A stretch of 64,000 nucleotides of DNA from Candidatus Kaiserbacteria bacterium RIFCSPHIGHO2_01_FULL_54_36 (GTDB lineage Bacteria; Patescibacteriota; Minisyncoccia; Phycocordibacterales; UBA2100), in NCBI GenBank assembly GCA_001781105.1, contig MFKV01000028.1:10428-74427 (forward strand). The letters are read 5' to 3'. The notes beneath the pieces are model-generated. The model was given only the letters and a program-made list of their open reading frames with translations, searched no databases and had not been told where the DNA came from. The translations under genes were made by a program, and so were the position numbers. Positions within the stretch are counted from its first letter, which is position 1, and each line of letters opens with the position of its first letter. This document shows, piece by piece, positions 1 to 64,000 of the stretch.

Positions 1-1245
1 GAGTGGATTCTGAAATACGCCGATGAGAAGTGCTCCGAGACCTACGGTAGCGGTGGCAGTAAGGAGAGAGACAAAAAATGGCACAAAAGTCCTGCCGGAT
101 GCGTAGTATCCTCGTACAAGGAGAAACGCAATGCCCTGGGCGGCAAGGGAAAGTGAAAGTAAGCCAAGTACCGCAGCAGTGAGACGCGTATCGGTCCAAT
201 CGAATGCGCCGCTCCCTAGTATCGCGCGCACGATGTACGCTCGCAGCACGATAATGAGCGCGAGCGCGGGAAGCGACCAGAAGACGACCAGTCGCGCGGC
301 GGTTGCAATGTGCTCGATAAAAAGATCGCGCTCGCCGCGGGCAAATGCTGCAGCAAGGATAGGAAAAGCAGCGACAGAATATGATGCGCCGATGATCGCA
401 AGCGGGACCGCCTGCAGGTTCGAGGCCAACATGTACACCGCGATCGAGCCAGGAGTTAGCGTTGCGGCGAGCGCGACAAGCCCGATGAACGTGATTTGGT
501 TGAGTGAGAGCGCGAGCGCCCGCGGGATCGAGATGGTGGCCGTTTCCCACAGGACCCTCGGCCGCCTCAGGCGCGGGAGCGATCGGAAAAAGCCGTCCGC
601 GAAGGCCGATGGGGCCTGGATACCCACGTGCATGAACGCGCCTAAGACAACGCCGAGCGCGAGCCCCAGCATTCCCCACATGGGATAGAAAAAGACAACG
701 CCAGAGATGATGCCAATGTTGTATAGGAGCGGCGAGAGTGCATACAGGGCATAGCGCTGCCGCACCTGGGTAATTGCCCCGAAGATATTGGATAGCCCCA
801 AAAAGATCGGCTGCAGGAGCATGATACGGGTCAAAAGGACGAGCTCCCCGAGATGCCCAGCGGCGTTCAGTTTCGGGAAAAGAGAGGCAAGGAGAGCCGG
901 CGCGAATAGCGCAGCAAGGGCGGCGACTGCGACGGTAAAGATTGAAAATCCGATGATAATGCTATCGATATACTCGCGCTGATCAGTGAATGTGCGGCGC
1001 GATAGTTCAGGGATCAGAATATACACAGATACCAAGGCGCCGGTCCCAACAAATATGAGATCCGGGATACGAAATGCCGCGTAGTAGATGTCGAGCGTCT
1101 GCGAGGCCCCGAACGTGTGTGCCAGAAGCTTGTCCCGCAGGAGTGCCAAAAGAGAGGAAAGAAACGCGGAGAGCGCGATCATATTCACCGCCGCGTGCAA
1201 GCCGCGCACCTCGTACGAAAGGAGTCGGAGAGCCCGATTCATCAT
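1..1245 (-). CDS. murJ: Lipid II flippase MurJ (MviN family), C-terminally truncated by the window edge
   Basis: Not in the ORF track. My own minus-strand translation from the ATG at 1245 gives MMNRALRLLSYEVRG...LLRDKLLAHTFGASQTLDIYYAAFRIPDLIFVGTGALVSV, a multi-TM protein matching the conserved MurJ N-terminus. Its start abuts the stop of the upstream Wzy/TPR gene. Confidence 0.7.
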   Translation of the reverse strand, partial: MMNRALRLLSYEVRGLHAAVNMIALSAFLSSLLALLRDKLLAHTFGASQTLDIYYAAFRIPDLIFVGTGALVSVYILIPELSRRTFTDQREYIDSIIIGFSIFTVAVAALAALFAPALLASLFPKLNAAGHLGELVLLTRIMLLQPIFLGLSNIFGAITQVRQRYALYALSPLLYNIGIISGVVFFYPMWGMLGLALGVVLGAFMHVGIQAPSAFADGFFRSLPRLRRPRVLWETATISIPRALALSLNQITFIGLVALAATLTPGSIAVYMLASNLQAVPLAIIGASYSVAAFPILAAAFARGERDLFIEHIATAARLVVFWSLPALALIIVLRAYIVRAILGSGAFDWTDTRLTAAVLGLLSLSLAAQGIAFLLVRGYYASGRTFVPFFVSLLTATATVGLGALLIGVFQNPL

Positions 1246-1250
1246 ACGAG

Positions 1251-3563
1251 CTATCTATTCGGCACGGGGTTTTGAGCAACGGGTAGCCGACCGGCGCGAA
1301 GATTCGCGAGTGCCTGCTGCACTACGGGCTGATTTGGATCTATGGTGTTGAGTGCCTCGAATATTTTGATGGAGTCGGCCGTACGGCCTAACTCTGCATA
1401 GGTAAGGCCCAAAACGTACGCGGCGTTGGCGTAGTTGGGCTCGAGGGTCAATGCGCGTTCAAGGGCTGCAGCCGCATTTTGGAAGTCTTTGGCAGCATAG
1501 GCAATTGAGCCTGCATTGAACCATGCGAGCGGGTCGTTCGACGCATATTGGGCGGCAAGCGCTGCGGTAGAGAGTGCGTCTTTGAGATTGTTCTGAGATG
1601 CGTATATCTGCGAGGCAACGTAGTAGGCGGCAGCAAAATCTTGCTTGAGCTGTACCGCTGCCGCCAAGTTTTGCAGCGCTAAGTCAGGATGGTTTTCTAT
1701 GATCTCAAGCTGCGCCAGTTGGAAGAGCGGCACGGGGCTTGAAGGATTCTCTTGCCGAGCACGTTCATAGGCTGCGCGGGCGTTTTCATACGCGCCTGCA
1801 ACCTTAACGCCCGCGAGCTGCTGGTAGAGCCCGGCGACTTCAAGCCAATTTTGATAGTCGTCTCCATTAATCGCAACTGCATCGAGCCCATGTTGGATCG
1901 TTTCTTGCAGTGTGGTTTGCAATTGCGCACGCACTGCTTCATCTTCCGGATCCCCTTTTGCAATAAGTTGCTGCAACTGGACGAGTCCGAGCTGCACTGC
2001 CGCACGATGCGCGCGGGTATTCGACGGATATACCTTGAGTGCCTTCTTTATGAGATCTGATGCCCTCTGAACATCTTGTGTCTGGTTGTAGACAATAATA
2101 CTCTTATTGAGAAGCATCTCCGCTGCGAGCACTCGCGATATCCCGAGAGAAGTTGCCAAAACCACAATGCCAAAAAGGATGAGGCCGATTGCTTGCGCTA
2201 TTCCTTGCCATCCCTCGCCGCGCACGCGCAAGTAGATGAGGCCCGTGATCCCCGCCCCTGCGGCTGAGGCTGTGAGCAATCCGGCGAAGATAAATACAAG
2301 TGCGCTTAGTGCTGGGCCTGGTACGTACAAGATATAGAAGACGACCAGGTACAGAGCTGCAAGGCCAAACGAAGAAGCATAGAGTACATCTGGCGCCCCG
2401 TGCGCCTTAGTATGGCGTATAAGCGAGCGACCCGCGGTGAGTAGGATCGCGCCTACAAAGAGTATCCATACAAGAATGCCAATAATGCCGGTCGTGACAA
2501 ATGAAGTAGGGATAGATCCTACGCCCGCGTTGAAATCAGTGTTCCAAAATGCTGTCTGATTGACGCTTGCCGGCTTATATAATCCCCACTCACGGCCAAA
2601 CGTGTTGGGACCCGCTCCGAAAAAGAGTGACGCGGGCTCTGTAAGAGAGAGGCTGCCTATCTCTATCGTGCCTTGCCAGGACGGCCGTACTTCGACGCTT
2701 GCCACCCGTATTTGAGAAGGCATCACGTTTGTGATAAAGCTGCCGAAGACCATCAAGAAGACCGCAAGGATAATGAGAACCCCCCATTCGCCGTGCGTCT
2801 TCCAGGAGAAAGAAACGTGGCCGCTCTTAGCGCGCTGAGCCATGAGCTCAAATGCAAGCCCAACTGCGCAAGCGACAGCGACCGCCGCCCAGACATCAAA
2901 GAAATTCGCGACAATAAGTAACAAGACCGAGGCGAGAGACACGGCCCAGATAAGGTAGCGCCAGATCCCCTCTGCAGCTTGGCTCTCTCGCAAGCTGAGC
3001 CCCAGAATAGTGAAAAGGCCCAGTATGATCGCAAATTCATGCCAGTTGCCAAACGCATTTCCTGTCTGCCCTGCGATGGCGCCGCCAAATCCGAATTGCG
3101 GCATTGCGAAGTGAAATATTTCAAGACCTACAAGTATCGCGGCTCCAATATAGAGGCCCCGTATTGCCCTCACGCGGGCTTCTGGCGCACCTGAAAAGAT
3201 AAGCGCAGAAAGCGCGAGCGCGGCATACAGAATGCATGCAAAAGCGAGCGTGTCTTGTTCAACTCCTGTTCCCACAAGCGATACTTGAGAAACGCCAGAT
3301 ACGAGGACAGAAGTCGCGTAGATGATCGGCAAAAGCAGTCCAGCAGCGAGGATCAGGCTTGCGGGAATTCTAACGCTTCCTTCTAAGAATCGGGCGGCCA
3401 CCCAACACACTGCCGTAATCGCTAATAGCACGACAATGAGCGCGGCTTTTGCTTGTACTATCGTTATCCAAAGGACGGGCACGAAAAAAATCGGCAAAAG
3501 GCCGATAAGGAGTATCATGCACCACTGCGCTACGGAGTCGAGTTTTGAAGTGCCATTCCCCAT
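1251..3563 (-). CDS. Polytopic membrane protein with O-antigen ligase (Wzy_C)-like core and C-terminal TPR repeats
   Basis: 770-aa ORF with many hydrophobic helices followed by a roughly 250-aa TPR-like repeat region (AYYVASQIY..., NYANAAYVLGLTYAELG...). Its stop lies 6 nt upstream of the murJ start. Confidence 0.7.
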   Translation of the reverse strand: MGNGTSKLDSVAQWCMILLIGLLPIFFVPVLWITIVQAKAALIVVLLAITAVCWVAARFLEGSVRIPASLILAAGLLLPIIYATSVLVSGVSQVSLVGTGVEQDTLAFACILYAALALSALIFSGAPEARVRAIRGLYIGAAILVGLEIFHFAMPQFGFGGAIAGQTGNAFGNWHEFAIILGLFTILGLSLRESQAAEGIWRYLIWAVSLASVLLLIVANFFDVWAAVAVACAVGLAFELMAQRAKSGHVSFSWKTHGEWGVLIILAVFLMVFGSFITNVMPSQIRVASVEVRPSWQGTIEIGSLSLTEPASLFFGAGPNTFGREWGLYKPASVNQTAFWNTDFNAGVGSIPTSFVTTGIIGILVWILFVGAILLTAGRSLIRHTKAHGAPDVLYASSFGLAALYLVVFYILYVPGPALSALVFIFAGLLTASAAGAGITGLIYLRVRGEGWQGIAQAIGLILFGIVVLATSLGISRVLAAEMLLNKSIIVYNQTQDVQRASDLIKKALKVYPSNTRAHRAAVQLGLVQLQQLIAKGDPEDEAVRAQLQTTLQETIQHGLDAVAINGDDYQNWLEVAGLYQQLAGVKVAGAYENARAAYERARQENPSSPVPLFQLAQLEIIENHPDLALQNLAAAVQLKQDFAAAYYVASQIYASQNNLKDALSTAALAAQYASNDPLAWFNAGSIAYAAKDFQNAAAALERALTLEPNYANAAYVLGLTYAELGRTADSIKIFEALNTIDPNQPVVQQALANLRAGRLPVAQNPVPNR

Positions 3564-3671
3564 ACGATCGTATTGACTGGTATCGCACTAGTGTAGCACA
3601 CCTGTTTTTATGCAACTTTTGTCTAAACGGTGGGGATGTTGTTTTTTGGCTAATATATGAAATACTGTCCC

Positions 3672-4042
3672 CCTGCATTAGGCAGCCGCTCGCGCGCAAG
3701 CGTTGAGAGGAAAGTCCGGACACGCACATCGATCAGATGTAGTACGGTAGCGGGTAACGCCCGCCGGGGTAATCCTAGGGATGCGAACAGAGACGTCCGA
3801 GCCGAGAGGCAAAGACACCCCTGTCTGCCGACAGGCAGGCGCAAGGGTGAGCCAGTGTGGAAACGCATTGGGTGCAACGGCAAAAATCCTACCTGCGTGC
3901 AAGGCCGTGCTTGGTCGTGCCGCTTTGAACATTCGGTGTTCAGTGCGGCATGACTGAGAGAGCCGCGCGAGGTGAGTGGCAACATTCATCCCAGATACAT
4001 GGCTGCCCCCGACAGAATCCGGCTTATTGTGCAGTGCAGGCG
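3672..4042 (+). ncRNA. rnpB: RNase P RNA (bacterial type A)
   Basis: GAGAGGAAAGTCCGGAC at 3705-3720 matches the universal P4 5' strand GAGGAAAGUCCGGGC. GGTAGCGGGTAACGCCCGCCGGGG matches the E. coli GGGUGCCAGGUAACGCCUGGG region. GACAGAATCCGGCTTAT at 4011-4027 matches the P4 3' strand ACAGAACCCGGCUUA. No ORF is compatible. Ends are approximate. Confidence 0.85.
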
Positions 4043-4080
4043 AGCAAAGCAAACGAGCTTTGCTCGTTTGCTTTTGAGCC
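4043..4080 (+). terminator. Hairpin plus T-run terminator after rnpB
   Basis: AGCAAACGAGCTTTGCTCGTTTGCTTTTG: perfect stem GCAAACGAGC/GCTCGTTTGC followed by TTTT. Confidence 0.6.
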
Positions 4081-4152
4081 AAACAAACAAAACGAACGAA
4101 GTGAGTATTGTGCAGAGGAAACGAACAAAGCGAAAGCGATGCTCGCTTTCGT

Positions 4153-4632
4153 TTATAGTTGAACCCAGTCTCCCACTTCAACTGAATGCGCCGCAGCGTA
4201 TCCCGCCGGAAGCTCGAGCACGTAGCGCGCCTGCTGCGTAGGCTCGAAGCTCTGTGGATAGGTATCGGGAGACACGTTTTCTGTGATAGAGACGATCGTG
4301 CCGTCAGCGGCGAGCCACAGAATATCGATCGAGAATCGCATATCTTTCATCCAAAATCCGTATTCCCCATCGGCGGGAAAAATAAAGAGCATGCCTTCGT
4401 CGGGAGCTAGTCCTTCGCGGCCACTCAATCCCCTTTGCCGCTCTGCGGGAGTCTCTACAACAGTGGCTTGTACGGTTTGGTCTCCCACGCCTATCGTCCG
4501 CATCGGAGATGCGAGCGAGGAAGTACTGACGGGAGCAGGCTTAACGTGCTGCTCCGTCAAGATCGTATAGAAATATGCGGCGACGAGTAGAAGTACGCCC
4601 GCAACAGCGATGTAGATTGATCCGCGCTTCAT
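4153..4632 (-). CDS. DUF192 family protein
   Basis: 159 aa with an N-terminal membrane anchor. The motif GMLFIF...FWMKDMRFSIDILWL is typical of DUF192/COG1430. Confidence 0.75.
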   Translation of the reverse strand: MKRGSIYIAVAGVLLLVAAYFYTILTEQHVKPAPVSTSSLASPMRTIGVGDQTVQATVVETPAERQRGLSGREGLAPDEGMLFIFPADGEYGFWMKDMRFSIDILWLAADGTIVSITENVSPDTYPQSFEPTQQARYVLELPAGYAAAHSVEVGDWVQL

Positions 4633-4641
4633 ATCACGAGG

Positions 4642-5115
4642 CTACTCTGCAAGATATGCGCCAGTCTGATCCGCTTCCATGTCATAGTTCGCCCCTACCG
4701 CTGCGGACCCGACGACGAGGATGATAGCCATCACAATGAATGAGACAAGCCAGTAGAGCGAGACTATCAAGTAGTAGCGGATGGGTTTTTGCTCCCAGAG
4801 CACCATTCCAAGCATCGGCGGGGCGGTAAAGCCGATCCAACACCAAAAGCCAAGCTCTATGGCACCGATCCAGTCATATACTCCCCAGGCGATGCCGAAA
4901 TAGTTCATCACATATGCGACAAGCATGCTCGCAAGGAGCGCCACGAGTGCATAGAGCGGCATCCACTTCTTGCCGCGCTCCGCCATTTCGGGAGTCATAC
5001 CTCCCATTCGCATCCAGCTGCCGCCGAAAATGCTCGGGTGGTACCATACCCACCCAATGAGAACGGATGCGACGCCTGCGGCGAGTATTGGCCAGAACGT
5101 TACTTCCATCATGTT
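4642..5115 (-). CDS. DUF1761 family membrane protein
   Basis: MMEVTFWPILAAGVASVLIGWVWYHPSIFGGSWMRMGG... is a DUF1761-like multi-TM protein. The longer ORF reaching 5343 overlaps tRNA-Ser, so the start is taken at the MMEV codon. Confidence 0.65.
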   Translation of the reverse strand, partial: NMMEVTFWPILAAGVASVLIGWVWYHPSIFGGSWMRMGGMTPEMAERGKKWMPLYALVALLASMLVAYVMNYFGIAWGVYDWIGAIELGFWCWIGFTAPPMLGMVLWEQKPIRYYLIVSLYWLVSFIVMAIILVVGSAAVGANYDMEADQTGAYLAE

Positions 5116-5169
5116 GTGGTAATGATAACGTGCACCCCACTCACGTCTAGAGGACGATGTGTACAGATT

Positions 5170-5254
5170 CGGAGGCGGAGAGATTCGAACTCTCGATGCC
5201 TTGCGGCATGCCGCCTTTCCAAGGCGGTGCACTAGACCACTATGCGACGCCTCC
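5170..5254 (-). tRNA. tRNA-Ser (anticodon GGA)
   Basis: Reverse complement is GGAGGCGTCGCATAGTGGTCTAGTGCACCGCCTTGGAAAGGCGG...GGTTCGAATCTCTCCGCCTCC. It has a cloverleaf with a 7/7 acceptor stem, anticodon loop TTGGAAA, a long variable arm, and a TΨC arm GAGAGTTCGAATCTCTC. Confidence 0.9.
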
Positions 5255-5304
5255 GTATGTTGCGAAGTATAGAATATCCCCATGCCTTGTTCAATACAAT
5301 GCAA

Positions 5305-5326
5305 TTGTATCGATATATCGATACAA
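5305..5326. promoter_or_regulatory. 22-bp perfect palindrome TTGTATCGATATATCGATACAA, a putative operator
   Basis: Perfect dyad immediately upstream of and overlapping the ATG of the TrpR-like regulator, in the divergent region shared with tRNA-Ser. A near-identical copy lies at 5738-5759. Confidence 0.6.
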
Positions 5327-5733
5327 TGTGGAATATGACTCATGTCTCTCAGCGAACGCTTGCCACAAATACTTCAAGGCGGATCAAGAAGAACCTTATC
5401 AACGCGCTCGGGGGAAATGACGGGGTTATCATCGAGTCTCTTCTTACACCGACGGAAACGACAATGCTCGCAAAGCGCTTAGCAATGATCGTCATGCTCG
5501 AACGCAAATATTCCTCATATGAAATAGGTAAGGGTCTGAACGTGAGTATTTCTACAGTCCTTCGTTTTGAGCGGATGCTTCGCGCGGGGGTATTTCGTGC
5601 AATTCAAAGAATCTTGCGCAGTAAGAAAAAAGTATCACTATTAGAGTTGTTGGAGCTGACGTTCGTGCGCCATGGAAATGCAAAACACAAAAGGCGCATG
5701 GCGGACATCAAGCGCAGGTTATGGGCCACGTAG
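5326..5733 (+). CDS. Small Trp-repressor-like (TrpR/YerC family) DNA-binding protein
   Basis: ...LLTPTETTMLAKRLAMIVMLERKYSSYEIGKGLNVSISTVLRFERML has the HTH signature of the TrpR/YerC family. Start chosen at MWNMTHV (5326); 5335 is also possible. Confidence 0.55.
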   Translation: MWNMTHVSQRTLATNTSRRIKKNLINALGGNDGVIIESLLTPTETTMLAKRLAMIVMLERKYSSYEIGKGLNVSISTVLRFERMLRAGVFRAIQRILRSKKKVSLLELLELTFVRHGNAKHKRRMADIKRRLWAT

Positions 5734-5737
5734 TCTA

Positions 5738-5759
5738 ATGTATCGATATATCGATACAT
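5738..5759. promoter_or_regulatory. Second copy of the palindrome ATGTATCGATATATCGATACAT
   Basis: The same 20-bp core TGTATCGATATATCGATACA as at 5305-5326, placed between the convergent regulator and htpX genes. Confidence 0.55.
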
Positions 5760-5801
5760 TTCATGCTGTGTGATTTGCCAACGATAGGCTGGCGGATGAC
5801 C

Positions 5802-6692
5802 TTACACGCGCATTTGAGTAAGTGCTGCTACTCTTTCTTCAACAGGTGGATGGGTCGAGAAAAGCTTAGCAATAAAGCGGCCAGCTTCGTGCGCACCGAA
5901 TGGATTTGAGATAAAAAGGTGGGCAGTGGCGTGATTTGCCTTTTGCATCGGCGCACCATAGGACGCTATCTTCTGTAAGGCGGAAGCAAGAGCATCCGGA
6001 TAGCGCGTCAGAAGCGCCCCAGACGCGTCAGCTAAGAATTCCCGCTTTCGGGAAACAGCCAACTGTATCAATTGTGCAGCGATGGGCGCAAGAATGATAG
6101 CAGCGATACCGGCAACGAGCAGCAGTGGATTTTTATTGTCGCGATTCCCTCCCCCGAAAAAGCTCATGCGCAAAAAGATATCTGAAACGATGGCGATGAA
6201 TCCAGCGAGGACTACCGCAACCGTCATCACCAGAATATCTCTGTTGCCGATATGTGAGAGCTCGTGCGCAAGGACTCCCTCTAGTTCCGAGCGATCCAGC
6301 CGCTCAAGCAGTCCGGTTGTTACGGCAACCACTGCATGTTTTGGGTCGCGTCCGGCGGCAAATGCGTTCGGAGCGGGCTCCTGCATTACGTAGACGCGTG
6401 GCTTCGGAAGCCCTGCGGTGATCGCGAGATTCTCTACAATGCGATGCAGCTCAAGGTATTCGACAGGATCAGCTTCCTTCGCGCCGGTCGCAGAGAGAGC
6501 GATCTTATCGGAGAACCAGTATGCGGTTATGTTCATTACAAGAGAAAAAGCGACCGCGGCGTAGAGAATGGCAGTATTGCCATACAGCTGCGATACGATC
6601 CATCCGAGCGCGATAACGATGACCAAGAATCCGGCCATGAGGAACCATGTCTTGCGGATGTTTTTGCCTTGTTGGGTGTAAAGAGATGCCAT
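5802..6692 (-). CDS. htpX: Zinc metalloprotease HtpX (peptidase M48)
   Basis: HELSH (HEXXH) motif, N-terminal TM helices, overall HtpX architecture. Adjacent to lemA, as in many bacteria. Confidence 0.9.
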   Translation of the reverse strand: MASLYTQQGKNIRKTWFLMAGFLVIVIALGWIVSQLYGNTAILYAAVAFSLVMNITAYWFSDKIALSATGAKEADPVEYLELHRIVENLAITAGLPKPRVYVMQEPAPNAFAAGRDPKHAVVAVTTGLLERLDRSELEGVLAHELSHIGNRDILVMTVAVVLAGFIAIVSDIFLRMSFFGGGNRDNKNPLLLVAGIAAIILAPIAAQLIQLAVSRKREFLADASGALLTRYPDALASALQKIASYGAPMQKANHATAHLFISNPFGAHEAGRFIAKLFSTHPPVEERVAALTQMRV

Positions 6693-6737
6693 AGTGAAAA
6701 GACTCCGTAACTATACCAAAACGCTACCAATATATTG

Positions 6738-7298
6738 CTAGAAGCTGACCTTGACGGGGTTCCTCGCTGCTTCTTCGCCAGCATCAAGCTGGAAGAACTC
6801 TCTTGTTTTGAATCCGAATGTACTGCCCACAATGTTCGTTGGGAATTGCTCGAGTGCGTTCTGGAGGTCTTGCACGACCGTGTTGTAGAATCGGCGAGCG
6901 GCTTGGATCTTATTCTCGGTGTCGGAGAGTTCTCGCTGGAGCTCGACGAAATTAGAGTTTGCCTTGAGATCGGGGTAGCTCTCAGAAACCGCAAAGAGCG
7001 ATTTAAGCGCGCCGGTAAGCATGTTCTCTGCTTGCGCGTGCTCAGCGACACTTTGCGCCCCCATCGCTTTTGTACGCGCATCCGTTACTTTCTGCAACGT
7101 TCCTGCTTCGTGCGCAGCGTAGCCCTTTACCGTCGCGATGAGATTTGGGATGAGGTCGTAGCGGCGCTTCAGCTGCACATCGATGTCAGACCACGCCTCT
7201 TCTGCCTGATTCGTAAGCCGGACGAATCGGTTGTACGCCCAGACAACGAACAGCACTGCCAGGACAGCGATCCCAAGAAGTATCCACGAAATGTTCAT
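6738..7298 (-). CDS. lemA: LemA family protein
   Basis: N-terminal TM helix plus a conserved LemA core (RRYDLIPNLIATVKGYAAHE...FYNTVV). Confidence 0.9.
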   Translation of the reverse strand: MNISWILLGIAVLAVLFVVWAYNRFVRLTNQAEEAWSDIDVQLKRRYDLIPNLIATVKGYAAHEAGTLQKVTDARTKAMGAQSVAEHAQAENMLTGALKSLFAVSESYPDLKANSNFVELQRELSDTENKIQAARRFYNTVVQDLQNALEQFPTNIVGSTFGFKTREFFQLDAGEEAARNPVKVSF

Positions 7299-7329
7299 GC
7301 GCTTAGTGTATCACAATCGCCTCAACTAT

Positions 7330-8256
7330 CTATATACCTAGGAAATTCTTCAGGGCTTGCGCGATTCCGTCCCAGAAACCTCTTGGCTGCGGGCTTGCGC
7401 TAGGAGTGGGGGCTGGCCCGCCGAATGTATTGAAATCCGGATTAGTATAGAACGATGCTTGGTTTGCCGTTCCACCCGCGGGCCCACTTTGGCCTGCCCC
7501 CTGTGCTTGGAGCGCGACCATTTCCTGTGTTGGATATAGTACGGGCCGCTCGGTCTCACCAGATTGCAACGTTGCACTCGAATTGCTAAAAACATTCCCC
7601 ACAGCCTCTGATGCTGATTTTGCCACATCTTGTATCACTCTCCCCACGGCAAACCAGCTGAACGGAGACTTCGGGGCTTCGGTGGTTGTTGTATCCTCAG
7701 TCGTTTCGTCGGTGATAGGCACAAGTGTGGTGTCCAGCAGATTGCTGATCAGCGTACTGCCGAGCGAGCTCGGGCAAGGCTTTCCATCGGGACCAAGGGC
7801 ATTGGGATCGCTCTCCCCGCTAAAGGCGCTAGATCTGGTAGATCCAGATGCGGGACAGGGCTCGGTTTTCGGCTGCTCTGGCGGTTTCTCGTCTTTTTTT
7901 GGCTCAGGCATTTTCGGCATCTCGGGTGGTTTGCCTCCGCCTGGCGGCTCCCCCTTGCAGATGTTTGGCCCCTTACACTTACCAGGTGTCTCATGCCCAT
8001 TGGTAAAATCCGGACACGAACAGTCGAGTCCCCCTTTCTTTTTTGTTTTGGGATTTATCTTATCGCAGGGATAAGTGTAGTCTTTGTCGGGTGTGCATTT
8101 GGCGTCCGCTTCTTTCGCAACCGCAAGCTGGCTCGAGCGAGATGCCGTAGACATGCTCAGTGAGCCAATTGTAAAGCTCACCACGAATACCGCGGCGAGC
8201 GCGATAGCGCTTGAGGATGTAAACCGGAAGGCCTTCTTCTTCCTCCGCGATGCCAT
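7330..8256 (-). CDS. Hypothetical membrane-anchored, Cys- and Pro/Lys-rich low-complexity protein
   Basis: 308-aa ORF with an N-terminal hydrophobic anchor, a Cys cluster (CTPDKDYTYPCDK...CSCPDF...CKGPNIC) and PEPKK-type repeats. No family recognised. Confidence 0.55.
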   Translation of the reverse strand: MASRRKKKAFRFTSSSAIALAAVFVVSFTIGSLSMSTASRSSQLAVAKEADAKCTPDKDYTYPCDKINPKTKKKGGLDCSCPDFTNGHETPGKCKGPNICKGEPPGGGKPPEMPKMPEPKKDEKPPEQPKTEPCPASGSTRSSAFSGESDPNALGPDGKPCPSSLGSTLISNLLDTTLVPITDETTEDTTTTEAPKSPFSWFAVGRVIQDVAKSASEAVGNVFSNSSATLQSGETERPVLYPTQEMVALQAQGAGQSGPAGGTANQASFYTNPDFNTFGGPAPTPSASPQPRGFWDGIAQALKNFLGI

Positions 8257-8430
8257 ACCGCAATTCTACCACGCAAAATTGCGCTCCTTCCGTATTTTCC
8301 CAACCCCCAAGCGAGGCGCTCAGTGGGCCTGGAGCAAGGCCCCTCGCAGCCGCGACGGCGGCGAGAGGAGCAGATCCGCCAGCAGGCGGATACGCGTGTC
8401 TTGCGAGAGGCCCACTGAGCGCCGAGCGCC

Positions 8431-10071
8431 TCACTCCATGTCCCCACCCATATTTGGGGCAGGGGCTTTCTTGTCTTCTGGGATATCCGCCACCGCAGCC
8501 TCCGTGGTAAGAAGCACTGCCGCAGCTGAGGCAGCATTTTCAACACAGCTGCGCGTTACTTTGACCGGGTCAAGGATCCCTGCTTCGTACATATCAACTA
8601 TTGAAGCGTCCTCCCTTTCGGCGGAAGCGTCAAAGCCGAAGGCTGGGCCTTTTTTCACAACTTCCTGCAAGACGACGGCTGCATCCTCGCGCCCCGCGTT
8701 GCGTGCAATCTGCAAAAGAGGAGCAGAGAGTGCGCTCACAAGAATTCGGTATCCAACCGTATATTCATCGTGTGCCTTTCCGTCGATCTTCTTTCCGAGC
8801 TTCTCGCCCACCTTTGCAAGTGCCGCGCCTCCTCCCGGGACAATGCCCTCAGCGATCGCAGCCTTCGTGGCATTGACCGCGTCTTCAATTTTATCTTTGA
8901 GATATTTCATTTCGGTCTCCGTGGCAGCGCCCACTCGTATGACCGCGACGCCTCCGGAGAGCTTCGCGACGCGCTCTTCGAGTTTTTCTTTGTCGAATTT
9001 GGAATCCGTATTTTCTATCTGCTTGCGTAGCTGTGCCACGCGCTCCGAAATATCGCCTTTCTTCCCTTTCCCACCCACAATAATGGTCGAGTCTTTCGTC
9101 GCGACCACGCGGTTCGCGCGGCCAAGCATGTTGAGCTCCGCCTTTTCTAGTGTAATACCGAGGTCATCGGAGATAACCGTGCCGCCGACGGTGATCGCGA
9201 TGTCCGCCAGCATCTCTTTCTTGCGGTCGCCGTATCCGGGCGCCTTGACGGCAAGTACGTTGAATGCGCCGCGCAGTTTATTGACCACAAACGTCGCAAG
9301 CGCCTCGCCATCTACGTCGTCAGCGATGATAACGAGGTCCTTTTTCCCGCTTTGCGCTACTTTTTCAAGGAGCGGTAAGATCTCTTTTACCGTCGAGATC
9401 TTTTTATCAGTGATGAGGATGGGTGTATCTTTCACTTCCGCTTCCATGCGCTCAGCGTTGGTGATCATATAGGCGGAGACGTACCCTTTGTCGAATTCCA
9501 TGCCTTCCACAAAATCTGACTCGATGCCGATAGATTGAGATTCTTCCACGGTGACAACGCCATCTTTCCCTACCTTCTCTACTGTATCTGCGATCGTTTT
9601 CCCGAGCTCCTCTGATTCAGCAGAGATCGTCGCGACTTGCCGGATATCATTCTTACCTTTCACCTCACGCGCCATTTTTTTCAATTCATCAACAGCATCC
9701 TTTGCTGCCGCCTCAATGCCGCGGCGCACCATCATGGCGTTCGCCCCGAGCGCGGTACGTTTCAAGCCCTCGTGAATGATCGCCTGCGTTAATACGACCG
9801 CAGTCGTGGTGCCATCTCCTGCCTTGTCGTTAGTCTTGGTCGCGACCTCTTTCACGATTGAGGCCCCCATATTTTCGAACTTATCAGCGAGCGTTATTTC
9901 TTTGGCGATAGAAACGCCGTCGTTGGTGATCGTCGGGCCGCCCCAGGATTTGTCGAGGGCAACGTTGCGCCCTTTTGGCCCAAGCGTCACTTTTACCGCA
10001 CTCGCAACGACATCAACCCCGCGCTTCAGCGCTGCCCGAACATCCTGATCGAAAAGTACCTGTTTTGCCAT
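8431..10071 (-). CDS. groL: Chaperonin GroEL (60 kDa)
   Basis: [20 protein letters not shown]...GDGTTTATVL... Full-length Cpn60 with the ATP-binding motifs. Confidence 0.97.
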
Positions 10072-10077
10072 AGAGTT

Positions 10078-10407
10078 TTATGTAATGATGGCTTTTACGT
10101 CGCTCTCGTGAATAAGATGAAGCTTTTGCTCATCGATCTCTATCTCACTCTCCCAGCCCGGATTGAAGTACACTTTCTGTCCGGGCTTTACTTGCATCGG
10201 AAGCACCTTCCCGTCGTCGTTCATTCGTCCCGGGCCGACGGCAAGTACTATTCCGCGCGTCGGCTTCTCTTGTTTTGCAGCGTCAGGGATATAGATGCCG
10301 CCAGCTGTTTTTTTCATCGCCTCTTCCGGTTTGACGAGCACGCGATCGCCGAGAAGCCGCATTTTAATATTTGGTTCTTTGGTATCTTTTTTGGTTTCCT
10401 TTTTCAT
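10078..10407 (-). CDS. groS: Co-chaperonin GroES
   Basis: ...MRLLGDRVLVKPEE...GIVLAVGPGR. AAGGAA sits 4 nt before the ATG at 10407. An internal Met at 10362 is an alternative start. Confidence 0.93.
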   Translation of the reverse strand: MKKETKKDTKEPNIKMRLLGDRVLVKPEEAMKKTAGGIYIPDAAKQEKPTRGIVLAVGPGRMNDDGKVLPMQVKPGQKVYFNPGWESEIEIDEQKLHLIHESDVKAIIT

Positions 10408-10494
10408 ATTTTTTCCTTGCTTAATTAGAATAAATGGGCTCGAAGAGAAGCAGAGCGAGGGCTCACTATAGTCAAATGGCTCCGAAGGGGCAAC

Positions 10495-10522
10495 TTGACA
10501 GCTCTAATATGAGTGATACAAT
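10495..10522 (+). promoter_or_regulatory. Sigma70-like promoter for secG
   Basis: TTGACA (10495-10500), a 16-nt spacer, then TACAAT (10517-10522). Confidence 0.45.
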
Positions 10523-10563
10523 GAATTTGATTGTTTCCTCGCGCCGTGATAGTCTCTACCTCA

Positions 10564-10797
10564 ATGGTTTTGCTCCAGCAGATGCTGCCCTACGTGCAGA
10601 TCGGCCTTTCGGTCCTTCTCATTGTTGCGGTCCTTTTGCAGCGCACGGGTGCCTCGCTGGGGGGAGCTTTTGGAGCCGACAATTTCTCGTCCGGTTTCCA
10701 TACCCGCCGCGGATTGGAGCGTACGCTCTTCCACGCGACGATCCTTCTTGGTATACTGTTTGCACTATCGGCACTGGTTAGTCTTCTTATTAGTTAA
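10564..10797 (+). CDS. secG: Preprotein translocase subunit SecG
   Basis: MLPYVQIGLSVLLIVAVLLQRTGASLGGAFGA... matches the SecG signature LLQ..G.GLGGAFG. The start is ambiguous (10564 or 10582); the track's 10531 is a TTG inside the promoter. Confidence 0.75.
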   Translation: MVLLQQMLPYVQIGLSVLLIVAVLLQRTGASLGGAFGADNFSSGFHTRRGLERTLFHATILLGILFALSALVSLLIS

Positions 10798-10863
10798 CAG
10801 CAGCGCACACCACAGGAATAGCTACGGCTATTCCTCGGCAGCCCGCGCGCGGCTAAAGCCGCT

Positions 10864-12735
10864 ATGGATCCCGATTACGACTCCAACTCCCGTACAGCTC
10901 AAAATCTGAAAGTGACGCTTACCAAAGAGCGCACGGTCGGCCACTTCTCTTCTTTAGGAGACGTGCTTCGTACATTCAGCCCCGGCGAGCGCCTTATTCT
11001 CTATGCGTTCACTATTCTTTTGGGTATCTCAGCGCTTGCGCTGCTCGCGGGCTTGAATTCGGCTGTCTCGGTCACGGTACCTACCCAAGGCGGCACGCTT
11101 GTCGAAGGCGAGGTAGGCCCTGCGCGATTTATCAACCCTATTCTTATGCTTTCGCAGCCTGACGAGGACCTGTCAATGCTTGTCTACTCGGGTCTCACTC
11201 GAGTCTTACCAGAGCCGAGCCCGTCTGGCGCGCAGAGCTCTGTGGTACCGGATCTTGCGAGCCACTATGAGGTTTCTGAAGACGGGACGACGTATACCTT
11301 TACGCTCCGGGAAGATGCAACATTCCACGATGGTTCCCCGGTTACTGCCGACGACGTTATTTTCACGGTGGAAGCAGCACAAGATCCCGCTATCAAGAGC
11401 CCGCGGCGTGCTGATTGGGAAGGCGTCCAAGTGTCGGCGACGGACGAGCATACGGTCGTATTCAAGCTAGCACATGCGTATGCGCCGTTCATCGAGAATA
11501 CGACGCTCGGCATTTTGCCCAAGCACATTTGGGGAAACGTGCCGGCGGAAGAATTCCCTTTTAGCCCTGCCAATACGCACCCAATAGGTAGCGGCCCGTA
11601 TCGAGTGCTAAGTTCTGCCACGGATGCAACCGGCTCTGCTACACGCTACGATCTTGTACCTTTCAGAAACTACACGCTCGGAGAAGCATATGTGAAGCGC
11701 ATTACGTTTGTCTTTTATCCTAACCAAGAGGCAATGCTCGAAGCATTTAACGCGCGAAAGATCGATGCGATCGCTGGCGTAACGCCCGCAGATCTTTCCA
11801 AGCTCGAGCGCACTGATTTTAATTATGTCCATGTGCCGCTGCCGAGAGTGTTCGGAGTCTTTTTTAATCAGAGCCATGCCCCAGTCCTTGCCGATACGGC
11901 AGTCCGAGTGGCGCTGGATCAGGCGCTCGACAAAGAAGAGATCGTGCGCACTGTCCTCAACGGGTACGGCAGGACGCTTGATGGGCCAATACCTCCCGGC
12001 TCAACGGGCGACATGCGCCCCGCTAGCGCGGCGACGTTTACGAAGCCAGAATCTGCGACGAGCTCTGCTGATTCAGCTTCCAACCTTGCAGACACTGCTC
12101 GCGCGACGCTGAAGCGAGCTGGTTGGACATTCCTGCCTGCCGCGACGAGCACGGCGCAAGCAGGCGACGAAGCGACGGGCGTGTGGAAAAAGAAAAATGT
12201 TGAATTAGCGTTCTCACTCGCGACAGCAGGCGAGCCCGAGCTTTTGGCAACGGCAAATAAAGTCGCAGCGTATTGGCGCGCCGCTGGGATCAAGGTAGAG
12301 GTGCAGGTATATTCCCTTTCTGAGCTCAACACGACTGTTTTGCGGCCGCGCGCCTATGACGCGATCCTCTTTGGAGAAGTCGTGGGGCGAACCGCCGATC
12401 TGTTTGCGTTCTGGCACTCAAGCCAGCGCAATGATCCCGGGCTCAATCTTGCCCTCTATGCAAATTCCCGTGTTGATTCACTCTTGAGCCAAGCGCGCGC
12501 GACTACGGATTTTAGGCAGCGTGAAAAATTGTACGAGCAATTTTCTGATGCCGTTGCAAACGACACCCCGGCTATATTCTTGTACGCGCCTGAATTTATT
12601 TACCTCGTGCCAAGCTCTGTGCATGGGATCACGCTTGGTTCGCTCACCACTCCCGCTGAGCGATACGTCAACATTAGAAATTGGTATACCGACACAGAAA
12701 AAGTCTGGAATATCTTTACTGAAAAATCAAACTAA
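10864..12735 (+). CDS. ABC transporter substrate-binding protein, family 5 (peptide/nickel type)
   Basis: 623 aa with an N-terminal membrane anchor and an SBP_bac_5-like core (...YRVLSSATDATGSATRYDLVPFRNY...). Confidence 0.8.
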   Translation: MDPDYDSNSRTAQNLKVTLTKERTVGHFSSLGDVLRTFSPGERLILYAFTILLGISALALLAGLNSAVSVTVPTQGGTLVEGEVGPARFINPILMLSQPDEDLSMLVYSGLTRVLPEPSPSGAQSSVVPDLASHYEVSEDGTTYTFTLREDATFHDGSPVTADDVIFTVEAAQDPAIKSPRRADWEGVQVSATDEHTVVFKLAHAYAPFIENTTLGILPKHIWGNVPAEEFPFSPANTHPIGSGPYRVLSSATDATGSATRYDLVPFRNYTLGEAYVKRITFVFYPNQEAMLEAFNARKIDAIAGVTPADLSKLERTDFNYVHVPLPRVFGVFFNQSHAPVLADTAVRVALDQALDKEEIVRTVLNGYGRTLDGPIPPGSTGDMRPASAATFTKPESATSSADSASNLADTARATLKRAGWTFLPAATSTAQAGDEATGVWKKKNVELAFSLATAGEPELLATANKVAAYWRAAGIKVEVQVYSLSELNTTVLRPRAYDAILFGEVVGRTADLFAFWHSSQRNDPGLNLALYANSRVDSLLSQARATTDFRQREKLYEQFSDAVANDTPAIFLYAPEFIYLVPSSVHGITLGSLTTPAERYVNIRNWYTDTEKVWNIFTEKSN

Positions 12736-12875
12736 CTATGCCCGGCAGGACAATTTCGAATTGCCTCGGCATGAACATTCACCAACCTATGACAAGAAAA
12801 ATCACTTCAGCAGTCTTACCAACCTTCCACAGGCTAACCTGCGGCAGGAATTATTCGAAATTGTACTAGCCGGGT

Positions 12876-14747
12876 ATGGGACCACAATCAACACAACGAA
12901 ACCCTTCCCCCCAGCATGGGAGGCCCCGTTCACGGCCCCCAAGTCGCGCTCCGCAAAGAAGTGGCAGAGTGCGGCATTTTGGCCGCTCCAATCACCCCCC
13001 ACGTCGCACACGCTCGCGCGTCGAACACCAGCAGTCAAAAGATCGCAAACAATTCATAGCTCCGATCGCGCCGCCCCCTGCCGATACCATCCGTATTATC
13101 CCCCTGGGTGGCGTCGAAGAAGTCGGGCGCAACATGACCGCCGTTGAGTTCGGCAACGATATTTTTATTCTGGATTGCGGATTTGCGTTCTCCGAAGGAG
13201 ATACGCCGGGAGTGGATTACATCCTACCCAACACGGGATACCTCGAAGAGCGGCGGGATAAAATACGCGGCCTCCTGATCGGCCACGGCCACCTCGACCA
13301 CATCGGCGGCATTCCCTACATCATCGATCGCATCGGCAACCCCACGATCTACACGCGGCGCCTCACCGCCAAGATGATCCAGAAGCGCCAAGAGGAATTC
13401 ACGTCCGCCGTGCCCGTCAACATCCGCGAAGTGGAGAGCGACGAGGTCATCAAGCTCGGCGCCGCAACCATCCGATTCTTCGGCGTCACGCATACGGTGC
13501 CTGATTCAATGGGCATCATTATCGGGACCCCGCATGGCGACGTCGTCTACACGGGCGATATAAAACTCAATCACTTGGACGGTGAACCATCGGATGAGGA
13601 GAAAAAAGAATTCGGCATCTTTAAGGATCGCAACGTACTTGCGCTTCTTATGGACTCGACCAACGTCTGGCAGCCCGGCTTCTCCATCCCCGAATCAGTT
13701 GTCTATAAGACCCTTGATGGGATCATCAAAGAGTCAAAGGGTCGCCTCATCATCGCGATGTTTGCCTCGCACCTCGAGCGACTCATCCGCGTCGTGCACT
13801 TTGCCGAGCAGTACGGCAAGAAGATCGTCATAGACGGACGTTCCATGCGCACCAACATCGAGATCGCGCGAGAGATCGGACTCATCAAGTACAAGGACGA
13901 CACGGTCGTTGCGGTCGAGAATATGGGGCAATATCAACCCGAGAGAATGATAATCCTTGCTACAGGAGCTCAGGGCGACGAATTCGCCTCGCTCGCGCGC
14001 ATCGGCAATAAATCACACAAGCACATCCGCCTACAGCCGACCGACACCGTCGTGCTCTCTTCTTCGGTCATTCCCGGCAACGAGCGCGCGGTCCAGAAGC
14101 TCAAAGACAATCTCTCACGCCAGGGCGCACACATCATTACCTACCACGCCTCCGACGTGCACGCTTCCGGCCACGGCAACCGCGAAGAAGCTGCGTGGAT
14201 CCACTCCCAGATCAAACCGAAATTCTTCATTCCCGTGCACGGATACCACTACATGCTACGCGTGCATGCCGATCTCGCAATCGAAATGGGCGTGAAGCCC
14301 GAGAACATCGCGATACCTGACAACAGCTCTGTCATTGATATTGTGAAAGGAGAGAAAATCATCAAGCATCCTTTCAAAGCACCTGCAGAGTTACGCGTCG
14401 TCGAAGGGCACACCGTAAGTGAGCTTTCCGATGTCTTGATGCGAGATAGAAAAGCACTGGGTCAAGAAGGATTCTGCGTAGTCGTTGCCACAGTAGATCG
14501 CCGCTCCGGCAAGCTGCACAAATCCCCCGACATCATCTCGCGCGGGTTCGTCTATCTGCGAGACAACAAGGAGCTCATGGACCAGACGCGCCTCATCATC
14601 CGCAAGTCAGTGGAAACATCGCTGCGCAATCCTCGCGCTGCTGACCTCGATGTCGCCCGCGAAGACCTCGCCGACGCAGTCTCCCAATTCCTCCTCCAAC
14701 GCACCATGAAGCGCCCGATCGTTATTCCGGTAATTGTTTCAGTGTAG
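12876..14747 (+). CDS. rnj: Ribonuclease J (metallo-beta-lactamase/beta-CASP)
   Basis: HGHLDHIGG motif, beta-CASP region and C-terminal domain. An unusual roughly 60-aa Arg/Pro/Ser-rich N-terminal extension precedes the conserved IRIIPLGGVEEVGRNM. Confidence 0.88.
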   Translation: MGPQSTQRNPSPQHGRPRSRPPSRAPQRSGRVRHFGRSNHPPRRTRSRVEHQQSKDRKQFIAPIAPPPADTIRIIPLGGVEEVGRNMTAVEFGNDIFILDCGFAFSEGDTPGVDYILPNTGYLEERRDKIRGLLIGHGHLDHIGGIPYIIDRIGNPTIYTRRLTAKMIQKRQEEFTSAVPVNIREVESDEVIKLGAATIRFFGVTHTVPDSMGIIIGTPHGDVVYTGDIKLNHLDGEPSDEEKKEFGIFKDRNVLALLMDSTNVWQPGFSIPESVVYKTLDGIIKESKGRLIIAMFASHLERLIRVVHFAEQYGKKIVIDGRSMRTNIEIAREIGLIKYKDDTVVAVENMGQYQPERMIILATGAQGDEFASLARIGNKSHKHIRLQPTDTVVLSSSVIPGNERAVQKLKDNLSRQGAHIITYHASDVHASGHGNREEAAWIHSQIKPKFFIPVHGYHYMLRVHADLAIEMGVKPENIAIPDNSSVIDIVKGEKIIKHPFKAPAELRVVEGHTVSELSDVLMRDRKALGQEGFCVVVATVDRRSGKLHKSPDIISRGFVYLRDNKELMDQTRLIIRKSVETSLRNPRAADLDVAREDLADAVSQFLLQRTMKRPIVIPVIVSV

Positions 14748-14803
14748 CGTTGTCGCACTGAGCGTGATAAGTTTGAAGCCGTTGCAACCCGGAGGACTTC
14801 TCG

Positions 14804-14989
14804 ATGACGTTCCGACATGGAAAAGATTTACCGTTTCCCAGAATGGTCCGTCTAGGTCGCCTCTTAAAGGGCGCGGGACCTGACATGGTGCAAGGTGTCG
14901 CAAAAGAATACCTCAAGGCTGAGCGGGAAATCAGCAAAAAAGTTCGAAAGGCCAACGAGGCCTTTCGCAAGAAGAAGAACTCTAAGTGA
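14804..14989 (+). CDS. Small basic hypothetical protein (61 aa)
   Basis: GGAGGA sits 8 nt upstream of the ATG, and a clean terminator hairpin follows. Lys-rich C-terminus. Confidence 0.5.
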   Translation: MTFRHGKDLPFPRMVRLGRLLKGAGPDMVQGVAKEYLKAEREISKKVRKANEAFRKKKNSK

Positions 14990-15018
14990 GTCACCGTTCG
15001 GTTTCCTTTGAGCAATTA

Positions 15019-15050
15019 AAATGGCAGGCCGGTCGGTTCTGCCATTTTGC
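15019..15050. terminator. Bidirectional rho-independent terminator
   Basis: AAAATGGCAGGCCGGTCGGTTCTGCCATTTTGCTTTT: a perfect 10-bp stem flanked by A/T runs, between convergent genes. Confidence 0.7.
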
Positions 15051-15052
15051 TT

Positions 15053-15865
15053 TTACGAGATCTGCCACTTCCCTTTTTCTTTCACGATAAGCCCGTCACG
15101 CGCAAGCGAAGCGAGCGCGTTTTGAATGTTTGAACTTTTAAACTTTAAATTCTTCAGGGAAGAAGGTCCGTTGTGCAGCTGACGCAAGATCTCTCCCCGT
15201 ACCTGCCGCAGTGATCCTTCAAACTTCGATTGTTTCGTGTAGTGCGCACTTCGGACATTGTTGCGAATCCCTGAGCGCTTCAGATGCGCGCCATAATCCA
15301 TCAGCGCCCAATGCCATGTGCACGGGTCTTGCCCCTTCGCGGCGCAGTTTGCGAACGGCATGATCTCGCTATCGGGTATGGTCGACCTCGTAGGTCGACC
15401 ATGGAAGAAGTGGTACATAAGCGATGTTCGGATGTTGGTTTCGATAAGAACGTCTGGTTCGTTGAACGCAAAAACTTTCACGGCGGCTTCCGTGTACGGT
15501 CCGACCCCTGGCAATGAATGCTCTAGTGCCTTTCTGAAGTTGCCCTTGAACTTTGAAACGACCACTTTTGCCGCATCGTGCAAGTATTTCCCCCGCCGGT
15601 TGTATCCGAGCCCGCTCCAGACCTTCAAAACGTCCGAGAGTTTTGCCTCCGCGAGCACGTGAACACTCGGGAACGCTTTCAAGAGTTCTTTGTACTTTTC
15701 TTTCACTCGCGACACTTGCGTCTGCTGCAGCATGACTTCCGAAACCAGGATTCGGTATGGGTCTTTAGTCTTTCTCCACGGAAGATCGTGTCTTCCGTGC
15801 TTTTTCCAATAGCTCCAGACAGTTCGCCGGAACGTACTGATGCGACTAGAGTTGGTAGATGACAT
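15053..15865 (-). CDS. HhH-GPD base-excision DNA glycosylase, MutY-like, short form
   Basis: WRKTKDPYRILVSEVMLQQTQV and LPGVGPYTEAAV match the MutY/Nth family. No NUDIX domain, and only 2 Cys where the 4-Cys cluster would be. Confidence 0.75.
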   Translation of the reverse strand: MSSTNSSRISTFRRTVWSYWKKHGRHDLPWRKTKDPYRILVSEVMLQQTQVSRVKEKYKELLKAFPSVHVLAEAKLSDVLKVWSGLGYNRRGKYLHDAAKVVVSKFKGNFRKALEHSLPGVGPYTEAAVKVFAFNEPDVLIETNIRTSLMYHFFHGRPTRSTIPDSEIMPFANCAAKGQDPCTWHWALMDYGAHLKRSGIRNNVRSAHYTKQSKFEGSLRQVRGEILRQLHNGPSSLKNLKFKSSNIQNALASLARDGLIVKEKGKWQIS

Positions 15866-16538
15866 CTTTACGTTCGACGACTACATTCCAGTCGAGGCGT
15901 TTCGCGTACCGATACAGCTTCGCGTTGGGATTAAAGCAGATCGGCTTTGCGACCATTTCAAGAAATGGAATGTCGCTCTCGGTATCCCCGACCCCTATCG
16001 AGTGCTGGAGTGTGAGATTTTCTTTCTCGACAGCGCGACGTACGATCGCAGACTTGTTGAGTATCAAATGCTCCTCGGTGACGTTCCCGGTAAAACACTC
16101 TTGCGGGCCTATTTCATAAATCATTCCATACGTTTTGTTGAATCCAAGGCGCGGACAGAATTTGTCGAGAACCGTTTTCGGCGAGTGCGACACGGCAAGC
16201 AGGAAGTAGCCCCGCTTTTTGAGATCCTTGATCAGATCTCGCGTGTAGCGGTATACCCGCTTCCACTGCTCTTCGACCACTTCTTCCGCAGCATCAGCAA
16301 GTTCCGAATAGTGCACGCCCTTGAGATGGCCTACGAATGCTTCGACGACCGCGCCGATGTACTCCTCATAATCCCCTTCGCGATTGAGCCAGCGCTCGTA
16401 TTCCCGCTCGTAAACTCTTTTTGTGGAAGGAGGAAAGGCTTTCTTTTCGATGAGCCGATCAACGACTTGAATCAAAAGGCTCGAGCGGAAGATCGTGCCG
16501 TCCACATCGAATATTGCTACCTTTCGCTTCTCACTCAT
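15846..16538 (-). CDS. HAD-superfamily hydrolase (subfamily IB-like)
   Basis: FDVDGT motif I and GDTESD motif IV. Confidence 0.85.
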   Translation of the reverse strand: MSEKRKVAIFDVDGTIFRSSLLIQVVDRLIEKKAFPPSTKRVYEREYERWLNREGDYEEYIGAVVEAFVGHLKGVHYSELADAAEEVVEEQWKRVYRYTRDLIKDLKKRGYFLLAVSHSPKTVLDKFCPRLGFNKTYGMIYEIGPQECFTGNVTEEHLILNKSAIVRRAVEKENLTLQHSIGVGDTESDIPFLEMVAKPICFNPNAKLYRYAKRLDWNVVVERKDVIYQL

Positions 16539-16742
16539 ACCCGGCTAGTACAATTTGGCATTGTTTCTGCCGCTGTTATCTTACCCTTAAACAACATACA
16601 TTGCTTACACATGATATATCGACTCTCGTGAGTATGGCCGCAACCAAGGCGATGCCAAATTGTCCTGCCGGGCATACGCCAATACTACTGCGCGCCGCTC
16701 ACAATGGCGAGGGTGCCAGTAATCTAGTATTCTGGGCGTACA

Positions 16743-18005
16743 ATGATCCGCAAGATAAAGAACGCCCTGTATTTCACCGTCGCGAGTTATTTCAGATTCT
16801 TTGCACGAATTCGCCTCCGGTACTGGAAACCGCGAGTAGTCCTTGTCACTGGGTCCAATGGAAAAACGGTCTGCCTGCATCTGTGCGCCGTACAATTTGG
16901 GCCGGCCGCGAAATACTCATTCAATGCAAATAGTGCGTTCGGGATACCGTTCGATATTCTTGGGCTGAAGCGCTCGAGCTTTTCACTGTCGGAATGGCCT
17001 ACCTTATTCCTTCTGGCCCCATTCTATGCCTTTACAGGTCCACATCCTGAAAAAATCTACTTTGTGGAAGTCGACGGAGACCGCCCAGGCGCTGGCGATT
17101 TTTTCGGATCATTTTTGAAGCCCGAGGTATGCGTATTGCTTAGCTCCGCACGAACGCATAGCATGCTCTTTGAAGGCACTGTCGGCCCTGGGAAATTCCA
17201 GAATGCCGACGAGGCGATCGCTTATGGGTTTGGGCGCTTCCTCGCACATACATCCAAGCTCGCGATCATAAACGCTGATAATCCGCGTATCGTCGAAAAC
17301 GCGAAGCAAACGACAGCGGACACATACGAGATCAGCGAACGAGCATTACTAGACGCGTATGCGGTCAGTACGTCCGGCACGGAGTTCACTATTGCCGAGC
17401 GTACGTACCTTGTGCCGTATATGCTCCCCAAAGAAACGTTCTACGCGATCGCGTCCTTGATCAGGCTCGCAGAGTATTTTGGTGTTGAGCCACTGAGCGA
17501 CTTCACCGATCTCGTGCTCCCGCCGGGCAGGAGTTCTGTATTTCGAGGCATCAAGAAAACGACGATCATAGACAGCAGCTACAACGCAAACACCGATTCG
17601 GTCGTAGCAATAGTCCGCATGGCAGAGGCGCTGCCCGGAGAAAAGTGGCTCATTCTGGGGGATCTGATAGAACAAGGTGTACTCGAGCAAGAAGAGCACG
17701 AGCGCCTTGGGCATATACTTGCGTTGTGTAATCTCAAACGAACGATATTGGTGGGTCCCCGCATGCGGGCTTTCGTGATGCCAATCCTCGAGAAAAGCGG
17801 CAAACTTGTGGAGTCGTTCATCGGTCCGAGAGATGCGCTCGACTATCTAGGATCAGCTATACAAGGAGGCGAAACATTGGTATTTAAAGGTGCACGATTT
17901 TTGGAAGGTATCATTGAACATCTCCTTGCTGATAACGCAGATATCGCAAAACTGTGTCGCCGCGAGAAGGTATGGCAGCAGCGCAGGGCGAAATGGGGAC
18001 TCTAA
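16743..18005 (+). CDS. Mur ligase family protein (MurF-like)
   Basis: VLVTGSNGKT P-loop, a Mur ligase middle domain and a C-terminal domain. Confidence 0.8.
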   Translation: MIRKIKNALYFTVASYFRFFARIRLRYWKPRVVLVTGSNGKTVCLHLCAVQFGPAAKYSFNANSAFGIPFDILGLKRSSFSLSEWPTLFLLAPFYAFTGPHPEKIYFVEVDGDRPGAGDFFGSFLKPEVCVLLSSARTHSMLFEGTVGPGKFQNADEAIAYGFGRFLAHTSKLAIINADNPRIVENAKQTTADTYEISERALLDAYAVSTSGTEFTIAERTYLVPYMLPKETFYAIASLIRLAEYFGVEPLSDFTDLVLPPGRSSVFRGIKKTTIIDSSYNANTDSVVAIVRMAEALPGEKWLILGDLIEQGVLEQEEHERLGHILALCNLKRTILVGPRMRAFVMPILEKSGKLVESFIGPRDALDYLGSAIQGGETLVFKGARFLEGIIEHLLADNADIAKLCRREKVWQQRRAKWGL

Positions 18006-18009
18006 CACC

Positions 18010-18708
18010 ATGAACAGACACAAACTTTTTATTCTTCACGGATGGACGTATTACGCGGCTGAGACGTGGAAGCCGCTGCTGGAGATACTTTCCGCACGAG
18101 GCATTGACTATGAATTCCTACGCATCCCCGGCCTCACCGATGGTACCAATCCTGTGTGGACGCTGGACGATTATGTGCGTTGGCTGGAGGAAAGGACCGT
18201 ACCGTTCGATAAGGTCATTCTCTATGGCCACTCCAACGGCGGTCGCATTTCCCTGGCATTTACGGCAAAGCATCCCGAAAAAGTATCGTGCCTCATTCTC
18301 GAGGATAGTGCGGGTATTCCTCCAGTAGGATTGCGGAAGTGGAAGCGCGATATCTTCAAAAAAATAGCCAATATTGGACAGATGTTCGTTCGTTCAGAGC
18401 GTTTCCGAGACCTATTTTACAAGATCATTCGTGAAAGTGATTACCGAAAGGCTACACCCGAGATGCGGAAGACTATGGCAAATCTGCTTTCGGTAGATCT
18501 CTCGCTCGTTTTGGGTCAAATCGTATGTCCGACACTCATCATTTGGGGTGCGAATGATGCCACGACGCCGATCTCCGGCGGCAAGGTGATGCATGCGGGT
18601 ATCCGGAACTCGCGAATGGTCGTCATCCCCGACGCTCGGCACGCGCCGCATATTACCCATACAAAAAAAGTCGCTGATCTCATCTCGGAAGAGTTGAAAC
18701 GAACATGA
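18010..18708 (+). CDS. Alpha/beta-fold hydrolase
   Basis: GHSNGG nucleophile elbow and a conserved His near the C-terminus. Start chosen at MNRHKLFILHGW, directly after the Mur ligase stop. Confidence 0.8.
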   Translation: MNRHKLFILHGWTYYAAETWKPLLEILSARGIDYEFLRIPGLTDGTNPVWTLDDYVRWLEERTVPFDKVILYGHSNGGRISLAFTAKHPEKVSCLILEDSAGIPPVGLRKWKRDIFKKIANIGQMFVRSERFRDLFYKIIRESDYRKATPEMRKTMANLLSVDLSLVLGQIVCPTLIIWGANDATTPISGGKVMHAGIRNSRMVVIPDARHAPHITHTKKVADLISEELKRT

Positions 18709-20921
18709 GTATCTTTAATTCCCTTGGTTCAAATCACACTTTCTTCTCCGCGATCCGGATGCTCTTTACCGCAGGCGGCGCATCAGCGCCCAATAGTTTG
18801 CGTACGTATCTCGAGAAGCGGTATGGCGGGCGCGCGATCCTCACTTACAAGGGCCGTGAAGCCCTGGGCCTCGCATTCACATCCTTGCCGGCAGTTGGGG
18901 GGTCGATCGCGATCAATGGATTTACCTGCTGGGCTGTATTCGAGGCGCTCCATGCGAGCGGCTACAAAACTCATTATTTAGATATTTCAGACCACTCGCT
19001 GCACTTCTCTGCCGATGCGCTCAACGACGCGCTTACAGAAGATCAGTCTATTCGTGCGGTCGTGATCCAGAACACGCTTGGCATTCCATGCGACATCGAG
19101 CCGATCGCCGCTCTGTGCCGAGAACACAATATTGCACTTATTGAAGACCTCGCACACTCGATCGGCACCCAATATGCTTCGGGCCAAGAAGCAGGCACTG
19201 TGGGCGATCTCGTCGTGCTCTCATTTAGCCAAGACAAGGTTATCGACGCGGTCTCAGGTGGCGCACTTATCATACGCAACGAAAAATATGCCAAGCACCC
19301 CACGCTCACCCCAAAAAGAGTTGGCCTCGTTCATCAGATCAAAGACCGATTGTACCCTCTGTTTACCTGCATCATTAGGCAAAGCTATACATTCGGGCTT
19401 GGCGGCATCATCCACCAAATACTTCGCTCGCTCAATATGCTCTCGCGTCCGCTTTCCGATACTGAAACAAGCGAGCTGCATGGGCTTCCGGGATGGTATT
19501 GCGCCGTTATTCACGAAAAATATGTGGCGCTCGAAGCTGCTGCGAAACACCGACAGAAAATTGCGCAAGTATATACCGAGATGATCGATGCGAGGGTGCA
19601 GTTTCCCCGCCACGCGGCACCCGAGCATTCCGCAAACCTGCGATTTCCGCTTGTTCTTAATGGCCGCGATCTTCTCATCCAGCACCTAAAGAATAACGAT
19701 GTACACGTGGGCGATATTTGGTACGACGCGCCGGTGGGGCCGCAGCGCTTCCTGTATCGTACTGATTACTCTGGAGAGTGTCCGCGATCCGAAGATGTTG
19801 CAAGTAAGATCGTAAACCTGCCGACTCATATCAACGTATCTCCAGCGCAAGCACACATGATCGCAAGGGCGGTCAATGAGTGGTTAGCAGAACAATCTGG
19901 CGATGGATACAGCATACGGACGATCTCGCAAGAAGTTGTGTGGGAAGACTTTATGCGTGCAATGAAGCCGCACAGCTTTTTGCACTCATGGAAATGGGGC
20001 GAGCATTTCGAAAAAACTGGATCCAAGATCTTCCGTGTTGGTATCTACCACGGACACTCGCTCGCGGGTGTAGCACTACTCATTAAGGTAGCCGCTCGCC
20101 GCGGATTGTTCTTGCTCTGTCCTCACGGCCCATTGGTGGCCGAATCCGAAAATGAGGAAGAGGTCTTGCGGATGCTCGCTGCACATTGCACGCGCATCGC
20201 CGCGGACGAGCGATGCGATTTCATCCGCTTCTGCCCTCTCTTGCAAAGGAGCGCTGAACATAGCGCGATGTACCGACGCTTGGGCTTCAGTGACGCTCCG
20301 ATCCACATGCATCCTGAGATCTCATGGATGCTCGATATTACGAAATCCGAAGACGAGCTTTTGATGGGCATGCGCAAGACGACCCGGTACTTGATCAAGA
20401 AAATGGAGAAGGAAGGTGTCGTGATAACGACAAGCAAGGATCCTGCAGATATGGAGCACTTCTCGCGTATATATGAGGCAACCGTGGAGCGCCAGCAATT
20501 CACTCCCTTTAGTAAGAGCTACCTGCGGACCGAGTTCGAATTGTATGTAAAAGATGATCAAGCTCTTTTCTTTTTCGGCAAGCAGAAAGGCGTGCTCGTT
20601 GCAGCAGCAATCATTATTTTTTATAATGGTCAGGCGTTTTATCACCATTCTGGGTCGCTCTCGTCCGGCTCCAATGTCTCATACCTCCTACAGTGGCGAG
20701 TCATTCAGGAAGCGAAGCGCCGCGGATGCACGCTCTACAACTTCTGGGGCGTAGCGCCGGAACATAACTCTCGCCATGCATGGACTGGGCTTTCGCGTTT
20801 CAAGCGCGGATTCGGGGGATTTGCCGAACACTATCTGCATGCGCAAGACAAGGCTCTCACTGCGCGATACTTGCTCAATTATGTTATAGAAACGGTCCGC
20901 CGTATTCGGCGACACCTCTAA
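18705..20921 (+). CDS. Fusion protein: N-terminal DegT/DnrJ/EryC1-type PLP-dependent aminotransferase-like domain plus C-terminal FemAB-family (peptidoglycan branch peptidyl-transferase) domain
   Basis: The N-terminal half has IEDLAHSIGTQY...VVLSFSQDKVIDAVSGGALI (DegT family, with the Lys in SQDK as the candidate PLP lysine). The C-terminal half has ...FYNGQAFYHHSGS...LLQWRVIQEAKRRGCTLYNFWGV (FemAB family). ATGA overlap with the upstream gene. Confidence 0.75.
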   Translation: MSIFNSLGSNHTFFSAIRMLFTAGGASAPNSLRTYLEKRYGGRAILTYKGREALGLAFTSLPAVGGSIAINGFTCWAVFEALHASGYKTHYLDISDHSLHFSADALNDALTEDQSIRAVVIQNTLGIPCDIEPIAALCREHNIALIEDLAHSIGTQYASGQEAGTVGDLVVLSFSQDKVIDAVSGGALIIRNEKYAKHPTLTPKRVGLVHQIKDRLYPLFTCIIRQSYTFGLGGIIHQILRSLNMLSRPLSDTETSELHGLPGWYCAVIHEKYVALEAAAKHRQKIAQVYTEMIDARVQFPRHAAPEHSANLRFPLVLNGRDLLIQHLKNNDVHVGDIWYDAPVGPQRFLYRTDYSGECPRSEDVASKIVNLPTHINVSPAQAHMIARAVNEWLAEQSGDGYSIRTISQEVVWEDFMRAMKPHSFLHSWKWGEHFEKTGSKIFRVGIYHGHSLAGVALLIKVAARRGLFLLCPHGPLVAESENEEEVLRMLAAHCTRIAADERCDFIRFCPLLQRSAEHSAMYRRLGFSDAPIHMHPEISWMLDITKSEDELLMGMRKTTRYLIKKMEKEGVVITTSKDPADMEHFSRIYEATVERQQFTPFSKSYLRTEFELYVKDDQALFFFGKQKGVLVAAAIIIFYNGQAFYHHSGSLSSGSNVSYLLQWRVIQEAKRRGCTLYNFWGVAPEHNSRHAWTGLSRFKRGFGGFAEHYLHAQDKALTARYLLNYVIETVRRIRRHL

Positions 20922-21586
20922 CGAACCTTTGGCCACCTGTTGGCGGCCTCGGGCCAAAGCTTGGTAAGCGGATGCGTGATGCAATCGGTGTGCGGGCGGG
21001 CGGGGCAAATATAGCGACCGTGGAGTACGAGGCCATTGTTGACGTATTTCCAGTCTCTTTTTGGAATCAACGATTCCAGGTCTTTCGAGATCTTCGTAAG
21101 GTCCTCATTGTCAGTAAGGTCGAAGCGCTTGGCGAAGCGCTTCACATGCGTGTCCGTCGGTATTCCCTCCCAGATATTATAGAGCTCGCCAAGGACGACG
21201 TTGGCAGTCTTGTAGCCGACACCCGGAAGCGTTTGTAATTCACTGATAGTGCACGGCACACAGCCGCCGAAATCTTGTACGACTTTTTTTGCGGCCGCAA
21301 CGATGTGCTTTGCTTTGTTGCGAAAAAACGTGATGGCCGATATTTCTTTGGTGAATGTCTCGAGGTTTGCCCGTGCAAAATCCTTCGGCGTCTTATATTT
21401 CGTGAAGAGGTGCGCGTCGGTCACGCGATTCACTACCTTGTCGGTACACTGCGCCGACATGACGACCGCAACGACGAATTGGAAGGGCGTCTTATACGTG
21501 AGCTCGCTTTTGGGTTTGGGATACTCTTTTTTGAGATAGGCAACAATTTTTAGTGCTCGAGCGCGCCTTTGTCCTTCTTTGCCCAT
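20918..21586 (-). CDS. nth: Endonuclease III (Nth) family HhH-GPD glycosylase
   Basis: LPGVGYKTANVV and catalytic-region conservation. Only two Cys (CPARPHTDC) where the 4-Cys [4Fe-4S] loop is expected. Confidence 0.85.
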   Translation of the reverse strand: MGKEGQRRARALKIVAYLKKEYPKPKSELTYKTPFQFVVAVVMSAQCTDKVVNRVTDAHLFTKYKTPKDFARANLETFTKEISAITFFRNKAKHIVAAAKKVVQDFGGCVPCTISELQTLPGVGYKTANVVLGELYNIWEGIPTDTHVKRFAKRFDLTDNEDLTKISKDLESLIPKRDWKYVNNGLVLHGRYICPARPHTDCITHPLTKLWPEAANRWPKVR

Positions 21587-21588
21587 GT

Positions 21589-21921
21589 TTATTCCTCTAT
21601 TTCGGTTTTTGCCTTCAAGTATGCCTCAAGGAGCGCAGTTCGGGTTTTAATTGCCCCTTTTAAAATGTCGTTCACTTCTTCCTGATCGGGCTTTACCTGC
21701 GCCTGCAGGCGCAATATGTCTTCGTGTACTTCACCCGCCTCTATAACGCGATGCCCTAGCTCAACAAGCGCGTCATGTACTTCCTGTATGATCGGCTCAT
21801 GCGAGGCCATCAATTCTTGCGCTTCGCTAATTGCGATCTCTAGATCGCTTCTAACCTTTTCAATACGAGGGGCGCTCCACACCTCTCGGGGTCCGGTAAA
21901 ATTATCAGGGCTATTGCCCAT
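21589..21921 (-). CDS. Hypothetical acidic protein (110 aa)
   Basis: ORF tightly packed between nth and the next gene. No family recognised. Confidence 0.5.
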   Translation of the reverse strand: MGNSPDNFTGPREVWSAPRIEKVRSDLEIAISEAQELMASHEPIIQEVHDALVELGHRVIEAGEVHEDILRLQAQVKPDQEEVNDILKGAIKTRTALLEAYLKAKTEIEE

Positions 21922-21922
21922 A

Positions 21923-22393
21923 CTATTGGATCACAATAGGAATCGAAACAGAATCGTCGTTCTCGGGCATTCCCGATGGATTGTCCCGCAAAAGCACTAC
22001 CGTCGCCGGACCGGAATAATTCTCGATAGTGATCACCGACGTAAATGTGACTTGCTCTGTGGTCATCCACTCTCCTTGCGCCTGTGCAATGCCGTTGCCG
22101 ATGAAATCATTGTCGCCATCGACGATCTTGATCGGGAACGATGCTTCAAAGAACCACGGTCCGGGTGCGCTTCCTGAAACGACTAACGTCTTCCCGACTG
22201 TTGCATTGGCCTTTGGAGAAGTGACTATGACGCGAGCAGACAGTGGCTGATCGGGATCGGGTGTAGTGGTCGGGGATGTTGATGTGGCAGTCGGTGCCTC
22301 GACTGGTGATGGTACGGCAAAGAGCACCCACGCAAGGGCAATGATTACTGCAGTGAGAAGCAGTATGATACCCCACCATCCGCGCGTGCTCAT
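21923..22393 (-). CDS. Membrane-anchored Ig-like (Gmad2/GerM-like) domain protein
   Basis: MSTRGWWGIILLLTAV anchor followed by a beta-rich domain. Start trimmed to avoid overlap with the yvcK homologue. Confidence 0.5.
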   Translation of the reverse strand: MSTRGWWGIILLLTAVIIALAWVLFAVPSPVEAPTATSTSPTTTPDPDQPLSARVIVTSPKANATVGKTLVVSGSAPGPWFFEASFPIKIVDGDNDFIGNGIAQAQGEWMTTEQVTFTSVITIENYSGPATVVLLRDNPSGMPENDDSVSIPIVIQ

Positions 22394-22403
22394 ACGGTAT
22401 AGT

Positions 22404-23360
22404 CTACAACTCTGAGATGATCTTCGCAATTTTCTCAGAATCGTGCCGAGCGATGTCGGCTTCAAAGAAAAAGTCGCCAGTAATAACGTGTTCTGCACAG
22501 TCCTTCAGCGCCGAGTCGCAGAGCATCGGATATTTCTTTTCTTTTTCGTAGGATGCAAGGAGTGCCTTGGGGATGGCTTGAGTATTGCAGATGACATGAT
22601 CAAACTTCTCAAGACCACTGTAGATTAGAAGCTCTTTCATCATGTCAGAGCACGAAAAGCCATGAGTTTCTCCCCACTTGGTCATCAAATTACACACCGC
22701 GATCTTCTTTCCTTTGCTTTCTCGCAGCGCTTCCCTCATGCCTTCGACGCACAGTGTCGGAATGAGCGAAGAGTAGAGATCGCCGGGGCCTATAACGATC
22801 AGATCGGCAGCGCGAATGGCGCTTTCAGTTTCCTCATAGATGCGCGCGGGCGGATCGAGGAAGACTTTTTTGATGCGAAGAGTCGCATCATGTTTAGGGA
22901 TATCGATATTCGTCTCTCCCACGATCTCCGTGCCATCTTCGAGGATCGCATGTACGTGCGATTTATCAAGCGACACCGGCAATACCGTGCCTTTGATGTT
23001 GAGGAGCTCCGAAGCTTTGCGTATACCTTCTATCTCGCCTCCGTAGATGGAAGAAAGTGCTGCAAGAAAGAGGTTGCCAAAACTGTGCCCGTGCAAAGTG
23101 CTTCCACCGTTGTTGAATCGGTAGTTGAAAAGTTCACGCAAGATCTCCGCTTGGCCCTCGTCTGCAAGCGCCAAGAGGCCGCGGCGCACATCTCCTGGCG
23201 GCAAAATACCGAATTCGTCACGCAGCACTCCTGCGGATCCGCCGGAATCGAATGAAGTAAAAACGGCCGTGATATCGAGGGGGAACTCTTTAAGCCCGCG
23301 CAAGAGGGTGTAGCCGCCACTTCCCCCTCCGATGCGTACGATCCTTTTCATGCGCGTCAT
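22404..23360 (-). CDS. YvcK/CofD family protein (gluconeogenesis factor / 2-phospho-L-lactate transferase-like, UPF0052)
   Basis: RIVRIGGGSGG N-terminal motif, LPPGDVRR, and overall YvcK similarity. Confidence 0.85.
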   Translation of the reverse strand: MTRMKRIVRIGGGSGGYTLLRGLKEFPLDITAVFTSFDSGGSAGVLRDEFGILPPGDVRRGLLALADEGQAEILRELFNYRFNNGGSTLHGHSFGNLFLAALSSIYGGEIEGIRKASELLNIKGTVLPVSLDKSHVHAILEDGTEIVGETNIDIPKHDATLRIKKVFLDPPARIYEETESAIRAADLIVIGPGDLYSSLIPTLCVEGMREALRESKGKKIAVCNLMTKWGETHGFSCSDMMKELLIYSGLEKFDHVICNTQAIPKALLASYEKEKKYPMLCDSALKDCAEHVITGDFFFEADIARHDSEKIAKIISEL

Positions 23361-23475
23361 TATCGAACAACTTTATACCCCGTGAGATATTCGCGCAATG
23401 TAATCGCTGTACAAGCTTTCATTTTTGAAATCCAAATGAAGTCGCATACCAATTTTGTGCTCTTATCTCATGGGG

Positions 23476-24045
23476 TTATACCCGCACACCAAATTTTGCT
23501 AGCTCCTTCTTCACCGCCGCAAGCGGCAAGCCAGCCACATTATTGGAATCCCCCACGATGCTTGCTATCAGCTTCTCGCCTTTCCCTTGGATAGCATATC
23601 CGCCAGCATTTTTCAGCGACTCTCCTGTTCTCACGTACGCTACGATCTCGGTCGGTGAGAGTTTCCGCATTTTCACGCGGGTGGCGACCGTCTTCGTGAA
23701 CGTTCGGCCCGTTTTTGAATCGACGATCGCAAATCCGGTAATGAGCGTATGAGTTTTACCACTTAATGCAGTCAACATCTGTATGGCGCGCGCTTTGCCA
23801 TGCGGCTTGCCCAGCAGTTTGCCGCGAAATACCGCAAACGTGTCTGCTCCGAGAACGACGGCGTCTTGATGCTGCTTCGCGACCATGAGTGCTTTCCCCA
23901 GCGCCAAGTGCCTTGCAAGCGCGGGAGGCGGGAGCGGCAAGCCCATGTGTTCCTCATACCCGCTTTCCTGTACCTCAAACTCGATGCCGCTCTTTGCAAG
24001 GATCTTCTTGCGCCAGGGCGAGGCAGAGGCGAGGATGAGTTTCAT
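23476..24045 (-). CDS. maf: Maf-like nucleoside triphosphate pyrophosphatase
   Basis: LILASASPWRKKIL...GADT...GKP. Classic Maf. Confidence 0.9.
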   Translation of the reverse strand: MKLILASASPWRKKILAKSGIEFEVQESGYEEHMGLPLPPPALARHLALGKALMVAKQHQDAVVLGADTFAVFRGKLLGKPHGKARAIQMLTALSGKTHTLITGFAIVDSKTGRTFTKTVATRVKMRKLSPTEIVAYVRTGESLKNAGGYAIQGKGEKLIASIVGDSNNVAGLPLAAVKKELAKFGVRV

Positions 24046-24094
24046 TTGCGCACACTATTGCACACTGCCGCTTATACTGCTAGCATTGCCCTAC

Positions 24095-24235
24095 ACACCC
24101 CATACGTATCAAGAGTGCGGTGAGAGTTCTGGCTCTACGACCCGCCGGCAACTTGCTCGAGAATGTTGAAGAAGCCCTTCGACAAGCTCAGGGTAAAGTG
24201 CCCCATCCAGCCCTCACGGGAAGATGCTTTTGTCG
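24095..24235 (+). ncRNA. SAM-I (S-box) riboswitch aptamer
   Basis: TATCAAGAGTGCGGTGAGAGTTCTGGCTC...CCCGCCGGCAAC...AGTGCCCCATCCAGC...GGAAGATG aligns with the SAM-I consensus UAUCAAGAG.GGCGGAGGGACUGGCCC...CCCGGCAACC...GGUGCCAAUUCC...GAAAGAUG. It lies directly upstream of metK. Confidence 0.75.
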
Positions 24236-24239
24236 AAAG

Positions 24240-24275
24240 AATCTCCCTACAGGGAGATGTTTCGTTAGTGGGTGT
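24240..24275 (+). terminator. Riboswitch expression-platform terminator hairpin
   Basis: ATCTCCCTACAGGGAGATGTTTCGTT: stem TCTCCCT/AGGGAGA followed by a T-rich tract. Confidence 0.5.
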
Positions 24276-24321
24276 TTGTATTTACTACTTACTACGTTCT
24301 ACTTACTACTAACTATTCTAT

Positions 24322-25374
24322 ATGTTCCACTCATTAGAGAGATACACGGTAGAGAGCGTTACTTCAGGCCACCCCGACAAAGTCTGCGATCAGATATCCG
24401 ATGCGATACTCGATGCGTGCCTTAAACAAGACAGGTACAGCCGTGTTGCCGTAGAGAGTTTCGGCAGCCACGGCACCCTCATACTCGGCGGCGAGGTGAA
24501 GACCAGGGCAAAAGTCGATTTTGAAAGAATAGCGCGCAAGGTATACCGCGACATCGGATACACAGATACTTTGAAAGTACTTAATACGATTGCAAAGCAG
24601 TCGCCGGATATTGCAATGGGCGTTGATACGGGCGGCGCTGGCGATCAGGGAATCATGTACGGATACGCGACCAACGAGACAAAGGAAATGCTTCCGCTTG
24701 GTGTCGTCCTCTGTCACGCGCTCGCGCGAAGGCTCGAGAAGCTTCGGCGAGACAAAACTCTCAAATGGCTCAAGCCCGACGGCAAGACGCAAGTGACGAT
24801 CAGCAATGGCAAGGTCATCACTGCGCTCTGCTCGACACAGCACGATAAGAAAGTTTCTCAAGAAGAAATACGAAAACAGCTCATCAAGCATCTCTTTACA
24901 CCAATCTTGGGTAATCTGAAAAACATTGAAATACTCGTCAACCCGACAGGACAATTCATACTCGGCGGTTTTACCGCCGACGCCGGCTTGACCGGCCGCA
25001 AGATAATGGTGGATACCTACGGCGGGGTCATGCCGCATGGCGGCGGTGCATTCTCGGGCAAGGATGCTACGAAGGTAGACCGCTCGGCTGCGTACATGTG
25101 CCGTTTTGTTGCGAAAAATCTGGTGGCCAATGGCTATGCGAAAAAAGCGCTCGTATCGGTTGCCTACGCGATCGGTCGCGTAGAGCCAGTCATGATCGAA
25201 GCCTTCGATGAAAAAGGCAAAAACCTCACAAAGATCGTAAACGAACATTTCGATTTTCGTCCGCGCGCGATCATCAAGCGCCTCGGGCTCAATCGTCCGA
25301 TCTTTCAGGCAACCGCAGCCTACGGCCACTTCGGCGTCGCCGGCAGGCCGTGGGAGAAGATCGTTAAGATCTAA
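24322..25374 (+). CDS. metK: S-adenosylmethionine synthetase
   Basis: GHPDKVCDQISDAILDA and GGGAFSGKD motifs. Confidence 0.95.
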   Translation: MFHSLERYTVESVTSGHPDKVCDQISDAILDACLKQDRYSRVAVESFGSHGTLILGGEVKTRAKVDFERIARKVYRDIGYTDTLKVLNTIAKQSPDIAMGVDTGGAGDQGIMYGYATNETKEMLPLGVVLCHALARRLEKLRRDKTLKWLKPDGKTQVTISNGKVITALCSTQHDKKVSQEEIRKQLIKHLFTPILGNLKNIEILVNPTGQFILGGFTADAGLTGRKIMVDTYGGVMPHGGGAFSGKDATKVDRSAAYMCRFVAKNLVANGYAKKALVSVAYAIGRVEPVMIEAFDEKGKNLTKIVNEHFDFRPRAIIKRLGLNRPIFQATAAYGHFGVAGRPWEKIVKI

Positions 25375-27216
25375 CTATTCGACAGTAACGGATTTTGCGA
25401 GGTTGCGCGGGCGATCCACGTTGAGACCCTTTTCTTTCGCGAAATAGTACGCGAAAAGCTGCAAGGGCACGATGTTGAGAATGGGAGCGAGCATTTCAAG
25501 CGTACTCGGGACAAACAACACATCATTCACAAGCTTTCCGATCTCTGTGTCTCCTTCGGTCGCAAGCGCAATGACAGGGCCTTTGCGTGCCTTTATTTCG
25601 TGAATGTTGGATACATTCTTTTCATACACGCTGTCTTGGGGCACGATCGCGAATGTTGGAAAGTGCTCGTCTATCATCGCGATGGGGCCATGCTTCATCT
25701 CCCCGGCTCCATATCCTTCCGCGTGGATATATGAAATTTCTTTCAATTTCAGTGCGCCTTCGAATGCTACGGGATAGTTGTACTTGCGCCCGATAAAAAT
25801 AAAGTCCCGCACTCCCGCGTACTTCTTCGCAATTTTCTCAATCTTCTGTTTCGTGTCGAGTATGTGCTGTACTTTATTCGGCAATTCTTTGAGCGCGAGC
25901 GCGATTTCCTTAGCGGTCTTCTCCGACATCCCGCCCTGGCCGGGCAGGCGCTGCCGCCCTAGGAATATCGTAAGGAGCACCAGCGCGGCGAGCTCTGAAA
26001 TAAGTGCTTTCGTAGAGGCGACGCTTACTTCCGGCCCTGCGTGATTGTAGACTCCGGCATCGGTCTCACGAGCAATCGTACTACCGACGGCGTTGACGAT
26101 ACCGAGCGTGAGCGCGCCTCTGCGTTTCCCTTCTCGTACCGCTTCGAGCGTATCGAGAGTCTCTCCTGATTGTGAGATAGCGATGAGGGCAGTCCTTTGA
26201 TTCAAAACGGGAGAGCGATAGCGAAATTCGCTCGCATGCTCTACCTCGACTGGAATACCTGCGAATTCCTCGAGCATGTACTCACCGATGAGACCGGCGA
26301 TATGGGCCGATCCGCACGCCACAATGATGATGCGTTCTATCTGTGCGAGTTCTGTGGCGACACTTTCAAGCCCTCCGAGTTTCACCATTCCTTTCTCGGC
26401 AATTAATCGCCCGCGAAGGGTATTTTCGATCACATCTGGACCCTCCATTATTTCCTTGAGCATGAAGTGCTCATAGCCACCCTTTTGTGCTTCCTCGGCA
26501 TTCCAATCGATCTCGGTAGCGATGCGATTCACTTTCGTCGCATCAAGCTTGGTGATGCTGTGGCCATCGGGTGTAATGATAGCGACCTCGCCATCTTCGA
26601 GAAAAACCACCTTTTTCGTATGCGGCAAGATCGGCGAAGGGTCCGACGCGATAAAATGTTCGCCATCGCCAAGACCGAGCACTATTGGGCTGCCCATACG
26701 CGCGGCGATTATTTTGTCAGGCTCGCCCTTGTACTGAAGCGCGATTCCATAGGTGCCGCGCACTTCGTTGAGCGCCATGAGCGCGGCTTTTTCAAAATCC
26801 TTGGTTTTCTTTAAGTGCTCCTCCACAAGGTGCGGGAGAACTTCTGTATCGGAGTCAGATAGAAACGTATGTCCTTGGACGACCAGCTTTGCCTTCAATT
26901 CTTTGAAATTCTCGATAATACCGTTGTGCACGACCCATATTTCGCCATCGCCGCTTGCATGCGGGTGCGCGTTCTTCTCCGTAGGCTCGCCGTGCGTTGC
27001 CCAGCGTAGATGCGCGATGCCACTTTTGCCGGTAAAGCTTGCTGGCATTTTCTTGCGCAGTTCTGCGACCGCCCCCGGAGTTTTAATACTGCCGGATTCC
27101 GGTGTATAGATGCCGGCTGAATCGTAGCCGCGATACTCGAGCGAGAGCAGTCCATCGAGAAGAACGCCCCCGGCGTCTTTCCCGTTTTTTCCTGTATAGG
27201 CAAAAATGCCACACAT
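25375..27216 (-). CDS. glmS: Glutamine--fructose-6-phosphate aminotransferase
   Basis: MCGIFAY N-terminal nucleophile and two SIS domains. 613 aa. Confidence 0.97.
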   Translation of the reverse strand: MCGIFAYTGKNGKDAGGVLLDGLLSLEYRGYDSAGIYTPESGSIKTPGAVAELRKKMPASFTGKSGIAHLRWATHGEPTEKNAHPHASGDGEIWVVHNGIIENFKELKAKLVVQGHTFLSDSDTEVLPHLVEEHLKKTKDFEKAALMALNEVRGTYGIALQYKGEPDKIIAARMGSPIVLGLGDGEHFIASDPSPILPHTKKVVFLEDGEVAIITPDGHSITKLDATKVNRIATEIDWNAEEAQKGGYEHFMLKEIMEGPDVIENTLRGRLIAEKGMVKLGGLESVATELAQIERIIIVACGSAHIAGLIGEYMLEEFAGIPVEVEHASEFRYRSPVLNQRTALIAISQSGETLDTLEAVREGKRRGALTLGIVNAVGSTIARETDAGVYNHAGPEVSVASTKALISELAALVLLTIFLGRQRLPGQGGMSEKTAKEIALALKELPNKVQHILDTKQKIEKIAKKYAGVRDFIFIGRKYNYPVAFEGALKLKEISYIHAEGYGAGEMKHGPIAMIDEHFPTFAIVPQDSVYEKNVSNIHEIKARKGPVIALATEGDTEIGKLVNDVLFVPSTLEMLAPILNIVPLQLFAYYFAKEKGLNVDRPRNLAKSVTVE

Positions 27217-27322
27217 CGGGCCACTTTATCACGCCTAGCGAGGATTCGAAATGCAAGCTTGTTTGCATTTCGTCCGAGCGACGGCGCGATACGATACCTA
27301 GTAGCACGTTTGCCCCGAAAAA

Positions 27323-28303
27323 TTAACGGAGCAAAATGTCTGCGATGTTCGCACGAAATCGATTGATCGCAGAGTTCGCCAACGCTGCGTCTGGCGGGCG
27401 CTTGGGGTACGTGCGGTTGGAAAGAATGGCAAATGCGACACCTCGCTCCACATCAACAACAACCGACGTGCCGGTGAATCCTGTTTTGCCGAATGTGTGC
27501 GGTCTATTCATGAGCTCCCAGCCCCAGCCTTTTTGTGCACCTTCCGCAATTGCTGGCAGCTCGCCTTGCAAGACGCGCTCAAGAAAATTCAGGAGGTCGG
27601 GCGCGGTAGAGAAAAGCCCGGCGTGCCCGCATGCACGATCGCTCTTTGCAAAAATGTACGCGCTCTCATCATGCGGGAATCCACACACTTCGCCGCGCCA
27701 CTCGTCGATCTCCGTAGGCGCGATCTCATCTTTCTTATCAGGAAGGTCGCGAAATGGAAAGAATGTCGTTCGCTGCATCTGAAGTGGTCCGAAAAAATAC
27801 TTTCTAGCGAGGCTCTCAAGCGGCTGATCGGCAGCCCGCTCAATGGCAAGCCCAAGGAGAAGCGCCGGGAGGTTCGTATAGTTCGATTCGCCCGAAGGCG
27901 CGTCGAACCCACGTTCAAAAATGTGCTCCAAGATCCCCTCGGCAGTTTTATCTTTCAGGGTCGAAAGTTTGGGTCCGCGGACGCGGTAGGTCAGCAGGTC
28001 TTCGATGGTCGCCTGGTGATCGTTCTTAAGTTCGGGCAGGTACTCCACTATGCGGTCTGTGGCTCGCAGCTTCCCTTCCGCGATGAGGGCGAGCGCGAGC
28101 GATGCGGTGGGAATGGATTTGGTGATAGAAGCGAGGTCGTAAATGGTGTCCTCCCTGACGGCCGCTGAATTCGGCTCATAGGTAAAATTCCCGAATGCCA
28201 AAATCTCTTTGGTCTTATTCGGGCGAATAAGTCCTATAACACACCCCGGAAACACCTTCTCCGAGATGGCTCTTTCTGTTCGGACGGTTATTTCGCTATG
28301 CAT
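27323..28303 (-). CDS. Serine hydrolase of the beta-lactamase/PBP (class C-like) family
   Basis: SITKS (SxxK) active-site motif and overall AmpC/DD-peptidase-like fold signals. Confidence 0.75.
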   Translation of the reverse strand: MHSEITVRTERAISEKVFPGCVIGLIRPNKTKEILAFGNFTYEPNSAAVREDTIYDLASITKSIPTASLALALIAEGKLRATDRIVEYLPELKNDHQATIEDLLTYRVRGPKLSTLKDKTAEGILEHIFERGFDAPSGESNYTNLPALLLGLAIERAADQPLESLARKYFFGPLQMQRTTFFPFRDLPDKKDEIAPTEIDEWRGEVCGFPHDESAYIFAKSDRACGHAGLFSTAPDLLNFLERVLQGELPAIAEGAQKGWGWELMNRPHTFGKTGFTGTSVVVDVERGVAFAILSNRTYPKRPPDAALANSAINRFRANIADILLR

Positions 28304-29366
28304 CCGGGTAGGCTTCTTTGATTTCTTTTGCGAGGTATGGGTTCCACATGGCGCCGGTAGCGGTCATGACGAGGTCGGCGCCGGCGTCGCGGTACTCTTT
28401 GAAATCTTCTGGCACCGTGACTCCTCCGCTCCCTACGATCGCGTATTGCATGCCGAATTCTTTGCGCAGTGCGCTGAGGCGGCGTGTCATGTCGAGCCCT
28501 GCCCACTTCACCGCATGTCCGCAGATGCCGCTCTTTACGCGGTGTGCACCGGGAAGCGCTTGCGAGCCATCAGGGTTCACGACAGGCGCGGGGATGGTGT
28601 TGATGGCAGCAAACCCGTCCACGACGGTGCCGACTTCTTTTACTAATTCGCGCAATTCATTTTCTCCAAAATACGCGATTTTGATAAGAAGCTTGGTGTC
28701 GCCGATCTGATCTTTTATCGCGCTCGTGATGAGCCTTATTTTCGGCACATCGAAGCAAAGGAGCGATGCGGCGCCTTCGTTGGGGCAAGAAAAATTCGTC
28801 TCGACTATTTTGACGCCTGTGTCCTTGATCATTCTAGCGCCCTGTACCCAATCATTGACGTAGTCATCGTGTGAAAATCCTTCCCACTTGGTGCCTTCGA
28901 AGCTGCAAACGACGAGCTGCCCTGGCTTTGCGTAGGCGACGCAATCGCGCAGATCTTTCATCCAGATCTCTGGATCATACGATGGATTGCCGAATGAATT
29001 GGTTATCGAAAGTGGCTCTTTGTATTCGTTGCGCACCACGATCGGCTCGTTTGCCTTTTCGAGCGTGAGATCGCCTTCGATATCGGCGCCCAAGACGTTG
29101 GGCCATTCGTTGCTCGCGCGCACACGGCTGCGCACTGTCTTGTGTATCGGCACATTGAAACTCTTATCGAGCGCCGCTTTGACGAACTTTGCATTGAGAA
29201 GCGGCCCTGCGGGAATGCCGATCGGATACTCGAGTTTCTCACCCAAGAATTCAAACCGCGGTTCGCCGAGGGGCACGACGACGCCATCCTCAAAGCCATT
29301 GAAAGGGCCTTCCTCCCAATTTTCCGAGTAGGTCTTATTGGGGTCGAAAAAAGGCGCCTGGAGCAT
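28296..29366 (-). CDS. Dihydroorotate dehydrogenase-like (DHOD family, PF01180-like) TIM-barrel protein
   Basis: IGIPAGPL, NFSCPN and SGGV motifs. Start set at MLQAPFFDP (29366), which is preceded by GGGGTATACT-N6-ATG. Confidence 0.7.
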   Translation of the reverse strand: MLQAPFFDPNKTYSENWEEGPFNGFEDGVVVPLGEPRFEFLGEKLEYPIGIPAGPLLNAKFVKAALDKSFNVPIHKTVRSRVRASNEWPNVLGADIEGDLTLEKANEPIVVRNEYKEPLSITNSFGNPSYDPEIWMKDLRDCVAYAKPGQLVVCSFEGTKWEGFSHDDYVNDWVQGARMIKDTGVKIVETNFSCPNEGAASLLCFDVPKIRLITSAIKDQIGDTKLLIKIAYFGENELRELVKEVGTVVDGFAAINTIPAPVVNPDGSQALPGAHRVKSGICGHAVKWAGLDMTRRLSALRKEFGMQYAIVGSGGVTVPEDFKEYRDAGADLVMTATGAMWNPYLAKEIKEAYPDA

Positions 29367-29373
29367 GCGCACA

Positions 29374-29415
29374 GTATACCCCATGAGATATATTCCTATC
29401 TCATGGGGTATACCC
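29374..29415. promoter_or_regulatory. Perfect 17-bp inverted repeat GTATACCCCATGAGATA-N6-TATCTCATGGGGTATAC
   Basis: Seen directly, between the GGDEF gene stop and the DHOD-like gene start. Its right arm provides the TATACT element 6 nt before the DHOD-like ATG. Confidence 0.6.
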
Positions 29416-29421
29416 CCGTGC

Positions 29422-30033
29422 CTACAAAAATTCGACTCTATTGCGACCTTTCGCCTTTGCCGAATGCATGAGAGCATCGTCCGCGCGTTTAATGGCGCTC
29501 TCGAAGGTGTCCTCCTCATTGACCAACGTCACGCCAAAACTCATGGTGAGTGAGGTATTTTCAATTGCAATGCCGAGTTCTTCGATGTCCTTCCGCAGAC
29601 TTTCTGCTATTCTCACAATTTGATCCTTGTCGCCGTCGATGATGCAGATGGCGAATTCTTCTCCTCCCCATCTCCCAACCAAGTCTTGAGGTCGTAGGTT
29701 CGTGCGTAGCGTCGAAGCAACCTTTTGCAGAGCTTTATCGCCCGCCGTATGGCCCTGAGTATCATTGAGCACCTTGAAGTGATCGATATCGCACATCATG
29801 ATCCCGATCTGCTTTTCTGGATCGCTAGCACGTCCACCTATTCGCATGCCTTCAATAATGTCGCTGGCTCGCTTCTCGAACTCGCGGCGGTTTGAGAGGC
29901 CAGTCAGCGCATCGCTGGTTGCCAGCTGTTCAAACTCTTTTGCCTTGCGGTACGTCGCCTCACGCGCATCAAGCTTTTGCTTTTTTGCCTCCTGCGCATC
30001 AAGCGATGCAGGACGATGGGATCCTTCTACCAT
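29422..30033 (-). CDS. GGDEF-domain diguanylate cyclase (stand-alone, coiled-coil N-terminus)
   Basis: RWGGEEF active-site motif, DHFK and the conserved GGDEF core. Confidence 0.85.
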   Translation of the reverse strand: MVEGSHRPASLDAQEAKKQKLDAREATYRKAKEFEQLATSDALTGLSNRREFEKRASDIIEGMRIGGRASDPEKQIGIMMCDIDHFKVLNDTQGHTAGDKALQKVASTLRTNLRPQDLVGRWGGEEFAICIIDGDKDQIVRIAESLRKDIEELGIAIENTSLTMSFGVTLVNEEDTFESAIKRADDALMHSAKAKGRNRVEFL

Positions 30034-30092
30034 CTTGCAAGTATACCCCTTACCGCCGTTAGCAAAGGCGGCAAGGGGTATCGCCTTACGCG

Positions 30093-30236
30093 TTATTGAT
30101 CCTTGTTCTTATCGAAGTCCGATTGCTCTTTCTCCTTCGTCCGATCCGCCTGAGCGTTGGTGTCTTTGCTCTTCATGTCCTTGTCCTGCTCAGTGTCCTT
30201 CGTAGCGGTGCTGCTTGAGTCATGTTCTTGGTTCAT
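30093..30236 (-). CDS. Possible small acidic/Lys-rich protein (47 aa)
   Basis: Own translation: MNQEHDSSSTATKDTEQDKDMKSKDTNAQADRTKEKEQSDFDKNKDQ. No clear SD. Low confidence. Confidence 0.3.
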   Translation of the reverse strand: MNQEHDSSSTATKDTEQDKDMKSKDTNAQADRTKEKEQSDFDKNKDQ

Positions 30237-30335
30237 ATTAGTTTGTGTGAGTTGAGTTTTGTAATAGGCCTCTATCGACCGATAGTGGTATGTATACCGA
30301 AGGACTCATGAAGAACCCCTGAAATTGTCTCCCGC

Positions 30336-30605
30336 TTATTTTTTTGCCTTGAATCGCCTACCGATATTCTTGAAAAAACGGCCGATGAATTTGAGGCCGA
30401 AGCCCTCGCGGCGCACATTTGCTCGCAGCTCTGAAATATCTTTGCGCACGAGCGTTCCCTCTTCGGAGACCATATCGGAGATCTCCTCGACTTTCCCCAA
30501 GATGCGCCATACGCGTACAAGAACGAACGTAACGCCAATACCGAGCAAGACAACTGCAATAGTTGTAACTAAAAAAAAGATGTCCATCTTCGCAAAATCA
30601 TTCAT
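30336..30605 (-). CDS. DUF948-like small membrane protein
   Basis: N-terminal TM helix plus a coiled-coil region. 89 aa. Confidence 0.55.
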   Translation of the reverse strand: MNDFAKMDIFFLVTTIAVVLLGIGVTFVLVRVWRILGKVEEISDMVSEEGTLVRKDISELRANVRREGFGLKFIGRFFKNIGRRFKAKK

Positions 30606-30656
30606 ACGCGCAGCCTCTGTATATGTCGTTACAGAATAGCAATACTTTCACAAGCA

Positions 30657-30827
30657 TTATTTCATCTTGACCCCCTTGAAGGCTCGGCCACGCTTTGCCA
30701 TCTGGTCCATAAAGCGTCCGGTCTTCTTGTTGACCTTCGTCCAGCGCTTATTGCGGCCGGAGAGGACTTGCGTGCGACTCTTTACCTCGCCCTTTCGCCC
30801 ATGCCCTTTTCGTGCGTTCTTTGCCAT
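30657..30827 (-). CDS. Small basic protein (56 aa), possibly ribosomal protein bL33-like
   Basis: Own translation: MAKNARKGHGRKGEVKSRTQVLSGRNKRWTKVNKKTGRFMDQMAKRGRAFKGVKMK. Weak resemblance to bL33 (MAK..R..S....T..KNKR...K.K). Not in the ORF track. Confidence 0.35.
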   Translation of the reverse strand: MAKNARKGHGRKGEVKSRTQVLSGRNKRWTKVNKKTGRFMDQMAKRGRAFKGVKMK

Positions 30828-30864
30828 ACATCAATTGTACCGCGTGCCCAAAAAAAGCAACTGA

Positions 30865-31425
30865 CTATCCTCCGATCTGCCACTTCGAGATGAATTCGAG
30901 TGGATAGATAAGATTGATGACATTGAGCGCCAGGTTGTCGCGGATCATATAGAGTACAAAGAGCTCGAGGCCTACTCCCAGCGCGATCGTGCTCCACAGA
31001 GGCGCTCTCCACGCGAGCACGAAGCCCAATAGCATCGCAAACGTGTCGGAGAGCGAATTGAGGATGCTATCGCCTATGTAGCCCTGCGCGAGCGCTTGCT
31101 GCCTGTAGTGATCAATAACGACCGGCGTATTCTCGACTATCTCCCACGCGATCTCAATACCTAGGGCAAGCAAGAGCCGCATCCCCACAGAGAGGCGCGG
31201 GAAGAAGTACCACAAGCCCAGGTAAAAGAGGAGACCATGGATAATGTGCGAGAAGGTATACCAGTCCATCAAGTGCTGTGAATTGCCGCTGCTCAGTACG
31301 ACTCCTTCCCAGAGCTTCACATATCCACACGTGCATATCGTCGGCTGGCCCATCAAGTAGAGCACCAGCGCTTGTGCGGCTATGAGCAGCGCCCCGACCC
31401 ACATATCCCGTCTGGATAATTGCAT
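30865..31425 (-). CDS. DUF2585-like multi-pass membrane protein
   Basis: 186 aa with 5-6 TM helices. Family call is tentative. Confidence 0.55.
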   Translation of the reverse strand: MQLSRRDMWVGALLIAAQALVLYLMGQPTICTCGYVKLWEGVVLSSGNSQHLMDWYTFSHIIHGLLFYLGLWYFFPRLSVGMRLLLALGIEIAWEIVENTPVVIDHYRQQALAQGYIGDSILNSLSDTFAMLLGFVLAWRAPLWSTIALGVGLELFVLYMIRDNLALNVINLIYPLEFISKWQIGG

Positions 31426-31475
31426 GCAACGTATTCTATCTTATAATTTAAAGACTATTCGCTAACAATCTTCTC

Positions 31476-31808
31476 ATGGATCAACCATCAGGCATTCCGA
31501 GCCCTCATAAGAATACGCTCATGGCGGTGCTCGCGTACTTAGGGATTCTCGTCGTTATCCCGCTTATCGTCGCCAAAGGCGATCCGTTCGTGAAATTCCA
31601 CATCAAGCAGGGGCTCGTGCTTGTGATCATCGAGCTCGCGATGTGGGCACTCGCAATGACGATGCTTGGCTGGCAGCTGATGCCGCTCGTCCAGATCGTC
31701 AATCTCGGGGTCTTGATCTTGGCTGTTATCGGCATCGTGAACGCTGTACAGGGCAAGGAGAAAGAGCTGCCATTGGTCGGGTCATTCGCCAGGAATTTCA
31801 ACTTTTAA
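31476..31808 (+). CDS. DUF4870 family small membrane protein
   Basis: LAYLGILVVIPLIVAKGDPFVKFHIKQGLVL motif. 110 aa. Confidence 0.65.
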   Translation: MDQPSGIPSPHKNTLMAVLAYLGILVVIPLIVAKGDPFVKFHIKQGLVLVIIELAMWALAMTMLGWQLMPLVQIVNLGVLILAVIGIVNAVQGKEKELPLVGSFARNFNF

Positions 31809-32335
31809 TCGAAGAATATTGCGACCGACCGCAATTCGGTTCTCGCTTTCTGATAGGCTGGTATCGTACGCGCAACCAAGTCCCAGAATCGCTGCGAGTG
31901 GTTCATTTCGCGCAAGTGACACAATTCATGGACGATGATGTATTCGGCAAGAGGCTGAGAAAGTGCCGCGATTTTGTAATTGAAGCTCAGATCGCCATTG
32001 CGCGAGCATGATCCCCAGCGCGTCTTTTGCGCGCGGATGGTTATCTTGTTGTACGAGAGGCCGTATATTCTCGAGAAATGCTCGCAGCGGGCGCTCGCGA
32101 GCGCGAGCGCCCGCTGCTTAAGCCTCGGTATGCTCCCCCGAGGCACCCTGAGCGCAGTTCGCGTGTGCGCCTTCTCGACGTGCCTTTGGATCCAGGAAGA
32201 ATGCTTGGCGACGAAGCGCTCTATTGCGCCTTGCCCAAAGAGTCTTGGCGTCGTGACCACCACACGCGCATCAGGGTACACTGCGAGCCGCATCGTGCGC
32301 GCTCGTGCACTCACTCGGAGCGTGTAGCCGCCCAT
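31805..32335 (-). CDS. YgjP/DUF45 (SprT-like) metal-dependent hydrolase
   Basis: HELCHL (HEXXH) and WGSCS...L.FN motifs. Start at MGGYTLRVS. Confidence 0.75.
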   Translation of the reverse strand: MGGYTLRVSARARTMRLAVYPDARVVVTTPRLFGQGAIERFVAKHSSWIQRHVEKAHTRTALRVPRGSIPRLKQRALALASARCEHFSRIYGLSYNKITIRAQKTRWGSCSRNGDLSFNYKIAALSQPLAEYIIVHELCHLREMNHSQRFWDLVARTIPAYQKARTELRSVAIFFD

Positions 32336-32343
32336 GATCTTCT

Positions 32344-32607
32344 CTAGCGCGCGTGCACTCTGTTCCACACTTCTGCGATGATATAGCCGACGCAATACCC
32401 CACGAGCGTCGCGATGATAATGACAGTCGCTGCCGCCCCTGCATCAAACGGCCCGACGACCACAGCAAAGTGAGCCATGTGCGCCCACATAGAGAAATCG
32501 ATCAGTGGCTGGGCCCATCCCAAGAGTATGAGCAGCGACCACAGAACGTGCCATCCCCCGAGTACTACCGCGCCAACGGTTCCTACTTTTTTTGCGTTTA
32601 CATGCAT
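32344..32607 (-). CDS. Small hypothetical membrane protein
   Basis: 88 aa with 2-3 hydrophobic helices. Start at MHVNAKK. Confidence 0.45.
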   Translation of the reverse strand: MHVNAKKVGTVGAVVLGGWHVLWSLLILLGWAQPLIDFSMWAHMAHFAVVVGPFDAGAAATVIIIATLVGYCVGYIIAEVWNRVHAR

Positions 32608-32688
32608 ACGAATTGTGTGAGCTTCTAATGGGATAAGTATATCCCCAAAAGACGGCACGGCTACGAGCGATTTGCGTGATGCCCGACT

Positions 32689-33648
32689 TTACAGCCACTG
32701 CCCGATGCCCGCAGAGCAAGCAGCATCGAGTGCCGCCGTGTCGTCGGCGCTCAAGACAAGCGTGTCGCTTCGGTTGATCTCATACATGATCGCTTCCGGA
32801 TCTGCCACATGCCCGATGCCGAATGCATGGCCGAACTCGTGCGCGAGTACGCGTACGAGCTCGGTGCGACTCGAATACTCATAGATATCGATCCGCTGCT
32901 CCCCTGCACGGCTTTCGTACGTCCCTTCTTCAAATTCCTTCCCCGCTGACGCTCCGGCCTGATTGTATTTCTCGACGTTGAGATTGAGCTCTGCAATGAG
33001 CTTATTGAGCGACGCTCCGAGCGCGTTTAGGGTATCGATATCGGCATTCACTTTCGCCTGCGCCGCTTTGATCGCTTGTACCTGTCCTTGGAGCGCGGCT
33101 TTCTCTTCCTGCAGACGATCATAGGTCGCAGGTGGCGCACCACCTTTGCGATTCCATTTCTCCACCTCCGCATTGTATGCAGCTTCGCGCGCTTCATAGG
33201 TAGCAATGTTTTTCTGGAGCGCCGCTTTCTCCGCACTGATGCTTCTTTCCATTCTCTCGTATTGCGCCTTGAGGGATTCGTACGACGAGAGGCTCCTTGT
33301 GATCTGTATGCCAGAGGCTTTCATCTTGTCGGTCGCTTGCTGGCGATAGTCATAGACAAGGTTGACGGTAACGGCTCCGCCCGAGGCTGCGTATGCAAAG
33401 AGGTCTCTGCCGGATGGCTGCTCCCAAATAGTTTCCGCTTCTTTGAGGCGCGCGATGAGCGTGCTCGTCCCCATGCCGAATTGTGGATCTATCGCGCCGA
33501 GGCTATAGGTAATGGGGCTGCGGCACGGCAAGAATTTCGCTTCGATCTGCCGCGCCGCGACCATCACCTCTGTTTGGTGCAAGTAGCCAAAATATGCCGC
33601 CCCTCCGAGCAGCAACGCCCAAATGAGAAAATCTATCGCTCGCCGCAT
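32689..33648 (-). CDS. Membrane-anchored zinc metalloprotease (matrixin/M10-like HEXXHXXGXXH) with coiled-coil region
   Basis: HEFGHAFGIGHV zinc-binding motif near the C-terminus, an N-terminal TM helix and a long coiled coil. Confidence 0.7.
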   Translation of the reverse strand: MRRAIDFLIWALLLGGAAYFGYLHQTEVMVAARQIEAKFLPCRSPITYSLGAIDPQFGMGTSTLIARLKEAETIWEQPSGRDLFAYAASGGAVTVNLVYDYRQQATDKMKASGIQITRSLSSYESLKAQYERMERSISAEKAALQKNIATYEAREAAYNAEVEKWNRKGGAPPATYDRLQEEKAALQGQVQAIKAAQAKVNADIDTLNALGASLNKLIAELNLNVEKYNQAGASAGKEFEEGTYESRAGEQRIDIYEYSSRTELVRVLAHEFGHAFGIGHVADPEAIMYEINRSDTLVLSADDTAALDAACSAGIGQWL

Positions 33649-33840
33649 CCGATATAGTGTATCAAACTTACTTTCTCACCTGTTGCTTTTGCTTCTCGAT
33701 CTTTTTGATCCCGCGGTTTTTGTGCACCGGCTGCAGCCGTGCGGCCTGCCAGCGCATTGTCCCCGTACCTTTTTTGATGGGGTTTTTCATGCCGTATCAG
33801 TCTATAGACTGTGCATGTATCGGCCATGAACTCTGAAATC

Positions 33841-34278
33841 CTACGCCAATATTTTTTCAAGTTTGGTGAAGCTCGAAGACCAGCCCTGCTCGTGCATCTG
33901 CTTAGACTTTTCACCGGCAAGGCGCTCATGGGTCATCGTCATCTCGGTCTTACTGCCCATAGCCTTGAATTCTACCGTTACCACCGTCTCTGCGTTCATC
34001 TCCGCGCCACCGTCGCCTTCCCACTGCCAGGTAAAGACTAACTTTTTCGGGCGTTCTACCGTAATGAATTTGCCTTTGAGCGGATGCATTTCCCCGTCGG
34101 GAGAATGCATCGTCAGGCGGTAGACACCTCCCGGTGTGGCACAGTATTCGTGAATATCGTTGGTAAATCCTTCGGGCCCGTACCATTTCGCTACCTGTAC
34201 CGGATCAATCCACGCATCGAACACATTCTCAGGCGTGGCATCAAACGTGCGCTCTATAACCAATGTTGCGTCTGCCAT
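33841..34278 (-). CDS. SRPBCC family protein (AHSA1/START-like)
   Basis: TLVIERTFDATPENVFDAWIDPVQVAKWYGP... Start at MADATLV, giving a 2-nt gap to the upstream ArsR gene. Confidence 0.75.
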   Translation of the reverse strand: MADATLVIERTFDATPENVFDAWIDPVQVAKWYGPEGFTNDIHEYCATPGGVYRLTMHSPDGEMHPLKGKFITVERPKKLVFTWQWEGDGGAEMNAETVVTVEFKAMGSKTEMTMTHERLAGEKSKQMHEQGWSSSFTKLEKILA

Positions 34279-34279
34279 A

Positions 34280-34615
34280 CTATTGTTTCTTTTTACTCTT
34301 TGTAATGTGTCTCCCCAGGCGATCAAAGCTCCCCTGCCAAAAGGCTGCCTGTGATGTGAGCCAGGTGCTGTATTCCCTGAACGCCTTTTGGTTGAGTACA
34401 CAGATGCGCACGCGTCCGCGCTTGTGCGAGGAAATGATGCCCACATCCTCAAGAATGCGCGCGTGCTTCAGCGCTGCCGGAAGCGAGATTGCAAACGGTT
34501 CGGCCATTTTCGAAAGCGACATAGCGCCGCCATGGTGCAGCCGCTCGACCATGCGCCGCCTCACCGACTGGCACACCTCCTCCCATCCGCGCTCCACATC
34601 CCTATACTTAACCAT
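34280..34615 (-). CDS. ArsR/SmtB family transcriptional regulator
   Basis: HTH region LSKMAEPFAISLPAALKHARILEDVGII. Forms a classic ArsR-SRPBCC pair. Confidence 0.8.
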   Translation of the reverse strand: MVKYRDVERGWEEVCQSVRRRMVERLHHGGAMSLSKMAEPFAISLPAALKHARILEDVGIISSHKRGRVRICVLNQKAFREYSTWLTSQAAFWQGSFDRLGRHITKSKKKQ

Positions 34616-34630
34616 GGGTTAAGTATAGGG
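34600..34630. promoter_or_regulatory. 30-bp perfect palindrome CCCTATACTTAACCATGGGTTAAGTATAGGG overlapping the ArsR start codon
   Basis: Seen directly. Centred on CCATGG, which contains the ATG. Candidate autoregulatory operator. Confidence 0.6.
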
Positions 34631-34689
34631 ATACAGGGATGAACGTCAAGTGAAGATTCGGGAATAGAGTTATCCCGACCACGTATTTT

Positions 34690-35160
34690 CTATCGGATAC
34701 TGAGGATCACTACTGGCTCTACCGGGCGATCGGAGCCAGTGGTCTCCACGTCTTGAATAGCGTTCACGACGTCCATGCCTTGTATAACTTTGCCGAAGAC
34801 CGTGTGCTTGGCATCGAGGAAATTGTTGGGGGCGGTGTTGATGAAAAATTGGCTTCCATTGGTATTGGGCCCGGAATTCGCCATCGCTATCGTGCCGACG
34901 TCATTTCTGTTCTGCCCATGTATCTCGTCTTCAAATTTATACCCAGGGCCACCTGTCCCCCACCTGGCCATAAGTGCATCGTCTTTGGTCTGCGGATCGC
35001 CGCCCTGGATCATAAAGCCCTTGATGACGCGGTGGAATTTGGTGCCGTCATAAAATCCCTCTTTCGCGAGCTTCACAAAGTTCTCGGTAGTCTTCGGCGC
35101 ATCAGCAACCATCAGCTCCAGCTCAATATCTCCCTTATTTGTTTTCAAAGTAATTTGCAT
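34690..35160 (-). CDS. ppiB: Peptidyl-prolyl cis-trans isomerase, cyclophilin type
   Basis: FHRVIKGFMIQGGDP and FFI motifs. Confidence 0.93.
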   Translation of the reverse strand: MQITLKTNKGDIELELMVADAPKTTENFVKLAKEGFYDGTKFHRVIKGFMIQGGDPQTKDDALMARWGTGGPGYKFEDEIHGQNRNDVGTIAMANSGPNTNGSQFFINTAPNNFLDAKHTVFGKVIQGMDVVNAIQDVETTGSDRPVEPVVILSIR

Positions 35161-35177
35161 CGGGGCAGTATATCAAA

Positions 35178-35212
35178 CCGAAACCCCCGCGAGCGGGGGT
35201 TTGCCTGGACTA
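35178..35212 (-). terminator. Rho-independent terminator (minus strand)
   Basis: Minus-strand reading CAAACCCCCGCTCGCGGGGGTTTCGGTTTGATAT: stem CCCCCGC/GCGGGGG plus a T-rich tail. Confidence 0.55.
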
Positions 35213-35537
35213 TTTGTTGAACTATTCGGCTTTCGGTGTGGCCGCTGGGGCTGCCGCAGGTGTTTCCACCTTTGGCTCGACCACTGGCGTTACGGGTGTC
35301 GTAGCGACAGGAGCAGCCGGAGTTGTGTCGTTTGTCATATTCGTAGTGAGAAATTAGGCTTACAATAGGATAGAGCGGCTTGTAACCTCGACGCGTGCCT
35401 AAGCACAGCTAATTACCGATCCCACACACTCTACCACGAATTTCGCATTTTCTCAAGAGAATCACGTGCTACTCTCTACGTCTCTACGTATTTTTTGAAA
35501 TTGTCTGCAATTGCTTACCAGCCACTGCCAGTTGCTT

Positions 35538-35966
35538 CTATCGCATCAAGTCGCCGCAGGCGACGTACACGCTCACCTCTTCGGCAGATTTGTGGACGTT
35601 CAGCGCAAGCGGCAGCTGCGCGAGGATAGCATCGAGCGAGACATTGAGCGTCGTTGCAGACACGCCATTGACCGGAAACTCAAGCGGATAGACGACTCCT
35701 CCGATAGTCGCGCACGACCCCGTGTGAATGTGCGCCGGCTGCACGATACCTGCCGGGGCACCCGTGAGCGCAAGCTCGACGAGTGTGCTTCCGCCCATCG
35801 AGGTCAAAGTGGCTGTGCCGTTCATGCCCGAATCGTTCTGCGCGCTCAAAGCTACGACGACGGGCTCCGAAGCCTCCGAAGCGGGCTCGGCCCCTTGATT
35901 CATGTACCAATAAATTCCTCCGACCACGAGAATTGCAACAACGATCCACATTAGCTTATTTTGCAT
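35538..35966 (-). CDS. CHRD-domain protein with N-terminal signal anchor
   Basis: AHIHTGSC...GGVVYPL motif typical of CHRD domains. 142 aa. Confidence 0.6.
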   Translation of the reverse strand: MQNKLMWIVVAILVVGGIYWYMNQGAEPASEASEPVVVALSAQNDSGMNGTATLTSMGGSTLVELALTGAPAGIVQPAHIHTGSCATIGGVVYPLEFPVNGVSATTLNVSLDAILAQLPLALNVHKSAEEVSVYVACGDLMR

Positions 35967-36117
35967 ACTATGCGTGTATAAATCGTACTAATTATTTTAT
36001 TCGACGCGTTCACTGTAGCACGCACCTCCCCTAGAGAGCGAGCCGATCCGCCCCCGCAACCCATACAATGAATTCCGCTCCATTCTGGTCCCTGACCCAA
36101 TTCTCTTTGAGCGCAGA

Positions 36118-36147
36118 TAGAAAGACCGCCTCTGCGGCGGTCTTTCT
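36118..36147. terminator. Perfect hairpin AGAAAGACCGCC-TCTGC-GGCGGTCTTTCT
   Basis: 12-bp perfect stem immediately downstream of the 36168 gene stop. No strong U-tract. Confidence 0.45.
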
Positions 36148-36167
36148 TCAAACAGCAGTCGGGAGAT

Positions 36168-36653
36168 TTAGTTCCCGTATCCGTTGGGTGTCGCACGCGC
36201 AAACCAATAGTGCGAACCCGCGTCAGTGCCCTGATCCATGAGGACCTCGAACTGGCCCCAGATGCAGTAGCCGCCGTCGGGAAGCGTTGCAAAGTCGGTG
36301 CACGCGCCGATCCACTTGATCTTGTAGTGCCATACCGAGCCCGAACCGCCCTTCTTGCCGTTCCACTCGTTGTCTATCCACGCGTCATAGGGTGGATTCA
36401 ACCAGCCTTCATCGTTGCCGCGATCCCACTCCGCATTCCACTTCATCACGATCTTATCGTTCGCATAGGTCGTGTCGCCGAAGTATGTGCCGTCTAGATT
36501 GCGGTCGATGCCGTCGGCAAGGCCGTTGAAAATACGCGCCGTCTCGTTGTATCCATACTGGTCGAAGCCGGCGGCAGAAACGGCCGTGGCGCCGAGCAAT
36601 GTCATCCCAAGGACCGCCGCGGCGAGCCAGGAATTTTTTATAGTTAGATTCAT
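36168..36653 (-). CDS. Secreted hypothetical protein (Trp/Asp/Gly-rich)
   Basis: Signal peptide MNLTIKNSWLAAAVLGMTLLGATAVSAAG. No family recognised. Confidence 0.6.
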   Translation of the reverse strand: MNLTIKNSWLAAAVLGMTLLGATAVSAAGFDQYGYNETARIFNGLADGIDRNLDGTYFGDTTYANDKIVMKWNAEWDRGNDEGWLNPPYDAWIDNEWNGKKGGSGSVWHYKIKWIGACTDFATLPDGGYCIWGQFEVLMDQGTDAGSHYWFARATPNGYGN

Positions 36654-36740
36654 AGATTTTAAAGATTACTACTAATGAACAGATTGTACTCCGCCATACT
36701 ACAAGTTCAAGAATGTCGGGCAGTATATCAAATTCCGTTT

Positions 36741-37415
36741 CTATTGCCGCAAAACGAAGTTAATTATTTGCCATATCGGGCGAGCAATTTTTTCGATTGT
36801 AAGCGCAAAAGTCTCTGCAAAGTTAGGAACATTTGAGCTTGATTCTTCGACTTTTTCGCCTGTGGCTACAATAGCCTCTTGAATGAGAATACTGGTATTT
36901 GCCAGATTGTGAATTGTGGCATCGGGTATCGCATTTAATACGTCCGTTATGGGTACGATTCGTCCGACAGTAATATAAAAACTTCCCGTCCCGGTGAGGG
37001 TTGAAGTCTTTCTCAGTGGGTATTTATCGATATTTTCGATAAACCACGCTCGAGTTTGCCGCAAAGGCAAAATATACAACCTTTTTGTAGTTACAAAATA
37101 ATAATATAAATCATCTGCTTCACTATAGAGGAAACATCCGGGCGTTTGATGTTCTTCGTTACTAATCGTTTCAAAAAAGAAGTTTCCGGTCCGGTCATAT
37201 GTATCTCCTTTTACCTCGATAAGCCGTTCCATTCTTAATCCGTTGAGTTTGAATTTCCAAATCAGGTCTATATCTCTTTTTTGATATTCTATATTTTTCT
37301 CGACATTAAATATTTCTACCGTTTCAGCCATCGCTCTCATGTAACGGGTTACGGCAAAGACTGCATCATCAGCGATTGTAAACGAGTCAGCAATCTTATA
37401 CGTTCTAAGATCCAT
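36741..37415 (-). CDS. Hypothetical protein with PD-(D/E)XK nuclease-like motif, a candidate restriction endonuclease
   Basis: 224 aa in the low-GC island. RDIDLIWKF...ERLIEVKGD fits D-x(n)-E-x-K. Immediately downstream of the MTase and the 140-aa gene. Confidence 0.5.
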   Translation of the reverse strand: MDLRTYKIADSFTIADDAVFAVTRYMRAMAETVEIFNVEKNIEYQKRDIDLIWKFKLNGLRMERLIEVKGDTYDRTGNFFFETISNEEHQTPGCFLYSEADDLYYYFVTTKRLYILPLRQTRAWFIENIDKYPLRKTSTLTGTGSFYITVGRIVPITDVLNAIPDATIHNLANTSILIQEAIVATGEKVEESSSNVPNFAETFALTIEKIARPIWQIINFVLRQ

Positions 37416-37418
37416 GGA

Positions 37419-37841
37419 CTACAGTTCACCTTTATTTGCCAAGGCAACAAATCTTTCCAAAGTTACTATCTTTACTTTATCTGTATCTTTAAAAAATTTA
37501 TTCAGTCCACCAGCTATATAAAAATCTCTGAGCTTCCATCCATCACCGCCTAAAATGACATATGCCTTTGAATACACACCTTTGTTATCAATGAGTGCTT
37601 CGGCAAGACACATGACCTCAAAAGGAACTTTTTGTTCTGCCGTACCACTCGTTTGTTGCCATTTGGATGAGATGAGTATTTTTTCTCCGCCTTTTTCTGC
37701 AATAGCATCGACCATATGGCGGCCTTTTCCGCCAAGTCGTATGCCGATATGCATTTGCTTTGTGTAGTCATAGCCGCCTCTTTTTAAAGCAGGTAGCACC
37801 ATATTTTCCAAAACTCCTCCGGTATTAGTATTTCGCGACAT
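37419..37841 (-). CDS. Hypothetical 140-aa protein in the R-M-like island (possible second nuclease or accessory subunit)
   Basis: Overlaps the MTase stop by 17 nt. Contains VDAIAEKGGEKILISSKWQQTSGTAEQK (a D...E-Q-K arrangement). No family recognised. Confidence 0.5.
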   Translation of the reverse strand: MSRNTNTGGVLENMVLPALKRGGYDYTKQMHIGIRLGGKGRHMVDAIAEKGGEKILISSKWQQTSGTAEQKVPFEVMCLAEALIDNKGVYSKAYVILGGDGWKLRDFYIAGGLNKFFKDTDKVKIVTLERFVALANKGEL

Positions 37842-38673
37842 TAACCAGATCCTTATACCTTTTCACAGAAAGATCAAGGTAGTTCTTTTCAAGGTCGATT
37901 CCGATAAACTTCCTACCGTGCGCTGCAGCTGCTAACCCCGTTGTTGAGCTGCCGGCAAACGGGTCGAGAACAATATCGTCTTTTCTTGTACTAGCGAGGA
38001 CAATTCGTCTTAAAAGCTCCAGGGGTTTCTGGGTCGGATGTTTTCCAAATTTCTTCTCTCCAGGTTTAGGGGTTCCAATGGACCACACGGAGCGCATTTG
38101 CAGACCTGGTTTCTTTAGAAAATCTCTGCCCCAATCTCCCGCTTTCATCAGATCATAATCGAAATGATGCTTTGCTTTCTTTTCCTTTCTCGCCCAAATC
38201 AGAGTCTCATGACTCGCCGTAAAGAATCGGCAGCTCAAATTTGGCGACGCATTCGGCTTGAACCACGAGATGTCATTAAGGATGTGGTAGTTGAGCGATT
38301 GCAGGGCGTGTCCGCATTGGTAAATGGAATGATACGTTCCGCTTACCCAGAGCGTTCCGTGCGGTTTGAGGACTCGTCTGCAGGCTTCGAGCCATCGGTA
38401 GTGAAAGTCATAATCGTCCTCAAACCCCTTACTCTTGTCCCAATCTCCCTTATTCACACTTACCATCTTTCCTGCGTGTACCGAGAAGCCACCATTCGAA
38501 AGATTGTACGGCGGATCCGCAAAAATCATGTCGATAGAATTTTCAGGAAGCGAACTGAGCAAATCTATCGAGTCGGCATTGTAGAGAACAAAGTTGTCCT
38601 GTTTGAAATAGGGCTTGAACTCGACAGACGCGAGGATTTTCTGTCTTGGTTTCTGAAAGGTTACGAGCGCCAT
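37825..38673 (-). CDS. Beta-class amino DNA methyltransferase (N6-adenine or N4-cytosine; DPPY motif IV precedes motif I FAGSSTTG)
   Basis: IFADPPYN and LDPFAGSSTTGLAA. Start set at MALVTF (38673), which is preceded by TATAAT-N7-ATG. The track start at 38706 lies inside that promoter. Confidence 0.85.
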   Translation of the reverse strand: MALVTFQKPRQKILASVEFKPYFKQDNFVLYNADSIDLLSSLPENSIDMIFADPPYNLSNGGFSVHAGKMVSVNKGDWDKSKGFEDDYDFHYRWLEACRRVLKPHGTLWVSGTYHSIYQCGHALQSLNYHILNDISWFKPNASPNLSCRFFTASHETLIWARKEKKAKHHFDYDLMKAGDWGRDFLKKPGLQMRSVWSIGTPKPGEKKFGKHPTQKPLELLRRIVLASTRKDDIVLDPFAGSSTTGLAAAAHGRKFIGIDLEKNYLDLSVKRYKDLVNVAKY

Positions 38674-38813
38674 GTGGATTATTATACCCCACGCGCGGTT
38701 GCTCATTTTGGGGAATCGGGGCCGTATTGCGGGGGTGGAGTGCGGGTGCCATAGTTGGGGTCGAAACTTAACCCAGCTCTTTGAGGTGGAAAGAGCTCTA
38801 CTTGGAGGCTACA

Positions 38814-39530
38814 ATGCGCACTTTGCTTGGCGCAGCCCTCTGCGCCTTTATCCTCGCCTTCTCTACGGTCGCCGCCTCGGCGCAGCGCAAGGAGGAGGTC
38901 GACCTTCTCCTCGTCCTCGCGGCCGATGTGTCGGGCAGCGTCGATCCGGATGAATTCGCGCTCCAGCGCCGCGGACACGCGGAGGCACTGCTTCACCCGC
39001 GCGTTCAGAAAGCGATTACCTCGGGCATGCTCGGAAAGATCGCCGTCACCTACATCGAGTGGTCCGGCGATTACCAGCAGACGGTCATCGTCGACTGGAC
39101 GATCATCGATGGCCTCGCTTCAGCGCAACACTTCGGCGCTCAGATGGTGGAAGTTGAGCGACCGCGCGGCAGGAGCACCGCCATCGGCGCAGCTATCGAC
39201 TTTTCTGTCAAACGACTCGAGGCGGCGCCGTATCACGCACACCGCCGGACAATCGACATCTCCGCCGACGGCACGAACACATCTTCGAATCTCGAGAAGG
39301 CGCGGAGTGAGGCGGTTGCGAAAGGGATCACGATCAACGTCCTCGCGATCCTCAGCGTGCTTCCTTCGCCGAGCTTCCCCTGGCACACGCATCCTGTTGG
39401 CGGACTCGAGAATTACTTCCGCAGTCATGTGATCGGCGGGCCGGGGTCGTTCGTCGTCGTCGCCGAAGAACACAGAAGCTTCGGCGAAGCGATCGTCAAG
39501 AAACTCATCGCCGAGATCGCGATGCGGTGA
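38814..39530 (+). CDS. Secreted DUF1194-like von Willebrand factor A-fold protein
   Basis: Signal peptide MRTLLGAALCAFILAFSTVAASA, then LLLVLAADVSGSVD (DxSxS MIDAS-like). Locally higher GC. Confidence 0.7.
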   Translation: MRTLLGAALCAFILAFSTVAASAQRKEEVDLLLVLAADVSGSVDPDEFALQRRGHAEALLHPRVQKAITSGMLGKIAVTYIEWSGDYQQTVIVDWTIIDGLASAQHFGAQMVEVERPRGRSTAIGAAIDFSVKRLEAAPYHAHRRTIDISADGTNTSSNLEKARSEAVAKGITINVLAILSVLPSPSFPWHTHPVGGLENYFRSHVIGGPGSFVVVAEEHRSFGEAIVKKLIAEIAMR

Positions 39531-39558
39531 GCACCGTATCGAAAATGCGAGAAGGCCC

Positions 39559-39595
39559 GGCGCAATGCGCACGGGCCTTCTATCTTTTCTGCTCT
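39559..39595 (+). terminator. Rho-independent terminator
   Basis: GAGAAGGCCCGGCGCAATGCGCACGGGCCTTCTATCTTTTCTG. Confidence 0.65.
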
Positions 39596-39774
39596 ATGAG
39601 GTGGAGCTGTTTTCGGAAGGTTTTGTGATGGGGAGTAGCGCGCTCCACATACCTATTCAAGTATTTTGCAAAACACTAGAATAGATCTCATCCCACAAAT
39701 CTTCATTTTGAACGAATTGACCTACGTACGATGCCGTGGCATTATATCGGCCGGCCCAAACCAGGAGGTACCCC

Positions 39775-40338
39775 ATGGACCGCATTAAAGATAGGCGTGG
39801 TGATCGGTGCAGTGGACTCGGACTTTTGCTCGACTCGAAAGGCGGCCGTTGGCCCGATTTCGACGCGCTCGGCCCTCGCCTCAAGAAAGTGACTGAACAC
39901 CCGTTTGGCTTCAGTCTGCCTGAACACATCGGCCACGGGGCAGCCTACATCCTTCCCTGTCGCGGTTCTGACGATTCCGTCAAAGACATGGCAACGTGTA
40001 TTCGCTGCTATGCAGCTGGACACGGAAAATCATCCGGCGTTCAGCGCCTTCGGATATTCACGGTCCGGCAGGTGAGCGATATGGCGGAGCGGCGCTATCT
40101 CTTCGAGGTTCAGTTCACCAACATGATGTTCATCGGCGGTGACTGCACCTACTTCAGTGGAGGTGGTGGTAGCGCGACGCAGCAGTTGCGCGGCATCTTC
40201 CTCGCACTGTCGAGCATCTACGACATCGACGTCGAAGAAGAGGTTGTCATGATGGAGAGCCTCGTCAACCTCAGCGATTCCGTCCTTGAAGATCTCGGGC
40301 TGCGAATGGAGATGCGACAGCTCAAGAAGGCATCGTGA
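39775..40338 (+). CDS. Hypothetical protein
   Basis: About 187 aa with Cys/His pairs (CRGSDD...CIRCYAAGHG). Start chosen at MDRIKD. Followed by a strong terminator. Confidence 0.5.
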   Translation: MDRIKDRRGDRCSGLGLLLDSKGGRWPDFDALGPRLKKVTEHPFGFSLPEHIGHGAAYILPCRGSDDSVKDMATCIRCYAAGHGKSSGVQRLRIFTVRQVSDMAERRYLFEVQFTNMMFIGGDCTYFSGGGGSATQQLRGIFLALSSIYDIDVEEEVVMMESLVNLSDSVLEDLGLRMEMRQLKKAS

Positions 40339-40357
40339 TGGTGCCTACACGCTTCCA

Positions 40358-40390
40358 TGCGACGAAAAGCCCCGGGCATGCCCGGGGCTT
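40358..40390. terminator. Bidirectional terminator AAAAGCCCCGGGCATGCCCGGGGCTTTT
   Basis: Perfect 10-bp GC stem flanked by A and T runs, between convergent genes. Confidence 0.8.
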
Positions 40391-40428
40391 TTATACATTT
40401 CAACCTTATTTTAGAGGATTGATTCGAG

Positions 40429-41007
40429 TTAGCCTTGGGATTCGGTGGCGGGGTTGAGGGAATGGCGCTTGCCGGCAAGCGCGGAGGCCAGGATCTGCTT
40501 TACTCGCTTCTCCCGGGTTGCGGGTTGTTTTCCGCGAAGGATCCATCGATAAAGCATCCGTTTTTGCGAGGGTGGGTGGGATTCAAATGCTTGCTTTGCC
40601 TTCGCGCTCTTTGCGAGCGCCTTTTCGAGCTCGATTGGCATGTCGGGATTCTTCGGGATTCCGTGATCGTGTATGGGCTTTGCCTTACCGAGTTTGTAAA
40701 ATCGCATCCCCTCAGGGCTCATCCTCCCCTCTTTGATAAGCTTCTTTGCATAAGAAATAGTATTGTCGCTCCACTTGCTCTTCTCATTGCGCCGCGAGAA
40801 ATGCCGCAAGAAAGTATCTTCGTCAAGGCGTTTGATGATCGTGTCTATCCAGCCATAGCAGATCGCCTCTTCGATAAGCTCGCGATGCGTGGGGAAAGGC
40901 TTCCCCGTGTGTTTCTTGTGCACAACGACAGACATCTTTGTTTCCTTCTTATGATTCCTCTTCAGCCACTTCCTAAAGTCCTTCGCGCTGAATACAACAA
41001 TCTGCAT
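40429..41007 (-). CDS. YdeI/OmpD-associated (PF13376-like) family protein
   Basis: ...FRKWLKRNHKKE...ELIEEAICYGWIDTIIKRLDEDTF... Confidence 0.65.
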   Translation of the reverse strand: MQIVVFSAKDFRKWLKRNHKKETKMSVVVHKKHTGKPFPTHRELIEEAICYGWIDTIIKRLDEDTFLRHFSRRNEKSKWSDNTISYAKKLIKEGRMSPEGMRFYKLGKAKPIHDHGIPKNPDMPIELEKALAKSAKAKQAFESHPPSQKRMLYRWILRGKQPATREKRVKQILASALAGKRHSLNPATESQG

Positions 41008-41024
41008 AATCAATTTACATCCCG

Positions 41025-41297
41025 CTATTGCAGTCTTTTGCAAAACACTAGTATAGATTCTGCGCGCGGTGTCAGTTTGTGACGGACAGCGCTTCCCTGG
41101 TTCCGTTTAAAAACGAGGCCGGCGATTGCCAGTTTGCGTACGTGATCCGAAGCATTTTCATATCCTATTTTTAGACGCTGTGAAATATCTTCGACCGACA
41201 GTTCAGGTTCTCGTTTTAACAAATCGAGGATTTGCAGACGCCGATGATTCGCAAATCCTTTGACTATTCGTTCCAGCTGTCTGTATGTAGCTGCCAT
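41025..41297 (-). CDS. ArsR-family HTH transcriptional regulator (about 90 aa)
   Basis: FANHRRLQILDLL...SVEDISQRLKIGYENASDHVRKLAIAGLV. Start at MAATYRQ; the track start is a TTG inside a repeated motif. Confidence 0.7.
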   Translation of the reverse strand: MAATYRQLERIVKGFANHRRLQILDLLKREPELSVEDISQRLKIGYENASDHVRKLAIAGLVFKRNQGSAVRHKLTPRAESILVFCKRLQ

Positions 41298-41353
41298 AGA
41301 TCGATTGTACTCTATTGCAGTCTTTTGCAAAACACTAGCATAGGAATAAAGAT

Positions 41354-41650
41354 CTAGATGGTGAGTGTGAAAGCAATCGTATCGCCTTCGGCGAGGCCTT
41401 CCGCGCGGCGCGCGGCTGCTTTGAGCGGGAGGAGGTAGGTGCCCGAGCGTTTGTCGGGAAAGATAGATGTCTTCCAGCTTGTTTTACCGATAGTCACCTT
41501 CACACGAACCGAGCCGAATCCCCTGCGCACTCTCGTATGCTTTTCCTTTATCTCTTCCGAAAGCTTCTTATCGACATGGGCGAAATGCCAGACACCTTGC
41601 TCGCCCGGCCAGAGCCACACCTTTCCTTTCGCCTTGTACACCTGCGCCAT
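41354..41650 (-). CDS. DUF1905 domain protein
   Basis: ...VRRGFGSVRVKVTIGKTSWKTSIFPDKR... DUF1905 frequently partners with the YdeI-family domain. Confidence 0.7.
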   Translation of the reverse strand: MAQVYKAKGKVWLWPGEQGVWHFAHVDKKLSEEIKEKHTRVRRGFGSVRVKVTIGKTSWKTSIFPDKRSGTYLLPLKAAARRAEGLAEGDTIAFTLTI

Positions 41651-41660
41651 GCGCCAGGGT

Positions 41661-42737
41661 TTAGGCTGTCCCGAAGCGGCGGCGGTCGTAGAGTAGCGAG
41701 AGAAATGCGAGTACTGCGAATATGGTGGGGATCCAGTAGCCAGGCAGGTAGAGCTGCGCCATTTCCCACAGGCTGATCCACTGTATCGAGACAGAGCCCG
41801 TCACGGTCGCGACGTTATCCAGAAGCGCCTGATCCTGCGTCTTCACCGCCTTCTGCCAATCTTCGGCGTACTTGATATTGGCATCCGCGTTCTTTAGCTG
41901 TGCCGAATACGATGCGTTCTCGTTGCTGAGACGCGCTCTTAGTGTGATCACCTCATTGGTGAGCGCCTGGATCTGTGCTTGCACCTCTACAGTCTGGGGC
42001 TGTGCGCGAAGTGAAGTGAGCTGCTGCTCGTCGGCGTTGATCTGGGATTGGAGCGACTGCGCGGCACTCGTGTGCGCACTGACTATTTTTTGGCGTGCCG
42101 CTTTGTAATCCGCGAGTGTCGAGTCTGCTTGCTTCTGCTGCTCCTCGATGCTCTGCTTTTGCGGCAAGAGATTCTGCGAAGAAATGTTGAGCGTAAGAAA
42201 GCGGCTATCTACCAGGCCCTCGAGCTCAGTGCGGAAGGCATCGTATTTGCTCATAGGGACCGCGAAATTGACGTAGCCGTATTTCGGCGAGCTCGATTCC
42301 TGATCGATGCGGCCGTCGTATCCGCGCACGGTCGTCTCGACACGACGCACTAATCCCCCCACATCGCGGGTGCGCATTTCGGCGTTGTAATTAACTTTCA
42401 AGAATTCTCGCGTGTCGGTGATGGGTACGTCTTGGCCCGGGTACGGGTAGGGATAATATGCTTCTCTCCCCGGCATGCCTTGCGGCGCCATGCTTGCTCC
42501 ATTGGTAGCACCCATGTCGTACATGGGTTTAGAAGGCATGGAGGGTGGCGAATAGCTGACGGAATCCTCCACTACGCCTCGTGAGCCACCGCCTTCCCCG
42601 TAACCCATAGGCATCGGGTAATACGAAGAAGGGCGCGCGATCGCTACAAAGGAGCCGAGGGCAAGGAGCACAAGGACGATCGTCAGCCATGAGATACGGC
42701 GCGGCCAAAAGCGAGCGCGGACTATTTCATCGGTCAT
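41661..42737 (-). CDS. DUF4349-like membrane protein (N- and C-terminal TM helices, Gln-rich coiled coil)
   Basis: 358-aa ORF. Family call is tentative. Confidence 0.55.
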   Translation of the reverse strand: MTDEIVRARFWPRRISWLTIVLVLLALGSFVAIARPSSYYPMPMGYGEGGGSRGVVEDSVSYSPPSMPSKPMYDMGATNGASMAPQGMPGREAYYPYPYPGQDVPITDTREFLKVNYNAEMRTRDVGGLVRRVETTVRGYDGRIDQESSSPKYGYVNFAVPMSKYDAFRTELEGLVDSRFLTLNISSQNLLPQKQSIEEQQKQADSTLADYKAARQKIVSAHTSAAQSLQSQINADEQQLTSLRAQPQTVEVQAQIQALTNEVITLRARLSNENASYSAQLKNADANIKYAEDWQKAVKTQDQALLDNVATVTGSVSIQWISLWEMAQLYLPGYWIPTIFAVLAFLSLLYDRRRFGTA

Positions 42738-42770
42738 ACCAAGATGCTATCACGGAAACAGAGACAAGGC

Positions 42771-42884
42771 CTACCATTTGTAGCCCTTCTTTTCGAGCAT
42801 CACGCGCTTCGCCTCCAGCCGCTTTTTCGTCTTTCTTGAGCGTGTCTTTTTTCTCCTGATGTCCTGATCCGGTCTTTTTCCCAT
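42771..42884 (-). CDS. Possible 37-aa highly basic peptide
   Basis: Own translation: MGKRPDQDIRRKKTRSRKTKKRLEAKRVMLEKKGYKW. The ATG is preceded by GGGGTATACT-N6. Confidence 0.3.
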   Translation of the reverse strand: MGKRPDQDIRRKKTRSRKTKKRLEAKRVMLEKKGYKW

Positions 42885-42953
42885 CGGGGTAGTATACCCC
42901 ATGAGATGAAGCAAGCTATTCCCAGGGGTATACCCTATTACTTCGCTGCATCC

Positions 42954-43208
42954 TCACATGATGTCTTTGGTTTGTATTGGGCTCTGGATCCCGGGCTTCC
43001 ACTCCGCTTTGATCTCTCCGAATTGTTTCTCGTACTCCCCGATCTGGTGCACGAGGTACTGCGAGAGGCGCTTCATGTGCTGCGGCGTGAGCGCGTAGGC
43101 AATGCCACTCTCGCCCGTGATCATGCCGAGGACAAAAAACTCCTGTGAAAAGGCGGCGGAAATGTTCTCGCAAAATTGCTTCGGTACTTTGTTGATATCC
43201 ATTGGCAT
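42954..43208 (-). CDS. DUF3467 family protein
   Basis: ...EFFVLGMITGESGIAYALTPQHMKRLSQYLVHQIGEYEKQFGEI. Confidence 0.65.
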   Translation of the reverse strand: MPMDINKVPKQFCENISAAFSQEFFVLGMITGESGIAYALTPQHMKRLSQYLVHQIGEYEKQFGEIKAEWKPGIQSPIQTKDIM

Positions 43209-43290
43209 AGGCTTGATGATGCTATCTACTAATGCGGAGATGCATTATAGGCTCGCGTGCGCTCTTTTCCTAAGCGCGGCGTTTATTGAG

Positions 43291-43476
43291 TCATTTGCGC
43301 TTTTTCGCTCGTGGGACCTTGCCACCGGCTTTGCGCGCCTCTGAGAGTCCGATCGCTATGGCCTGCTTGCGGCTCGTCACTTTTTTCCCGCTTCTGCCGC
43401 TCTTTAATTTGCCGCGCTTCATTTCGTGCATCGCGCGCTTCACTTTTTCCTGTGCTTTTTTCCCGTACCTGGCCAT
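43291..43476 (-). CDS. Small basic protein (61 aa), conserved hypothetical
   Basis: MARYGKKAQEKVKRAMHEMKRGKLKSGRSGKKVTSRKQAIAIGLSEARKAGGKVP. Confidence 0.5.
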   Translation of the reverse strand: MARYGKKAQEKVKRAMHEMKRGKLKSGRSGKKVTSRKQAIAIGLSEARKAGGKVPRAKKRK

Positions 43477-43516
43477 TCCTCAGTCTCCTACTGTGGGAAT
43501 GAAGGTTGCGTTAATT

Positions 43517-43699
43517 TTACTTCCTCCACTCCTGCACGAGGATGTAGACGAGGAGAGCGAGAATGGTGAGCGGTGAAATCACCGTTCCGATCCCACCCAA
43601 TATGAGGCCGAGGCCTCCGAGCTGCATCGATGGGTTGTAGATAAGAAGATAGATCGGGAGAGAAAGTAGTACCAAGACCGTGACAATAAGTTTCCGCAT
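43517..43699 (-). CDS. Small membrane protein
   Basis: MRKLIVTVLVLLSLPIYLLIY... Two TM helices. Confidence 0.45.
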   Translation of the reverse strand: MRKLIVTVLVLLSLPIYLLIYNPSMQLGGLGLILGGIGTVISPLTILALLVYILVQEWRK

Positions 43700-43703
43700 A
43701 TGG

Positions 43704-44168
43704 CTATTGCATCCTGGCAAACGTCAGGACGTTGCCGCGACCGCTCAAGTTGACGAGGACCAGCCTGTCGTCAGTTGTGTCTGCGGCGATCGCAAAATAC
43801 ATCGGCTCACCATCGCTAAAGACAAGCTTGAGGAACGTTGCATTATCGACTGCTGGGAATTCGAATTGCTCCGCGGAAATATCAATGACCTGGCTCCAGG
43901 TGCCGTTTGCAGTTGCAGCGGCATCGCCTTCGTACATATCGGTAACGGTGCCATCGATACGGAATTCGCGCGTGAATTTCGGATCCTCTGTGCTTTGCCA
44001 CGTACCTACCGCCCTGCTTGCCTCCGGTGTCCAGCTTATCTCTGTCGTCGTGCTTACCACTTCCGGCTGTGTATCTGCCGGCGCTGGATTATTCTGTGTA
44101 GCAACGAGATACGCCCCGACGACGAGGATGATAATGATGATGCCGCCTACCAGTACTTTCATATTCAT
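43704..44168 (-). CDS. Hypothetical membrane-anchored protein
   Basis: MNMKVLVGGIIIIILVVGAYL anchor. 154 aa. Confidence 0.55.
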   Translation of the reverse strand: MNMKVLVGGIIIIILVVGAYLVATQNNPAPADTQPEVVSTTTEISWTPEASRAVGTWQSTEDPKFTREFRIDGTVTDMYEGDAAATANGTWSQVIDISAEQFEFPAVDNATFLKLVFSDGEPMYFAIAADTTDDRLVLVNLSGRGNVLTFARMQ

Positions 44169-44395
44169 ATCGTTTCGTTATGTTTCTAAATGTCGGCTCA
44201 TTCTACCGCTCTTCCAAATCTAGGCAAACCGAGTTAATCGCCGACGCGAGCTCGCTTACGGCACGTCCTCGCACCACAAGAGTACTTCCAAATTTCTAAC
44301 TCGCTACCGCTCCTAAGAAATTTTGGTCGCTCAACGTTCGGTCGGCTTCGCCCTACTGGCCTCAGCACTTCCTCGCTCAACGCTCGGTCGCAGTA

Positions 44396-44791
44396 TCACT
44401 TTTGTTCAAGGTCCAGACAAACGGAATTGATGCAGTAGCGCTTGCCTGTGGATGTCGGGCCGTCGTCGAACACGTGGCCCAAGTGCCCGCCACAACGCGC
44501 GCACGTGATCTCTGTGCGCACCATTCCGCGATCCGTGTCGCGATGCTGCTCTATGGCGCCGGGAAGTGCTGTATCAAAAGAGGGCCAGCCGGTACCAGAA
44601 TCGAATTTTGCCTCCGACGAGAAAAGCGGATTGCCGCACGCCTTACACTCATAGGTGCCATCGGCTTTTTCGTGTACGTACTCGCCCGTGAACGGTGCTT
44701 CCGTTCCCTTCTCCCGAAGCACGGCGTATTCTTCGGGCGTAAGCGCTTGCTTCCACCCTTCCTCATTCTCGGGCATAGGACGTTTCGTCAT
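44396..44791 (-). CDS. msrB: Peptide-methionine (R)-S-oxide reductase
   Basis: CxxC...CxxC zinc site and the RYCINS catalytic motif. Confidence 0.92.
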
Positions 44792-44814
44792 GCCGCGATT
44801 GTAGCACGGGCGAT

Positions 44815-46617
44815 TTATTGCCGTCTGGCCCGAGAGCGATCGATGTCGGTCAGCTGCTGCTTGCGCAATCGAACGCTTGTAGGAGTTATTTCCAAATACT
44901 CATCTTCTGCCATCACTTCAAGCCCGCGCTCGATCGTGAGCGTAAAGGGTGGGATGAGATTGATCGCTTCGTCGGCGCCACTCGAGCGCATGTTGGTGAG
45001 CTGCTTGCCTTTGGTCGGGTTCACGGTCATCTCTTCACCTTTCGAGGTGTTGCCGATGACCTGGCCTTCATACACATCAACGGCAGGGCCGATATATATG
45101 ACACCGCGCTCCTGCAAATTCCAGAGCGAGAATCCGAGCGCCTTTCCGCTTGCCATCGAGATCATGGAGCCCACGTTCTTGCGGCGTATCTCGCCGACGT
45201 GCGGCTTGAAGCCCACAAAGCGCGAAGAAAGGATCCCCTCGCCCGAGGTGTCGAGCACGAATTGGCTGCGGTAACCGAGAAGCCCGCGTGTTGGCCCTTC
45301 GAAGATGAGCCTCACTTGGTTCTCATGGACTTTCAGATCTTTCATTATGAATTTGCGTGTGCCGAGACGCTCGATGATGGCACCTTGGTACACTTGTGGC
45401 GTGTCCACGATCACCTCTTCAAAGGGCTCCTGCATTTCCCCATTCTCCTCGTGGAAGATGACCTGTGGCTGCGAGACCTGCATTTCATATCCTTCACGGC
45501 GCATGTTCTCGAGGAGTATCGCAATGTGGAGCTCGCCGCGGCCTGAGACCTTGAAGGTATCGCCGCCGGAGAAATCCACGCGCAATCCGACGTTGACCTC
45601 GAGCTCACGCTCGAGCCTGTCGCGGATCTGCCGCGACGTCACGAATTTGCCTTCGCGGCCGGCGAAGGGAGAATTGTTGACGAGGAAGTTGAGCGTGATG
45701 GTGGGCTCATCGATCGCTATCGCGGGAAGCGCTTCGGTACTTTCATCGGTCGTAATAGTCTCGCCGATATAGATCTCCGGAATGCCCGCGATCATCGCGA
45801 TATCGCCAGCGGAGACTTCACTCGATTCGATCTTCTTGAGTCCTCTGAACGTGAACATCTTCGTGATCTTTCCAGTATGCGTCTCGACCTGGCCGGTCAG
45901 GCCGTCTACCTTTTTGACGAATACCGCATCTCCCGTCTTGAGAGTGCCTTCGTAGCAGCGCACGATCGCAAGGCGCCCGAGAAAGTTGTCGTAGCCGAGG
46001 TTAAAGGGCTGGAGCCGCGCAGGCTTCGTGAGCGCCTCCGGGCTTGAGGCGGGTGGGACGTGGCTCAGTATCGTCTCCAACAGCGGCGTGAGATCTGCCG
46101 ATTCGTCGGTGAGTTTGAGCTTCGCTATCCCCTGCCTGCCGATAGAGTAGACAATAGGAAAATCGGCCTGCTCATCAGAAGCGCCCAATTCCAAGAAAAG
46201 TTCGAGTACCTGTTCTTCCGTGCGCGCAGGATCTGCCGCAGGCTTATCGATCTTGTTGATGACAACTATTGGCTTTATGCCCAACTCCAGTGATTTTTTT
46301 AGCACGAAGCGTGTCTGCGGCATGGGGCCTTCTTGGGCGTCGACGACAAGCAATACCGAATCGATCGAGCGCAGTACTCGCTCCACTTCGCTCCCGAAGT
46401 CGGCGTGGCCGGGAGTGTCGACGATGTTGATCTTGGTATCCTGATAGAAAATCGCTGCGTTCTTGGAGTAAATGGTGATGCCCCGCTCAAGTTCGAGCGC
46501 ATTACTATCCATGGATACACCCTCTTCGGCTACTCCCGTTTGTCGTAAAAGCGCGTCTGTCAGCGTCGTCTTCCCATGATCAACATGGGCAATAATAGCT
46601 ATGTTCCTGATTTCCAT
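44815..46617 (-). CDS. typA: Translational GTPase TypA/BipA
   Basis: [18 protein letters not shown] and NKID G-motifs. 600 aa with the BipA C-terminal domain. Confidence 0.95.
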
Positions 46618-46620
46618 ATG

Positions 46621-46713
46621 TTAAAAAGTACCACCTACAGAGTGGGCGACCTGCCCCGTTAGAACGCGTATTCGCGTTTCTAATGGGGTGATCGCAATGT
46701 TCCGTATCTCCAT
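46621..46713 (-). CDS. 30-codon upstream ORF (leader-peptide candidate) mimicking the typA N-terminus
   Basis: Own translation: [30 protein letters not shown]. Its first 8 residues are identical to the typA start, and its stop lies 3 nt before the typA ATG. Confidence 0.4.
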   Translation of the reverse strand: MEIRNIAITPLETRIRVLTGQVAHSVGGTF

Positions 46714-46736
46714 GGTCTTTAATGCAAAATGCCCCC

Positions 46737-46775
46737 GTCGGGGCACCCCGTAGCTCAATTGTGCCTTATTTTAGG
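46737..46775 (-). terminator. Rho-independent terminator after the dsbA-like gene
   Basis: Minus strand reads GGTGCCCCGACGGGGGCATTTTGCATT. Confidence 0.6.
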
Positions 46776-46786
46776 CTTCGCGTCAA

Positions 46787-47509
46787 TTACAACTGCGGAT
46801 CGATCGCGCTCTTAAAGCTCGAAACCTCTGCGGCTCCTCCGATCAAGACCTTACCCGTGATAAAGCCAGGAGTGCCGTTGATGCCGAATTTCGTGCCCTC
46901 TTCGCGATCGGCATCGAGTAGCGCTTGATACTGTGCTCTGTTCCCTGCAACATCCGCTTTCACTCGGTCGGCGTCTATGCCACTGATACCGCGCATGAGC
47001 GTAACTATGGTCGCCTCGTTGCCAAAGCCTGCGTGCTCTTCGTCTTGTGCCTTGTACATCGCTTCGCGCCACTCCCAATACTTTTGTGGATACAGTGCCC
47101 AGACAGCGCGGCCGTAGAGAGCCGCCGTAGTAGAGTCCTCGCTCAAAAATGGGTAATCCTTGAATACGATCTTAAGCTTGCCTGTGTCAACGTAGTCTTT
47201 GATCAATATAGGAAGCGCCGGCTCGATCGGGATCTGCGCATGCCCCATCTCGACTGCTTTGCAGTACGGGCACTGATAATCCGACCAATATGCGAGAACG
47301 ACTTTGGCGTTCGCATCACCAATATACGGACTCCCCTCGACACTCACGTCCTTAATATCGACATTTGCCTGAGGCTGACCACCTGGCGCAGGTGCGGCGC
47401 TCTGTGAGGAGAGGCCGAGGTAGAGGCCGCCGGCAATAAGCGCGCCCGCCGCGACGATCGCTACGGGGAGATATAGCTTGCTGGTATCGCGTGCGGATTC
47501 AGTCGGCAT
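46787..47509 (-). CDS. DsbA-family thiol:disulfide oxidoreductase (membrane-anchored)
   Basis: CPYC active site in a thioredoxin fold. Start at MPTESARD. Confidence 0.8.
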   Translation of the reverse strand: MPTESARDTSKLYLPVAIVAAGALIAGGLYLGLSSQSAAPAPGGQPQANVDIKDVSVEGSPYIGDANAKVVLAYWSDYQCPYCKAVEMGHAQIPIEPALPILIKDYVDTGKLKIVFKDYPFLSEDSTTAALYGRAVWALYPQKYWEWREAMYKAQDEEHAGFGNEATIVTLMRGISGIDADRVKADVAGNRAQYQALLDADREEGTKFGINGTPGFITGKVLIGGAAEVSSFKSAIDPQL

Positions 47510-47558
47510 AATCGTTCTATTGTACATGATTCTAGAAAACTGCAACTAGCGAAGCGCC

Positions 47559-48986
47559 CTACTTTTTGACACCCTGCAAGACGCTCCAGATATTCGGGTC
47601 TTGTCCGCCATCAAATTTGAATATAGAGATACCGCGCACGCCAAGGCGCTTTGCAAGATCGATCTTCTGTTGGATCGATTGCGCATCCGGCCAATCGAGC
47701 AGGCGGTACGTTAGATTGGAATTCTGCTGCGTCGCGATCTGGCTTGCAGCGGCAGCGGCAAGATTCCCCGATACGAGCGAGACAGGAGTCGAGGTCGGCA
47801 GATCCGAGAAGTACGTGAAGTACATCTCGCCCGCAGAGTTGCGCACCGGCGTGATGCCCCGCACTTCAGCGATCGGGAGCGCGTATCCGGGATTGAAGGG
47901 CCAGAGAATGGTGTACACATGCTCGTTGTTGGCGTAGGTAGTAACGGAGTATTCGTATCCGTATGTCGGCACCCCGATCAATATCTTGCTCTTATCAATA
48001 TCTTTTGACATGAGATTCACTACCTTTTCTACCCAACGCGGGTCAGCAACTGGCGCGTGAAGTTCCCCGGTCGCTTCGACCTCGGCTTTGAGCTTCCTAT
48101 CTATTCCCTGCTGATCATACGCCATGATACGCACGCGATCGCAGTACTTGTTGATCTCGGGGAGATCATTGGAGAAGATGCCAGCGTCTTGTGGGACGGA
48201 AGTACCGTAGTATCGGTCCTCGTTGGGTATGCGCGATTCGATGGTACACATGAGCAGCTTGGTACCGAGGCGCTGCTTGAGTTCCTTGAGGAACAGCGAG
48301 AAATAATCTTTTGTCTTGGCGTGCTTGAACTCGAAATCGATGTCGATGCCGTCGTAACCCTTCTCGTTTACGAGCGTGGAAATTTGGTCTATGAGCGTGG
48401 TCCGTAGTATCTGGTCGCTGAGGACATTGTGCATCACCTCGCGATCCCCCGACATAAGGGTCGGTATCACGCGAACGCCTTTTGCCTTTGCCTGTGCGTT
48501 GAAGCTAAGCCAGATGGCTGCATCCGTTGTCGAACCATTGAAGAGAAGTGTTGCGTCTCCTCGCAGCGTGTAGATGAACGGATTGACCTCTGTGAGCAAG
48601 TCGAGATGCGGCAAAGTATCTGCTGTGCCGGTCGCGACGCGCCAGTACGGGATCCATCCGGTTACTTCAAAGCTCTCGGCTGCCGGGTTGCAAGTGAGGA
48701 TTGCGATCTTTGCGCGCGTAATGGGCCCGACAGTCCCGACCGCTGAAATTCCATTGGCGCGTTGGAAATTGCGGACCGCTGTACGTGTGGCAGGTCCAAA
48801 GCGAGGAACCGACGCCGCCGTGAAGTAGCCCTGCGCCCTCAAAAAGGTTTGGAGTTTGGTGACTTCGCTCCCTGTTGCGCCAAATGAGAGGTTACGAGTG
48901 AACGTGACACAGCTCGATGTTTGCGCAAATGAAAGAGTCGGCACGAGGAACGCCGCTGTAACCAGCAAAAGTCGGACATATTTCAT
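47559..48986 (-). CDS. Secreted glycoside hydrolase family 18 (chitinase-like) with N-terminal peptidoglycan-binding domain
   Basis: Signal peptide. PG_binding_1-like LSFGATGSEVTKLQTFLRAQGY. GH18 DGIDIDFE catalytic motif. Confidence 0.8.
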   Translation of the reverse strand: MKYVRLLLVTAAFLVPTLSFAQTSSCVTFTRNLSFGATGSEVTKLQTFLRAQGYFTAASVPRFGPATRTAVRNFQRANGISAVGTVGPITRAKIAILTCNPAAESFEVTGWIPYWRVATGTADTLPHLDLLTEVNPFIYTLRGDATLLFNGSTTDAAIWLSFNAQAKAKGVRVIPTLMSGDREVMHNVLSDQILRTTLIDQISTLVNEKGYDGIDIDFEFKHAKTKDYFSLFLKELKQRLGTKLLMCTIESRIPNEDRYYGTSVPQDAGIFSNDLPEINKYCDRVRIMAYDQQGIDRKLKAEVEATGELHAPVADPRWVEKVVNLMSKDIDKSKILIGVPTYGYEYSVTTYANNEHVYTILWPFNPGYALPIAEVRGITPVRNSAGEMYFTYFSDLPTSTPVSLVSGNLAAAAASQIATQQNSNLTYRLLDWPDAQSIQQKIDLAKRLGVRGISIFKFDGGQDPNIWSVLQGVKK

Positions 48987-49203
48987 ACCCAGTCAGTAGA
49001 ATGTGCCTTTGCGGCAGACGCCTGCCGGCTGCCGCGGCTCGGTACACAAGCTCTCGACTAGAGCACTTTGCATGCGTTTATGGTTAGTTTTCATGGGTTG
49101 TTTATGCCTAAGGCACATTTCACTGCTGGGCATACTTCTCAACTTCAGACGCACCAGTATACCTATCACTTACCGGTATGCATAGGTGTGGGCGGGCTTT
49201 GGT

Positions 49204-49569
49204 TCACTGGATCAGGATCGTTGCCGAGAAATTATCGCCGGTAAGGGCGCAGGTGCCGTGAGCTACGCCTTGAAACACAGCAGTGTAGGTAGAATCCGAG
49301 GCGGCAGCATCCTCCATTCGCGCGATCACTCCTTCGGGAATACAACGCAAGCTTCTTGATGGATTGTTGCTCTCCGTCATCACAATGCTGAATTGCACTC
49401 CCTCGTGATATGCGAAGGTCTTTCTTGCATCGGTTTCGTGAAGCACACGCGGGCATGCCCCTATCGCGCACGGGGGCGCCTCGGGGGAAAATCCATACAG
49501 CCCATATACAATTACAATGAACCCCACGAGAAGAAGCCAGGGCACTGCGATATGAAGTGCGGTCCGCAT
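49204..49569 (-). CDS. Hypothetical membrane-anchored protein
   Basis: MRTALHIAVPWLLLVGFIVIVYG anchor. Start trimmed from the track ORF, whose N-terminus runs through repeat element A. Confidence 0.5.
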   Translation of the reverse strand: MRTALHIAVPWLLLVGFIVIVYGLYGFSPEAPPCAIGACPRVLHETDARKTFAYHEGVQFSIVMTESNNPSRSLRCIPEGVIARMEDAAASDSTYTAVFQGVAHGTCALTGDNFSATILIQ

Positions 49570-49572
49570 CTC

Positions 49573-49740
49573 TCGTATTTTACCCCGCAGTGAATGGTGG
49601 CGAAAGTCTTTTCTTGCGCCAGCACATTCATTTGGACCGCAGTGTCGATGACTGGAACGCTGAATTTCCCTAGCAACTGCGCTTTGCGCATCGCCACCAT
49701 CTACTGACGGGGTTTTACCACCCCGCATCAAACGTCTCAC
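49573..49740. repeat. Repeat element copy A (about 165 nt, inverted-repeat termini)
   Basis: Shares 33-nt 5' and about 60-nt 3' conserved ends with 55868-56030 (TACCCCGCAGTGAATGGTGGCGA...TCGCCACCATCTACTGACGGGGT). Confidence 0.6.
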
Positions 49741-49795
49741 TACATTCGGTACTTAGGACCAGCTCGCGAACGGATGGCGTTGATGCGGGACAGGT

Positions 49796-50446
49796 TCAAT
49801 ACCAGGTGATTTCTCCATCCCCCGAAAGTGGAATGGTGGGGCCGAGGTATTTGGGCTGTCGGCGCAGTACTACGTCGACGAACGCTTTTGCAGACGCAGG
49901 TATCTCGCGAAAATAATCGCGCATCGAACCGCTCCCGGGCGCAACTATCCCGTAGGCTTCCAATCCGAGCTGCCGCGCGATCCAGAGGGCGCGAGGCAAG
50001 TGAAATTCTTGGGTCACGATAATAAGCGAGCGAGCCTGAAAGACTTCGCGCGCACGATAAAAACTGCTGTAGGTATCAAAACCCGCGTGATCAAGGAAGA
50101 TATCGGGCGCGGGAATGCCTGCATCGAGGAGGTATTTGCGCACTGGGGTTACTTCATCATGCGTCAGTGCACCATTATCACCCGTAACCAATATCTTCGA
50201 CACTTTGGCATCTTTGTAGAGCGCGATCGCCATGTCCGCGCGTCTGGCAAGGACAGGAGATGGAGCCCGGCGTATTACTGATGCACCGAGTACGAGCGCG
50301 GCTTCCGTTTGCGGCACATCTTGGATCGAGGCGTGGACGTACGGCTCTACCGCCAAACGCATGAGGATGGGGATCATCATCGCAAGCGCAAGAAGCGCCA
50401 ACAGTCCTACGATAGCGAGCCAATAGTACCTGCGAACAATGTACAT
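49796..50446 (-). CDS. SanA/YdcF (DUF218) family protein
   Basis: ALVLGASV...KILVTGDNG...VTQEFHLPRA. Confidence 0.8.
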   Translation of the reverse strand: MYIVRRYYWLAIVGLLALLALAMMIPILMRLAVEPYVHASIQDVPQTEAALVLGASVIRRAPSPVLARRADMAIALYKDAKVSKILVTGDNGALTHDEVTPVRKYLLDAGIPAPDIFLDHAGFDTYSSFYRAREVFQARSLIIVTQEFHLPRALWIARQLGLEAYGIVAPGSGSMRDYFREIPASAKAFVDVVLRRQPKYLGPTIPLSGDGEITWY

Positions 50447-50489
50447 GGCTGCATTATGCACCACGCACCTCCTTCTTTCACCAGAAAGG

Positions 50490-52193
50490 TTAGTTGACCT
50501 GGAACATCAGTGTCTGCGAGGTGCCGCTGCTGTTGGTGACGTAGATCGGGTAGGAGCCTCCTGTCACTTGCTGGCTGTACGGCGAACATGCATTGCCTGA
50601 AGATACGACATCGCACGGAGAAACGTATGAAGGGATCGTAAAGTAGAGCGTTGTGTTGTTGGAGCTTGGGATATGCTTCGTGCCTCCGATGCCGAAGTGC
50701 ACGGTGTTGTCGAGCGCGCTGAATCCAGTTCCTTGCAGGATCACTTGCGTACCCACCGCTCCTGTGGTTGGGTTGAGAGAAGAGAGCGTTACCGAACCCG
50801 AACTTGTGCTCCCGACAACAACGGTGATCGTAGAGGTGTTGCTGAGGCCATCGACGCCAGTAACGGTGAAGGTGATCGTATAGGTGCCGCTTTGCGAGTA
50901 GCTGTGAGTGAAGGTAAGCGTCTGATTCCCCTGTGCGTACGTGGTCTGATTAGCCGAGAGCTGCGCACCGGAAATATATTGATCGCCCCAATTAACCGAT
51001 GTCGTTGTGTACGAATTCGTTTGATTGTTGTTGATCTGGATCGTCCAGGTACCCTGCGTGTTCAGCGCCAACGAAGTTGGGCCGTTCACGCTTGTAATGG
51101 TCGGTGCTCCAGATGAATTGGATGACGTAACGTTGAACGTGAGCGCGTTACTCGTCTGTCCCGAGAAGTTCGATACGGATACATTGTATGTGCCCTGAGT
51201 GACGAATTGCGATGTGCCACCGAGCTGCGAAGGGATCACGAATGAGAGCGTGTTGCCATTCGGAGAATTCACTCCTGTGATAACGCCGGCGCCAAAGCGT
51301 ACGGTATTGCCCGTGGTGCTGAACCCGTTGCCGGTCACAGTAACGGTAGTGCCTACGCTACCAGAGCTTGGGGAGAGGTATTGGATGTTGACTGAGCCGT
51401 AGCAGTTCGTGTACGGGTACTGGCAGATATTTCCTGTGATGTTGAAGGTGAGCGTGTTGCTTGTGCCACGTGTGTTCGTGACGTAGACGTTGACTGCGTT
51501 TTGGGACACTGTGCTAGGGACGGTGACGGTGAGCGATGTCCCGTTGTACGACGAGACATTCGCGATCGGCATGGTGCCGAAGTAGACGGTATTGTTGGCG
51601 TAATCGAAATTGGATCCATAGATCGTGACGCTGCTCCCCGGCTGGCCTGATGTGACCGAGAGCGAGGTAAGCGTGACGTTCTGGTAGTTGTTGAATGGTG
51701 GGCAAATGTACGGGTAGGTGTAGTAGCAAGTCGTGTTATTCGGCGGCGTGGTAGGTGGATAGGTGTATGTGGGAGGCGTCGGGTAGGGATACGGATTATA
51801 GCCAGTACCGCCACAGCTCACACGCGCGATCGCCGCACGTGTCATAGGACCAACGATCCCGACTGGCGAGAGCCCTTGCTCCATCTGGAAATTCCGCACA
51901 GCGGCCTGTGTCGCCCGTCCGAAGTAACCGGTGATCATCCAGCTGCCACCTCCCGGATAATTGCGGCTTACAAGAAATGTCTGGAGCTTCCGCACCTCGG
52001 TGCCGCGGGAGCCGAACGAAAGATTCCACATCAAATTGATGCAGCCGCCAATGTAGGGTTGCTGATACTGAGTTTGCGTCTGTGTCTGATATGTCGGGGT
52101 GTAGGAGTAGGTAGGATAATAGCTTTGAGCAGCGGCCACATTGGCACTCAGCGCGACGACTGCTACGAGCGAGGAAACGAGTATCTTTTTCAT
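50490..52193 (-). CDS. Secreted cell-surface protein: peptidoglycan-binding domain plus multiple IPT/TIG-like Ig repeats (Ser/Thr/Asn-rich)
   Basis: Signal peptide, LSFGSRGTEVRKLQTFL PG-binding motif, then at least 4 repeats of the ...TVTGNGFS..NTV.FG... type. Confidence 0.7.
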   Translation of the reverse strand: MKKILVSSLVAVVALSANVAAAQSYYPTYSYTPTYQTQTQTQYQQPYIGGCINLMWNLSFGSRGTEVRKLQTFLVSRNYPGGGSWMITGYFGRATQAAVRNFQMEQGLSPVGIVGPMTRAAIARVSCGGTGYNPYPYPTPPTYTYPPTTPPNNTTCYYTYPYICPPFNNYQNVTLTSLSVTSGQPGSSVTIYGSNFDYANNTVYFGTMPIANVSSYNGTSLTVTVPSTVSQNAVNVYVTNTRGTSNTLTFNITGNICQYPYTNCYGSVNIQYLSPSSGSVGTTVTVTGNGFSTTGNTVRFGAGVITGVNSPNGNTLSFVIPSQLGGTSQFVTQGTYNVSVSNFSGQTSNALTFNVTSSNSSGAPTITSVNGPTSLALNTQGTWTIQINNNQTNSYTTTSVNWGDQYISGAQLSANQTTYAQGNQTLTFTHSYSQSGTYTITFTVTGVDGLSNTSTITVVVGSTSSGSVTLSSLNPTTGAVGTQVILQGTGFSALDNTVHFGIGGTKHIPSSNNTTLYFTIPSYVSPCDVVSSGNACSPYSQQVTGGSYPIYVTNSSGTSQTLMFQVN

Positions 52194-52305
52194 ACAGATA
52201 TCTAAAATATGGCTCTCTGTCAGGCTTTTTGCTTGACCTATTACTAATATTGAGTGCTAATACCCAAAATATGCACCCTGGTGGTTTTTTATGCAAGCAG
52301 TTGGA

Positions 52306-53214
52306 TCACCTGTACCGACTCAACTTCAAATGGTCGGTCAAAAAAAGCACGCCGAGGATGAGGGGCACGACAGAGGCAAGTTGCCAAATGTTGGGCGCTT
52401 GATGGAGAATGAGCCACGCAAAGAATAGCGTCGCGAGCGGACCGAAGCTCTGCAGCGCCATAGCTTTGGTGACCGAGATGCGGTGGATCGCCTCGATCCA
52501 GAGCACTTTGGATATACCGAGAATGATGACGCCGTTGATAACAAGGAACAGTGCCGCTTCTTGTATATTGCCCAGTGATGCGTGTTGGCCAAAAACAAAG
52601 GCGAAAAAGAATATGGCAGGGACCGCGAGCATACCCCGCAAGAAAAGGATAGTTTCGCTCGATGCGATGTTGCGCGCTTTCTGCTGGAAAAGATTGCCGA
52701 TCGGTGCCGACACAGTGGCAGCGAGAATGAGGAGGTCTCCAACATTGATGTGCGAGAAGTCCTTCCCCAGAACGATGAGCGCGCCGATGACCATGAGAAG
52801 CGCCCCAATTTTATAGTCCCATGAGATGCGCTCTCCTCGAAATACATTGAAAAATAAAAACGAGGTAAAAACCTCAAATAGCGCAATGATGGCCGCGTTG
52901 CCGGGAAGCGTGTACGTGAGGCCGATGTAATAGAAACCGTAATAGAGAATACTGATGAAAAGTGTCACAAGAGCGACGTATTTCCACAAAAGCGGCTGCG
53001 CGAGTTCTTTCCACTTTTTCCGGTACGCCACGACAGCCCCAAAGAATAGCGCGGCAATAAGAGTGCTCCAGCCTAATGATATGAGGCTTGGCACGGCTGC
53101 GTATGAGAGCACCGTCACTATCGGGAAAAAAGAGCCGATTGCCATTGCAGAGAGCACGGAGAGCTCCCCTTTTTTTCTTTCGGGCAGCGGCATCGGTACA
53201 GTATACACAGGCAA
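52306..53214 (-). CDS. EamA-family (DMT superfamily) transporter
   Basis: 10-TM profile with a duplicated EamA domain. 302 aa. Confidence 0.75.
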   Translation of the reverse strand: MPVYTVPMPLPERKKGELSVLSAMAIGSFFPIVTVLSYAAVPSLISLGWSTLIAALFFGAVVAYRKKWKELAQPLLWKYVALVTLFISILYYGFYYIGLTYTLPGNAAIIALFEVFTSFLFFNVFRGERISWDYKIGALLMVIGALIVLGKDFSHINVGDLLILAATVSAPIGNLFQQKARNIASSETILFLRGMLAVPAIFFFAFVFGQHASLGNIQEAALFLVINGVIILGISKVLWIEAIHRISVTKAMALQSFGPLATLFFAWLILHQAPNIWQLASVVPLILGVLFLTDHLKLSRYR

Positions 53215-53282
53215 CTACAGGCGTGGTTTGGACACTATGTACTTATGAACTTCGGTCGGTGTTTATAAGTACATGGATTTTT

Positions 53283-54578
53283 CTAACGGGAGAAGCGGCG
53301 AGGGCCGCGTGAGGGCGACTGTCTGCGCGGACGACTTCCAAAACTAGACCTGCCTCTCGGAGTGAAGCCTCTCTGTTGTGGTCGGGAAAATCTTCGAGGG
53401 CGATCATCATTATATGTAGAGGTGGGGGTCGCGCGTGCGGGCGGAAGCGCAGGCAAAGTGGAGATAGGGACCGTCTTCCTGATGAGGCGTTCGATGTCGC
53501 GGATGTCGCGCTTCTGATGAGGCTCAGCGAATGAAATAGCGTGGCCTTTAGCGCCTGCACGCGCCGTGCGGCCGATGCGGTGCACGTAATCCGAGCTATC
53601 CATCGGTAAGTCGTAATTGACGACAAGCTCGATGCCTTTGACGTCGATCCCCCGCGAAGCGATGTCGGTGGCTACAAGCACGCGATAGCGGCCATTCTTG
53701 AATCCTTCGAGCGCTTCCTTGCGCTGCGAGAGCGAGCGATTGCCGTGGATCTCGGCTGCGGTGTGACCCATTGCCGCGACCGTCCGCATGACCTTTTTCG
53801 CACCATGCTTGGTGCGAGAAAAGACGAGTGTCGAGCCGGCATAGTCGCTGAGGATCTTTTCCAAAAGCCGTGTTTTTTCTTCCTTGCGCACGACGAAAAA
53901 TTCTTGGCTTACTTTCTCGACGGTGGTACCTGCGGGCGCAACCTCAATGCGCAGGGGCAGCTTCATGTGCGCCGTTGCAAGTTGCATGATATCGGGTGAA
54001 AGCGTCGCGGAGAAAAGCATCGTCTGCCGCTCTTTGGGTGCTGCAGCGATTATCTTTTTCACTTGCGGCCAGAAACCCATATCGAGCATGCGATCGGCCT
54101 CGTCAAGGACGAGGACCTCAACCTTGTCGAGTCGGATCGTTTTTTGTGCAAGGTGGTCCAAAAGGCGGCCGGGTGTCGCGATCACAACGTGCGGATCCCG
54201 CCGAAGTGCGGAGATCTGTGCTCCCATAGAAGCTCCGCCGATAAAAACAGCGCTTCTTATTCCAAGTGGGCGTGCGATCTTTGCAAGCGTCTCATCTACT
54301 TGAAGTGCGAGCTCGCGCGTCGGGACAAGTATTAGCCCGCGACCTCCTGCCCCTGCAAGACGCTGGAGCAGTGGGATGCCGAAGGCCAATGTCTTCCCCG
54401 TGCCCGTTTGGGCGACGCCAACGACGTCTTTGCCGGCAACTCCCGGCGGAATTGCCCGATGCTGAATGGGAGTAGGGACGACAAAATTAAGCTTGCCAAG
54501 TATGTCGAGAATATTCGGTGCGATACCGAGGCCATTGAATGTGGGCTCCAGAGTATGCGGAGCAACGGTAGGCGTCAT
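53283..54578 (-). CDS. DEAD-box ATP-dependent RNA helicase with Arg-rich C-terminal tail
   Basis: AQTGTGKT, DEAD (VLDEADRM), SAT and HRIGRTARAG motifs. Confidence 0.93.
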   Translation of the reverse strand: MTPTVAPHTLEPTFNGLGIAPNILDILGKLNFVVPTPIQHRAIPPGVAGKDVVGVAQTGTGKTLAFGIPLLQRLAGAGGRGLILVPTRELALQVDETLAKIARPLGIRSAVFIGGASMGAQISALRRDPHVVIATPGRLLDHLAQKTIRLDKVEVLVLDEADRMLDMGFWPQVKKIIAAAPKERQTMLFSATLSPDIMQLATAHMKLPLRIEVAPAGTTVEKVSQEFFVVRKEEKTRLLEKILSDYAGSTLVFSRTKHGAKKVMRTVAAMGHTAAEIHGNRSLSQRKEALEGFKNGRYRVLVATDIASRGIDVKGIELVVNYDLPMDSSDYVHRIGRTARAGAKGHAISFAEPHQKRDIRDIERLIRKTVPISTLPALPPARATPTSTYNDDRPRRFSRPQQRGFTPRGRSSFGSRPRRQSPSRGPRRFSR

Positions 54579-54647
54579 TGAAGTAAAGCTCGAGAGAGCA
54601 ATACTTCGAGAGTACCACGAGAATTGATTGAGCGCAACTTTTTGGGG

Positions 54648-54986
54648 CTATGCCGTGTGCACTGTTTCTGTCTTTTCGATGACCGTCGTATGCGGCGCAT
54701 GCGCCGTCGTATCGGCAAGCGCACGGCGCGTGCTCGCAAGCTCATCTTCCAGCTGTTTCTTTTGCTTCTTTATAGATGAGAGATAAAAGTCGCCGCGAAT
54801 GAGGCTCGGCAAAAGTACGAGCAGTGTCATGACGATACCGAGAATAATGGTAAAAAGCAGCACGAGCGCGAGAGAGCTCGTAAGTTGCCAATCGAAGAAC
54901 GCGACGGTAACCGTGCCAATATTTTGGAGCACGAAGATCATCGAAAGCGCTCCGAGGACAACGCCGAGTATAAGTGAAAATATCAT
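54648..54986 (-). CDS. LapA/DUF1049-family small membrane protein
   Basis: Two TM helices (FVLQNIGTVTVAFFDWQ) plus a coiled-coil tail. Confidence 0.6.
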   Translation of the reverse strand: MIFSLILGVVLGALSMIFVLQNIGTVTVAFFDWQLTSSLALVLLFTIILGIVMTLLVLLPSLIRGDFYLSSIKKQKKQLEDELASTRRALADTTAHAPHTTVIEKTETVHTA

Positions 54987-55211
54987 AGCGATAGTAAGAG
55001 GCTGCTAATGGGTATATTCATGAAGACGTATTGTATTCTAACACCTTACGTTGACACTTCGGTGCCTCTGTATCGAACAAAATGACTGCTGCGAGACAAG
55101 GACCCTTGGGAAACCCACGGTTTTCCCATTCCTTCCTCCACGGGAAAACAGGTGTTTTCCCGACCCCTTTCCTAATCCAAGCCCTTCGCAAAATGCGTGA
55201 CACTTATTTTG

Positions 55212-55282
55212 CTGCGGGACTTGGATTCGAACCAAGATACACTGCTCCAGAGGCAGTAGTCCTACCATTAGACGATCCCGCA
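55212..55282 (-). tRNA. tRNA-Gln (anticodon CTG)
   Basis: Reverse complement is TGCGGGATCGTCTAATGGTAGGACTACTGCCTCTGGAGCAGTGTATCTTGGTTCGAATCCAAGTCCCGCAG. It has a 7-bp acceptor stem, anticodon loop CTCTGGA, and a T-arm CTTGG-TTCGAAT-CCAAG. Confidence 0.88.
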
Positions 55283-55337
55283 ATGATCGAACGCGGGTTA
55301 ACAATACCCGAAAAAGAAGCCTTCTTCAATTACGATT

Positions 55338-55817
55338 TTATTTGGTACCGCCTCCAGCATTGGCATCAACAGATGCATTCGCAGAATCAGCGATGCTTGA
55401 AGCGTTTGAGCCGCATGCTTTGAGTGCGGTCTTGAAGCCCGACCATGCACTTTGCTGTGTTTTCTGCCAACTCTTGTGCGCGAGCCGCATCGCGCCGTTG
55501 AAGCTATTCCATGCGCTCTTTACTGCCTTCCTGATAGCATCGTTCCCTGTCTGAGTGTAGGCGGAAGCAAGCGCGGAAGCGCGAGTGGTATATGCTGCGG
55601 TAACGTCCTGCATGTTGGTCGAGATACCGGCCTGGAGCGAAGCTTCGCGCGCGGCGACAGCCGCTGCAACGCATGCGATGTTCACGCCGGAGGCAGTGGA
55701 TGACGCATGTATCTTTATCTGATTCCTATCCTGTAGCGGCGCTTTGTGGTCTCCGCCACCGAGCCCCCCAAAGATCGCTGCAATGCTTGCGGCCGCTGCT
55801 ACAAATATACTTTCCAT
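55338..55817 (-). CDS. Secreted Ala/Ser-rich hypothetical protein
   Basis: Signal-like N-terminus MESIFVAAAASIAAIFG. 159 aa. Confidence 0.5.
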   Translation of the reverse strand: MESIFVAAAASIAAIFGGLGGGDHKAPLQDRNQIKIHASSTASGVNIACVAAAVAAREASLQAGISTNMQDVTAAYTTRASALASAYTQTGNDAIRKAVKSAWNSFNGAMRLAHKSWQKTQQSAWSGFKTALKACGSNASSIADSANASVDANAGGGTK

Positions 55818-55867
55818 AGTTGTCGAAAATTAAAGTAATGCGTAAGCTCCACTCACGCACTCATTGT

Positions 55868-56030
55868 ACCCCGCAGTGAATGTCGGCGATAGTCTTTTCG
55901 ATATTGAGAGTTGTTTATATCGCACAAGAGACACTAATTTTCAAGATTGAGTTCCCTGGCGACTGCGCTTCGCGCCTCGCTGACATCTACTGTCGGGGTG
56001 TACTGCCCGCGCAGCTGCGTGGGCGCTCTC
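55868..56030. repeat. Repeat element copy B
   Basis: TACCCCGCAGTGAATGTCGGCGA...TCGCTGACATCTACTGTCGGGGT. Same architecture as copy A, with compensatory changes in the terminal stem. Confidence 0.6.
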
Positions 56031-56044
56031 GTGTGTATATCCCT

Positions 56045-57118
56045 CTATTCCTGGGTGATGCCTGCAAGCGAATGCGGCTTGCCTTCGGCTATCGCCGCGT
56101 GGGTGATGCGAATGAATTGCGCTTTCTTTTCAAATTCTGAAATAGTGCGAGCGCCCACGTAGCCCATGCCGACTTGGACGCCAGAGACAAGAGTCGCGAT
56201 GATCTCAGCAACGGGGCCTTTGTAGGGCACCAGGGCCTCTACCCCTTCGGGCACGGCTTTGCGCCCATGGGTGAAGTAGCGCTCGGATCCTGATGCGCTT
56301 TTGATGACCGCTTCTGAGCCCATGCCGCGATATTCTTTGAACTTGACTCCCCCCTTCTCGACGATCTTTCCTGGCGCTTCATCGGTGCCCGCGAAAAGAT
56401 TACCGAGCATGACCGCTGAAGCTCCTGCCGCAAGTGCTTTTGCGATATCTCCTGATGTGCGGATGCCTCCGTCGGCGATAACAGGCACTTTGTACTTCTT
56501 TGCAACGGCAGCAACCTCAAGTATTGCCGATAGCTGTGGCACGCCTACACCGGAAATGAGTCGCGTCGTGCAGATAGAGCCGGGGCCTACTCCCACTTTC
56601 ACCGCATCAGCAAATTGACATGCCGCTTTTGCCGCCTCAGCGGTCGCGATGTTGCCAAATATCATTTTTGCGTGTTTGAGACTTTTCTTTATTTTCTTTG
56701 CGCTTTCAACGACATTCAAATTATGCCCGTGCGCGCAATCGATGACGACCGCGTCTACTCCCGCTTCGTCGAGCGCTTTCGCTCGGTCGGCGGCAAAAGG
56801 TCCGCATGCGGCAGCGACTTTGACGCCCGCCTTTTTCACGTGCGTGACTATCTTGACTTGCACTTCTATGGAGCAGTTACGATGAATGACACCTAAGCCC
56901 CCGAGCTTACCCAATGCAATCGCCATTTCCTCTTCTGTCACACGATCCATCGCGGCACTCAAAAAAGGCACCGCAAGAGTGATGCCGGCAATATTGGTTT
57001 TGAGAGATGCTTCTGCCGGCTCCATCGAGCTTGCCGCAGGCCGGATCAAAACATCGTCGAAGGTGAATCCTTCTTGGAGAATTTTCACACCCACTTGTGG
57101 TGAGCTGCGTCGAACCAT
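56045..57118 (-). CDS. IMP dehydrogenase/GMP reductase family protein (CBS-less)
   Basis: GPGSICTTR catalytic loop in a TIM barrel. 357 aa without a CBS subdomain, so IMPDH and GuaC cannot be separated from sequence alone. Confidence 0.8.
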
Positions 57119-57147
57119 GAGCCATTATACTCTCACGAGCGAAAAAG

Positions 57148-57666
57148 TCAATGGGCTGAAATATTTTCTGCGGCTTTTTGCAATTCCGGGATACGGACAG
57201 GAGGCAGGGACTCCATGACTTCTTCACTTGGAATATGGATGCCGCCATTTCTCTGGAGTGTATAGAGTGTCACATGCGCGGGCTGCAACGGTAGGTCGAT
57301 GTTGAATTTCCGGCGTATCTCCCTGAACAACTCTTCAAGATTTGATACGCGACAACGGATTACGACAGATGCTCTCTCCCCTTCCCGCACGAAGCGGAAA
57401 TCATCCAAGAAAGCGGTGGGTTCGAACCGGTGTTGCTTCGCGAACTCGTCAAGAAAAGACATGACTGTCTCGTCGGATATGCCCGCACCATTGCGCAGAG
57501 AGGTGATGTTGAGAAGCGTGACGTGGAACTCATCTTTCTTGAGGAGCGTCAGGCCTTCCCATACGACTGTCTTCGGGAACTCTTCGAACAGTCCGGGTTC
57601 GACCGGCAGGCATATAGAATCTCCGCTCCTACCACCCCGATGAACGAAGGGCAACAGAGCGCTCAT
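57148..57666 (-). CDS. 2H phosphoesterase superfamily (LigT/ThpR-like) protein
   Basis: Two H-x-T-x motifs (FHVTLL and AHVTLY) at the expected spacing. Confidence 0.6.
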   Translation of the reverse strand: MSALLPFVHRGGRSGDSICLPVEPGLFEEFPKTVVWEGLTLLKKDEFHVTLLNITSLRNGAGISDETVMSFLDEFAKQHRFEPTAFLDDFRFVREGERASVVIRCRVSNLEELFREIRRKFNIDLPLQPAHVTLYTLQRNGGIHIPSEEVMESLPPVRIPELQKAAENISAH

Positions 57667-57669
57667 ACG

Positions 57670-59322
57670 CTATTTCTTACTCTCTATCGCCGCTTTGATG
57701 AACGCGTTGAAAAGCGGGTGCGGGGAGAGCGGGCGGGCCTTGAGTTCGGGATGGAATTGGGTGCCGAGCATAAAAGGATGCACGTTTTTGGGAAGTTCCG
57801 CGATCTCCATCAGTCGGCTGTCAGGCGAGCGGCCAGAAAATACGAGGCCTGCAGCTTCGAGCTTCTCGATGTAATCCGGATTCACTTCGTATCGATGCCG
57901 GTGCCTCTCTGAGATCGCTTTTTTCTCATATGCGTCGCTTGCAATCGTGCCTTGGACAAGATCGCACGGGTACGCACCAAGGCGCATGGTGCCGCCATAT
58001 GCCTTGCGCGCGAGCTTTGCTTTCTGCTCCGGCAGGATGGCGATGATCGGGTGCGGTGTGTTTGGATCAATCTCGGTCGTATGCGCACCTTTCAATCCCG
58101 CGACATTGCGCGCGAATTCGATGGTCATCAATTGCATGCCGTAGCAGAGGCCGAAGTATGGGATCTTGTGCTCGCGCGCGTATTTGATGGCTGCGATCTT
58201 CCCTTCAATTCCCGTTTCTCCAAATCCTCCTGGCACGATGATGCCGTCGTATTCTTTTAGCTCCGCGATAGATGCGGGTGTGCTCTCATAATTCTTGGCA
58301 TTGAGCCAGCTGATCTCTGGCTTCACCCCGTGCGCATATGCCGAGAACTTGATGGCTTCGATGACCGAAAGGTACGCGTCGGAGAGAACGAAGTCACCCG
58401 TGTCGAAATATTTGCCGACGATCCCGATCTTCACTGTGCTACGTCCGTTGTGCGCGTGATCTGCAAAATGTTTCCACTCGGAGAAATCCGGCGTCTGCTT
58501 CGGCTTCTTCCCCAAAAGATCCATGAGGAGCTCCGAGAGTTTGTCGCGTTCGAAGTTGAGCGGCACGTCGTATATCGAATCCACGTCGGGCGCGGAAATA
58601 ATTCGATCTGGCTGCACATTGCATGAAATTGATAACTTTTCCTTACGCTTTTTGTCCAAAGTATGCGTGGAACGCGCGATGATGATGTCGGGCTGTACGC
58701 CGTATGAATTGAGTTCTCGTACTGCCGTCTGTGTCGGCTTGGTTTTCATTTCCCCTATCGTGCCCGGGACTGGCAGGTAGGAAACCATCACGAAAAGAAT
58801 GTCCGATGGATGTTCGAGGTGCATCACGCGCGCGGCATCGATGAAAAGCGCATTTTGGAAATCCCCTACCGTGCCGCCGACTTCGACGACTGAAACGTCG
58901 GAGCCGGCGCGTTTCGCGGCGTGTTTAAGCCGATTAACGATCTCGTCACGTACGTGTGGGATCGCTTCAACGCATTTGCCGCCATAGCCCAAATTGCGCT
59001 CACGCGCGATGACCGACTGATAGACCATACCACTCGTCATGTAATCATCTGGCCCGAGATCGCGCCCCAAAAAACGCTCGTAGTTGCCCATGTCTTGATC
59101 GGTCTCTAATCCAGAGTCGAGGACAAACACTTCGCCATGCTCTATCGGATTCATCGTACCTGCGTCCACATTGAGATATGGATCGATCTTCACGAGATTC
59201 ACCGAGAGTCCGCGCGCCGTGAGTAGCTTGCCGATCGAGGCAGTCGCGATGCCTTTGCCGACGGCCGACATAACACCGCCCACAACAAAAACATACTTGT
59301 GTCCCGCACGCACGCGCTTCAT
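57670..59322 (-). CDS. pyrG: CTP synthase
   Basis: N-terminal synthetase domain (KYVFVVGGVMS..GKG) plus a C-terminal glutamine amidotransferase domain (GLCYGMQ). Confidence 0.97.
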   Translation of the reverse strand: MKRVRAGHKYVFVVGGVMSAVGKGIATASIGKLLTARGLSVNLVKIDPYLNVDAGTMNPIEHGEVFVLDSGLETDQDMGNYERFLGRDLGPDDYMTSGMVYQSVIARERNLGYGGKCVEAIPHVRDEIVNRLKHAAKRAGSDVSVVEVGGTVGDFQNALFIDAARVMHLEHPSDILFVMVSYLPVPGTIGEMKTKPTQTAVRELNSYGVQPDIIIARSTHTLDKKRKEKLSISCNVQPDRIISAPDVDSIYDVPLNFERDKLSELLMDLLGKKPKQTPDFSEWKHFADHAHNGRSTVKIGIVGKYFDTGDFVLSDAYLSVIEAIKFSAYAHGVKPEISWLNAKNYESTPASIAELKEYDGIIVPGGFGETGIEGKIAAIKYAREHKIPYFGLCYGMQLMTIEFARNVAGLKGAHTTEIDPNTPHPIIAILPEQKAKLARKAYGGTMRLGAYPCDLVQGTIASDAYEKKAISERHRHRYEVNPDYIEKLEAAGLVFSGRSPDSRLMEIAELPKNVHPFMLGTQFHPELKARPLSPHPLFNAFIKAAIESKK

Positions 59323-59458
59323 ACGAACTACTTTACCATGCCGCGTGAAATCGAATGCAATTCAAGGCGTGGGGAAAGCGGCGCACGAGCCGTACGAAAG
59401 TACGGTGAGTGCGCCGCGGGGGCCCCACAACGACGAAGTGCGTCGATTTCACGCGGCG

Positions 59459-60400
59459 TTACGCTCGTAAGTAGCGGCGAACGGCTAGATAACTGGACAA
59501 AGCACCAAGACCAGTACCAGTGCCCATTAGCACCAGAAAGAAGAGCGGGAAATACGCCAGGAAATAGTCGAACGAGTTGAAAGAGCCAAAGAGCAGCTCT
59601 GTCGTTGGGTCGAGCCCTATAAGGACGGGGTAATAGAGAAGGATCGGGTATAAGACCAGGAGTACAAGCGCTGCTGACACTGCGCCATACAGAACTCCCG
59701 CAACCATAAATGGGCCTCGCACGTACCAGCGGCCTGCGCCTACCAGGTTCATAACTCCGATCTCATCGCGCGAGGTATAGATCGCAAGGCGGATTGTATT
59801 GAGAACGATGAGTAGGGCGCAGATCCCTAGAAACACCGTCTTTGCGATCCCGTTCCTCTGAGACGTGGCAATGATCGTAGTGAGCCGATCGATTGCCGTC
59901 TTGTTCTGATAGAAATTCACTTTATCGATGATAGCGCCTGCTTCTGATTGGGATGCTTGTTGCGCTTCCAGATATTTTGCTATTGCTTCATATTGGCTCG
60001 TCTGCTTTGCGCGGATCTCGAGAGATGCGCCAAAAGGGTTGCTGCCGAGCTCATCAAGAGCTTGCATGGTGAGTTGGTCGCCTTTGTGTCGCGCGCGGAA
60101 GTCTTCGAGCGCCTGCTCTTTGCTCACATACGTGATCGAAGCGACTTCGGGGAGCGCCTGAATCGTTCTTTGTACCTCCTGTATTTGCAACACCGAGGCT
60201 GATGTCTTGAAGTACACACTTACGTCTACCTTGTTGGTGAGGTCATTGAGCGTTGAGCGCATGGCAGCGTTGGAGATCATGATGTTGGCGAGCATGAAGA
60301 GCATGATCGTCATCATAAGAATGGCCGACAGCGAGATGAACCCGTTGCGCACGAACCCGACGAGTCCGTATCGTGCAATCCTTTTGATAGTGGTCCACAT
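59459..60400 (-). CDS. ftsX: Cell-division ABC transporter permease FtsX
   Basis: 4-TM FtsX topology with a periplasmic loop. Sits downstream of ftsE. Confidence 0.88.
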   Translation of the reverse strand: MWTTIKRIARYGLVGFVRNGFISLSAILMMTIMLFMLANIMISNAAMRSTLNDLTNKVDVSVYFKTSASVLQIQEVQRTIQALPEVASITYVSKEQALEDFRARHKGDQLTMQALDELGSNPFGASLEIRAKQTSQYEAIAKYLEAQQASQSEAGAIIDKVNFYQNKTAIDRLTTIIATSQRNGIAKTVFLGICALLIVLNTIRLAIYTSRDEIGVMNLVGAGRWYVRGPFMVAGVLYGAVSAALVLLVLYPILLYYPVLIGLDPTTELLFGSFNSFDYFLAYFPLFFLVLMGTGTGLGALSSYLAVRRYLRA

Positions 60401-60415
60401 AGGTATATAGATATC

Positions 60416-61099
60416 TTACAACGAGTATTTCCCTTCTTTATCGTCACGTACGATCCTTCCCTGATCCATGGTGACCACGCGCCTGCCTACAGAATCCACG
60501 ACTGATTTGTTGTGCGTCGTGAGCAGGACCGTCGTACCGAGGTCGTTGATCTTCTTTAAAATACCCACGATGTCGTGCGTGTTGATCGGATCGAGGTTGC
60601 CTGTCGGCTCATCTGCGATAAGCACATCTGGCTGGTTCACGATCGCGCGCGCGATCGCCACACGTTGCTGTTCTCCGCCTGAGAGCTCATGCGGGAAGCT
60701 CCAAATTTTGTCCGAAAGGCCGACGAGGTCTAGAACATGCGGCACGTCCCCCGCGATATCCTCATCGCTTCTTCCCGCGACTTCGAGGGCAAATGCGATA
60801 TTTTCATACACATTCTTGGTGGGAAGGAGGCGGTAATCCTGGAAAATAGTGCCGATATTGCGCCTAAGCCTCAGTAGATCGTTGTCCGAGAGCTTGCTCA
60901 CGTCGCGAGTACCGAAAAAAACCGCTCCCTCGGTCGGTAAGACTTCGGCAAAGAGCATCTTGAGGAGCGTCGTCTTGCCAGCCCCCGAGTGGCCTACGAT
61001 GGAGACAAACTCGCCCGGGTCTACTCCCAGAGTAATCTCAGCGACCGCAGGTGGCGCTCCATCGGCATATATCTTCGTTACTTTGTCGAAATAAATCAT
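60416..61099 (-). CDS. ftsE: Cell-division ATP-binding protein FtsE
   Basis: Walker [13 protein letters not shown] signature LSGGEQQR, and Walker B. Confidence 0.93.
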
Positions 61100-61157
61100 A
61101 ACAAATGGCTTCCAGCTGTCAGATTACAGCTTCTAGGAAAATGCATACAAGTAAACA

Positions 61158-62057
61158 TTATACCGCAGTCGGAGCTCCTTCCAAATTCTTTCCCGCATCT
61201 ATGAAGCCCTGGATATCGCCATTGAGTACTTTTTCGACATTTCTTTCTTCATGATCAGTGCGATGATCCTTAACCATCTGGTACGGATGAATGACATAGG
61301 AGCGGATCTGGCTGCCCCACTCAATTTTGGTTGAGGCACCCGCAGAGAGCCCACGTGATTCACGCAACTGCGCTGCTTCTTGCATGGTGTAAAGCTTGCC
61401 GCGCAACATCTCGAGCGCCTTCTCCCTATTTTGCAATTGGCTGCGCTCGCTCGTTACGTGCACGGTAAGGCCCGTCGGTTTATGCGTCATGCGCACCGCG
61501 GTATCACGCTTATTCACATTTTGACCACCCGGCCCACCTGAGCGAGCGATAGATGTTTCAAGGTCTTTTTCGGGAATATGCGTTTCCGGCAGATCCGGCA
61601 GCTTGGGCAGGACTTCGACGAGCGAAAAGCTCGTCTGGCGCTTCCCCGCGGCATTAAAAGGCGACATGCGCACTAGGCGGTGCACTCCCGCTTCGTGCTT
61701 GAGCGCGCCGTATGCGCCCTTTCCGTTTACCTCAAATGAGATACTTCGGTATCCTCCCATCGGATTTTGGTTGGAAGAAAGGAGCACTGTCTTCCATCCT
61801 TTACTCGCGCCGTACTTACCGTACATCTCAAAGAGAATGCGAGAGAAATCTTCTGCGTCGTCGCCCCCTGCGCCCGAGACTATTGTGACGAGCGCGTCGG
61901 AGCTTTCGTACCCTCCGCCGCCTACGAGCTTTGCTTTAAGGTCTTGGTACTCTTTCAGTACCATTTGGGCCTTTTCCTTATCTGCCCAAAAGTCCGCCGC
62001 GCCCATTTGGGCCTCGATCTCTGTAATGCGCGCTTCTATGGCGCCTTTTTGTTGCAT
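61158..62057 (-). CDS. prfB: Peptide chain release factor 2 (N-terminally short ORF)
   Basis: SPF tripeptide (RF2-specific) and GGQ motif. 299 aa, lacking about 65 residues relative to E. coli RF2. Confidence 0.85.
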   Translation of the reverse strand: MQQKGAIEARITEIEAQMGAADFWADKEKAQMVLKEYQDLKAKLVGGGGYESSDALVTIVSGAGGDDAEDFSRILFEMYGKYGASKGWKTVLLSSNQNPMGGYRSISFEVNGKGAYGALKHEAGVHRLVRMSPFNAAGKRQTSFSLVEVLPKLPDLPETHIPEKDLETSIARSGGPGGQNVNKRDTAVRMTHKPTGLTVHVTSERSQLQNREKALEMLRGKLYTMQEAAQLRESRGLSAGASTKIEWGSQIRSYVIHPYQMVKDHRTDHEERNVEKVLNGDIQGFIDAGKNLEGAPTAV

Positions 62058-62104
62058 TCAAAGAGTATAGCAAAGGGGAGCACGTGCGTGCTCCCGCTCG
62101 CCAT

Positions 62105-62329
62105 CTAATGATAGCGGTCCACCATCTTGAGCCCGTGGACAACCCAGTACGAGTGCCCGTCGTTTTGCGGCTCCACTTCAGCCCGACGAATGACACGGAA
62201 ACGGTTCCCAAAGATCTGATCAACGTGCCCGACCGCCGGGTCATAGTCCTCATCATGCAACGAGAAAACGACGCTGATCTTCCCATCTTCGGCATGAAGG
62301 CAGAGCAATCTCTCGCTTGGCTTGAACAT
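62105..62329 (-). CDS. Small hypothetical protein (74 aa)
   Basis: MFKPSERLLCLHAEDGKISVVFSLHDEDYDP... GGAGGT sits 7 nt upstream of the ATG. A terminator hairpin follows. Confidence 0.55.
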   Translation of the reverse strand: MFKPSERLLCLHAEDGKISVVFSLHDEDYDPAVGHVDQIFGNRFRVIRRAEVEPQNDGHSYWVVHGLKMVDRYH

Positions 62330-62401
62330 CAAGTACCTCCATGGTTGACCCTTCATCAGGAAACCATAGACAAGCCGATACTCCTAATCACTTTGCTATT
62401 G

Positions 62402-62474
62402 AGCCACCTCGCGGAATCGAACCGCGGACATCGTCTTTACGAAAGACGTGCTCTACCAACTGAGCTAAGGTGGC
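62402..62474 (-). tRNA. tRNA-Thr (anticodon CGT)
   Basis: Reverse complement is GCCACCTTAGCTCAGTTGGTAGAGCACGTCTTTCGTAAAGACGATGTCCGCGGTTCGATTCCGCGAGGTGGCT. All four stems are canonical. Confidence 0.9.
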
Positions 62475-62559
62475 AAACATCAATATCCTACGCTAAGAAA
62501 CTAGCTTTTTCAATCATTCGTTTGATTCTGGAGTCCCTATTAAAGCACGCTCGAACCTA

Positions 62560-63480
62560 TTTTGCTGAACACTCCTGATGTTCGCGCGCTCCGCGCGCGT
62601 GGTGGCTTTGTACCGGATTGTACGATTCGATTCCGTGCCTGCTCTCTCGGGCGCGCGAGTACGCCGCGCCCTCGGCCCCCGCCCCGCCGCCAATCCTCTC
62701 CGCCAAAGGCGGACAGGCATGCACATCTATTTCGCGGGGGTTTTTTGAAAATTGAATGGGCGGCGGGGTTGCGAATCGAATGCATGAAGATTCGCAAGAC
62801 CTTGCGAGCTGTTTTGGAGCGAAGCGAACAAAAGAGCCGCAAGGTGTACTGCTCCTGTAAGGAGGCGGCAAACGGCTCACATACCCGTTATGTGAGCCGT
62901 TTGGATGCGAGAATCCAAAATGCAAATCCACTGCGGATGCCACGGGTTGCGAACAGTGCCTTCGTATAGATGTTGAATTACTGCCCGCCATCCGGCGGGC
63001 AGGGTATCTCGCTAGGGCTCGTCCGGCAGTATCGGTGCGCCTACGGCGCTCCACCTTGTGGGGTGGGCACACCCACCCCCCGCTCCATCGCGCTAGTGCT
63101 CCAAAAACCCTCGTTTATACTTAGTGCCTCGCGGTGCGTCCGTTCGCTTCGTCTTTTATCGCTCATCAGTTTGATATCTTGCTACGGGTCTCATATTGCT
63201 GCCACTCCGTTTGCGTTTGTGCCTCGGCTTTTGGAGCCTCCTAGCGCGCTGCAGCTCCCCCCACCCGCGGTCAGTATTTCACTTCCACTTATTCGTACAT
63301 AGTTGCAAATCCGCTTGTGCGGGCCGGCCTCGTTACAGTCCCCCCTAGCGAGATACCTGCCCGCCAGATGGCATCCATTTTATGCACGCGCCTGCTTCGG
63401 GCAGGCGCATGACACTCGCCGCGCTTCTCGCGGCTGCGCGTCGTTTGTATATCGCATTTCACATCTGATTTTCTGCCTCC
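62560..63480. other. ORF-free, hairpin-dense GC-rich region of about 0.9 kb (candidate structured ncRNA or degenerate element)
   Basis: Numerous perfect 7-12-bp GC hairpins, plus a long-range 23-nt inverted repeat (62988-63012 against 63343-63366). Only implausible low-complexity ORFs on either strand. Confidence 0.5.
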
Positions 63481-63510
63481 TTGCAAGCAAAAGCCAAATT
63501 CAAAAATGTC

Positions 63511-63951
63511 TCAAGGTTTTGTGTAAGTTACCGCTTTTCCAGTTTTGCCAACCTGTTTTATTTTTCCTTCCTTTTCCAATGCAGAGAGATACCGTGTTGC
63601 TGTTGCGTCAGAAACGTGCAGCAACTTCTCAACTTCGTCGTTGGTGATTTTGCCTGCCCTTCGTAGCTTTAGCGTAGTAGGGCCTTTCCCATCAAGAGCT
63701 TCCAGGATCTTTTCGAGTTTCTTCTGTTTTCGGGTTTGGATCGTTGCTCGTGCTTTCACCAAGAGATCGCGCGAGGCGTGCGTGGCTTGCGGTGAGCTTG
63801 TCGAAGCCGGTGCGGGTGCCACTGACGCACTCGCCGCCTGCGGCGGCTCTGGTTCCGGAGGCAACGGCTCATTTACTGGTATTTGAGCCGATTGCGTCGG
63901 CTCGCCGGAGCCTTGCGTGGAGGGGGCGGTTTCAGGGGGAGTGGTTTGCAC
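63511..63951 (-). CDS. Winged-helix DNA-binding protein with Pro/Ala/Ser-rich N-terminal region (N-terminus may extend beyond the window)
   Basis: C-terminal ITNDEVEKLLHVSDATATRYLSALEKEGKIKQVGKTGKAVTYT is a wHTH. The frame stays open toward the window end. Confidence 0.55.
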   Translation of the reverse strand: MQTTPPETAPSTQGSGEPTQSAQIPVNEPLPPEPEPPQAASASVAPAPASTSSPQATHASRDLLVKARATIQTRKQKKLEKILEALDGKGPTTLKLRRAGKITNDEVEKLLHVSDATATRYLSALEKEGKIKQVGKTGKAVTYTKP

Positions 63952-64000
63952 AGGCTCGCTCGGCGCGACTTCGGGCGCTGGAGCAAGTTCTGCCGGTGCT

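Follow-up and report, generated by a model that had tools for sequence, protein, structure and literature searches.

The window analysed here, a stretch of 64,000 nucleotides from a Candidatus Kaiserbacteria genome, contains two 130-bp copies of a repeat, and our analysis revealed that both are most probably members of a family of non-autonomous, MITE-like foldback transposable elements of about 130 bp in Candidatus Kaiserbacteria. Copy A lies at 49583-49712 and copy B at 55869-55998, both on the plus strand. The elements of this family (family 1) carry imperfect terminal inverted repeats of 21 bp (CCCCGCAGTGAATGnnGGCGA and its partner; end type CCCCGCAGTGAATGG), and the duplicated target is AT-rich, 4-5 bp long and of the form TAnA or TAnAA. 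In these genomes it mostly coincides with bases 1-4 or 1-5 of the -10 hexamer that precedes a leaderless gene (TAnnnT, 6-8 nt, ATG). The first-pass annotation of this DNA had offered a MITE-like mobile element and a cis-regulatory RNA as candidates. The former is borne out by dispersed copies in unrelated contexts, by site-specific duplications and by filled and empty orthologous sites.

The two copies, their relatives and a shared fold

A two-copy repeat does exist in the window, as first annotated: a 24-nt 3' motif is present in two places, where shuffles predict 0.00 occurrences. Copy A scored 138.8 bits and copy B 112.9 bits with the covariance model. Both copies had been found correctly, but their limits had been drawn too wide (about 165 nt, with flanking sequence included), and the true elements measure 130 bp each. 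They have in common a 5' block, TACCCCGCAGTGAATGnnGGCGAnAGTCTTTTC (also given as CCCCGCAGTGAATGnnGGCGAnAGTCTTTTC), and a 3' block, TTCCCTrGCrACTGCGCTTyGCGCnTCGCnnnCATCTACTGnCGGGGT. Between these blocks the annotation had seen a non-homologous core, which is exactly 52 nt long in both copies and about 30% identical. Each element is built from an imperfect terminal stem of 21 bp, a further helix of 4 bp, a small side hairpin and the core. In copy A the arms of the outer stem lie at 49583-49603 and 49691-49712, the second helix pairs 49605-49608 with 49675-49678, the side hairpin GCGCTTTGCGC occupies 49679-49689, and the core spans 49614-49665. Copy B has the same architecture with a different 52-nt core and the stem variant TC/GA. 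An extra resemblance between the right flanks of the two copies (CCACCCCGCA, CTGCCCGCGCA) is absent at other copies. Between copy B and the IMPDH-like gene, 20 nt past the stop codon of that gene, there is a GC-rich hairpin, GCCCGCGCAGCTGCGTGGGC (56005-56024), which probably marks the end of the upstream transcript and falls within the range first given for copy B.

In order to find relatives elsewhere, GTDB species genomes were scanned with the 5' motif and JGI metagenomes with the 3' motif. The GTDB scan gave eight matches, of which three were due to chance and five were real relatives: three in two Candidatus Kaiserbacteria genomes, one labelled Saccharibacteria and one on a 1.5-kb contig labelled Gammaproteobacteria. 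The metagenome scan gave 26 matches, 25 of them real loci and one a chance match. After removal of the chance matches (L004, L006, L008, L011) and de-duplication, 23 distinct family-1 sequences from 18 independent sites were obtained, two from the window and 21 from the scans, so that the repeat is not confined to the two copies first noted. All family-1 sequences beyond the window were found in Kaiserbacteria-like contigs. The contig labelled Gammaproteobacteria (L007, CAYTUI010000071) has flanks 98-99% identical to the Rifle contigs L020 and L028, and this locus is about 80% identical to the Kaiserbacteria-like L025; judged from these flanks, the label is probably a binning error. If the label of the Saccharibacteria sequence (L002) is correct, the element has crossed class boundaries. 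Copy number was low, a point against a mobile family, with two copies in the 64-kb window and two, by exact pattern, in one reference genome.

The sequence of the core is not arbitrary: the type found in copy A recurs at 10 or more unrelated sites with an inner identity of 70-97%, and other core types have short motifs in common, such as ACAAAG...TCCG.TTT. Copies at unrelated loci of different genomes are 80-97% identical. Length is 128-131 bp in 20 of the 23 sequences, with a full range of 128-146 bp; the two 146-bp variants differ solely by a longer, still palindromic side hairpin, the divergent L003 copy measures 135 bp, and indels are almost absent. At one orthologous site (L001, L012, L017, L023), inner identities of 97, 82 and 80% compare with 88-94, 81-85 and 73-80% in the flanks, so that the element copies are conserved like coding DNA, and the neighbouring intergenic bases could not be aligned. 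Such slow divergence with so few indels is unexpected for decaying selfish DNA, and points to a possible constraint on resident copies. Its possible sources include a requirement of the fold for transposition, a hairpin that insulates promoters, or a functional RNA.

We then considered the fold. The inner pairings noted from the two copies, GGTGGCGA/TCGCCACC in copy A and GTCGGCGA/TCGCTGAC with one G-T in copy B, belong to a longer 21-bp imperfect stem, CCCCGCAGTGAATGGTGGCGA / TCGCCACCATCTACTGACGGGG. Fold z-scores against shuffles were -4.3 and -3.9 on the plus strand, and -2.9 and -2.6 on the minus strand. RNAalifold and pair counting were applied to 21 of the 23 sequences, with L003 and L017 left out. 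Twenty pairs make up the outer stem, which includes one invariant G-U, one A-C mismatch and a bulge of a single base; the AGTC/GACT second helix comes next, and the side hairpin GCGC-TTT-GCGC creates a three-way junction. Pairing was kept in 98.2% of cells, compared with 94.8% in column shuffles, and fell to 28-56% when the partner was slid by 1-3 columns. Changes on both sides were found in seven pairs (20 cells), a level reached in none of 500 shuffles. The compensatory changes described from copies A and B are thus real and extend to more pairs, and the lack of covariation that the annotation had allowed for was not what the alignment gave. At the freely varying positions 15-16 the aligned set contains GT/AC, TT/AA and TC/GA, with GGTGA/TCACC in L033b, and L003, outside the alignment, has CT/AG. 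The orthologs L009 and L022 show a compensated change within the enlarged side hairpin (CGGCATGCCG vs CGACATGTCG), and in several copies with the copy A core type (L013, L030, L033b) this hairpin is broken. Among the single-sided changes, about 8 give G-U on the plus strand and about 7 on the minus strand, and A-C mismatches are balanced too; with G-U about equal, a transcribed strand is not indicated. Each search pattern fixed the outer 14 bp of one end (one end per scan), and hence the invariance of these positions is partly an ascertainment effect.

A small protein encoded by the element was rejected as an explanation. In most copies with the copy A core, both strands have a reading frame that stays open over about 39 codons, but substitutions are spread evenly over codon positions (19/18/18 and 18/19/18), and in-frame stop codons occur in several copies.

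Target duplications and insertion at -10 boxes

Directly outside CCCCG...CGGGG, 4-5 nt form a direct repeat that differs by site. Copy A is flanked by TTTTA at 49578-49582 and 49713-49717, and copy B by TGTA at 55865-55868 and 55999-56002. TGTA is also found in the L009 group and L034, TATAA in the L001/L012 group, TAGA in L002, the L007 group and L025a, TATA in L013, TTATA in L019 and L033b, and CTAAA in L030. The TACCCCGCA-like repeats reported around both window copies are present as written, but the repeat that recurs throughout the family is this shorter one. A flanking direct repeat of at least 4 nt was detected at 12 of the 18 independent sites; permutation of left and right flanks gave an expectation of 3.0 +/- 1.5, and none of 20,000 permutations reached 12. 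A clean duplication is missing at the other six. In the orthologous family-1 copies L015 14449-14578 and L021 297-426 there is none (GTCCCA on the left, TACCAA or TATAAT on the right), possibly through decay or through recombination between elements.

Three comparisons of filled and empty orthologous sites showed precise insertion with duplication. In L019 the filled site reads TATAA-element-TATAATTTCGCCATG, that is, ...GGGATGA-TATAA-[element]-TATAA-TTTCGCC-ATG, and its empty ortholog in L030 has a single TATACTGGCGCCATG, that is, ...GAATGT-TATAC-TGGCGCC-ATG. At copy B, ...GGGCAGTACA precedes and TACAATGAGTGC follows the element (minus strand, ...GGGCAG-TACA-[element]-TACA-ATGAGTGC), and the empty ortholog L047 has ...CGGGAGTACAATAGTAGC, or ...CGGGAG-TACA-ATAGTAGC, with a single TACAAT; the L047 protein is 68% identical to the product of the copy B gene. 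In the third comparison, L015 carries a family-2 element (see below) and a 31-nt mini-hairpin, each with a duplication, and L021 lacks both. The covariance model found no element at the loci orthologous to copy B in L043, L045 and L047. Insertion polymorphism, which had been suggested as a check, was thus seen between orthologs (copy B against L047) and not at strain level, where the intergenic region was identical in all eight contigs carrying an identical downstream protein. For the gene downstream of copy A no orthologs were found, and its protein is an orphan. The flanks of copies A and B share no homology past the element and are otherwise unrelated, which argues against the recent segmental duplication that the annotation had considered.

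The family-1 insertion at site Y (L030 7141-7271) is flanked on both sides by TTTAG, a repeat within which the upstream gene has its stop codon. The element stands where L019 (~2780-2860) has an 85-nt spacer with a 13-bp hairpin, and may substitute for a terminator-like hairpin.

Both window copies do lie upstream of minus-strand genes, as had been noted (ATG 49569 and ATG 55817). Copy A is 13 nt from the ATG of the 121-aa orphan gene, and the minus strand at 49582-49577 reads TAAAAT, a -10 hexamer 7 nt before that ATG, giving the order GGGG-TAAAAT-ACGAGAG-ATG(49569). Copy B is 51 nt from the ATG of the 159-aa gene 55338-55817; here the minus strand at 55868-55863 reads TACAAT, a -10 box, with the ATG about 45 nt beyond, and the orthologs have the same layout. 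At 13-14 of the 18 sites, a TAnnnT hexamer separates one end of the element from a long ORF that starts 12-14 nt away. The flank hexamers seen were TATAAT, TAGAAT, TAGACT, TACAAT, TAAAAT and TATACT, followed by 6-8 nt and then ATG or GTG. Orientation to the gene varied, with one end facing it at nine sites and the other at four or five. The neighbouring genes are functionally unrelated and include those for an orphan membrane protein, a CsaA-like protein, a P-type ATPase, a DsbA-like protein and RNase J.

The same extended -10 layout, TGnTAnnnT-N6-7-ATG, is common at window genes without an element. Many genes of the window have such a box 5-7 nt ahead of the ATG, for example upstream of 8256, 27216, 33648, 35160, 42737, 44791, 57118 and 62057, a pattern that suggests widespread use of leaderless mRNAs in this Kaiserbacteria genome. 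Since element-free genes have this layout too, the duplicated bases represent positions 1-4 or 1-5 of a -10 hexamer that predated the insertion. The gene retains an intact hexamer after insertion, with the element placed immediately upstream of this hexamer. Because the -10 hexamer lies between element and gene, the element is outside the transcript of the gene and not in its 5' UTR. The native TGn of the extended -10 and the upstream promoter DNA would be replaced by the GGGG end of the element, and expression of the neighbouring gene would probably be tuned by the insertion and not abolished. A -35 box supplied by the element was considered and rejected as too weak, the best candidate being TCGCCA (4/6 match, 16-bp spacing, one end only).

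Related foldback families and other repeats in the window

An inverted-repeat search detected a 143-bp element of a second family at 48988-49130 on the minus strand (covariance model 44 bits, E 1.5e-7), with the termini CCCAGCAGTGAAATGTGCCTT...AAGGCACATTCTACTGACTGGG and TATG on either side (49134-49131 and 48987-48984). The second TATG contains the start codon of a GH18/peptidoglycan-binding gene (47559-48986). A third family is represented by a plus-strand foldback element at 12741-12874 (termini CCCGGCAGGACAATTT.../...AAATTGTACTAGCCGGG), which has TATG on both sides, the right one containing the RNase J start codon (12876). Its second copy, at 16540-16672 on the minus strand, has CATA on both sides, and the left CATA, the reverse complement of TATG, marks where a minus-strand gene begins (16538). 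Orientation is uniform in families 2 and 3: in six of six cases one and the same end is turned towards the start codon, with the ATG one base after the element (gene-proximal ends TCTACTGACTGGGT-ATG and TGTACTAGCCGGGT-ATG) and a weak -10-like TCTACT or TGTACT 8 nt before it.

Mini-hairpins of 30-40 nt with CCCC...GGGG ends were found against or inside the -10 boxes (TATACT) of leaderless genes. One of 30 nt (CCCCATGAGATA...TATCTCATGGGG; 29379-29408) has TATA on both sides and lies within the -10 box TATACT of a minus-strand gene starting at 29366; another is at 30043-30081. The similar 31-nt mini-hairpin of L015 (~14396-14426) is an insertion with a TATAG duplication relative to L021. Families 1-3 and the mini-hairpins all have CCC...GGG tips. 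A bolder reading, which we consider rather unlikely, is that they form a superfamily of CCC...GGG-tipped foldback elements of 30 to ~165 nt, which would be moved by a structure- or promoter-dependent mechanism and retained by the host as portable modules with promoter or insulator function. The families would then have little in common besides their tips and the 4-5-bp duplication, would insert almost exclusively at the -10 hexamer or at the T-ATG start of leaderless genes, and would need no ordinary transposase that reads their ends. Such a superfamily would fit the conserved fold and length of resident copies, the constant orientation in families 2 and 3 (six of six cases at start codons), and the lack of a matching insertion sequence.

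Three copies of a 27-nt sequence with the palindromic core CTATTnnAGTnTTTTGCAAAACACTAG (39653-39684, 41025-41051 and 41312-41338; 0.00 expected by chance) lie within 1.7 kb in the vicinity of small genes, as possible operator sites. An Rfam search of the window also gave tRNA genes at 5170, 55212 and 62402. The class A RNase P RNA at 3673-4038 scored 111 bits against a gathering score of 100, and this narrow margin indicates that the RNAs of this organism are divergent.

Mobility, competing readings and known systems

Family-1 elements would be mobilised in trans, by a DDE-type transposase making a 4-5-bp staggered cut. The fold that is kept by compensatory changes and by a nearly invariant length of 130 bp, namely outer stem, AGTC/GACT helix and side hairpin, may be needed for transposition, through a foldback or single-stranded intermediate or through symmetric binding of both ends. 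Alternatively, it could serve a role tolerated by the host, for example by forming a hairpin that shields the promoter downstream of it from read-through. No transposase, integrase or reverse transcriptase was present among the 30 window proteins, all of which are housekeeping proteins, and none of the fetched loci contained an IS-sized pair of matching ends. Viral contigs gave no match to the 3' motif or the two-ended pattern, and distant BLASTN against a plasmid collection gave only chance-level matches. Several other classes of element were rejected. An attC site would have R'/R'' core sites (GTTRRRY / RYYYAAC), which are not found at the ends, and the neighbours are housekeeping genes with no integrase; a retron or bridge RNA would require a partner gene, which is absent; and IS200/IS605-type elements make no target duplication.

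The conserved fold could also be the functional product itself, that is, a domesticated or stand-alone structured small RNA, with the signals of mobility as relics of its spread. This view has in its favour the covariation in three helices, the length of about 130 nt that is held even where cores look unrelated, the enlarged side hairpin that is still paired, the low copy number, and the orthologous-site copies that are as conserved as coding DNA next to intergenic bases that cannot be aligned. Against it, Rfam gave no match to either copy at the gathering score over the whole window and none to copy A even at E = 10, and no promoter or terminator belonging to the element was recognised. Neither strand is favoured by the G-U counts, orientation relative to neighbouring transcription varies, and the side hairpin is broken in the three copies mentioned above. 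Moreover, arm-to-arm template switching in quasi-palindromes is an established process that can mimic compensation. We therefore consider a small RNA improbable.

The position of both window copies just upstream of minus-strand genes, the stable closing stem and a possible alternative pairing on the minus strand of copy A (CGGGGT...ACCCCG...CGGGGT) are what one would expect of a riboswitch- or attenuator-like leader RNA for downstream genes of small membrane or secreted proteins, the second candidate of the annotation. Yet TAAAAT and TACAAT hexamers lie between element and start codon and place the element upstream of the transcription start, orthologs of the copy B gene retain the promoter without the element, the neighbours across copies do not belong to one functional class, and either end may face the gene with no strand favoured, which makes a leader RNA very improbable. 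Least credible, and hardly to be entertained, is an origin without mobility, as locally evolved terminator or insulator hairpins or as a recent segmental duplication. Elements do lie between co-directional genes, and at site Y the element takes the place of the hairpin spacer of L019. However, copies A and B have flanks without homology, copies 80-97% identical occupy unrelated loci in different genomes, duplications are site-specific and empty sites exist, and no T-run follows the stem.

Kaiserbacteria are ultra-small groundwater bacteria, and CPR bacteria, whose genomes measure about 1 Mb, are regarded as poor in mobile DNA. A full-text literature search found no paper on MITEs in CPR bacteria. 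The duplications and the filled and empty sites imply that Kaiserbacteria have, or had until recently, active small transposons. As markers of -10 boxes and leaderless starts, the elements can aid the annotation of promoters and start codons, and they may account for contig breaks and misbinning, as in L007. Natural pairs of filled and empty promoters could be used to study the effect of upstream DNA on leaderless promoters. If the conserved fold is selected in resident copies, the family would exemplify how a transposon is domesticated in a minimal genome.

Among known systems, prokaryotic MITEs are shorter than 500 bp, with inverted repeats of 4-30 bp, flanking direct repeats, AT-rich intergenic targets and stable stem-loops (PMC10969869). 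Family 1 agrees with this description in its length of 128-146 bp, the lack of a coding signal, the 21-bp inverted repeat, the duplications, the dispersed copies and the filled and empty sites; a cognate autonomous insertion sequence, also typical of MITEs, was not found in the window, the fetched loci, viral contigs or plasmids. The Correia elements (CREE/NEMIS) of Neisseria are similar in being non-coding and 100-200 bp long with terminal inverted repeats of ~20-26 bp and a target-site duplication, and in lying directly upstream of genes, where the target junction contributes to the promoter and a transcript would form a long hairpin (PMC10969869). They differ in that their sequence is unrelated, they duplicate TA instead of 4-5 bp (TAnA/TAnAA), and they exceed 100 copies per genome, compared with a handful here. 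The host of family 1 is a CPR bacterium, the insertions are inside the -10 hexamer of leaderless genes, and its length and fold show strong conservation, with compensatory changes. Neither an IHF site nor RNase III processing is known for the Kaiserbacteria element.

The palindromic elements of Rickettsia and other palindromic repeats of reduced genomes are likewise 100-150 bp long, have spread in very small genomes and have no known cognate transposase. Rickettsia elements, however, are often in frame within coding genes, whereas those of Kaiserbacteria are intergenic, in promoter boxes, and have clear duplications. Tn3-derived miniature elements (TIMEs) have ends of about 38 bp beginning 5'-GGGG and a 5-bp duplication; a Tn3-type end was rejected here, the ends 5'-CCCCG...CGGGG-3' having the opposite polarity, with a 21-bp repeat and a 4-5-bp duplication. 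Insertion sequences of the IS1380 family have ends of the form 5'-CC ... GG-3' and 4-5-bp direct repeats at AT-rich targets. By this general likeness, IS1380-type elements are a possible source of the family-1 ends, which we offer as a lead only; an IS1380-like transposase or a full-length element with these ends was not found. The bcr1 repeats of the Bacillus cereus group, of about 155 bp, have a 5-bp AT-rich duplication (TTTAT) and a conserved predicted RNA fold, and to our knowledge no transposase is known for them. They resemble family 1 in size, AT-rich duplication, conserved fold and the lack of a known transposase, and differ in sequence, in host and in having one fixed target, whereas the Kaiserbacteria duplication varies by site. 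We regard the repeat as a new family of a known kind of element, and not a new kind of regulator, which stands out by its host, its insertion inside the -10 boxes of leaderless genes and its conserved fold.

What the first reader, a model, noticed from the sequence alone, without database searches (positions are those of the whole stretch)
62480..63510. ORF-free GC-rich hairpin forest of about 0.9 kb with a 23-nt long-range inverted repeat, a candidate large structured ncRNA or degenerate element
In an otherwise tightly packed genome, the region between tRNA-Thr and the wHTH gene has no credible ORF on either strand. It holds a series of perfect hairpins (CGCGCGC-TCC-GCGCGCG, GGGCGCG...CGCGCCC, GGCTCACATA-CCCGT-TATGTGAGCC, CTGCCCGCC-ATCC-GGCGGGCAG, GGGGTGGG-CACA-CCCACCCC, TTGCGAATC...GATTCGCAA). 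GGCGGGCAGGGTATCTCGCTAGGG (62988-63012) is the reverse complement of CCCTAGCGAGATACCTGCCCGCC (63343-63366), enclosing about 330 nt. I found no matches to rRNA, tmRNA, SRP RNA or group II domain V signatures by eye.
Basis: seen in the sequence. Interest (0 to 1): 0.65.

Follow-up and report, generated by a model that had tools for sequence, protein, structure and literature searches.

The report
Structured non-coding end of defence cassettes
The "hairpin forest" is real: it is the conserved, strongly folded, protein-free end piece of a family of swappable defence-gene cassettes in groundwater Kaiserbacteria-type (CPR) bacteria, it is kept more constant than the gene next to it, and it matches no catalogued RNA family.

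Summary
Window 62480-63510 has no conserved ORF, folds far better than shuffles (z about -10), and carries a real long-range helix of about 30 bp (62987-63017 with 63343-63372).

It is not a unique locus. It is one copy of a repeat module found in more than 100 metagenome loci.

Read on the - strand after a winged-helix (wHTH) gene, the module is:
- C (63098-63500) and B (62869-63097), a structured domain of about 640 nt
- B1 (62769-62868), an optional 100-nt insert
- a terminal inverted repeat (TIR) of about 240 nt (62536-62768)

A second, inverted TIR copy lies upstream of each cassette's cargo. Cargo includes Type III and Type II restriction-modification systems, a diversity-generating retroelement (DGR), and DUF3800+ResIII. 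Large serine recombinase genes sit just outside the TIR in 11 related loci, which resembles SCC elements.

C+B averages 88% nucleotide identity, against 60-70% for the adjacent wHTH gene. The long-range helix keeps its 323-328-nt spacing and shows compensatory changes across two clades.

There is no Rfam match. Whether the element acts as RNA or as DNA is unresolved. The 23-nt repeat does not mark the element's ends, and assemblies break inside this region.

The parts
62401..62474 (-). tRNA-Thr(CGU) gene. It is the chromosomal flank of the element. The same kind of tRNA gene lies next to the element in three other contigs.
   Evidence: ARAGORN and Rfam. tRNA-Thr(cgt) lies 55-75 nt outside the TIR in L117, L173 and L188.
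62485..62535 (-). tRNA-Thr promoter block (TTGAAA-17-TAGGAT). This is chromosomal sequence, not part of the element. Its inner edge, CTCCAGAATCAAAC, overlaps the consensus of the element's outer end.
   Evidence: Promoter scan. The block 62488-62535 is conserved in relatives L089/L090, which lack the element. Overlap with the TIR end consensus.
62536..62768 (.). Terminal inverted repeat (TIR), right-end copy. It holds the GC hairpins 62583-62599 and 62649-62671. It also holds the long hairpin CCCCCGCCCCGCCGCC (62676-62691) with GGGCGGCGGGG (62758-62768), which encloses a terminator-like CGCGGGGG-T6 (62733-62746) that faces into the cassette.
   Evidence: The same sequence occurs in opposite orientation upstream of the first gene of every cassette. 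The motif GCGCGCTCCGCGCGCGYKGTGGCTTTG occurs in 87 metagenome stretches and only once in the window. The terminus consensus is TGACTCTATACAAC..GCTCGAACCTATTTT.
62769..62868 (-). B1, an optional 100-nt insert with two hairpins (TTGCGAATC..GATTCGCAA and CTTGCGAG..). It is absent from many copies.
   Evidence: Missing in L093, L113 and L114; present in L092, L105, L111, L122 and L188.
62869..63097 (-). B, the distal half of the conserved structured domain. It ends in the perfect 15-bp hairpin 62869-62903 and contains the 3' arm (on the - strand) of the long-range helix.
   Evidence: nhmmer hits in all cassette right ends. Alignment A4.
62987..63017 (-). Long-range helix, 3' arm as read on the - strand. 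It can alternatively form the local hairpin CTGCCCGCC-ATCC-GGCGGGCAG (62981-63002).
   Evidence: (I3, I4). Conserved pairing with compensatory changes and a 323-328-nt spacing in 36 loci.
63098..63500 (-). C, the proximal half of the conserved structured domain. It starts about 10-25 nt after the wHTH stop codon with TTGCAAGGAGG.
   Evidence: Alignments A2-A4. Conserved downstream of every wHTH allele examined, including cargo-less units L205 and L207.
63140..63205 (-). Mosaic variable patch inside C. Two sequence types are exchanged among otherwise near-identical copies.
   Evidence: Window versus L001. Type 1 and type 2 distribution in A4.
63343..63372 (-). Long-range helix, 5' arm as read on the - strand.
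63511..64000 (-). wHTH gene (176 aa, NCBI locus tag A2763_03380, Candidatus Kaiserbacteria). It is the last gene of the cassette. Its 5' end runs off the window.
   Evidence: Pfam HTH_24. Full gene in L001 415-945. Family of 1864 proteins. Fold resembles ArsR/MarR and eS25 winged helices.

Best explanation
Window 62536-63510 is the conserved non-coding right end of a cassette-type genomic element of Kaiserbacteria-like CPR bacteria.

Shown:
- The element is bounded by two inverted copies of a roughly 240-nt repeat (TIR).
- The cargo between the repeats varies and is mostly defence genes.
- The last gene is always a small wHTH protein. It is always followed by a roughly 640-nt domain (C+B) and then the TIR.
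- C+B is under much stronger constraint than the wHTH gene.
- Its helices, including a 25-30-bp long-range helix closing a roughly 325-nt multi-hairpin domain, are kept by compensatory changes.
- Large serine recombinase (LSR) genes recur just outside the TIR.

Inferred:
- The TIRs are the sites through which an LSR, supplied in trans for the window's copy, integrates, excises or inverts cassettes, as Ccr recombinases do for SCC and pseudo-SCC elements.
- The location just upstream of the tRNA-Thr(CGU) promoter is a preferred site.
- C+B works as a folded single strand. The most likely form is an RNA of about 0.65 kb or more, made by read-through from or just after the wHTH gene on the - strand.
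- That RNA would serve the element's backbone (control of cassette expression or of recombination, possibly together with the wHTH protein), not any one cargo.
For: Architecture. Contigs carrying the window's wHTH protein show the order Transglut_core, AAA_5, bAvd, RT, wHTH, then C, B and TIR. The same TIR lies inverted upstream of Transglut_core.

Other cargos have the same ends:
- N6_N4 methylase + ResIII (L105, L113)
- DUF3800 + ResIII (L101)
- Dcm + Vsr + DUF6339 (L110-L112)
- HaeII endonuclease + Dcm (L151)
- a DUF5667 set in tandem (L094)

A relative without the element keeps only the tRNA promoter block.

Spread. The TIR motif occurs in 87 metagenome stretches from several aquifers. It occurs often at contig ends and as inverted pairs 3.7-7 kb apart.

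Constraint. Across 171 pairs of units, C+B averages 88% nucleotide identity. The two halves of the wHTH gene average 60% and 70%. C+B is the more conserved in 161 of 171 pairs.

Structure:
- z about -10 for the core.
- The long-range helix is present in 36 loci with a 323-328-nt spacing.
- Its arms are GGCGGGCAGGTATCTCGCTAGGG in clade 1 and CGCCTCGGGCATTTCCGCTAGGG in clade 2, each fully compensated on the other arm.
- Further single compensations exist: A-U to G-C in L203 with a G.U intermediate in L117; C-G to U-A in L151 and L180; G-C to A-U in L159 and L165.
- In the five-sequence clade-2 alignment, 23 of 113 predicted pairs have changes on both sides. Column shuffles give 10.8 +/- 2.2 (0 of 500 reach 23), and slid partners give 4-10.

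Strand hint. In the long-range helix, wobble variants fall on the wHTH-sense strand: 5 G.U-type against 0-1 A.C-type. wHTH, C+B, the TIR and tRNA-Thr are co-oriented.

Recombinase. Proteins with Resolvase + Recombinase + Zn_ribbon_recom domains abut the TIR outer end in L101, L117, L119, L123, L133, L142, L180, L182, L192, L193 and L194.

Site preference. tRNA-Thr(cgt) adjoins the element in the window, L117/L173 and L188.
Against: - No transcription data exist, and no clear promoter or terminator brackets C+B.
- The fold is equally good on both strands (z -10.0 against -9.7; consensus energies -139.8 against -141.8 in clade 2).
- Over all predicted pairs, G.U-type and A.C-type variants are equal, 23 against 23.
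- Within clade 1 there is almost no covariation because the sequence barely varies.
- Hairpin loops flip to their reverse complement between copies (AGAAG and CTTCT). Most loops are short loops on perfect GC stems. Both features look more like DNA palindromes than like classic RNA motifs.
- The mosaic variable patch shows that copies recombine, so part of the conservation could be homogenisation.
- No recombinase lies in the window's 64 kb, and no target-site duplication or att core was demonstrated.
- Both orientations of the window's cassette occur in assemblies. But the two TIR copies share 152 identical bases, more than the assembler's k of 141, so this proves nothing.
Confidence: 0.5

Rival explanations
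1. C+B and the TIR act as double-stranded or transiently single-stranded DNA, not as RNA. They would be recombination, accessory or regulatory sites. For example, they could be binding arrays for the wHTH protein and the serine recombinase, with the two long-range arms as paired sites brought together by looping or cruciform extrusion.
For: - The fold is symmetric on the two strands, and wobble counts overall are equal.
- Hairpin loops invert between copies, as DNA palindromes do.
- The wHTH fold is closest to ArsR/MarR DNA-binding repressors, and all 52 members hit HTH_24.
- The recombinase genes and the TIR are physically linked.
- The arms would also co-vary if both were sites for one protein.
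Against: - Neither arm is itself palindromic, as a dimer operator would be.
- Perfect complementarity of 24-30 nt with single-base compensations and a G.U intermediate is what pairing predicts, not protein recognition.
- Many local stems also covary, including C-G to G-C transversions.
- 640 nt at 88% identity is far more than known serine-recombinase sites need.
Confidence: 0.28
2. The region has no function of its own. It would be a repeat kept similar by frequent recombination or gene conversion among cassette copies and by recent horizontal spread. It may double as homology arms for cassette swapping or as a passive transcription insulator.
For: - The mosaic patch and chimeric copies show exchange between copies.
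- Different cargos, each with its own wHTH allele, sit at the same chromosomal flank. Examples are the glyoxalase side in L092 and L111 and the guaA side in L110 and L203. This fits swapping through conserved flanks.
- The TIR carries an inward-facing terminator-like hairpin.
Against: - Conservation holds between distant sites (Colorado, Germany and others).
- It stops sharply at the wHTH stop codon.
- Clade 2 is highly diverged in sequence, yet keeps the helix, its spacing and many stems through compensatory change. Homogenisation does not produce that.
Confidence: 0.14
3. The region is a decayed protein-coding gene, for example a dead transposase or reverse transcriptase.
For: ORFs of 100-204 aa are open, and some gene callers annotate them.
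Against: - No Pfam hit.
- Open frames differ in strand, frame and position between copies, and some copies have none.
- Indels of 1 nt and 100 nt are tolerated.
- The sequence is more conserved than the real gene beside it.
Confidence: 0.03
4. The window's arrangement is an assembly artefact, a chimeric join through a repeat.
For: - Contigs break inside the region, and the NCBI contigs end at window-equivalents 63134 and 63096.
- L001 joins the tRNA side to the opposite end of the cassette.
- The identical TIR core is 152 nt, longer than k = 141.
- L113 is a palindromic contig.
Against: - The stretch TIR-B1-B-C-wHTH is unique sequence. It is contiguous in many independent contigs from different samples and assemblers.
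- The same order, tRNA-Thr then TIR, B, C and wHTH, recurs in other lineages (L117, L173, L188).
- Only the orientation of the cassette relative to its flanks is in doubt.
Confidence: 0.05

Closest known systems
Staphylococcal/enterococcal cassette chromosome elements (SCC, pseudo-SCC, composite islands) moved by large serine recombinases CcrAB/CcrC
   Same: - Cassettes with variable cargo, including restriction-modification and anti-phage genes.
- Bounded by inverted repeats.
- Sit at a preferred site next to a housekeeping gene.
- Occur in tandem arrays.
- Many copies lack their own recombinase while large serine recombinase genes sit in neighbouring units.
(literature PMC6222049, PMC10055296)
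   Different: - The repeats here are about 240 nt, not about 20 nt.
- The preferred site is upstream of tRNA-Thr, not in rlmH.
- Every unit carries a wHTH gene plus a roughly 640-nt conserved structured non-coding domain, which has no SCC counterpart.
- The host is a CPR bacterium.
- Recombination by the recombinase is inferred, not shown.
Large structured bacterial ncRNAs linked to mobile elements or tRNAs (GOLLD, ROOL, OLE, HEARO/omega RNA, IS110 bridge RNA)
   Same: - The size class is similar (0.6-0.9 kb).
- The architecture is dense and multi-hairpin, closed by long-range helices.
- It is linked to mobile DNA and, here, to a tRNA gene.
- It lies at an element end, like omega and bridge RNAs.
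   Different: - No match to any of these Rfam models, even at E <= 10.
- No RNA-guided nuclease or DEDD recombinase is adjacent.
- Transcription is unproven.
- The fold is strand-symmetric.
Mobile forms of restriction-modification systems flanked by long repeats (Furuta, Abe & Kobayashi 2010, PMC2853133)
   Same: Restriction-modification gene complexes are bracketed by long inverted repeats and linked to rearrangements and recombinase genes.
   Different: Those cases are heterogeneous and lack a shared conserved structured module. Here one backbone serves many cargo types.
Integron attC sites and IS200/IS605 ends (recombination sites recognised as folded single-stranded DNA)
   Same: The structure is conserved more than the sequence between clades, and the element sits at cassette boundaries.
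   Different: - attC sites are 60-140 nt, and IS ends are single hairpins.
- No IntI or HUH enzyme was found.
- The cassettes here are multi-gene and carry their own promoters.

Membership tests
Any Rfam 15 family (GOLLD, ROOL, OLE, HEARO, group I/II introns, tmRNA, RNase P, hammerhead, DUF3800 motifs and others) | Covariance-model match at or near the gathering score | tested here: not met
   cmscan of the window at gathering score finds only RNase P RNA and three tRNAs. The E <= 10 scan of 62300-63700 gives only noise. The divergent copies L101, L151, L205 and L117 also give nothing.
SCC-like cassette elements moved by large serine recombinases | A large serine recombinase gene belonging to the element or a neighbouring unit | tested here: inconclusive
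   Resolvase + Recombinase + Zn_ribbon_recom proteins abut the TIR outer end in 11 related loci. None is present in the window's 64 kb.
SCC-like cassette elements moved by large serine recombinases | Site-specific insertion with a short core repeated at both junctions | tested here: inconclusive
   A location just upstream of tRNA-Thr(cgt) recurs in the window, L117/L173 and L188. A 14-nt stretch, CTCCAGAATCAAAC, is shared by the TIR-end consensus and the empty site in L089. No pair of direct repeats was identified.
SCC-like cassette elements moved by large serine recombinases | Terminal inverted repeats, variable cargo, tandem composite arrays | tested here: met
   Inverted TIR pairs occur in L117, L122, L151, L173 and L188. 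Tandem units occur in L094, L117, L131 and L158. At least six cargo types were seen.
IS element or MITE | Transposase (autonomous or identifiable in trans) and target-site duplication | tested here: not met
   Clustering of 1158 ORFs from the loci, plus Pfam scans of the recurrent families, found no DDE or HUH transposase. No duplication is evident at the termini. The TIR unit has no terminal repeats of its own.
Integron gene cassette / attC | IntI tyrosine integrase; short attC imperfect palindrome; promoterless single-gene cassettes | tested here: not met
   No tyrosine recombinase appears among the recurrent families. The cassettes are multi-gene, and the boundary module is about 1 kb.
Diversity-generating retroelement component (TR, VR or spacer RNA) | Similarity to the TR/VR pair, and dependence on RT and Avd | tested here: not met
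   The window's cassette has a complete DGR, but its TR/VR pair (L001 2451-2564 and 2937-3050) does not match 62000-64000. The same C+B-TIR module follows cassettes that have no RT.
Serine-invertase-type invertible segment (Hin/Gin-like) | Both orientations present in one population, between inverted sites | tested here: inconclusive
   Both orientations are assembled (L091+L095 against L096+L092). The TIR copies are identical over 152 nt, more than k = 141, so the assemblies cannot distinguish real inversion from graph ambiguity.
Structured non-coding RNA (generic) | Conserved secondary structure supported by covariation | tested here: met
   23 of 113 pairs have changes on both sides, against 10.8 +/- 2.2 in shuffles and 4-10 in slid controls. 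The long-range helix is compensated across clades with constant spacing.
Structured non-coding RNA (generic) | Transcription, a defined strand and defined ends | not testable with these tools
   No expression data are available. Strand tests are equivocal, apart from a 5:0-1 wobble bias in one helix.

The most novel reading that the evidence does not exclude
C+B is a new class of large structured RNA (about 0.65-0.9 kb). Together with its always-adjacent winged-helix protein, which shows a weak likeness to ribosomal protein eS25, it forms a ribonucleoprotein. That ribonucleoprotein would be the common backbone of serine-recombinase-moved defence cassettes in CPR bacteria. It might license or direct cassette recombination, or switch cassette expression on phage attack.
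Probability: 0.15. Interest if true: 0.85.

Novelty: new variant of a known kind. Interest (0 to 1): 0.62.

Why it matters
CPR bacteria have tiny genomes and mostly lack CRISPR, and how they acquire and shuffle defence genes is poorly known.

This module marks a shared backbone under which Type II and Type III restriction-modification systems, a DGR-diversified NTPase and other systems are exchanged at the same chromosomal sites. It is therefore a practical handle for finding defence islands in these genomes.

A roughly 640-nt non-coding domain that stays at 88% identity while the neighbouring gene drifts to 60-70%, and whose helices are kept by compensatory change, is a strong candidate for a new large functional RNA or a new kind of folded-DNA site.

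The module also explains why assemblies of these genomes fragment here, and why gene callers report spurious ORFs. Two examples are the '307 aa' protein that masks the real reverse transcriptase and the ORFs of 95-232 aa called inside C+B.

Tried and rejected
2. The 83-aa neighbour protein has only one relative. That relative gave the 'empty site' but no homologue of the region.
3. Rfam at gathering score and at E <= 10, on the window and on divergent copies, gave no family.
4. A CUGAUGAG string in the variable patch is not a hammerhead. It has no Rfam hit and is absent from the type-2 patch.
5. tRNA-like strings in the TIR (GATTCGATTCC, GTGGTGGCT) are in the wrong order for a tRNA fragment, and ARAGORN and Rfam find nothing.
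6. Coding potential was rejected.
7. Two scans of viral contigs (IMG/VR) with TIR and C motifs gave zero hits, so there is no sign of a phage origin.
8. Strand assignment from wobble asymmetry over all pairs, and from consensus folding energies, was inconclusive.
9. The wHTH structure prediction and fold search gave only a generic winged helix, with ArsR/MarR and eS25 about equally close. This does not separate DNA binding from RNA binding.
10. A covariance model of the roughly 390-nt core was not built, because models of that length exceed the tool's calibration limit.
11. Inversion of the cassette could not be claimed, for the k-mer reason given.
12. No target-site duplication was found.
Full report
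**1. The observation**

The region lies between tRNA-Thr(CGU) (62401-62474, - strand) and a winged-helix gene whose stop codon is at 63511-63513 and whose start lies beyond the window end.

- The long-range inverted repeat is real and longer than reported. The arms are 62987-63017 and 63343-63372, about 30 bp with one mismatch and one bulge, 325 nt apart.
- A perfect 15-nt long-range repeat exceeds all 60 dinucleotide shuffles, which have a maximum of 11.
- The 632-nt core folds at -279.8 kcal/mol against -221.8 +/- 5.8 for shuffles, z = -10.0. The complementary strand gives z = -9.7.
- ORFs of up to 171 aa are open on both strands. They have no Pfam match and are not conserved in frame, strand or position among copies.
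- Rfam 15 gives nothing at gathering score or at E <= 10.

**2. It is a repeat module, and assemblies break in it**

An exact look-up of the neighbouring RF2 protein places the window in Rifle-aquifer Candidatus Kaiserbacteria (NCBI GCA_001781725.1).

- Contigs from many samples end inside the region, at window-equivalents 62621, 62660, 62721, 62768, 63098 and 63134.
- One 33-kb contig (L001) joins the tRNA side at 62768 to a different sequence, and it carries window 63098-64000 about 7.7 kb away in the other orientation.
- A relative whose 78-aa protein is 64% identical to the window's 83-aa protein has tRNA-Thr(cgt) and the promoter block equivalent to 62488-62535. It then continues directly into a second tRNA-Thr gene and has no 1-kb region.

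**3. Anatomy**

Contigs that encode the window's wHTH protein, compared with the window, show a cassette in this order: Transglut_core (876 aa), AAA_5 NTPase (983 aa), bAvd, reverse transcriptase, wHTH.

Reading on from the wHTH stop codon, the module is:
- C (window 63500 down to 63098)
- B (63097 down to 62869)
- B1, optional (62868 down to 62769)
- a repeat of about 240 nt (62768 down to 62536)

The same repeat lies in the opposite orientation just upstream of Transglut_core in all ten contigs. It is therefore a terminal inverted repeat (TIR).

Other wHTH alleles (59-74% amino-acid identity) end quite different cassettes. All are followed by C, B and the TIR, and all are preceded by an inverted TIR:
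- N6_N4 methylase + ResIII
- DUF3800 + ResIII
- a 445/307/221-aa set from the Hainich aquifer
- Dcm + Vsr + DUF6339
- a DUF5667 set in tandem with the window's cassette type

The TIR terminus reads inward as TGACTCTATACAAC..GCTCGAACCTATTTT, with a variant in the window's copy.

A scan of metagenome contigs with a 27-nt TIR motif found 87 stretches from several sites. Matches lie often at contig ends. Some are inverted pairs 3.7-7 kb apart, and some are in tandem. The window holds only one copy.

Units without cargo also exist: wHTH-C-B-TIR alone lies beside a riboflavin operon in L205, and similarly in L207. So wHTH-C-B-TIR is the constant unit.

Clustering all ORFs of these loci shows that the commonest cargo is Type III restriction-modification (Mod in 38 loci, Res in 13). 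L151 carries HaeII + Dcm.

**4. Recombinase link**

The only recurrent mobility protein is a large serine recombinase with Resolvase + Recombinase + Zn_ribbon_recom domains (500-575 aa, 21-88% identical to one another).

- In 11 loci it lies immediately outside the TIR outer end. Either its 3' end runs into the TIR, or it starts 150-300 nt away.
- In L101 an inverted copy of its own C-terminal coding part lies between the TIR and the gene.
- In L117 the recombinase segment is itself bracketed by TIRs whose conserved sequence extends further outward.
- None is encoded in the window.
- The element lies 55-75 nt upstream of a co-oriented tRNA-Thr(cgt) gene in the window, L117/L173 and L188, with different cargos.
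- A 14-nt stretch, CTCCAGAATCAAAC, is shared by the TIR-end consensus and the empty site.

Taken together this resembles SCC and pseudo-SCC elements and their composite islands (PMC6222049, PMC10055296). Recombination itself is inferred, not shown.

Both orientations of the window's cassette relative to its two flanks are assembled. However, the two TIR copies are identical over 152 nt, more than k = 141, so real inversion cannot be told apart from graph ambiguity.

**5. The C+B domain**

*Conservation.* Among 19 distinct units (171 pairs), mean nucleotide identity is 60% and 70% for the two halves of the wHTH gene, and 88% for C+B. C+B is the more conserved in 161 of 171 pairs. Long blocks are invariant in the 20-sequence alignment.

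*Where variation sits.* Variation is confined to hairpin loops, some of which flip to their reverse complement, and to a mosaic patch (63140-63205) with two types that are exchanged among copies.

*The long-range helix.*
- It is found in 36 loci with a spacing of 323-328 nt.
- A second, strongly diverged clade (L101, L151, L159, L165, L180) has different arms, CGCCTCGGGCATTTCCGCTAGGG paired with CCCTAGCGGAAATGCCCGAGGCG. They are perfectly complementary, and in L101 the gap is again 325 nt.
- Single compensations occur within clades, including an A-U, G.U, G-C series.

*Covariation statistics.* In clade 2, RNAalifold predicts 113 pairs, and 23 of them have changes on both sides. That compares with 10.8 +/- 2.2 in 500 shuffles (none reach 23) and 4-10 when partners are slid. 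90.6% of cells are paired, against about 43% when slid. Clade 1 alone shows almost no covariation because it barely varies.

**6. RNA or DNA, and which strand**

Folding energy, consensus energy and overall wobble counts do not separate the strands.

In favour of a wHTH-sense single strand:
- Five wobble variants, against none or one A.C-type variant, in the long-range helix.
- wHTH, C+B, the TIR and tRNA-Thr are co-oriented.

In favour of DNA:
- The loop flips.
- The short loops on perfect GC stems.
- The ArsR/MarR-like fold of the wHTH protein. This fold is equally close to ribosomal protein eS25, so the protein does not decide the question.

There is no phage signal.

**7. Verdict**

It is the conserved, structured, non-coding right end of a family of inverted-repeat-bounded defence cassettes linked to serine recombinases in CPR bacteria. 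It also includes the adjoining tRNA promoter at 62480-62535.

- I put about 0.85 on that anatomical statement.
- I put about 0.4-0.45 on C+B acting as an RNA, and about 0.3 on a DNA-level role.
- The 23-nt repeat is an internal closing helix, not an element boundary.
- The system works like an SCC-type cassette platform, but its long TIRs and its wHTH plus 640-nt structured module have no described counterpart.

Noticed in passing
L001 1097-3066 (just beyond the window end, on the wHTH side); also L094 6616-7632: The window's cassette carries a complete and apparently active DGR. It has an RVT_1 reverse transcriptase (338 aa), bAvd, and a 114-nt TR/VR pair in which every mismatch falls at a TR adenine. 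The VR is at the 3' end of the 983-aa AAA_5 gene. Public gene calls miss the RT and instead report an antisense '307 aa' ORF.
   Followed up: partly
L113 1-11795: The contig is a gene-order palindrome: the same five flank genes appear in mirror order on both sides of one cassette. This is most likely an assembly path that re-entered the same flank through the inverted repeat.
   Followed up: no
L101 5351-5503 and 5512-7134; L117 8400-11993: An inverted copy of the serine recombinase's own C-terminal coding part (82% over 51 aa) lies between the TIR and the recombinase gene. In L117 the recombinase segment is itself flanked by inverted TIRs with extended homology, which suggests the recombinase gene sits in an invertible segment.
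   Followed up: partly
window 63418-63434 and the equivalent positions in other copies: The hairpin GCCGCG-loop-CGCGGC has loop AGAAG in some copies and its reverse complement CTTCT in others. This is a flip-flop typical of DNA palindromes.
   Followed up: no
L089 350-890 / L090: In the relative that lacks the element, two tRNA-Thr genes (ggt and cgt) are separated by repeated GC hairpins. Partial copies of the tRNA 5' end (GCTAAGGTGGCG) are also present, possibly scars of earlier insertions.
   Followed up: no
window 3673-4038 (+): RNase P RNA (bacterial class A) scores only 111 bits, just above the gathering score of 100. This may reflect a reduced or divergent CPR form.
   Followed up: no
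window 61158-62057 (-): The RF2-type release factor is short (299 aa). Its PCRF domain matches only from profile position 86 onward.
   Followed up: no
window 63490-63500 and the starts of all C copies: A Shine-Dalgarno-like AGGAGG/GGGAG motif, within TTGCAAGGAGG, is conserved at the start of C in both clades. No conserved small ORF follows it.
   Followed up: partly
L205 2837-2953: An FMN riboswitch lies directly upstream of a cargo-less wHTH-C-B-TIR unit, leaving under 50 nt for the wHTH promoter.
   Followed up: no
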